Assembly (NCBI GenBank): GCA_048938005.1 | Contig: JBHLMQ010000050.1 | Span: 1-23,087, forward strand | DNA: 23,087 nucleotides | Direction: 5' to 3' | Source of the DNA: Promethearchaeota archaeon | GTDB taxonomy: Archaea > Asgardarchaeota > Lokiarchaeia > Sigyniarchaeales > SOKP01 | Shown: piece after piece, positions 1 through 23,087 of the stretch | Layout: the number at the start of each line of letters is the position of its first letter | Position numbering within the stretch: the stretch's first letter is position 1 | Position numbers and translations under genes: made by a program | The notes under the pieces: generated by a model | What the model was told of the DNA's origin: nothing | Database searches by the model: none | Seen by the model: the letters and a program-made list of their open reading frames with translations, nothing else

Positions 1-896
1 GGACTAACGAATAAATCTGCTTTATTATAATACTCAGTTAGTTCCTTTTTACTAACAATTCCTGTAAATTTAATTTTTTTAGAAACTCCTTCTTTTATTG
101 CAAGTTTTTGAAGGTCTTCTCTGTTGGATCCATCACTTGTGATAATACATTTAAAATCACTTTTTACAAATTTTAAAGCTTTTATTAACACATCAACTTT
201 TTTTTCAGGGCTTAATCTGCCAACATGTAATATTAAAGGAATTTCATTCTTCTTCTTAGTATTTTTATATGTACCTAAGTCTATAGGATTAGGAACTACA
301 AAAATTTTTTCTTGATGAATACCATTATTAACTAAAATCTTTTTAGAAAAAGTACTAGGTGTAGTTATCCAAGTGCCAATATTATGATATGAAAGCCACC
401 ACCAAATTAACTTGTTACTTATTTTTTTCATAAAAGCTATTAATTTGATTTTATAAGCTAATCTCAAAGTTCTTGATTTTTCAAAATATGTTGATTTTAT
501 GTATTCAGTATGCATTTCTAAATATTGAGGGAGTAATGTATGAAATGTAGTAATTAATGGAATTTTCTTTAATCTGCTTAATATAAATGCACAAAATCCC
601 ATTGATAAATGTGAATTTGAGTGTATTACATCAAAATCTACTATATTAGCAATCCTTAATATCCTTCTAATGGGTGCCGTATATCTCCACATATAATCTT
701 CATAATACTTAAAAATGTGCCCTTGGAATTTATGAACTATAACTCCATCAATTATTTCTTCAGAGTTCTTATCTGATAATGCTAAAATATGAACAATATT
801 GCCTGCTTTTTTAAGTCCCTTTGATATTCTCCATACAGCATCTACAATACCATTTGTACAGGGCATAAATGTGTCTGTGAATATTGCAACTTTCAT
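1..896 (-). CDS. GT4-family (GT-B fold) glycosyltransferase, 3' end runs off the window
   Basis: Not in the ORF track because it has no stop inside the window. Manual translation from ATG 896: MKVAIFTDTFMPCTNGIVDAVWRISKGLKKAGNIVHIL...DFDVIHSNSH...IPLITTFHT...ITTPS...VVPNPID...ILHVGRLSPEKKVDVLIKA...IKFTGIVSKKELTEYYNKADLFVS. These are typical GT4 motifs. Confidence 0.9.
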   Translation of the reverse strand, partial: MKVAIFTDTFMPCTNGIVDAVWRISKGLKKAGNIVHILALSDKNSEEIIDGVIVHKFQGHIFKYYEDYMWRYTAPIRRILRIANIVDFDVIHSNSHLSMGFCAFILSRLKKIPLITTFHTLLPQYLEMHTEYIKSTYFEKSRTLRLAYKIKLIAFMKKISNKLIWWWLSYHNIGTWITTPSTFSKKILVNNGIHQEKIFVVPNPIDLGTYKNTKKKNEIPLILHVGRLSPEKKVDVLIKALKFVKSDFKCIITSDGSNREDLQKLAIKEGVSKKIKFTGIVSKKELTEYYNKADLFVS

Positions 897-984
897 TATA
901 ATCTTATATTATGAGTTTTTTTAAAAAGATATCCTTTGTATGAAATAATAAACTTTATAATAACATTTTTTTTAAAAAATATGT

Positions 985-1617
985 ATGGTTATAGGAAAGA
1001 CAGATTGGAATAAATATTCATTTAAGGATTCCTTTATTAGAAAATTATTTTTAAAATCTGTATGGAATGGTTATAAGAAATTATTAAATAATTTTAATTT
1101 AAATAACGAAATTAAGATTATGGAATTAGGTTCTGGTACAGGATATAATAGTTATAATTTAACAAAAGAATTTAAGGTATCTAAAGTAACTTTAGTGGAT
1201 TCTAATAAAACTGCCCTAGCTTCTTCAAAAAAGAGATTTAAGAATTACAAAGTTGAATTGATAAATGATGATATTATGGAATTAAAAAAGAAAGGAAAGT
1301 ATGATCTTGTTCACTCTCAAGGATTAATTGAGCACTTTCAAGGTAGTAATTTAGATAAGATTATTAGTATCCATACAAGTTATGTAAAAAAAGGAGGGTA
1401 CTTACTACTTTTTTATCCCACTCCAACAATAACTTATAAAGTGATTAGAAAAGTTGCAGAATTATTGAAATTATGGATTTTCGTTGATGAAGTCCCATTA
1501 AAAAGTGAATATGTTAAAAATTTAGTAGAAAAGAAAGGATTTAGATTAGTTAATTCAACAAGGATCCTTAGGCATACAATAACAGAGGATGGATTATTAT
1601 TTAAGAAAATATCCTAA
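985..1617 (+). CDS. Class I SAM-dependent methyltransferase
   Basis: Motif I (MELGSGTG), acidic residue after beta2 (VTLVDS), YDLVHSQGLIEHF and VKKGGYLL motifs. Confidence 0.9.
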   Translation: MVIGKTDWNKYSFKDSFIRKLFLKSVWNGYKKLLNNFNLNNEIKIMELGSGTGYNSYNLTKEFKVSKVTLVDSNKTALASSKKRFKNYKVELINDDIMELKKKGKYDLVHSQGLIEHFQGSNLDKIISIHTSYVKKGGYLLLFYPTPTITYKVIRKVAELLKLWIFVDEVPLKSEYVKNLVEKKGFRLVNSTRILRHTITEDGLLFKKIS

Positions 1618-1670
1618 ATTTTATACTCAGTTAAAATAAAATGAGAAAAACTAATATTTGGTAACAAATT

Positions 1671-1740
1671 GATGCCGTTGTGCAACGGTATTCTCAATAA
1701 GCATTCACGAGAATGTGTTTTAGCTTATCTCATAGACATC
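1671..1740 (-). promoter_or_regulatory. SECIS element (eukaryote-like AUGA/GA kink-turn type) in the 3'UTR of selD copy 1
   Basis: Minus-strand RNA: GAUGUCU-AUGAG-AUAAGC-UAAAA-CAC-AUUCUC-GUG-AAU-GCUUAU-UGAG-AAUA-CCGUU-GCAC-AACGG-CAUC. AUGA at 1733-1730, UGAG at 1696-1693. 57/70 nt identical to the element behind selD copy 2. Confidence 0.88.
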
Positions 1741-1741
1741 T

Positions 1742-2770
1742 TTAAAGTTTTGTAATTTCAATATTTTGAACATTTTCTGAAATTCTAACGAGCCCTGGTT
1801 GGATATTATCTATTTTTCCGACAATCCAATTAGAAATTTTATAGCTTGATAGCGCAGACGTAAAATCTTCTACTTTAATAGGATCAACAGCAATTAGCAT
1901 ACCTCCCGCAGTTTCGTGGCATTTACAATTATCAAAAGCATATCCTAACTCATGAGATAATTCTTCAGAAAATTTGATTGATGGAACAGTATCAATTGTC
2001 GCAGATAAATCAGAATTCTGAAGCATTTCTGCAGTATGACCCGCCAATCCAAATCCAGTAATATCTGTTAATGCATGAACAAATGAAAAATCAGTGTAAG
2101 AATGTATAGTTTTTACAACATTTTGATTTGAAGTAGTCATTATTTTTATAGCAAGATCAATAGATTTTTGGAGTTCATTCTTAGAATAATTCTCTAGCAT
2201 TTCAGGAAAATCCTTAAGAATCCGATATGATGCCATAATTGCTTGGAGGCCTATTGGTTTGGTTAACACTAGTTTATCTCCTTCCTTTACTCCTTGTTTT
2301 AGAATTAAAGCACCTTTGTTAACATATCCAGACGCTTCTCCGCCTATCAATGGCCATTCGCTATAAATAGTGTGCCCACCGACCACTTTAGAATTTATTT
2401 TTTTTTCCATAAAATATTTTATACCCTTTAGAATCCCTTCAGCAACTTCCATTGGAGTTCTTGTACTAATCGCTAAGAAGACAAGCATCCCTGATATCTC
2501 AGGTACATTCATTGCAAAAATATCATTTGTTACATTACACGCAGCGATTTCACCTGCTATTTCAGGTTCATCTATAATTGGAGTGAAAACGTCAATACTT
2601 TTAACAAGAACCAAATCACTTTTGGGTATAGGTATAATAGCAGCATCTTCAATATCTCCCGCTAAACCTACCTTAATTAATAAATCATTTAGGTCGTTTT
2701 GTCCAAGTTTACAGCTTCATCCATGTATCTTTACATCTGTAGTCAATCGATAATTTAATTCTTTGCTCAT
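1742..2770 (-). CDS. selD: Selenophosphate synthetase (selenide,water dikinase), selenoprotein, Sec at codon 18 (TGA at 2719-2717), 342 aa
   Basis: Extending the 290-aa ORF upstream gives MSKELNYRLTTDVKIHG-U-SCKLGQNDL...EDAAII...IDVFTP. Core motifs NDIFAM, GGHT, GDKLVLTKPIG, TDITGFGLAGH and ETAGGML. GAGGTG SD just upstream of ATG 2770. Confidence 0.95.
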
Positions 2771-2840
2771 ACACCTCAACTTTTTATGATATTTATTTAA
2801 TTTTAAATTAAAGTTAGTTAATAATTCAAGTTCTAACTAT

Positions 2841-2855
2841 CTATAAAAATTTTCG
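2841..2855 (-). promoter_or_regulatory. Putative archaeal BRE-TATA promoter of selD copy 1
   Basis: Minus strand reads CGAAAA-TTTTTATAG about 70 nt upstream of ATG 2770. The AT-rich background limits certainty. Confidence 0.55.
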
Positions 2856-2934
2856 ATATTATTTATCAATTTTATCGATAAATAACAATTATGTTGTAAT
2901 TAAAAATAAGATCTAAAAACACCCAATTATTTAC

Positions 2935-3004
2935 GATGCTGTTTTGCAACAGTATACTCAATAAGCGCCCACAATGATGTGTTTTTACTTATTTCATAGA
3001 CATC
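2935..3004 (-). promoter_or_regulatory. SECIS element (eukaryote-like AUGA/GA kink-turn type) in the 3'UTR of selD copy 2
   Basis: Minus-strand RNA: GAUGUCU-AUGAA-AUAAGU-AAAAA-CACA-UCAU-UGUG-GGC-GCUUAU-UGAG-UAUA-CUGUU-GCAA-AACAG-CAUC. AUGA at 2997-2994, UGAG at 2960-2957. Stem substitutions relative to copy 1 preserve pairing. Confidence 0.88.
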
Positions 3005-3005
3005 G

Positions 3006-4040
3006 CTAGATTTTTGTTATTTCAATATGTTCAGCATTTTTGGATACCCGAACATATTTAGGTTTGCTTGTATTATCGATTGTGCCTATAATCCAGTTTT
3101 TCACGCCAAATTTATTATTTAATCTTTGTGAAAATTCTTCAGCAAATTCATGATCCACAGAGAGAAGCATCCCCCCCGCAGTCTCAGGCATTTCACATTC
3201 ATCATATTTGTACCCAAATTCGTAAGCTAAATCGCTTGTTAGTTTAATACTAGGGATCTTTTCGATTATAGCTGAGAGACGCGAATTTTGAAGTATTTCT
3301 CTCAGATGCCCAGCAAGACCAAAACCACTGACATCTGTCATCGAATGAATGAATGATATATCTCTATATGTATGAATAGTCTTTACAACGTCTTGAAGGG
3401 GTGTTATCATTAATTTCACGGCTATATCAATAGATCTGTCAATTTCAGTTGTAGAATAAGATTCCAAAAGTTCAGGATTATTTTTTTGAAGTCGGTATGC
3501 TGCCATTATTGCTTGATTGCCAATTGGTTTTGTTAGAATTATTTTATCTCCCTCTTCTAAATAGGTTTTTTTGATAATTTTATCTTTTTCAGCAAAACCA
3601 CTTGCCTCACCACCAATAAGAGGCCATTCTGAATATATTGTATGACCCCCAAGAACTTTAGAATTTAATTTTTTCTCCATAAAGTTTTTGATTCCCTTTA
3701 ATATTCCTTCTGCTATGTACATAGGCATGTTTTTCTTTAATCCTAAGAACACAAGCATACCAGATATTTCTGAAACATTTAGAGCAAATATATCGTTGGT
3801 AACATTAGCAGCGGCAATTTCTCCCATGATATCTGGTTCATCTATAATAGGAGTAAATATGTCTATATTTTTAACCATAACTAGGTTAGTATTTGGTACA
3901 GGAATAATTGCGGAATCTTCAAAATCACCTTTTAATCCAGCATTTTCCAGTAGGTTCTCTAATTTCTCACTAGAAAGCTTACAGTCTCATCCAAAAAGTT
4001 TTGTTTGCAATGTCAATCGATAACTCTCTAATTCTTGCAT
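3006..4040 (-). CDS. selD: Selenophosphate synthetase paralog, selenoprotein, Sec at codon 18 (TGA at 3989-3987), 344 aa
   Basis: Extending the ORF upstream gives MQELESYRLTLQTKLFG-U-DCKLSSEKL...EDSAII...IDIFTP. Motifs NDIFAL, GGHT, GDKIILTKPIG, TDVSGFGLAGH and ETAGGML. GAGGTGA SD at 4050-4044. Confidence 0.95.
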
Positions 4041-4102
4041 CCTTCACCTCAGTTTATAATTTTTAATAATAAATACTAATAGAATTAAATAGAATAGATG
4101 AA

Positions 4103-4118
4103 TATATTAATCTTTTCC
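4103..4118 (-). promoter_or_regulatory. Putative BRE-TATA promoter of selD copy 2
   Basis: Minus strand GGAAAAGA-TTAATATA about 65 nt upstream of ATG 4040, a spacing similar to copy 1. Confidence 0.4.
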
Positions 4119-4227
4119 ATATATTATATTTAAATTTTAAATAAGTAGGATGCATTTGTAAATTATTTTGAAAAAAGATTTTATAAATATAAAGTTCAAT
4201 TAGAATTTCTAAAATCTATAGATCGAT

Positions 4228-7218
4228 TTATGGAAAGTATAGATCTATATGTTTAGTCATTTTTCTTGCTATCTCGAATTGATCCCGATAGTATAGCTCG
4301 AGTTTGATCTCATCTGCTGTGGGGTCAAATAAATTCTTTTTAAGCTCTTTTTGTTTGTCTACTTTGAGCACATAATTAAATTTGAAAATTTTTCCAGGTT
4401 TAAGTTCATTTATTTGGAGAAATTTTGGAAAACTTTCCTTTCTCTGGAAAATAAGATAAGATGGTACTTTTAAAGATATTTGTAAATCTTTAAAATCAAA
4501 ATTTGAGGGATTAGTTAATTTGAAATTTAAATATATTTCGTTTCCGATAGTTTTGATGTTCTTAAAGAAGAGAATTTCTTTAGAATCTGGTATTTCAGAG
4601 TCAATTTGTTGGAAATAAAGTTTATCATTAATAATTTTTGCATTTAACTTGTTCTTGTTTATAAATTTAAGAACTAATTCTTTTACTCGTTCGATATCTA
4701 ATTTAATATAATTAGCGAGTAAATCTAACTTAATGGGATTAATAATTTTAAGATAATATTTAATTTGATTTAGATATAACTTATTATTAGATTTTCTGAC
4801 AAATGTTTTTGATTTATTTATTATTAACTCTTTTGAGGCATTAAATTTATTAAGATATGGCCTAATATATAAGTTAAATATATTATTATCTTCGAAAATC
4901 TTTTCTTTTCCAAGAATGATATCAATTTTTTTTTCTGCATCTTCAATATAGTTTTGGATTTGCATGGTATTTATTTCTATTAATCTCTTTGCGTCCGAAA
5001 ATTCATTCTTTTTTATTAAGAAATCAAATTTATTAATTAGTTTATGAAAATCCTCATTAAAATTTTTCATACCTTCAATTTTCTCTGTAATAATAGATTG
5101 GATATGTCCTTGAAGTAGTTGAAAACTTAATTCAGTACTAATCCCGTCGATCAGTTTAGATTCAGAACCTATAGTCATTGGTTCAGCTTGCAAAATATAG
5201 TTAAATAGTTTATCTTTCATTAATTTAATTTGGCGATCCAGATCATTCAAATATTCTTGAATTTCTATTTTTGTTGCAACCCATTTCTGTAATAGATCCT
5301 TAAAAATTTCGTTAAATTCTACGTTATTTATTAATAATTCTCTGATATCACCATCCAATTTAAATAACTTTTTCCTTATTTGGGTTATATAACCAAGTGT
5401 ATCATCTTTAATATCTTTTAATTCAATACTAGTTATTTGAGTATCTAAATCTACTTCAAACTTATTTTCTTTCATATATTCAAACTCTGTTTTTAAGATA
5501 TTAATACGATCAATAATTATATTGATCTTTTTTTTCAAATCTAAAGTAAACTCAGCTTTCTTTTCTTCACAGATTTCGGAGATAAACCCTTTAATAATAC
5601 TTAATTCTTCAATAATTTGTACTCTAGTTTCTTCCCAATCTTCGATTAAATCAAATGCCAACCTCTTGTACTCAAATCTATTAATTATTTGGTGAAACTT
5701 TTTAACTTTCTTTAAGATTTTATTATATTTTTCATTTAACTGAATTTCGGTGGTATTAAATTTGAAATTTTGAATGTATGAATTCAATTTTTCTCTAAAT
5801 TGAGCAGGAATTTTCTGAAATTCGATAATTCTCTTCCGAAATATTGTTAATTCATTATTGATTCTTTCAATTGTATTATCGATATCTGGAAAGTTTGCTT
5901 TAATATTTTTTAGTGTATAAATGATTTCTTTCTTGACTTCTGGATCTTTTTCAATTTTTAGAGCATTATTTAACTCAATCGTAATCCAAACAGCAAGCTT
6001 CTTACTTTCTAAAATGAAACATATATTTTGTAACAAAACAATAGTTTTCTTTCTTTCTCGCCAGAATCGGGATTCTAATTGATATAAAATTTTTGTGATT
6101 TCATTTTCAATTTCAATCTGATATTCTTCAAATAATCGCTTAAATACTAATACAATGCCTTCCCTAATATTTTCAGATGGATTTTCTAATTCTTCAAATA
6201 AATAAGGAAATATTTCGGGGATATTCTTGCTGCTTAGATGAAAGATTGCATTTATTAATGAATTTCTATAATCAGAATCACTTGCTTCCAATATTGAATG
6301 CAATAAATTTGCCCAAATTTGATCAAAATTATTTTCAGCGATATTAACAAGAGCTTCAATAACTTTTAATTGAATACGATAATCTTTTTCCTTTAATAGA
6401 TTAATCAACTTTGGTATTATTGAAATTATTTCTGATGATTTTTCTTTGCCAATTTCTCCAAATAACCAAATAATAAGTTCTTTTACTCTATTTTCTTCAT
6501 TATAAAGAAGATTTAATAAAATATAAAATATCTTTTCTTTCGATAGAAAATATGTCCCATGAATCTTTAAAAGTTCTGCTGCTGCCCTCGCAACATCATC
6601 ATCCTCATCCCTTAGATTAATAATTACCATCGATAATAAGGGTTCTAAATCTGGAATTTTAGTATAATCTTGATTTAATATCTTCTGGATTGTCTTTATC
6701 ACATTCAATTTTACCTTCCAGTCATTGTCCATTAATTTTTCGGTATATTCTTCAATTATTTCCTGTAATTCGCTTAAATCTATATGTAAAGATAATATCA
6801 AATTACCTATGATTTTAACCGTTAATCTCCTTACAGAAGAATCTTGGTCATATAAACGGCCTCTAATTTTATTTATTAATTCAATTAAAAGATTTGGCCT
6901 AAACAAACTTATTTGATATGAAATTTCTAATGATACTAATCTAATCCAAGAATCTGAATCATTTATAAAATGATTAATATTGTTTATTGCCCTCAATGAG
7001 ATTGAGGGTGCCTTATCACAAATTAGGTTTAATAAGCTTAAACTTCGATAAATAAGCTCCTTATCAGAATGATTTTCGTAATTTTCTATGATTTCAAATA
7101 TGCTTTCAGCAGCTTTTTCATTATACCCGTTTAAAATTAAACTTTCAATTTTTTCAGTATCTAAAGTCAGAGTTGTCAATGCGGTAGGGAAGATATTTTT
7201 TTTTAAATTATAGTTCAA
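4228..7218 (-). CDS. Large HEAT/ARM-repeat protein with central coiled coil, PCI-like winged helix and C-terminal Ig-like beta-sandwich
   Basis: Repeated HEAT turns (INDSDSWIR, LYDQDSSVR, LMDNDWKVK, LRDEDDDVA, LKEKDYRIQ, LENPSENIR). Long K/E/I/L helical middle region. IKLDLLANYIKLDIERVKELVLKFINKNKLNAKI resembles a PCI winged helix. Tail is beta-rich. TTG start. Confidence 0.8.
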   Translation of the reverse strand: MNYNLKKNIFPTALTTLTLDTEKIESLILNGYNEKAAESIFEIIENYENHSDKELIYRSLSLLNLICDKAPSISLRAINNINHFINDSDSWIRLVSLEISYQISLFRPNLLIELINKIRGRLYDQDSSVRRLTVKIIGNLILSLHIDLSELQEIIEEYTEKLMDNDWKVKLNVIKTIQKILNQDYTKIPDLEPLLSMVIINLRDEDDDVARAAAELLKIHGTYFLSKEKIFYILLNLLYNEENRVKELIIWLFGEIGKEKSSEIISIIPKLINLLKEKDYRIQLKVIEALVNIAENNFDQIWANLLHSILEASDSDYRNSLINAIFHLSSKNIPEIFPYLFEELENPSENIREGIVLVFKRLFEEYQIEIENEITKILYQLESRFWRERKKTIVLLQNICFILESKKLAVWITIELNNALKIEKDPEVKKEIIYTLKNIKANFPDIDNTIERINNELTIFRKRIIEFQKIPAQFREKLNSYIQNFKFNTTEIQLNEKYNKILKKVKKFHQIINRFEYKRLAFDLIEDWEETRVQIIEELSIIKGFISEICEEKKAEFTLDLKKKINIIIDRINILKTEFEYMKENKFEVDLDTQITSIELKDIKDDTLGYITQIRKKLFKLDGDIRELLINNVEFNEIFKDLLQKWVATKIEIQEYLNDLDRQIKLMKDKLFNYILQAEPMTIGSESKLIDGISTELSFQLLQGHIQSIITEKIEGMKNFNEDFHKLINKFDFLIKKNEFSDAKRLIEINTMQIQNYIEDAEKKIDIILGKEKIFEDNNIFNLYIRPYLNKFNASKELIINKSKTFVRKSNNKLYLNQIKYYLKIINPIKLDLLANYIKLDIERVKELVLKFINKNKLNAKIINDKLYFQQIDSEIPDSKEILFFKNIKTIGNEIYLNFKLTNPSNFDFKDLQISLKVPSYLIFQRKESFPKFLQINELKPGKIFKFNYVLKVDKQKELKKNLFDPTADEIKLELYYRDQFEIARKMTKHIDLYFP

Positions 7219-7314
7219 TGATCTCTTCTATTAAAAATATCTTTCAACTAGTATAAAAAAATTTATAAAAAAAAGAATAAATATAAGAAAAAAGTACCAA
7301 TGGGGTTTTATTTA

Positions 7315-7863
7315 TTAGTCAAATAGCTCAATAATAGCTTGTCCGGGAGTTGCAATTCTTTCTCGATAAGTTAAAATTCCTTCTGGTATTTCTTTTGTCT
7401 TTACTAAACCTCTTTCAATATCCTTGTCAGATATATATCCTCTTTCACCTGCCTCGAATTGTTTTATGATATTACCATCCTTGTTCTTAATATCAACATT
7501 TGTAATGGTTGTCTGCTCTACATCGAAGAAAATCCTTTTTCCTTCAATTTTCGATATTGTTGCTTGAGTGAGAAGTAGATCTCCAACTCTAACCATCGCA
7601 CGCATCTCAACACCTATCTCAATAATCTTCCCATATTTACCCTGTTCCAGAAAATCTTCGAATAACTTACTAATAAAGCCAAAGGAGAATAAACCATGAG
7701 CAATTACTCCTTTAAGACCCGCCCTTTCGGCAACAACATCATTTGTATGAATAGGATTTGTATCTCCACTTGCCTTAGCATATTGTTTTAATAAATCTCG
7801 CGTTATGCTATTAAATTCATTTTTTATAATTTGCCCCACTTTTATATCTGATATTTTAACCAT
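7315..7863 (-). CDS. MaoC-family (R)-specific enoyl-CoA hydratase / dehydratase, catalytic hotdog subunit
   Basis: Hydratase-2 motif YAKASGDTNPIH...A...GLKGVIAHG, plus VRVGD. Confidence 0.9.
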   Translation of the reverse strand: MVKISDIKVGQIIKNEFNSITRDLLKQYAKASGDTNPIHTNDVVAERAGLKGVIAHGLFSFGFISKLFEDFLEQGKYGKIIEIGVEMRAMVRVGDLLLTQATISKIEGKRIFFDVEQTTITNVDIKNKDGNIIKQFEAGERGYISDKDIERGLVKTKEIPEGILTYRERIATPGQAIIELFD

Positions 7864-7865
7864 TT

Positions 7866-8372
7866 TTAATAACCTCCTTGTCTAATAGCTGCGCTGGATG
7901 TTACTTTACATATTAATTCGTTATTTTGGTTTTTTACAGTTAATAGTAATTCAGCAAATAATATCATACTCTTTTCAACTAACCACACTTTGGAAATCTT
8001 GCCTGTTGAAGTTAATACATCTCCATTTTTAATATCGACACATCCTTCCCAATTATATTTATTTCCGGCATGAAGTAACTTATTTGGATTTAAAACAAGA
8101 GGACGTTCTTCTCCATTTTGCTTAACTTTTAAGCCTGGCACGAGTATGTAAAATGCATTTACAGCAAATGAATTAGCAAAAGCATGACATGCAGTAACCC
8201 CTTCCTCCTCTGGACCAATATATTTTGGATCAGTTATACCATAAATTTTAGCAAAATTGACCATTTTTTTGTATCTACATTTAAATCTAGCACTCCCTGG
8301 AATATCAATACCTTGGAGCGTATTAATAAGAAACTCTGCATTTTTTTTCATTTCTTCATTTTTAGCTTCCAT
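7866..8372 (-). CDS. MaoC N-terminal-like (FAS1 dehydratase / HadA-like) hotdog protein, probable partner subunit
   Basis: FAKIYGITDPKY, LLHAGNKY, IKNGDVL and NQNNELIC motifs. Lacks the D-x-N-P-x-H motif. Lies 2 nt from the MaoC gene. Confidence 0.8.
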   Translation of the reverse strand: MEAKNEEMKKNAEFLINTLQGIDIPGSARFKCRYKKMVNFAKIYGITDPKYIGPEEEGVTACHAFANSFAVNAFYILVPGLKVKQNGEERPLVLNPNKLLHAGNKYNWEGCVDIKNGDVLTSTGKISKVWLVEKSMILFAELLLTVKNQNNELICKVTSSAAIRQGGY

Positions 8373-8442
8373 TTTGATTTTACTCTTAATGATTAAATTA
8401 TATTAATAATAATTTAGGTTTAATTTAATTAAAACTTTAATT

Positions 8443-9165
8443 TCACACTATTTTTGTATAAATTTTTTCTTCAGATTTAACAGATCTAAAGTAATTAAAG
8501 ATTCTAGTGTAATTTTTTGATCCATTTAATAAGAAACAAGATAGATTATACTTACTAATAAGAGTAAGTATGTAAGGATCTATTGGATTTGATCGTCCTT
8601 TTAATTCGCCAACGTTAGATTTTAGTTCAGCTAATTTACCCGATTTTATCATCTCTTTAAATTCTGAAGTTGAGATTTTTTTAATAATCTGATTTTTATT
8701 ATTTATAACACCATCAACATCTTTAATTAAAAAACATTCTTGTAATCCCAATTCCCTTGCTAAAAATAGAGTTATTGAATCAGAAGTCACATCCCAGCTA
8801 TGTGGTAGTTTATCATTTTCTTTCAGAAATTTATATGGTAAAAATATACAAAAAGATTTACTTAACTTTTTCAATCTATCAAAATCTTCAATAATTTCTA
8901 GTTTAGGAAATTTTTTGCTCAACTCTAAACCATTATAGTTCATAGAAATGATTCCCATCCAATGAGCAAGCTCTTCAGTAAATTTTAATTCACTATATAC
9001 TTTTCTGATAAAATTTGCGAGTGAACCTCCTCCAGGTATTAAAATTATTTTTTGAATTAAATTCTCATTAAAAATCTGTGTTAATTGTGAGATGGTAGAT
9101 TTGAGATTTTCAAAATCCTCTAAAATTTTGCCTCCTATTTTGAATATTGATGTTTTAGGTTTCAT
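8443..9165 (-). CDS. mfnE: 5-(aminomethyl)-3-furanmethanol phosphate kinase (amino-acid kinase fold; methanofuran biosynthesis)
   Basis: KIGG, IPGGGSLANFIR, AHWMGI, LPHSWDVTSDSI and KDVDG motifs. Adjacent to mfnF. Confidence 0.85.
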   Translation of the reverse strand: MKPKTSIFKIGGKILEDFENLKSTISQLTQIFNENLIQKIILIPGGGSLANFIRKVYSELKFTEELAHWMGIISMNYNGLELSKKFPKLEIIEDFDRLKKLSKSFCIFLPYKFLKENDKLPHSWDVTSDSITLFLARELGLQECFLIKDVDGVINNKNQIIKKISTSEFKEMIKSGKLAELKSNVGELKGRSNPIDPYILTLISKYNLSCFLLNGSKNYTRIFNYFRSVKSEEKIYTKIV

Positions 9166-9169
9166 ATTT

Positions 9170-10267
9170 TTACGTATCTTTTAATTGATAATAAAAAGCT
9201 CCTGCTACAGCAAAAGCAGAAGAATTAATACGGTCAGGAATCTGTGTAATTTCTTCATAAGAAAAAATGTTATTATATCCTAATTTTTCTAAAGATTTCC
9301 TTATTAAAAACTCAGCAGACAAACCAGTTATTACAAATTTTGGGTAATTTTTAAATTCTTTAAATCTGATGGTAAGGTTATCAATGAACTCTCTAATTTC
9401 GCGTACAATAATATCTAATTGTTTTTGGTAAATATAATTAGCTATAAGGTCTAATTCTTCCCTTGAAATTGTTTCAATGTCCATGCAAATTACCCTAGCA
9501 AGTCGAGCATAACAATTTTCTAAGGATTTTGACCGATTGTCAGCGGTGTCGTTAATATAATCTTTCTCTGAAATATTATTCAAAATTCTGTGCACATCAG
9601 AAATTAAAGCAAATTTCTCAAAGGAAACGCGTATATTTTTACCTTTATAAGGAACATGATGAGTAATGGAAGGAATTGTTGCTCTCAAACCTCCTGTATA
9701 GATTAATTCATTATTTATAAGACGTGAGATATCATCTTTTCCTTTTGGCACTGGAATTGATTTAAAAATAGGAATTATATCAATAGTTGTTGATCCCGCA
9801 TCAATTAAAATACATTGAGATGTAAATCTCCCTAAAAATGAAGCAGTTGATGCCCAATTAGCTGCTGCGATTAAATAATAATCAGATTTAGCAGTTATGT
9901 AATCAACAAATTTATTTTGATTCGTTATAAATTTTAACTTATCCTTATGAAAAATTTTTTCAAGTGCTTCTAATATTGTTAAAATTCCCTCTCTCTTAGT
10001 TTGAAAGGCGTCAGAAAGTTCCGCTGTTATTGTTACTGCAACAAAATCGATTTTTTCTAAATTTAAAGCATTCTTTTCAATTAAATTTAAAACAATTCTA
10101 TTAAACATTTCAGGTATTTGACTTAAAGTTTTTTCCCAGAATGGGAAATATTCAATATAAGAGAATGATTTATAAATCCCCTTATTCTTAAATATAATTA
10201 GAGCTGCTTTAGTGTTTGCTCCTCCAACATCGAGTCCTAAAATATTCATTTCATCCATTTTTGCCAT
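9170..10267 (-). CDS. mfnF: MfnF, hydantoinase-A/ASKHA-family methanofuran biosynthesis enzyme (true start possibly 10249, MNILG)
   Basis: GLDVGGANTK, YFPFW, TITAELSDAFQTKREG, AAANWAST, LIDAGSTTIDIIP, ELIYTGGLR, DTADNR and ARLARVICMD motifs. Confidence 0.88.
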   Translation of the reverse strand: MAKMDEMNILGLDVGGANTKAALIIFKNKGIYKSFSYIEYFPFWEKTLSQIPEMFNRIVLNLIEKNALNLEKIDFVAVTITAELSDAFQTKREGILTILEALEKIFHKDKLKFITNQNKFVDYITAKSDYYLIAAANWASTASFLGRFTSQCILIDAGSTTIDIIPIFKSIPVPKGKDDISRLINNELIYTGGLRATIPSITHHVPYKGKNIRVSFEKFALISDVHRILNNISEKDYINDTADNRSKSLENCYARLARVICMDIETISREELDLIANYIYQKQLDIIVREIREFIDNLTIRFKEFKNYPKFVITGLSAEFLIRKSLEKLGYNNIFSYEEITQIPDRINSSAFAVAGAFYYQLKDT

Positions 10268-11291
10268 ACTTTTGCTTTAAAAGTGATATAATTTTTTCTA
10301 AATTCTCTCCTGTTAAGGCGTTAGTTAAATAATATTCATTTTCCTTCAAGTTTAATTTATCTCTTAAATATTTAATTTCTGAGTCTTTAGTTAAGTCCAT
10401 TTTATTAAATATAATTATAATTTTGGTTCTTCCCTCTTTTGAGAAACTATCCTTTATCTCTTTAAATAACTCAATTTGAGATTCAACAGAGTAACCACAT
10501 GAAATTGAAGGATCGAAGACAAATATTATTAAATCGGAAATAAATCTTAGAGCTAGAATTGCTTGTAATTCAATATTATTTCTTTTAGCCATAGGACGAT
10601 CTAAAATTCCTGGAGTATCTAAACATTGTATTTTAATTTTATCAAATCTTCTCTCAATCTCTAGATGTCCCATATTCAGCTTTTTAGTAGTAAATGGATA
10701 TTCTTTAATTTCAATCTTTTTATTTGTAGAAATATTTTTTACAATACTACTTTTTCCTACATTTGGATACCCCGCAATAACCACACACGGCATTGTGTAA
10801 TCGATTGATGGAATTTCTCTCAAACGTCCTCTTATCTTGTTTAAGTATTCAAGATTATTGCTTTGTTTATTTATGATGGACGATATCCTCCCAAAAGCGG
10901 CTCTTCGTAATTGATCACCTTCTTTTGGAGCTTCTATTCTGCTTAGCTTGCCAATATATTCTCTTTCTATTTGACTAAGAATAGGTAAAATTCCATTTAA
11001 TTTCCCTAAAGTCAATTTTAAATCATCAATATTAACTAAAATAGATGCCAATTCTCTATAAAAATCTGGAAGATCGTCTATAATAGGAACCATCTTTATG
11101 ATATTTAAAATTCGATTTATGAGTTCCTCAATTGCTACCTTAATTCGCTTAGATTCTTTTTTTTTTGCCTTAATTAGAATAGGAGCATTTTTTGAAACCT
11201 GAGCAGAGCTTTTCATTCCCCTCTTAAAGGCGATATCTAATAATTCTTTTGAGCTTAAAACATGATAAAATTCTTCAAAGGGATTTTTCAT
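10251..11291 (-). CDS. nog1: NOG1-family (Obg-like) ribosome-biogenesis GTPase
   Basis: Helical N-domain, G1 AGYPNVGKSS, G2 YPFTTK, G3 DTPGILDRP, RNNIELQAILAL, G4 NKMD. Confidence 0.93.
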   Translation of the reverse strand: MKNPFEEFYHVLSSKELLDIAFKRGMKSSAQVSKNAPILIKAKKKESKRIKVAIEELINRILNIIKMVPIIDDLPDFYRELASILVNIDDLKLTLGKLNGILPILSQIEREYIGKLSRIEAPKEGDQLRRAAFGRISSIINKQSNNLEYLNKIRGRLREIPSIDYTMPCVVIAGYPNVGKSSIVKNISTNKKIEIKEYPFTTKKLNMGHLEIERRFDKIKIQCLDTPGILDRPMAKRNNIELQAILALRFISDLIIFVFDPSISCGYSVESQIELFKEIKDSFSKEGRTKIIIIFNKMDLTKDSEIKYLRDKLNLKENEYYLTNALTGENLEKIISLLKQKYGKNG

Positions 11292-11347
11292 AAAAGTTCA
11301 GTAAATATTTTATTAAAATTATTAAAATAAAAAGAAATTTAAAATAA

Positions 11348-11878
11348 CTATATTTTTGTCCTTAAAATAGATAATTTATTCTCAATTTCTAAAATCTCTT
11401 TTGATAAATCCATTATATCTGTTGATATCGATTTATATAATTCTAATATGTATTCATATCTTTTTATGACTCTTGATGATTTATTTAATTTCTCTTCTTT
11501 TTCTGCTTTTTCTTTCAGCATTTTAATTTTTTCAAATAATTTTTTTATTTCTGGAGATGGAGTGATTTGTAAGGTTGCTTTCTTATCTTCATAGCTTCTT
11601 TTTTCACTAATAACTTTTTGAACACGCTTTTGAAAGTCTTGCTCACTTTTTGTCTGTACCATTGTATCTTGTTTTTCAAATCTGATTAAATTTTTCATCT
11701 GTGCAATTCGCTTGTTGATCATCCCAATTTTTCCTTGAAATCCTAATTGTGAGTAAATTTCTTTAGCTTCTTCTAAAAGTGAAATTGCTAAAATAAATTT
11801 TTTATTATTGAATTCTTCCTTAGAGTTCTTTTCGAGTTCTTCTGCTTTTTTTTCTAACTCATCATAAGGTCCAGGCAT
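11348..11878 (-). CDS. Hypothetical all-alpha protein with TPR/MIT-like helical hairpins
   Basis: 176-aa ORF, K/E-rich. Two similar helical units (KAEELEK...AISLLEEAKEIY and KAEKEEK...VIKRYEYILELY). Confidence 0.65.
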   Translation of the reverse strand: MPGPYDELEKKAEELEKNSKEEFNNKKFILAISLLEEAKEIYSQLGFQGKIGMINKRIAQMKNLIRFEKQDTMVQTKSEQDFQKRVQKVISEKRSYEDKKATLQITPSPEIKKLFEKIKMLKEKAEKEEKLNKSSRVIKRYEYILELYKSISTDIMDLSKEILEIENKLSILRTKI

Positions 11879-12072
11879 GAGTTACACATAATGATAATTG
11901 TTTATAATCCTATAGATCATCAAATAATTTCTTATTTCGTTATAAATTAAAGTTTCTGATATTTAAAAATTTAATAAACAAAAAATATTAATTTAGGATT
12001 CTATGAAAAACTAAGCTTAAAATGTATAAATTTTTCAATACTCTCTGATTTTAAAATCTAATAAAAGTTTTA

Positions 12073-13173
12073 ATGTGGTTACCCATGAAAAAATTTAAAG
12101 TTGGCATATTAGGAGCAACTGGAGTTGTAGGGCAAAATTATATTAAATTATTGCAAAACCATCCTTGGTTTCAAATTGTAGATGTTGCAGCATCACCTAG
12201 ATCAGCAAATAAAACATATAAAGAAGCAGTTAAAGAAAAATGGCAAATGTCATTTTCAATTCCCCATTTATTACAGAATTTAATTGTAAGAGATGTCCAA
12301 GATTTTGAATCGCTAAATTCAGAGGTAAATTTGGTTTTTTCAGCAATAAGTTTGCCCAATAAAGAAGATATAAAAACAATTGAATTTAAATACGCTGAAA
12401 AAGGTATACCTGTAATCTCTAATAATTCAGCACATCGATGGACTCCTGATGTTCCTATGATAATTGGAGAAATTAACCATAACCACACAGATATAATACC
12501 AATCCAACAAAGAAAAAGGGGGTTTGGGAATGGGTTTGTAGTAGTTAAACCTAATTGTTCGCTTCAAAGCTATCTCACCCCTATTTATGCACTGCAGAAA
12601 GCAGGATATAAAATAGACAAATTGATAATCACTACACTTCAAGCAGTTTCGGGGGCAGGTTATCCAGGAGTTCCATCTATGGATATTATTGATAATATTG
12701 TACCTTATATCGGTGGAGAAGAAGAAAAAACAGAGAGAGAACCTTTAAAAATCCTAGGGAAAGTAGGAAATAATGGAATTGTAAATAATGAATCAATACA
12801 AATTAGTGCTACATGTACGAGAGTTCCTGTTAGTGATGGTCATACAGCATCAGTTAATATGAAATTCACAGACAAAAAACCTAAAAAAGAAGAGATTATT
12901 AAAATATGGAAAGATTTTAAATCTGTACCTCAAGAGTTGGATTTACCTTTTGCTCCAAAACAGCCGATAATATACTTAGAAAATATTGATAGACCTCAAC
13001 CAAAGAAGGATAGAGATAATGACAAAGGAATGGCTGTATCAGTGGGTAGACTCAGAGAGGATAACGTTTTTGATTATAAGTTTATATCATTAAGTCATAA
13101 TACAATAAGAGGCGCTGCTGGTGGTGCAATTTTGAATGCGGAATTATTAGTAGCTAAAGGTTTAATAAAATAA
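12073..13173 (+). CDS. asd: Aspartate-semialdehyde dehydrogenase (archaeal/fungal type); likely start 12085
   Basis: GILGATGVVGQ, SNNSAHR, catalytic PNCS, QAVSGAGYPG, ATCTRVPVSDGH and HNTIRGAAGG motifs. Confidence 0.96.
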   Translation: MWLPMKKFKVGILGATGVVGQNYIKLLQNHPWFQIVDVAASPRSANKTYKEAVKEKWQMSFSIPHLLQNLIVRDVQDFESLNSEVNLVFSAISLPNKEDIKTIEFKYAEKGIPVISNNSAHRWTPDVPMIIGEINHNHTDIIPIQQRKRGFGNGFVVVKPNCSLQSYLTPIYALQKAGYKIDKLIITTLQAVSGAGYPGVPSMDIIDNIVPYIGGEEEKTEREPLKILGKVGNNGIVNNESIQISATCTRVPVSDGHTASVNMKFTDKKPKKEEIIKIWKDFKSVPQELDLPFAPKQPIIYLENIDRPQPKKDRDNDKGMAVSVGRLREDNVFDYKFISLSHNTIRGAAGGAILNAELLVAKGLIK

Positions 13174-13232
13174 TGTATAAAATTAATTGTCATTAAAATA
13201 TTACCACATATTTTAATTCTTGAGAAATGGTA

Positions 13233-14816
13233 TTAAAATTCGTGTTTATCAATTAAAATGGGTAAGATAAGTCTTAAAAATGATATTGTTCCTTTCCTCT
13301 TGATTAATTCATGTGGTGGAAACTCTGGATAAATTGTTAAATATTCCTTTTTCTTCAACATCTTTAACGTTTTTAATCTGGGGAAAAATACCGATTTTGC
13401 ATGTCCAAAAATAAAATTTTTAAATATGTTTTGAAGTAAGAATTTATCTAAAATAACAGTAGTAGATACAAAGCCATATTTTTTTGATATAATTTCCTTA
13501 ATTGAATCTAAGGGAATGTAGTAAGTGCCTGAAAAAAGCTCCTCTTTGTTAATTTTCTTAATCCTTTTCAACGTACTGTTTTCAAATTCTAATAAAATTA
13601 AATGCTCACATATGTTCTTTAAAAGACTTTTTTGAGGTATTTTAACCTTTTTATTTTTCTTATGGTCTGAAATAATTAATAAGACTTTAGAATTTAATCC
13701 AAAATAAAAATCAATGTAGTTAGTAATGACCTCCGGTATTGCCCAATGGGAAAGTTTCTTAAGATTTAAATTAAATCCAAAAAGTCTAAGTATAAATCTT
13801 ATCAAACTATTGTAAATATTGGGGCGTGGAACCATTTCCCAGTGAGTCTCATAACTACGGTATCCATAAAGAGCTTTCTGAAGTAAAAATTGTATGTTAT
13901 CCTTTTTTAATGGAATTGCTAACTCGGAAATGTCTGAGATAAATGAGATCATGTCATTTTGATTTAAATAATATGTCTTTTCTGTTTTTAATTTCTTTTG
14001 AATTATACGTAAAATATCTTTTATATTTAAATTATCTTTATTAATTCCAAAATCATCAGGTGTGAAAAATTTTAAAGATAACTCTGATTTACCAGATTTT
14101 AATACTTTTTTTTGTAGTAAAACTATTACCTTTATATTACTACCATCTATTAATAGAGAAGTGTTGAATTCAGGCAAAATTTCTTCTATGAATTTAAATA
14201 AACTTCGGATTTGTATTCTATTCAATAATTTTATACTCTCTCTAAGGAATTTAAAAATGGTTGGTTCAGGATAAACTAAAAATAAATTTTCTTCAAAAAA
14301 TTTTTGAATTAAAATCATAATTCGTGTAAAAAACTGATATTGAGAAATTATATCAATGTTTTCACAATGTTTATTTATTAAATCAATAGCTTCTTTCTTA
14401 AATAACCTAATTGAAGATATTCGAACAGTTTTTTCTTTCATTATTAGAGTTTGGATTTTATTAAATAAATCATCTAATTTATCAATATCCAAACTTTTAA
14501 TACGAATTAATTCATTTGGTAGAGGTTCTACCCTCTCATGAATTCCTGCCTTCTTAGTTTTATATAAATATAAACCAACTATCTTATTCTTTTTGTTTGT
14601 TTCAGATATTATAATGTCAAGGATATTTTGTTGGTCATTTATAAATTTCGGATAGAGAAGTTCAAAAAAATTATATAAAAGATTAGCATTAACAGTTATA
14701 GGGCTTAATGGTATTCTTACATATTCTTTTTCCAATTGGGGCTCTTCTACGATATCTCTTCTTGCATTAAATTTTAATATTTTTAACCAATTATTTTTAA
14801 ATTCTTTATTTATCAA
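13233..14816 (-). CDS. Hypothetical protein (527 aa), no recognised domain
   Basis: Long uninterrupted ORF in very AT-rich DNA, 4 nt downstream of the DUF362 gene. TTG start. Confidence 0.75.
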   Translation of the reverse strand: MINKEFKNNWLKILKFNARRDIVEEPQLEKEYVRIPLSPITVNANLLYNFFELLYPKFINDQQNILDIIISETNKKNKIVGLYLYKTKKAGIHERVEPLPNELIRIKSLDIDKLDDLFNKIQTLIMKEKTVRISSIRLFKKEAIDLINKHCENIDIISQYQFFTRIMILIQKFFEENLFLVYPEPTIFKFLRESIKLLNRIQIRSLFKFIEEILPEFNTSLLIDGSNIKVIVLLQKKVLKSGKSELSLKFFTPDDFGINKDNLNIKDILRIIQKKLKTEKTYYLNQNDMISFISDISELAIPLKKDNIQFLLQKALYGYRSYETHWEMVPRPNIYNSLIRFILRLFGFNLNLKKLSHWAIPEVITNYIDFYFGLNSKVLLIISDHKKNKKVKIPQKSLLKNICEHLILLEFENSTLKRIKKINKEELFSGTYYIPLDSIKEIISKKYGFVSTTVILDKFLLQNIFKNFIFGHAKSVFFPRLKTLKMLKKKEYLTIYPEFPPHELIKRKGTISFLRLILPILIDKHEF

Positions 14817-14820
14817 TTTA

Positions 14821-16293
14821 CTAGAGCGTCTCCCAAATCTTTAATTTATTATTTAAGTCTCCCTCAATCCAAAAGTTGTTTATTTTCATAAACAAGTTTA
14901 AATTTGGAACATTTTTCTTACCATAATACTCCAATATTAATTTTAAACAATTAAAAATTTCAGGGGGACATCCAGATAATTCCAATATATTCTTATTAGA
15001 TTTTTCCTTAATTTTTGTTTTCTTTTTATGCTTCTCTTCTTTAAAAAACTTTTTTTTTAATTTTGCTTTGGTGGTTTTCTTAGTTTCAACAGTAATTTTT
15101 CTGAAATTATAATTTTTTGTGCTGTTTACAGCACAATCTCCGAATAGGATAACATTTCCAATATCCTTCGGCTCGGTTGGGTTTTCACCAACTAAAAAGG
15201 AATTATGTATATTATATTTCAGATCTTTTCCCATATATGTTTTCATGAGATTTAGTATATGGTAAGCTTGTTTGAAGCATCCCGAGCAATACTTACCCGA
15301 TTCTATGGAAAAATTCCTCACTTGAACATCTTTGAGATTTGAAACACATAGTTCAACTTCAGTCCTAACATCTTCAACTTTTTCCCCAAGAATCTTAATA
15401 TTTGAATATTGAGGTATTGTTATATTTTTATATCGTGCTTGTACTATTAATTCAATATCATTAATATCAAGATTCAACACTTGCGATGTAATAAGATCAA
15501 CTGCAATTGCATCATCACCAATTATCATTAAGCCTGTCTTTTTTAAATTAGAATCTTTATAAATATAAGGACCCGCCCTTTCTAATATGTAAAATAAATC
15601 ATTAATTACTAAATTGGGTTGTCTGATCGTGAAAATGTCTAAAATATTCGAAATCAAGTCTTTTTTGTATTGATCAAATGAAATATACTCTTTAGTTCTG
15701 TTACAATTTTTACCAATTTCTTGATATTTTGTAGGAATAATGGAATATGAATTTAATAATGATGAGTTAAACTTGAATAAAGGATTTACATTAATTTGGT
15801 TAACAACGATAAATTTATTCGAATTGAGAACTATTTTAGGAATTAGAAATTCCTTATCATTTATTTTAACCATCTTAAGTGAATCATATTTAATTTTTTT
15901 TAATTGATCTTGATTAATTTCCTTCTTATCAAAATCATCACTATTATCTAAAAATGCTAATTGTGCTCCAAGAGAGTTAAAATATTCTTTTAGGTTTAAT
16001 AAATCTGATACAACTTTAATTGGGATTCCCTTAAAAGGAAAACTACCTAAATAAATTTTCTCAGCTCCTCCTTCTTTGCACGAAACAATAAGTGTTTCCA
16101 GAACATCTAGATTTGTATTTGTTGGAAAGCCACTGGGTAAATTTAAATTAAATTTTATAAATACTTGGTCACCCTTATTAATATATTTAGAAAGCCCTCC
16201 AAGTCTTTCAACTCCTTTTATCAAACTTTCTTTTGGTGTATCACCTTTACTTATAGTGACTTCTGGTTTCTTTGACTTTGATTGGACTAACAT
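14821..16293 (-). CDS. DUF362-domain protein with C-terminal Fe-S-type Cys motifs
   Basis: LGGLSKYINKGDQVFIKFN, PNLVIND, RAGP and DAIAVD motifs. C-terminal CSGC...GDC...GCPP. Confidence 0.8.
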   Translation of the reverse strand: MLVQSKSKKPEVTISKGDTPKESLIKGVERLGGLSKYINKGDQVFIKFNLNLPSGFPTNTNLDVLETLIVSCKEGGAEKIYLGSFPFKGIPIKVVSDLLNLKEYFNSLGAQLAFLDNSDDFDKKEINQDQLKKIKYDSLKMVKINDKEFLIPKIVLNSNKFIVVNQINVNPLFKFNSSLLNSYSIIPTKYQEIGKNCNRTKEYISFDQYKKDLISNILDIFTIRQPNLVINDLFYILERAGPYIYKDSNLKKTGLMIIGDDAIAVDLITSQVLNLDINDIELIVQARYKNITIPQYSNIKILGEKVEDVRTEVELCVSNLKDVQVRNFSIESGKYCSGCFKQAYHILNLMKTYMGKDLKYNIHNSFLVGENPTEPKDIGNVILFGDCAVNSTKNYNFRKITVETKKTTKAKLKKKFFKEEKHKKKTKIKEKSNKNILELSGCPPEIFNCLKLILEYYGKKNVPNLNLFMKINNFWIEGDLNNKLKIWETL

Positions 16294-16375
16294 GAAAAAG
16301 TTTTACAACATTCATTTATTAAATTAATAATATAAAATAATGAAAGAATAGAATTTTAAGTTAAGTGATAAATAG

Positions 16376-17245
16376 ATGTCAAAGATTATTTTAAGCGATA
16401 ATGATATCAAAATTCCGCCAGATATAATTGGAATCGATATGGGGCAAAGTCTTTCGAAATTAGCCTATTTAGAAGATAATCTATTAACATTATCCTATTT
16501 TCCTACTCAAACCAGCATTTCAGATATTAAATTATTTTTGAATTCAAAGAAAGAGCGGTTTAAAATATTCAATTTTACTGGAGGTAAGAGTTTTGAATTA
16601 TATAAAGAATATTCAAAAGATATTAAGACTCACATAATAAATGAATTCGAAGCAAATGTTAGAGGCATAGAATTCCTCCATAATATGGAAAAAAAGAAAG
16701 AAATCTCGAGAACATTGATAGTAACCATAGGAACAGGGACATCAATTGTCTTAAAAGATGAAACTTACCAACATCTCGGAGGATCTGCGATGGGCGGTGG
16801 TTTCTTTATGGGTATAATAAAAGTTCTATTCAATATTGATACTTTTCAAGAAGCAATAAAATTAGCAAAAAAAGGAAATCGATACAATGTTGATTTAAAA
16901 GTTTCAGATATTTATGCTCCTGAAGATGATAGGGTTGATCAACTTTTTAGGGAATTCACTGCTGCCTCATTGGGTAAGATTGATGAGAATTATGACACTA
17001 AATATTTAAATAAAGAAGATTTTATTACGTCTATAATTTGTCTAATTGGCGAAAATTTAGGTACAATTGCAACAATTTTAGCTGATAATAATGATGTAAC
17101 AAATATTGTCTTTTGTGGGGGTTTCTTAATAGAAAATAAGATTTTAAAGAAAATTCTATCTCTTTTATGCAAGGTTAATAAAAAAAAAGCAATTTTTTTA
17201 AAAAACTCTGAATTTTGTGCGGCCATTGGAGCTTTATTAATATAA
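16376..17245 (+). CDS. coaW: Type II pantothenate kinase (Fumble/CoaW, ASKHA fold)
   Basis: GIDMGQSLSK, FTGG, EFEANVRG, IGTGTSI, GGSAMGGG, GNRYNVDLKVSDIY, AASLGK, FCGGF and AIGAL motifs. Confidence 0.88.
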   Translation: MSKIILSDNDIKIPPDIIGIDMGQSLSKLAYLEDNLLTLSYFPTQTSISDIKLFLNSKKERFKIFNFTGGKSFELYKEYSKDIKTHIINEFEANVRGIEFLHNMEKKKEISRTLIVTIGTGTSIVLKDETYQHLGGSAMGGGFFMGIIKVLFNIDTFQEAIKLAKKGNRYNVDLKVSDIYAPEDDRVDQLFREFTAASLGKIDENYDTKYLNKEDFITSIICLIGENLGTIATILADNNDVTNIVFCGGFLIENKILKKILSLLCKVNKKKAIFLKNSEFCAAIGALLI

Positions 17246-17319
17246 AGTGTGCGCCGATTTGGAGATTTTTATTCATCGAATTGAAATTCTAATAAAAACA
17301 CTATAAATCGGCGCATGTT
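17246..17319. repeat. GC-rich nested inverted repeat / long stem-loop
   Basis: TGCGCCGATTT (17250-17260) pairs perfectly with AAATCGGCGCA (17305-17315). Inner TTTTTATT (17266-17273) pairs with AATAAAAA (17291-17298). Apical GAAT-TGAA-ATTC. Confidence 0.8.
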
Positions 17320-17451
17320 TAATTTAAGTTACTTATTAATTTAATTTTTATTAACAAAAAGCAATCAATGAAATAACATTTTCTTCTTTAAATTTAAAGA
17401 ACTGTTTATCAAGACAAGGGAATAAAAAATAAGTAAATTAGGTAAACTGAA

Positions 17452-18081
17452 TTAAGTAGCTTGTGAATGCTTTTCAAGCAAATCTTTGTCTGATTTACCC
17501 ATTTTTATTGCTAGTTCTGCTATAATAGCATCTAAATAACAAAATGCCGCAATTTCAAACATGGTGCCTTCAGGGGCAAGAACCGCAGTATCACCAATAG
17601 CTTTATCTCGTTTAGTTCTTCCTTTGAGCTTAATTGTTATATCACCTATTCTACCAATTACTGTTTCGGGATGTGAAGTTATGGTGACAATCCCGTATGG
17701 TTTTACTGTATTTACATAGTTATTTAAAAGGCTAACAACTATACCTGTTGTGCCAGACCCAGAAAGTACAATCAAGATATCTTTTTGTCGTAATGCCGGC
17801 ATGCTTGCTAAGTTAGTGACTATAAAAACTCGTGCGCCCAAATGTACCAAACGCGTTGCAAAGCACTGTAATATAAAAGCACTTCTGCCAGATGCTAATA
17901 GAAAAAATCTACGTTTACTTATTAAACCATCATGAACTAAATCAATGAATTTTTGAGTGTATTTGAAATTTTTGTCTAAATGGTCAATGTTAGCTTTAAT
18001 ATTGTTCATGATTAATTCCATCGATTGAAACAAAACTCTCTTTGCTTCTCCATTTATTATTAATTCATTAACATTCGTCAT
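17452..18081 (-). CDS. hxlB: 6-phospho-3-hexuloisomerase (PHI), SIS domain
   Basis: ASGRS, FATRLVHLG, DILIVLSGSGTT, TITSHPE and LAPEGTMFE motifs. Confidence 0.85.
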   Translation of the reverse strand: MTNVNELIINGEAKRVLFQSMELIMNNIKANIDHLDKNFKYTQKFIDLVHDGLISKRRFFLLASGRSAFILQCFATRLVHLGARVFIVTNLASMPALRQKDILIVLSGSGTTGIVVSLLNNYVNTVKPYGIVTITSHPETVIGRIGDITIKLKGRTKRDKAIGDTAVLAPEGTMFEIAAFCYLDAIIAELAIKMGKSDKDLLEKHSQAT

Positions 18082-18308
18082 GTTTAATTATTATTCAATG
18101 GTTAATTATTACTCAATTTCCAATACTTCAAATATTGTAAGTTTAGATTAAAAATATACATTTTGGTTATTACTTAATTTCAATAAAAATTTTTAAATCC
18201 CATTATTAAGATACTAATTTAAATATTAGAAGCAGAAGGTAGAGAAAATTTATTCTTGTAATAATATTTCTTTTTCTTATTTTATCACAATTTCTCTTTT
18301 AAAATATA

Positions 18309-20702
18309 TTATTTCACATTTTCGATTTCACTTTGGATTTGATTAATTTTACCTATTAAGAGATCTGCTGTAGTTTGGGATATTTTTCCTTCTATTAATA
18401 AAGAATGGACTTTATTTTTTGCTTTGTTTAATAGATTTTGAGCACATGTTATAACTTTATTATAATCAATATCATTAGCGATTAGAAAAATTGCACTTTC
18501 AACTAGTATTGACGTCCATAATGTCAACCTTTTTAAGGATTTGGCACCACAAAATTCAATTTTTTCGACAATAATATCCTTAAGTTTAAGTACTTCAACT
18601 TCAATGGAAGCAATTTGATAAGCATATTTTAAATTTTTTATATAATCGACAGAAATCCCTTTTAAAAGTACAATATTATTTCTAATGTCATTAAGAGAGT
18701 TAATTATAAATTCTGGATTTTCAAGAAAGAAACAATGTCTATAGTGAGAAAATATTGTAATAGATTTAATCATTTTAATATACCCTAGAGTTTTTATCAA
18801 ATGACATAAACAATCTAAAATATCCCCTTGTATAACATGAGTATAAGCATCTCCTAATTTTTTTAAAGTTAAATTTAATTTCTTAATCAAGAGAAAGGTG
18901 AAACAAGAGTGAAAATTTTCTTTTATATATTGTTTTAAATTTTCAATTTGTTTTTTAACATAATTAAAACAATCTTCCAAACTAGTAACAATAATACTAC
19001 TCACTTCAGAAGTTTCCTCGTCTCCCTCCCAATCATTATCATTATTAGTTGCATAAATAAGTAGAGTAAATGTTCTAAATTTCAACGGATTAATAAGTTC
19101 TTTACTTATACGATATGCAATTTCTTCTTGAAATATTATTTCGGTTTTTATTATTTCACCAAATTGGTCTAGTACTGTATAATTTCCAGTTGATCTACTA
19201 TCCATTTTACCGTCATTATCTATTATTGAAACATTCCAACCAAATTCATCTTCATTAATAATAATTTGAGGAGGTGTTATATCATCATCTATTACTTCAA
19301 AATGAGAATTCATAGTACTATTTAATTGATCATTTTCATGATCCTTATCGGCATCAATAGCAGTAGCAGAAAAAAAATAGTTCCCTGGAGTTTTGGGATT
19401 TTGAATTGATATTTGATTATTTTCATTATCTCTATAATACCGATTTTCCATAAAATCAATAAATAAATCCTCAATTCCAGAATTATCTTCAACAAAGATT
19501 TCAAAAATAATGTCATTATAACAATCATAGATTGGATAATTTAGAATAGAAATGTTTGAAATAACGGGATTTTCAGTATCGTCATCAAATACTTCAAAAC
19601 CAAAATAATCTGTTGAAGCTAATTGATCTCCTTCACGATCTGTATCATTATCAATAACCATAATATTTAAAATATAATATCCCGGAATTGATGGATTTGG
19701 AATCGAAATAAAATTATTGTAATCATCATCAAAATATTTTTGTCCGTTGAATTCAATATATAATTCTGAAATCCCAGAATAATCCTCACTTATTATATCA
19801 AAATGTATAATTTCATAATTATCATAAATAGGAGAATTAATAATATTTATATTAGAAATAACCGGTGCTTCTGTATCATCATCTTTAAGGTTTAATGTTC
19901 TAGACTGAAATTTAGAAGTCCAATACCAAGAAATGTGGAAATTACAATAAAAATAATAACTGTGCCATCCATTTAACTCATAAATATCTTTTTTGTAAAG
20001 TACTTTTACATGAAAGAGGATTTCTGGATCGACGCGACCTGGATAATCTTTTCTCACATTATAATCTTTCTCGGAATTGGTCCATTGTTCATGATCTTCT
20101 AAAATTTTATCAAATTCAATTCCCATAAAACTTACATCAGGATTAAGATCTTGAGATAAAGGTATTTCACCAGGCTGATAATGTTTATAATTACTTCCAT
20201 CTTGAAATTTTTCACTATTCCCTAAATTTGTGTCATCATTATTATAATCTAAATAAGTATAGACTCTATAAACCCATTCATTAAGAATTCTATCATCCAA
20301 TCTAAAATTTATCTCAAATTTTCCGTCGTCATGGCTTTTAAGATCAAAATTTTCTATAGGATGATTATGAGGACCAAGATATCTGATCTCAGGTGTGTGC
20401 ATATTATTAAAAAGTAAGGTCTTTTTTTGCTCTGTAGTATAAAATCCATTTGACCAAGCCTGATAAATATTTAATTGTTCATGAAAAATAGAAATGGTTT
20501 GGGGGGGTAAATCACTAAGATTTTCAAGTTCTATATTATTATGACTTAGTATAATGTTGCTCCATTCTTCAACAGTATTATTCCTGTAAGAATGATTTGT
20601 ATTTACCATAATATAAGAGAAGGTCTGAAGAAACCCAAAAGACGTACTAATAATTAAATAAATGATTACTATTAATTGAAATCTAAAATTTCTGGGTTCC
20701 AT
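18309..20702 (-). CDS. Secreted/membrane-anchored surface protein with three tandem acidic Ig-like repeats (99-aa spacing) and a helical C-terminal domain
   Basis: N-terminal hydrophobic segment (LIVIIYLIISTSFGFL). DDDTEAP, DDDTENP and DDDITPP recur exactly 297 nt apart. Confidence 0.8.
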   Translation of the reverse strand: MEPRNFRFQLIVIIYLIISTSFGFLQTFSYIMVNTNHSYRNNTVEEWSNIILSHNNIELENLSDLPPQTISIFHEQLNIYQAWSNGFYTTEQKKTLLFNNMHTPEIRYLGPHNHPIENFDLKSHDDGKFEINFRLDDRILNEWVYRVYTYLDYNNDDTNLGNSEKFQDGSNYKHYQPGEIPLSQDLNPDVSFMGIEFDKILEDHEQWTNSEKDYNVRKDYPGRVDPEILFHVKVLYKKDIYELNGWHSYYFYCNFHISWYWTSKFQSRTLNLKDDDTEAPVISNINIINSPIYDNYEIIHFDIISEDYSGISELYIEFNGQKYFDDDYNNFISIPNPSIPGYYILNIMVIDNDTDREGDQLASTDYFGFEVFDDDTENPVISNISILNYPIYDCYNDIIFEIFVEDNSGIEDLFIDFMENRYYRDNENNQISIQNPKTPGNYFFSATAIDADKDHENDQLNSTMNSHFEVIDDDITPPQIIINEDEFGWNVSIIDNDGKMDSRSTGNYTVLDQFGEIIKTEIIFQEEIAYRISKELINPLKFRTFTLLIYATNNDNDWEGDEETSEVSSIIVTSLEDCFNYVKKQIENLKQYIKENFHSCFTFLLIKKLNLTLKKLGDAYTHVIQGDILDCLCHLIKTLGYIKMIKSITIFSHYRHCFFLENPEFIINSLNDIRNNIVLLKGISVDYIKNLKYAYQIASIEVEVLKLKDIIVEKIEFCGAKSLKRLTLWTSILVESAIFLIANDIDYNKVITCAQNLLNKAKNKVHSLLIEGKISQTTADLLIGKINQIQSEIENVK
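18990..19883 (-). repeat. Intragenic tandem protein repeat (about 3 x 99 aa)
   Basis: Units begin at 19883, 19586 and 19289. Units 1 and 2 share PVISNI, PIYD, EDxSGI, NPxxPG and IDxDxDxExDQL. Unit 3 is more diverged (NNDNDWEGDE). Confidence 0.8.
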
Positions 20703-20872
20703 TGTAGATTACACCTTTATATTGGAAACTAAAATAAATTCAAACTTAATAAATAATTTTTATTTTTCATTTATAGATTTTATGATTACTAAATTGTAAA
20801 TAGGAAGAAATAAATATAAGATCTGTGTATTCAATTGTTAGTCATAATAATATTATGTGAAGTTTAATTAAA

Positions 20873-21886
20873 ATGAGGAAACATGTTTCTATTAACTACT
20901 TAATACTTTTTATACTATTTAATAATTTAGCACTTTATGCTTTCTTTTTTGTACCTAATGATAATGGAAGATTAAATCAAAGAGAAGGAATATATTCACA
21001 AATTAATTTAAATGGAGTTCATTCACCCATAAATATCACAGGGAATAATGATTTTACGCCTTCTAATGGTGTGAGTTCAGGAGATGGGACATTTGAAAAT
21101 CCATATATAATAAAAAATCTAATTATAGAAGTAGTGGGTGATGAAAATTGTATTTTTATAAATAATACTAATGTTTTTTTTAGAATTCAGAATTGTACAT
21201 TAAATAATTCTGGTGTTGCAATAGATAAAACAACAATTAAATTTAATAATGTATCAAATGGACTAATATTAAATAATATCATTAGTTTTGCTGAAATCTT
21301 TTTAATTAATTCTCATAATAATTCAATTTTGAATAATAATTTCAGCTTAAATTCAGGTATCTTCTTAAGTTCATCGAATAATAATACAATTTCCAATAAT
21401 ATTCTAATTAATTGCACAAATATTCATGTTTTATATTCCAATTATAATGAAATTTTAGATAATTTTATTCAAAATTGCACTATGGGGTTAAAATTCCTAT
21501 TTTCAAGTGATAACATAATTCAAGGAAATGAAATATATGATTGCCAAGGCGATGCCATAGGATTATGGTCCCAAAGTAATAATACTCAGATTATAAATAA
21601 TTATATCTATAATAATGGCAATCAAACAGGTGCTGATCAAATAGATATAGACTATGATAGTTTAGGTACAACTCTATCAGGTAATATTTATGATTATCGA
21701 GAAAGTGATGAGAATGGAGGTCCACTGATAGACCCAATATTTCTCTTATTAATATTATTACTAATATTTGGATCAATAGCTGCAATTTCACTTGTAGTGA
21801 TTGTTATTTATCGTAGATATAGAAAAGAAAAGGAACTTAAGCATCCCAAAACTTCTGAGCCCCCTGATACTTCAGATCTTTGGTAA
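20873..21886 (+). CDS. NosD/CASH-like right-handed beta-helix surface glycoprotein with signal segment and C-terminal TM anchor
   Basis: SPINITGN...GDGTFENPYII cap, Asn-rich (S-x-N-N-x-I-x-N-N) rungs and many N-x-S/T sequons. TM segment IFLLLILLLIFGSIAAISLVVIVIY followed by RRYRK. Confidence 0.85.
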   Translation: MRKHVSINYLILFILFNNLALYAFFFVPNDNGRLNQREGIYSQINLNGVHSPINITGNNDFTPSNGVSSGDGTFENPYIIKNLIIEVVGDENCIFINNTNVFFRIQNCTLNNSGVAIDKTTIKFNNVSNGLILNNIISFAEIFLINSHNNSILNNNFSLNSGIFLSSSNNNTISNNILINCTNIHVLYSNYNEILDNFIQNCTMGLKFLFSSDNIIQGNEIYDCQGDAIGLWSQSNNTQIINNYIYNNGNQTGADQIDIDYDSLGTTLSGNIYDYRESDENGGPLIDPIFLLLILLLIFGSIAAISLVVIVIYRRYRKEKELKHPKTSEPPDTSDLW

Positions 21887-21894
21887 ATTTCAAT

Positions 21895-21929
21895 CATGAA
21901 CCATGAGTCTTATGGGCATGTTTTTTTTT
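21895..21929 (+). terminator. Hairpin plus T9 tract, putative terminator of the beta-helix gene
   Basis: CATG-AA-CCATGA-GTC-TTATGG-G-CATG followed by nine T, starting 9 nt after the stop. Confidence 0.5.
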
Positions 21930-22138
21930 CTCTCTTTACTCTGCAATGGAGTAGTTATGGAATGTTTATCTCATTTTGAGAAAAGAACAACAATATAAGA
22001 AATTCATTAAAGAATTTTTATTATATATTCAATTAAATTTGAATTATTAATTGAAAGTTCATTCTAAGTTCAGCAATTTCATCTATTTATGTTATTAAAT
22101 CCTATTAAATATATACTCAATCTCAAAATTGATATAAA

Positions 22139-22705
22139 ATGAATAAAGAGAAATTAAATAAACATGAATTTGAAGGAAATCTTCTAAGCCCTTTACCGGT
22201 AATTTTGGTTGGAGTGCAGGTTAATGGTAAACCGAATTACCTTGTAATTGGATATAGCTGTCCATTTGATTTTGGAAAATATATTTTCTTCAGTTTATCT
22301 AAGCAACGTTATACCACAATCGGAATTCATGAGAACATGACATTTAGTGTTAATGTCCCTTCAGAGAATCTTGTGGAAAAAGCTAACATTTGCGGGAATA
22401 AGTCTGGACGAGATTTTGATAAAAGTAGTCTTTTTGATAACTTTTACGGAGATTTAAAAACAGCTCCAATGATTCGGGAGTGTCCAATAAATATAGAATG
22501 TGAAGTACATGAAATCCTCGACTATGACCGCAATGAAGGAATCATAGGGAGAGTTGTGAAATCGTATGTGAATCATCAGTACACAATTGAAGAGGATGGT
22601 GAAATTAAGCTCGATTGGAGGAAGATTAATCCTATTATTTGGGTTACAGGTGGTGATTTTAACTATTATAGCCTTGGTAAAAGACTCAAAGCTGGAGATC
22701 TCTAA
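22139..22705 (+). CDS. Flavin reductase-like FMN-binding protein (flavoredoxin family)
   Basis: PLPVILVG, GKPN, FSVNVPS, CGNKSGRDFDK and APMIRECPINIECEV motifs. Confidence 0.92.
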   Translation: MNKEKLNKHEFEGNLLSPLPVILVGVQVNGKPNYLVIGYSCPFDFGKYIFFSLSKQRYTTIGIHENMTFSVNVPSENLVEKANICGNKSGRDFDKSSLFDNFYGDLKTAPMIRECPINIECEVHEILDYDRNEGIIGRVVKSYVNHQYTIEEDGEIKLDWRKINPIIWVTGGDFNYYSLGKRLKAGDL

Positions 22706-22723
22706 AGTATTTATAAGAAAATT

Positions 22724-22740
22724 AAAAAAGAAAAAAAAAA
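22724..22740 (-). terminator. Oligo-U tract, putative archaeal terminator of the histone gene
   Basis: Minus strand T10-C-T6, about 35 nt after the histone stop. Confidence 0.45.
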
Positions 22741-22773
22741 TTAAAAAGTTTGTTTTAAGCCCTAAGAACTTCT

Positions 22774-22992
22774 CTATTTGTATTTAATAGAAAGAAGTAA
22801 GTCATTCTTGGTTATTTTCTTCCTATTCGCATGCATTGTAAAGGTTCTTGCTTGTTCAGTTAAAGCAGAAGCAGTTTTTTCTAAATGATCAATTAATAAA
22901 TCAACTGCATTTCGAGCTACAATACTAGCACCCTGTTGCTTCATTAATCGGCGAATTGGGCTCCATGCGAAAGAATGTTTCTTTTTAGCCAT
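22774..22992 (-). CDS. Archaeal histone (HMf-like histone fold)
   Basis: SPIRRLMKQQGASIVARNAV...ARTFTMHANRKKITKND. 72 aa. GGAGG SD at 23005-23001. Confidence 0.93.
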   Translation of the reverse strand: MAKKKHSFAWSPIRRLMKQQGASIVARNAVDLLIDHLEKTASALTEQARTFTMHANRKKITKNDLLLSIKYK

Positions 22993-23087
22993 TTTTTATT
23001 CCTCCAACTTTTTTAATCAAAATTTTTAAAAATTTAGATTTTTAATTTTTTTTGAAGTTATTAGTAAAGTTTCTTAGATAATATAAT

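Follow-up and report, generated by a model that had tools for sequence, protein, structure and literature searches.

Tandem selD genes of a Promethearchaeota genome are followed by putative eukaryote-like SECIS elements predicted to form a three-way junction

Two tandem selD genes of a Promethearchaeota archaeon are each followed by a 70-nt noncoding block that is very probably the SECIS element of the gene preceding it and that belongs to type II, the variety specific to selD among the eukaryote-like SECIS elements of Asgard archaea. On the evidence of covariation among relatives, each block is a three-way junction combining a closing helix, an arm with the features of a kink-turn, and a short third hairpin. 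The eukaryote-like reading, proposed in the initial annotation of this DNA, is borne out but is already in print, as stated in the text of Mariotti 2016 and Huang 2024. The SECIS pair is thereby mainly an independent confirmation, from a new genome, of a published result, and the comparison of relatives supports it more strongly than a single genome could.

The window, i.e., the whole stretch of 23,087 nt that was analysed, is contig C86 of a genome of 3.72 Mb with 29.8% G+C. Its two selD genes have the same orientation, display exactly one in-frame TGA apiece within the glycine-rich active-site motif (Table 1), and encode proteins sharing 60% identity. Both exceed the cut-off of 125 bits of the NCBIfam selD equivalog TIGR00476 (190.1 bits for selD1, 172.6 bits for selD2) and stand slightly below the cut-off of 291 of NF010705, the archaeal-type selD model (287.1 and 254.2 bits). 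A 996-aa HEAT/adaptin/PCI protein adjoins selD2. The genome also encodes an actin scoring 442 bits, three more actin-family genes and an ESCRT-II EAP30 protein that exceeds its cut-off, as is the case in none of 14 control prokaryotes. The machinery for Sec is present, with a tRNA-Sec of 61.7 bits (above the Rfam cut-off) adjoining SepSecS (382 bits). These features, taken with the elements described below, identify a Sec-using Asgard archaeon of the Loki type. A U-run behind the element is conserved between both copies, and the one following SECIS-1 is likely an archaeal transcription stop. Because each element is followed by such a U-run and a 164-nt A+T-rich spacer stands before selD1, both genes are probably carried by separate transcripts, each with its own SECIS. 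None of the 20 sequencing runs containing this stretch is listed as RNA.

Table 1. Window coordinates of the selD genes and of the predicted features of the blocks behind them
Feature	Position	Strand	Remark
selD1 (selenophosphate synthetase), 342 aa	2770..1742	minus	stop TAA 1744-1742
selD1 Sec codon UGA	2719-2717, codon 18	minus	
Putative SECIS-1, whole three-way junction	1671..1740 (read 1740->1671)	minus	R1 85.7 bits
SECIS-1 closing helix I	1740-1737 with 1674-1671	minus	
SECIS-1 K-turn C-stem	1736-1735 with 1693-1692	minus	
SECIS-1 3-nt bulge	1734-1732	minus	
SECIS-1 tandem G.A/A.G	1731-1730 with 1695-1694	minus	
SECIS-1 helix II	1729-1723 with 1702-1696	minus	
SECIS-1 A-run	1722-1718	minus	
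SECIS-1 ministem	1717-1715 with 1708-1706	minus	
SECIS-1 third arm	1675..1688	minus	5-bp hairpin, 4-nt loop starting G-C-A
Run of five U	1646..1650	minus	~20 nt behind SECIS-1
selD2, 344 aa	4040..3006	minus	stop TAG 3008-3006
selD2 Sec codon UGA	3989-3987, codon 18	minus	
Putative SECIS-2, whole three-way junction	2935..3004 (read 3004->2935)	minus	R1 83.9 bits
SECIS-2 helix I	3004-3001 with 2938-2935	minus	
SECIS-2 C-stem	3000-2999 with 2957-2956	minus	second pair U/U
SECIS-2 bulge	2998-2996	minus	
SECIS-2 G.A/A.G	2995-2994 with 2959-2958	minus	
SECIS-2 helix II	2993-2987 with 2966-2960	minus	
SECIS-2 A-run	2986-2982	minus	
SECIS-2 ministem	2981-2979 with 2972-2970	minus	
SECIS-2 third arm	2939..2952	minus	5-bp hairpin, 4-nt loop starting G-C-A
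Run of five U	2915..2919	minus	~15 nt behind SECIS-2

The description that opened this work, of two blocks beginning 1 nt past each selD stop, identical without gaps at 57/70 positions and surrounded by unrelated flanks, is confirmed. Only 20/70 of the following nucleotides are identical between the copies, and the last 70 coding nt of selD1 and selD2 agree at 44/70. Both blocks carry the AUGA and GA core, and the distance from the UGA to AUGA, first put at about 980 nt, is 986 and 992 nt when computed from the coordinates. As the selD genes are paralogues lying side by side and pointing the same way, the blocks might resemble each other simply because they were duplicated recently or underwent gene conversion, with no selection acting on them. 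The probability of this is next to nothing, since identity in the block is still 81% whereas it has fallen to 65.6% in the coding DNA and to 29% in the downstream flank, and since both paralogues with their own elements recur in most genomes of the genus, compensatory changes included.

The helices initially named in the blocks (AUAAGC/GCUUAU and the CAC/GUG ministem, with the unpaired A-run) are recovered by RNAfold, which additionally predicts a second hairpin and an outer helix, GAUG/CAUC. The changes reported to preserve pairing are found at 13-46 (G.U vs A-U) and at 19-40 (C-G vs U.G). The folding energy of the 70-nt blocks is no better than that of shuffled sequences (z = -0.5 and -1.5), and the case therefore rests on the comparison with relatives. 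With Rfam, no SECIS family matched anywhere in the window at E <= 10, the scan giving four matches of chance level only.

The initial drawing comprised the kink-turn arm alone and missed the last 22 nt of the block, i.e., the third hairpin with its G-C-A loop and the 3’ strand of the closing helix. On the 5’ strand, helix I passes into the C-stem without interruption, whereas their 3’ strands are set apart by three unpaired bases and a hairpin of 14-15 nt. This hairpin is clamped by G-C and its loop contains G-C-A, with the G invariant; one of its stem pairs is changed on both sides between SECIS-2 and SECIS-1 (C-G vs U-A). As the third hairpin stands inside the closing helix, the element is predicted to be a three-way junction. 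The k-junction, which Wang et al. reportedly described in 2014, is said to be a kink-turn elaborated into such a junction. The likeness is that a third helix leaves the non-bulged strand beside the C-helix of the kink-turn; the difference is that here three unpaired nucleotides and a C-stem of 2-3 bp stand between the third arm and the G.A pairs.

When 60 relatives were searched at the protein level, selD genes carrying an in-frame TGA turned up in 34 of the 36 genomes of the genus, mostly as the same tandem pair, and in 21 of the 24 genomes that represent other genera within the class. At 30 loci of the genus, 52 selD 3’UTRs were extracted and 51 of them display the element. The exception, selD1 of locus L030, is followed by a type I element and was left out of the MAFFT alignment, which thus has 51 rows. 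Standard pairs occupy 95.2% of the cells in these rows vs 30-50% when the partners are slid, and the covariation score of 0.240, compared with 0.153 for shuffled data, is reached in none of 500 shuffles. The C-stem pair 7-49 is CG in 34 sequences, UA in 16, UG in one, and unpaired in none, and pair 6-50 is UA in 50/51. Changes on both sides are found at the top of helix II (CG 41, UA 6, UG 4 for one pair and GC 48, AU 3 for the other), in the third pair of the ministem (CG 35, UA 13), itself present in 49/51, and in the third arm (CG 32, UA 19 and AU 27, GC 23), all these pair counts overstating the number of independent events as the compared genomes are kin. The selD helix I (GAUG/CAUC) is nearly invariant and hence devoid of covariation of its own.

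G11, A12, G47, and A48 are invariant in 51/51 sequences. The 3-nt bulge reads N-A-U in 49/51 (AAU 26, UAU 14, GAU 9, other 2), and the 3b.3n position is A-U in 22, U.U in 17, and G.U in 5. A Watson-Crick C-stem, a 3-nt bulge, and tandem G.A/A.G pairs that would be sheared form the textbook signature of a kink-turn, and the arm is expected to fold as one. The G following the 3’ GA had been left unpaired in the initial annotation, whereas the relatives show it paired with position 7. For helix II, estimated at about 6-7 bp, 6 bp are firm and the seventh pair is standard in only 30/51 relatives. The tandem G.A pairs, the unpaired A-run, the apical ministem, and the shortness of helix II are all supported across the relatives.

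The genome scan suggested at the outset was run with covariance models, and these find matches only behind UGA-containing genes. R1, the model of the selD element derived from the 51 relatives, detects the two selD UTRs alone (2/2; scores in Table 1), the next best match having 20.5 bits and no gene in front of it. R1 matches of 15-20 bits elsewhere in the genome were rejected as none is located behind a plausible gene. For type I elements, a first loose descriptor was superseded by a stricter one, modelled on the published ‘lokiSECIS’ (AUGA, stem of 9 bp, A-rich loop of 11 nt whose last base is G, then GA or AA), that gives 12 matches in the genome vs a single one in the reversed genome. Seven of the 12 are placed directly behind ORFs with an in-frame TGA, namely three vhuD, one hdrA, and three small ORFs that belong to no Pfam family. 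The other five were not credited, one of them (on contig C70) lying inside an ordinary ORF. R2, a type I covariance model for which 28 vhuD orthologues were collected by protein homology, yields seven genomic matches at E <= 2.6e-4, 7/7 being directly behind ORFs with an in-frame TGA and including a fourth hdrA-vhuD pair, on contig C49. Three further R2 matches have E > 1, and none is behind a TGA-containing ORF.

The VhuD family provides an internal comparison, with 15 homologues in the genome, four of which carry TGA at both Sec sites and 11 of which are Cys forms. A SECIS is found behind 4/4 of the TGA-type genes (three by the descriptor and the fourth by R2), and neither a kink-turn arm nor a SECIS behind any of the 11 Cys-type genes. 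Kink-turns are general binding sites for L7Ae and L30e, and the elements might on this account be protein-binding sites regulating selD expression or mRNA stability, e.g., in response to selenium, rather than recoding signals. In line with this, the search of the genome revealed no dedicated SECIS-binding protein and, according to the text of Peiter et al. 2025 (PMC11881835), a lokiarchaeal SECIS is non-functional in the methanogen Methanococcus maripaludis. Such a regulatory role is nonetheless very improbable, as the same core and junction occur behind the unrelated UGA genes (vhuD, hdrA, and the three small ORFs). Their presence behind UGA genes and absence behind Cys paralogues therefore fit a recoding signal and not a regulator of selD.

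The three-way architecture extends to the type I elements. Indeed, those of this genome all display the closing helix, the kink-turn arm, and the short hairpin (7/7), with G-C-A in the hairpin loop of five. In a collection of 3’UTRs that was gathered via the proteins, and is thus blind to the RNA, a G+C-containing hairpin stands right behind the kink-turn arm in 107/109 elements, when 11.0 are expected from shuffled flanks. This holds for selD within the genus (49/50, 5.1 expected), selD of other families of the class (13/14, 1.8 expected), and vhuD (45/45, 4.1 expected), these denominators leaving aside the UTRs in which the descriptor found no arm (2/52, 6/20, and 5/50, respectively). If an enclosing helix of at least 4 bp is also demanded, the counts are 93/109 overall (3.4 expected) and, in the same order, 46/50, 7/14, and 40/45 (2.0, 0.4, and 1.0 expected).

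The alignment of type I elements had to be revised, as a MAFFT alignment of all 45 VhuD elements (A3) was structurally incoherent across types and was replaced by a 28-sequence subset (A4) and by A5, a model-fitted alignment of 27 type I elements from several paralogue classes and families. In A5, which is biased towards the structure of the model, 93.3% of the cells are paired vs 67.4% after shuffling, and changes on both sides are seen in 19/20 pairs. Pairing reaches 97.1% in the closing helix, with 5/6 of its pairs varying on both sides, and 87.6% in the third arm; together with the selD alignment, covariation is thus seen in all helices of the element. Beyond the class, in five other families of the phylum, the junction is found behind selD in 17/20 UTRs (1.3 expected), a count that reflects breadth and not probability since kin are not independent. 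The loop of the third arm is G-C-(A/G) in all 17. The three misses correspond to one CUGA core and two third arms with an internal mismatch. Distant selD UTRs had been retrieved at 6/15 only by the junction descriptor designed within the genus, replaced by a looser one because the C-stem and the spacing differ there.

Located near the transcript end, 15-20 nt before the U-run, the third hairpin might be a separate 3’-end element, i.e., a terminator or a processing or stability hairpin, and no part of the SECIS. We know of no eukaryotic SECIS element with such an arm, and the published SECIS models, as given in their text, manage without it. This view is nevertheless unlikely. The hairpin is enclosed by a closing helix whose 5’ strand sits upstream of the kink-turn, and that helix covaries in the type I elements. 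Both the hairpin and the enclosing helix accompany the kink-turn arm far more often than in shuffled flanks, and the hairpin persists with its loop in the distant families. The Cys-type VhuD genes of this genome show no kink-turn arm. The third arm and the closing helix would thus belong to the SECIS, and they appear to be common to both types and conserved phylum-wide, which may add something to the published picture.

Lokiarchaeota selenoprotein genes were described as carrying eukaryote-like SECIS elements, and Lokiarchaeota as an intermediate form, in the text of Mariotti 2016 (PMC4989117). There, the ‘lokiSECIS’ of selD/SPS is likened to the type II SECIS of eukaryotes, its stem being shorter and an additional stem present at the apex. 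The text of Huang, Xiao and Zhang 2024 (PMC11227280) extends the survey to >400 Asgard genomes, assigns most Asgard selD genes an eSECIS-like structure of type II, counts 51 Loki-/Thorarchaeia that have at least two selD copies, and proposes selD as an intermediate towards the eukaryotic SECIS. The selD blocks described here are the same thing as the SPS lokiSECIS of Mariotti and the type II eSECIS-like structure of Huang. Indeed, they share the position directly behind the stop of a Sec-selD, the AUGA...GA core, the A-rich bulge topping a short main stem, the apical ministem, and the fact of escaping eukaryotic, bacterial, and methanogen SECIS models. The type II model of Huang allows an upper stem of 7-15 bp with at most two mismatches, a bulge, a ministem of 2-8 bp, and a loop of 2-6 nt (PMC11227280). 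Re-implemented without indels, this pattern matches 51/51 elements of the genus, with the stem at its lower limit; in the blocks, the upper stem has 7 bp, the bulges 5 nt and 3 nt, the ministem 3-4 bp, and the apical loop 4-6 nt.

The published text on type II models the core, the upper stem, and the apex, with no third hairpin, junction, or covarying 2-bp C-stem, and ‘no highly conserved nucleotides’ are mentioned around the key regions in that of Huang (PMC11227280). The third arm is not described in the text of PMC4989117, PMC11227280, or the 2026 review PMC13188914, though the figures or supplements of these papers may show it. A literature search combining SECIS, three-way junction, and archaea retrieved unrelated papers only, and another on Asgard, SECIS, kink-turn, and L7Ae gave no description of a third arm in titles or abstracts among the matches listed.

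The eukaryotic form 2 SECIS (Rfam SECIS_1, RF00031) has in common with the selD blocks the 3’UTR location, the action at a distance, the AUGA/GA kink-turn, the unpaired adenosines, and the ministem. It differs by an internal loop at the place, between the C-stem and helix I, where the 3’ strand of the blocks carries a third arm, and by a longer helix II, that of the blocks having only 6-7 bp (a comparison made in the text of Mariotti, PMC4989117). Type I lokiSECIS (vhuD/hdrA, vhuU, prxL; Mariotti 2016) share with the selD form, in this genome and its relatives, the kink-turn core, the closing helix, and the third arm, often with the G-C-A loop, but have a stem of 9 bp, a loop of 11 nt whose last base is G, no ministem, and a 3’ core that is often AA. 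The methanogen SECIS, for its part, is located in the 3’UTR of archaeal selenoprotein genes including selD, according to the text of PMC11881835. Its GAA/A asymmetric bulge between G-C clamps, known from Methanococcales and Methanopyrus, is absent here, and in the GAA found behind the 3’ G.A pair of SECIS-1, the G and the first A are instead engaged in pairs with positions 7 and 6. The third arm was also considered as a counterpart of the methanogen SECIS stem, an idea dropped as unsupported.

In the proposed mechanism, the element would be transcribed as a 3’UTR and fold into a three-way junction whose parts are a closing helix of 4 bp, the kink-turn arm, and the short G+C-clamped third hairpin with its G-C-A loop. 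The kink-turn arm would consist of a 2-bp C-stem, the 3-nt N-A-U bulge, sheared G.A/A.G pairs, and a helix II of 6-7 bp, surmounted by a 5-nt A-rich bulge and then a ministem of 3-4 bp. A factor would bind the kink-turn, the candidates being L7Ae, L30e, or the Sec-specific elongation factor. For the L7Ae family, a search of the genome recovered only two small ORFs, 125 and 143 codons long. Archaea have no known SBP2 homologue, as stated in the text of Mariotti 2016 (PMC4989117) and Sun 2021. Most likely, the junction would recruit the Sec-specific elongation factor and Sec-tRNASec, either directly or via the kink-turn binder, and this complex would bring Sec-tRNASec to the ribosome at the codon-18 UGA, ~990 nt upstream of the element. 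The third arm could either brace the very short C-stem or constitute a second recognition site.

Compared with what is in print, the full three-way architecture, the covarying C-stem of the kink-turn, and the third arm with the lower helix may be added here. The third arm is conserved behind selD, behind vhuD/hdrA, and behind small orphan selenoprotein genes, and in at least six families of the phylum. The whole-element model also serves to find selenoprotein genes, as it pointed to the three small ORFs without a Pfam family. For reporter, in vitro, or factor-fishing work, the whole junction of ~70-80 nt would be preferable to the published stem-loop. As a tentative proposal, held with rather less than even confidence, the working Asgard SECIS could be the three-way junction as such, with the third arm as the missing specificity determinant on which an archaeal SECIS reader or the Sec elongation factor docks. 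If true, omission of the arm from constructs might help explain the failure of the Loki SECIS in the methanogen reporter, and the eukaryotic SECIS would have arisen through loss of the arm and lengthening of helix II once SBP2 took over.

In the archaeon's own genome, four of the VhuD/MvhD homologues carry selenocysteine (Sec) at both conserved positions and 11 carry Cys at both, no mixed Sec/Cys form being seen among these 15 proteins. The tRNA-Sec and the SepSecS gene lie on the same strand of one contig, separated by about 230 nt.

Besides these homologues, a 45-codon ORF on contig C73 is a candidate small selenoprotein (Table). Its UGA stands in a glycine-rich C-terminus, three codons ahead of the stop, and the ORF is located about 90 nt upstream of a SECIS match obtained with R2, a covariance model built from 28 type I elements of vhuD. 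Such a C-terminal Sec is, we presume, reminiscent of eukaryotic SelK/SelS. Two further ORFs with in-frame UGA precede matches to the type I model or descriptor. The shorter one, on contig C80, includes a U-x-x-x-C motif and could not be assigned to any credible Pfam family, its sole match (18.1 bits, E 0.0028) being far under the 37.2-bit cut-off. The longer one, on contig C17, displays two UGA codons side by side and gave zero Pfam matches.

Features located in the window and in other contigs of the same genome
Feature	Location	Strand	Remarks
45-codon ORF	C73, ~12130-12265	+	single-pass membrane protein
SECIS match	C73, 12352-12429	+	R2, 49.6 bits
78-aa membrane protein ORF	C80, 580-816	-	in-frame UGA, directly before SECIS match
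158-aa protein ORF	C17, 134497-134973	+	in-frame UGA, directly before SECIS match
tRNA-Sec and SepSecS	C97, 100492-101964	-	same strand
996-aa protein	window, 4228-7218	-	HEAT repeats, adaptin N-terminal-like region, weak PCI domain
NOG1-type GTPase	window, 10251-11291	-	eukaryote-like kind
Type II (Fumble) pantothenate kinase	window, 16376-17245	+	eukaryote-like kind

Eukaryote-like genes are found in the window, including the one directly upstream of selD2, the second of the tandem selD genes, whose 996-aa product is a eukaryote-like scaffold protein. At locus L026 of a relative (genome G020, ~313-420), the selD2 frame is broken immediately 3' of the Sec codon, with about 34 nt and a frame shift separating '...FGU' from 'CKLS...', an interruption that could be either a small intron or the sign of a broken gene. 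In genome G108, the selD2 match likewise begins only past the Sec position, and no TGA was counted in it.

In one genome of the genus (G013, locus L030), the 3'UTR of selD1 harbors a type I element, with a 9-bp stem, an 11-nt loop, a 7-bp closing helix and the loop A-G-C-A on its third arm (the short hairpin behind the kink-turn arm), replacing the selD-specific type II element, which is retained at selD2 of the same genome. Judging from this selD1 locus, the SECIS type looks to have been swapped within the genus.

What the first reader, a model, noticed from the sequence alone, without database searches (positions are those of the whole stretch)
1742..4040. Two tandem selD paralogs, both hidden selenoproteins with UGA recoded at codon 18
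Seen: both ORF-track calls are truncated. Upstream of each, the frame continues through one TGA (2719-2717 and 3989-3987) to an ATG with a GAGGTG SD. The N-termini align without gaps (YRLT...G-U-S-C-K and YRLT...G-U-D-C-K). Known: this is the catalytic Cys/Sec...Lys site of SelD/SPS2, and Sec use in Lokiarchaeota has been described. Inference: two adjacent Sec-containing SPS paralogs that have diverged substantially (roughly 55-60% aa identity by eye), each keeping its own SECIS and apparent promoter, is unusual because prokaryotes typically have one selD. It points to an old, maintained duplication. Automated pipelines would call these truncated or pseudogenes.
Basis: partly seen in the sequence, partly recalled or inferred. 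Interest (0 to 1): 0.88.

Follow-up and report, generated by a model that had tools for sequence, protein, structure and literature searches.

The report
Two tandem selenoprotein selD genes
Two neighbouring genes for the selenium-activating enzyme SelD, each needing selenocysteine itself, are real and come from an old duplication in one group of Loki-type Asgard archaea, but extra selD copies in these archaea have already been published.

Summary
Window 3006-4040(-) (copy A, 344 aa) and 1742-2770(-) (copy B, 342 aa) are complete selD genes. Each has one in-frame TGA at codon 18, inside G-U-x-C-K. They are 60% identical. Both score above the TIGR00476 selD cut-off. Each is followed at once by its own 72-nt eukaryote-like type II SECIS, supported by covariation, then by T-runs.

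The genome holds tRNA-Sec and SepSecS, plus EFSec-like and PSTK-like genes that score below their models' cut-offs.

The pair is not peculiar to this genome. A lies upstream of B in 30 of 30 sequenced pairs. Two-copy genomes number 57 of 96 in two genera of one family, 0 of 39 in its other 11 genera, and no such pair occurs in 196 other Asgard genomes sampled.

B is the counterpart of the ordinary single-copy gene. A is a monophyletic, long-stemmed extra clade with U-N-C-K (U-D-C-K here). Both are under purifying selection (median dN/dS 0.09 and 0.11).

Sec-SelD with a type II SECIS (Mariotti 2016) and "two or more selD genes" in 51 Loki-/Thorarchaeia (Huang 2024) are in print. The role of copy A stays unknown.

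By-product: selD of two other Asgard families carries a 30-34-nt bulge-helix-bulge-like intervening sequence.

The parts
3006..4040 (-). selD copy A (extra paralog), 344 aa, Sec at codon 18 (TGA 3987-3989), motif G-U-D-C-K
   Evidence: TIGR00476 172.9 bits against a cut-off of 125; member of the monophyletic A clade
1742..2770 (-). selD copy B (counterpart of the single-copy selD of related genera), 342 aa, Sec at codon 18 (TGA 2717-2719), motif G-U-S-C-K
   Evidence: TIGR00476 190.2 bits; it shares the KI[HFY]GUSCKLG motif with single-copy genera and groups with them in both trees
2934..3005 (-). SECIS of copy A. It starts 1 nt after the stop. It has a basal helix, an AUGA...GA core, a 7-bp upper stem, an A-rich bulge, a ministem, and a second 3' hairpin enclosed by the basal helix.
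   Evidence: covariance model R1 scores 85.1 bits at C86:2911-3008
1670..1741 (-). SECIS of copy B, same architecture
   Evidence: R1 scores 87.4 bits at C86:1647-1744
2901..2920 (-). T-runs after SECIS A; putative archaeal terminator between A and B (inferred)
   Evidence: the columns after the SECIS are T-rich in most of the 80 aligned 3'UTRs
1631..1650 (-). T-runs after SECIS B; putative terminator (inferred)
4103..4117 (-). BRE/TATA-like block (GAAA..TTAATA) upstream of copy A; putative promoter (inferred)
   Evidence: the pattern occurs in 28 of 32 A upstream regions against 105 of 5000 random genome windows
2842..2854 (-). BRE/TATA-like block (GAAA..TTTTTATA) in the A-B spacer, upstream of copy B; putative promoter (inferred, weaker)
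   Evidence: the strict pattern occurs in 11 of 37 B upstream regions
4045..4050 (-). GAGGTG Shine-Dalgarno-like motif of copy A
   Evidence: GAGGTG lies within 20 nt of the ATG in 31 of 32 A genes against 5 of 5000 random windows
2772..2777 (-). GAGGTG Shine-Dalgarno-like motif of copy B (only 1 nt from the ATG here)
   Evidence: 36 of 37 B genes have it

Best explanation
The locus holds two independently transcribed genes for selenide, water dikinase (SelD, selenophosphate synthetase). Both are selenoproteins. At codon 18 a UGA is read as selenocysteine, directed by a eukaryote-like type II SECIS that begins 1 nt after each gene's stop codon. Recoding needs tRNA-Sec and an EFSec-like factor, both encoded elsewhere in the genome. 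Copy B is the ordinary Asgard selD. Copy A arose by a tandem duplication inside this Lokiarchaeia (Promethearchaeia) family, before the two genera that carry it separated. It diverged quickly at first and has been conserved since. It was lost again in many lineages, so it is an accessory copy. Both keep the catalytic Sec...Lys loop and the conserved Asp residues, so both most likely make selenophosphate for Sec-tRNA synthesis. Shown here: gene structure, family membership, SECIS covariation, distribution, selection, and presence of tRNA-Sec and SepSecS with EFSec-like and PSTK-like genes below cut-off. Inferred: actual Sec insertion, enzymatic activity of both copies, separate transcription, and the advantage of a second copy (dosage, or a split of regulation or selenium-donor use).
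For: Both genes have the AIRS + AIRS_C architecture. Both exceed the TIGR00476 cut-off, with 172.9 and 190.2 bits against 125. The closest solved structures are SEPHS1, a Leishmania putative selenophosphate synthetase, and the Aquifex and E. coli SelD. Sec machinery in the genome: tRNA-Sec at C97:101872-101964; SepSecS next to it at 485 bits, over cut-off; an EFSec-like gene about 4 kb away at 231.9 bits; a PSTK-like gene on C24 at 146 bits, aligned over its full length. SECIS: over 80 3'UTRs, 91.6% of cells are paired and 19 of 21 pairs have double changes. None of 500 shuffles reached this, and slid controls gave 27-45%. RNAalifold independently finds three of the four helices. Model R1 hits only these two places in the 3.72-Mb genome (87.4 and 85.1 bits; the next best is 22 bits, E about 0.5). 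Distribution: two matches in 37 of 54 genomes of genus g1 and 20 of 42 of g22, and in 0 of 39 genomes of the family's other 11 genera. A lies upstream of B on the same strand in 30 of 30 pairs, with spacers of 213-2229 nt. The A clade is monophyletic (99 SH-aLRT; 100/100). Median dN/dS over 42 unsaturated species pairs is 0.088 for A and 0.111 for B.
Against: There is no RNA or protein evidence. No RNA run was listed as holding the stretch. The EFSec-like and PSTK-like genes score below their models' cut-offs (242 and 290 bits). Copy A has derived changes beside catalytic elements: S to N (D in this window) right after Sec, and A to S and T to S flanking the Asp of the TDxxGFG motif. Identical chemistry is therefore not assured. 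Two A copies in relatives (G020, G086) are frameshifted near the Sec codon. By score, about 30 genomes of the two genera have only B, so A is dispensable. The branching point of A within the family differs between the two trees.
Confidence: 0.85

Rival explanations
1. Copy A has taken on a new role. It would be a Sec-dependent SelD-like enzyme with an altered active site that serves something other than Sec-tRNA synthesis, such as another selenium or sulfur acceptor or a regulatory or redox role. This would parallel the eukaryotic SPS1/SPS2 split, except that Sec is kept.
For: The A clade has a long stem (0.24 and 0.37 substitutions per site) followed by strong conservation. Four A-specific derived, fixed substitutions were found. 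Three lie beside catalytic elements: U+1, and the -3 and +2 positions around the Asp of TDxxGFG. Huang 2024 raises 'new function' as a possibility.
Against: Sec, Lys and the conserved Asp positions are all kept. No other known selenium-use marker was found in the genome: SelU/TIGR03167 none, YqeC/TIGR03172 none, TIGR04348 only 22 bits. The neighbouring genes are unrelated to selenium.
Confidence: 0.2
2. A and B work as a heterodimer, since SelD enzymes are dimers. A would be a specialised partner subunit of B rather than an independent enzyme.
For: The A-then-B order is strictly conserved (30 of 30). No clear case of A without B was seen. The two A-only genomes sequenced (G126, G130) end at contig edges.
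Against: B works alone in all single-copy genera and in about 30 B-only genomes of the two genera, including several with 100% completeness. The genes have separate promoter-like motifs and T-runs. Binding was not tested.
Confidence: 0.12
3. The TGAs are sequencing errors, the genes are pseudogenes, or the two copies are an assembly artefact (strain mixture) of one gene.
For: Standard ORF calling gives truncated genes. The genome is a 101-contig assembly with 7% contamination.
Against: TGA sits at the same codon in all 150 listed family matches. Independent contigs from 3 studies cover both sites with no listed difference there. dN/dS is about 0.1 for both copies. Each has a SECIS with covariation. 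The two copies lie on one contig, are only 60% identical, and are syntenic in 30 of 30 pairs.
Confidence: 0.02

Closest known systems
Sec-containing SPS/SelD of Lokiarchaeota with its distinct, type-II-like SECIS (Mariotti et al. 2016, PMC4989117; passages read)
   Same: One in-frame UGA sits at the catalytic position. The SECIS lies in the 3'UTR close to the stop codon. It has an AUGA...GA core, a short main stem and an extra apical stem (searches compared).
   Different: That study found SPS in single copy in its Loki bin. Here there are two tandem copies. The basal helix and the second 3' hairpin found here gave no hit in its main text ('junction', 'basal', 'lower stem': 0 hits). Its figures and supplements were not seen.
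Multi-copy selD in Loki-/Thorarchaeia (Huang, Xiao and Zhang 2024, PMC11227280; passages read)
   Same: It states that 51 organisms have two or more selD genes, that this is rare in other prokaryotes, and that selD mostly has type II eSECIS-like elements. The elements here fit its published model: core GA_[G/A]A, upper stem of 7-15 bp, bulge of 4-12 nt, ministem of 2-8 bp.
   Different: Its main text does not mention tandem arrangement ('tandem' and 'adjacent': 0 hits), a separate paralog clade, its U-N-C-K motif, or selection. Its supplementary tables could not be opened and may hold some of this. In the Thor-like family sampled here, the second copy is a different thing: a fused protein of about 750 aa with Cys.
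Eukaryotic SEPHS1/SEPHS2 (SPS1/SPS2) paralog pair
   Same: Both are duplications of the selenophosphate synthetase gene with divergence of one copy. Human SEPHS1 is the best solved-structure match (E 1.6e-35).
   Different: By recall, SPS1-type copies have lost Sec/Cys and selenophosphate synthesis. Here both copies keep Sec, Lys and the Asp residues. The duplications are independent, because clade A lies inside one archaeal family.
Sec-containing SelD of Methanococcales (NCBIfam NF010705 / PRK14105 type)
   Same: This is the best-scoring specific model for both copies (254.5 and 287.2 bits). By recall, the Methanococcales enzyme is likewise archaeal with Sec at the catalytic position.
   Different: Both copies score below that model's cut-off of 291. 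By recall and from the abstracts, methanogens use the canonical archaeal SECIS, not the kink-turn type seen here.

Membership tests
SelD / selenophosphate synthetase (TIGR00476) | PurM-superfamily two-domain architecture (AIRS N-terminal plus AIRS_C) | tested here: met
   PF00586 and PF02769 are both over their cut-offs in A and in B
SelD / selenophosphate synthetase (TIGR00476) | Score above the curated equivalog cut-off | tested here: met
   172.9 bits (A) and 190.2 bits (B) against a cut-off of 125. The third weak hit in the genome (C17, 86 bits) is HypE/ThiL-like and is not SelD.
SelD / selenophosphate synthetase (TIGR00476) | N-terminal glycine-rich loop with catalytic Sec/Cys and Lys (G-[U/C]-x-C-K) | tested here: met
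   G-U-D-C-K in A and G-U-S-C-K in B at residues 17-21. The same position is U in 109 of 109 extracted relatives. The fused Thor-type copies have C there.
SelD / selenophosphate synthetase (TIGR00476) | Conserved Asp residues of the ATP/metal site (their roles are recalled from the SelD/SEPHS1 structure papers, not from a call) | tested here: met
   In B, the Asp residues in the motifs E-D-A-A, S-I-D-V-F, T-N-D-I-F and L-T-D-I-T align with Asp in human SEPHS1. All four are identical in A.
SelD / selenophosphate synthetase (TIGR00476) | ATP-dependent synthesis of selenophosphate from selenide | not testable with these tools
   Needs an enzyme assay
Asgard type II eSECIS-like element (model of Huang et al. 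2024) | Kink-turn core GA_[G/A]A (usually AUGA_GA), upper stem of 7-15 bp, bulge of 4-12 nt with leading adenines, ministem of 2-8 bp, located in the 3'UTR | tested here: met
   AUGA...UGAG core, 7-bp stem (columns 21-27/52-58), A-rich bulge, 4-bp ministem (34-37/44-47), starting 1 nt after the stop. The model definition was read.
Asgard type II eSECIS-like element (model of Huang et al. 2024) | Structure conserved through compensatory changes | tested here: met
   19 of 21 pairs have double changes, 0 of 500 shuffles reach this, and slid controls give 27-45% paired against 91.6%. Caveat: five f1 3'UTRs that lacked the block were left out of the alignment, and R1 does not hit them.
Asgard type II eSECIS-like element (model of Huang et al. 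2024) | Directs Sec insertion at an upstream UGA | not testable with these tools
   Needs a reporter assay or proteomics. Rfam has no matching family (0 hits at gathering threshold; only 2 chance-level hits at E up to 10).
Selenoprotein gene in a Sec-decoding organism | tRNA-Sec, PSTK, SepSecS and EFSec present in the same genome | tested here: met
   tRNA-Sec and SepSecS at 485 bits are clear. The EFSec-like gene (231.9 bits) and the PSTK-like gene (146 bits, full length) are below the cut-offs of models built on other lineages.

The most novel reading that the evidence does not exclude
Copy A is not a spare. It would be a Sec-dependent selenophosphate-synthetase paralog with a retuned active site (U-N-C-K, and Ser/Ser around the motif Asp), kept under strong constraint for a distinct job. 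That job could be a second selenium-delivery route, or a specialised partner subunit of B. This would be an archaeal, Sec-retaining counterpart of the SPS1/SPS2 split, in the lineage closest to eukaryotes.
Probability: 0.2. Interest if true: 0.6.

Novelty: already known. Interest (0 to 1): 0.3.

Why it matters
SelD makes the selenium donor for selenocysteine and is itself a selenoprotein here, so the pathway depends on its own product. A second Sec-dependent copy doubles that dependence. Asgard selD and its type II SECIS have been proposed as the stepping stone to the eukaryotic Sec system (Huang 2024).

This work adds detail to a published statement. The extra copies in the Loki-type lineage form one old tandem paralog clade with its own active-site signature. 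Both copies are under purifying selection. The selD SECIS is a branched element with a conserved second hairpin, and it is recognisable in several Asgard families.

These points give concrete material for enzyme and reporter assays. They do not change the current picture.

Tried and rejected
Rfam: nothing at gathering threshold, and only two chance-level hits at E up to 10.

Expression: no RNA holder was listed for the stretch. Contigs cannot show transcripts.

Other selenium traits that might explain a second SelD: SelU/TIGR03167 none, YqeC/TIGR03172 none, TIGR04348 (recalled as the SenB selenosugar synthase model; the output gave no name) only 22 bits elsewhere.

Neighbouring genes were considered as partners and dropped. 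The GT4 glycosyltransferase (3-896) matched no selenium-related NCBIfam model. The SAM methyltransferase (985-1617) gave only weak TehB-like hits among many generic ones.

The 'third selD' on contig C17 is HypE/ThiL-like.

An HGD-D gene lies between A and B, or just upstream of B, in some relatives. It has no ortholog in this genome (best about 30% identity) and is an occasional insert.

The exact age of the duplication was not settled. The large quick tree puts clade A at the base of the family's selD. The smaller careful tree nests it among B sequences. No AU test was run.

Supplementary tables of Huang 2024 and Mariotti 2016 were closed. They may already list these gene pairs.
Full report
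**The observation**

Under table 11 the region shows two truncated 290-aa ORFs on the minus strand. Reading TGA as Sec gives two complete genes. Copy A spans 3006-4040 (344 aa) and copy B spans 1742-2770 (342 aa). Each has exactly one TGA, at codon 18, within G-U-D-C-K (A) and G-U-S-C-K (B). The two proteins are 60% identical over 339 residues. GAGGTG precedes both start codons, 4 nt away for A and 1 nt away for B.

**What the genes are**

- Both proteins have the AIRS and AIRS_C domains.
- Both exceed the curated cut-off of the selD equivalog TIGR00476, with 172.9 and 190.2 bits against 125.
- Their best solved relatives are human SEPHS1, a Leishmania putative selenophosphate synthetase, and the Aquifex and E. 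coli SelD.
- The Asp residues that align with Asp in SEPHS1 are present in B and unchanged in A. That these are metal/ATP ligands is recalled from the structure papers.
- A third weak selD-like hit in the genome (contig C17) is HypE/ThiL-like, not SelD.

**Sec machinery**

The window is a whole 23-kb contig (C86) of a 3.72-Mb, 101-contig assembly. Completeness is 95% and contamination 7%.

- ARAGORN finds one tRNA-Sec (anticodon TCA) on C97.
- SepSecS lies beside it at 485 bits, over its cut-off.
- An EFSec-like GTPase lies about 4 kb away at 231.9 bits, against a cut-off of 242 on a largely bacterial model.
- A PSTK-like gene, aligned over its full length, lies on C24 at 146 bits, below the cut-off of 290.

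The tRNA-Sec/EFSec proximity matches what Mariotti et al. 2016 describe for their Loki bin.

**SECIS**

The two 3'UTRs share a block of about 76 nt that starts right after the stop codon. I extracted the 98 nt after the stop of 105 selD genes. I aligned 80 of them: 28 A, and 52 B or single-copy genes of the same family. Five family members were left out because they lacked the block by eye: the B gene of L024, plus L072, L076, L082 and L084. The 20 outgroup sequences were also left out.

The structure I proposed has four helices:

- a basal helix;
- a 7-bp upper stem directly above an AUGA...UGAG core;
- a 4-bp ministem after an A-rich bulge;
- a second hairpin with a UGCAA-like loop, lying between the core and the 3' strand of the basal helix.

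On this structure 91.6% of 1630 cells are paired, and 19 of 21 pairs have changes on both sides. None of 500 shuffles reached the observed values. Sliding the partners dropped pairing to 27-45%. RNAalifold on its own predicts the basal helix, the upper stem and the second hairpin.

A covariance model of the alignment (R1) finds only the two selD 3'UTRs in the whole genome, at 87.4 and 85.1 bits. These two sequences were in the model. The next hit scores 22 bits, with E about 0.5.

R1 also gives full-length matches just downstream of selD in 10 of 30 loci from other Asgard families (f2, f10, f19, f22). It gives none at the five family 3'UTRs that were left out.

The element fits the published type II eSECIS-like model.

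**Distribution**

With TIGR00476 at E up to 1e-30, the counts of genomes with two matches are as follows.

| Group searched | Genomes with two matches |
|---|---|
| Genus g1, window's genome included | 37 of 54 |
| Genus g22 | 20 of 42 |
| The family's other 11 genera | 0 of 39 (33 have one match) |
| Even draw of the phylum, outside this family | 2 of 196 (71 have any match) |

The two exceptions in the phylum draw each combine one Sec-type gene with a fused protein of about 750 aa that has Cys and no stops.

In the pairs I extracted, A lies upstream of B on the same strand in 30 of 30. Spacers are 213-2229 nt.

By score, the 11 one-copy genomes of g1 are all B-type. Three of these were checked by sequence. 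Of the 21 one-copy genomes of g22, 19 look B-type. The two A-only cases end at contig edges.

Record titles of the closest public relatives read mostly 'Promethearchaeota' or 'Promethearchaeia archaeon'. That class holds Promethearchaeales and Helarchaeales. By recall this is the renamed Lokiarchaeia.

**Phylogeny**

In a 106-row quick tree, the family's selD sequences form one clade (99 SH-aLRT). Inside it the 28 A sequences form a clade (99, stem 0.24) that lies outside B plus all single-copy genes. That B-plus-singles group has weak support (81).

In a 46-row careful tree, A is again monophyletic (100/100, stem 0.37) but is nested among B sequences with moderate support. Rows without an upstream Met, including three f2 outgroups and the two g12 genes, were dropped by my extraction script before this tree.

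So A arose inside this family, and it includes members of both genera. B carries the KI[HFY]GUSCKLG motif of the single-copy genera. The exact node of the duplication is unresolved.

**Selection and divergence**

For the 30 genomes with both genes I computed Nei-Gojobori dN/dS on all 435 species pairs. In 42 pairs dS lies between 0.05 and 1.2 for both genes. Their median dN/dS is 0.088 for A and 0.111 for B. dN of A exceeds dN of B in 24% of all pairs. Within a genome, A and B are 55-65% identical (median 62%).

Eight positions are at least 90% fixed to different residues in A (n=36) and in B plus singles (n=61). At four of them the 12 outgroup sequences agree with B:

- S19N, next to Sec;
- N215L;
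- A233S, three residues before the Asp of TDxxGFG;
- T238S, two residues after that Asp.

A has U-N-C-K in 34 of 36 sequences and U-D-C-K in 2, this window among them. All 73 non-A sequences that passed my extraction filter have U-S-C-K.

Two A copies in relatives (G020, G086) are frameshifted near the Sec codon.

**Expression signals (inferred)**

- T-runs follow both SECIS elements.
- A GAAA..TTAATA/TTTATA block ends about 52-95 nt before the ATG in 28 of 32 A genes and 11 of 37 B genes. It occurs in 105 of 5000 random genome windows.
- GAGGTG lies within 20 nt of the ATG in 31 of 32 A genes and 36 of 37 B genes, against 5 of 5000 random windows.

**Independent DNA**

Contigs of four runs from three studies cover both TGA positions. 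None of the 40 listed differences falls on them. A further 67 rows were not shown.

**Function**

The simplest reading is two active Sec-dependent selenophosphate synthetases, with B essential and A accessory. No other selenium-use marker was found in the genome, and the neighbouring genes are unrelated to selenium. Neofunctionalisation of A, or an A/B heterodimer, cannot be excluded.

**Novelty**

Mariotti et al. 2016 described the Sec-SPS of Lokiarchaeota and its distinct SECIS with an extra apical stem. Huang et al. 2024 report two or more selD genes in 51 Loki-/Thorarchaeia organisms, and type II elements for selD. A 2026 review adds nothing on copy number.

Tandem order, the A clade, its signature residues and the second hairpin gave no hits in the main texts I searched. 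Figures and supplements were not available. I therefore rate the finding as already known, with added detail.

**By-product**

selD of two other Asgard families carries a short insert at one fixed site inside the conserved N-D-x-[YF]-A-x-G motif. It is present in f22 (6 of 6 genomes) and in f11 (4 of 4 genomes that have selD).

- The insert is 30 nt long and ends in an in-frame TAA in eight genomes.
- It is 31 nt and 34 nt long in the other two, where the two halves of the gene lie in different frames.
- Boundaries set from protein homology fall 2 nt 3' of a 4-bp helix, inside two 3-nt bulges. This is bulge-helix-bulge geometry.
- An 8-bp inner helix shows compensatory changes at 7 of 8 pairs.
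- All 120 cells are paired, against 14-62% in slid controls.

This looks like a splicing-endonuclease-type mini-intron in a protein-coding gene. Translational bypass is the rival explanation. I found no mention of it in the papers searched.

Noticed in passing
Related loci, not the window: L102:2119-2181, L103:1741-1803, L104:2116-2178, L105:2119-2181, L107:1741-1803, L110:1741-1803 (family f22); L106:1735-1797, L111:1958-2020, L133:1452-1515, L134:2110-2176 (family f11): selD of two other Asgard families is interrupted at one fixed site by a 30-34-nt insert. In eight genomes the insert is 30 nt and ends in an in-frame TAA. In two genomes it is 31 or 34 nt, which puts the gene halves in different frames. 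Boundaries set from protein homology sit symmetrically in two 3-nt bulges around a 4-bp helix, and an inner 8-bp helix shows 7 of 8 compensatory pairs (120 of 120 cells paired). This is likely a bulge-helix-bulge mini-intron in a protein-coding mRNA. Translational bypass is the rival explanation.
   Followed up: partly
window 1670-1741 and 2934-3005; also L026, L027, L032, L098, L100, L103, L107, L110, L112, L115: The selD SECIS is a branched element. A basal helix that starts 1 nt after the stop encloses both the kink-turn hairpin and a second 5-bp hairpin with a UGCAA-like loop. Model R1, built on one family, matches full length downstream of selD in 10 of 30 loci of four other Asgard families. 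The main texts searched gave no hit for such a hairpin. Figures were not seen.
   Followed up: partly
window 1670-1741 compared with relatives in alignment A2: The second SECIS hairpin of this window's copy B (and of its nearest relative, L037) has the 4-nt-loop form typical of copy A. Most B genes of the genus have a 5-bp stem with a 5-nt loop. This may reflect gene conversion between the tandem 3'UTRs.
   Followed up: no
L047 (G020) and L118 (G086): In two relatives, copy A has its first 17-20 codons in a different frame from the rest. The break is a frameshift at or just after the Sec codon. It is either decay of the accessory copy or an assembly error.
   Followed up: partly
L052:2971-4263, L057:2744-4036, L119:2522-3811, also L038-L040, L058, L086, L120: In some genomes of both genera, a 430-aa HGD-D family gene (2-hydroxyacyl-CoA dehydratase D-component, PF06050, E 1e-114) sits between A and B, or just upstream of B. 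The window's genome has only 30%-identical paralogs elsewhere.
   Followed up: partly
window 4228-7218 (-): Directly upstream of copy A lies a 996-aa protein with HEAT/Armadillo repeats, an Adaptin_N-like region and a weak PCI-domain hit. These are domains typical of eukaryotic proteins.
   Followed up: no
L088-L097 (family f10): Ten genomes of a Thor-like family carry a 509-772-aa fused SelD with Cys instead of Sec. It scores very high on TIGR00476 (391-405 bits). In eight of these genomes it is the only selD match at E up to 1e-30.
   Followed up: no
L127 (G014): The only selD match of this genome (at E up to 1e-30) is B-type and has a 10-residue insertion inside the conserved W-P-L-I-G-G-E motif.
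   Followed up: no
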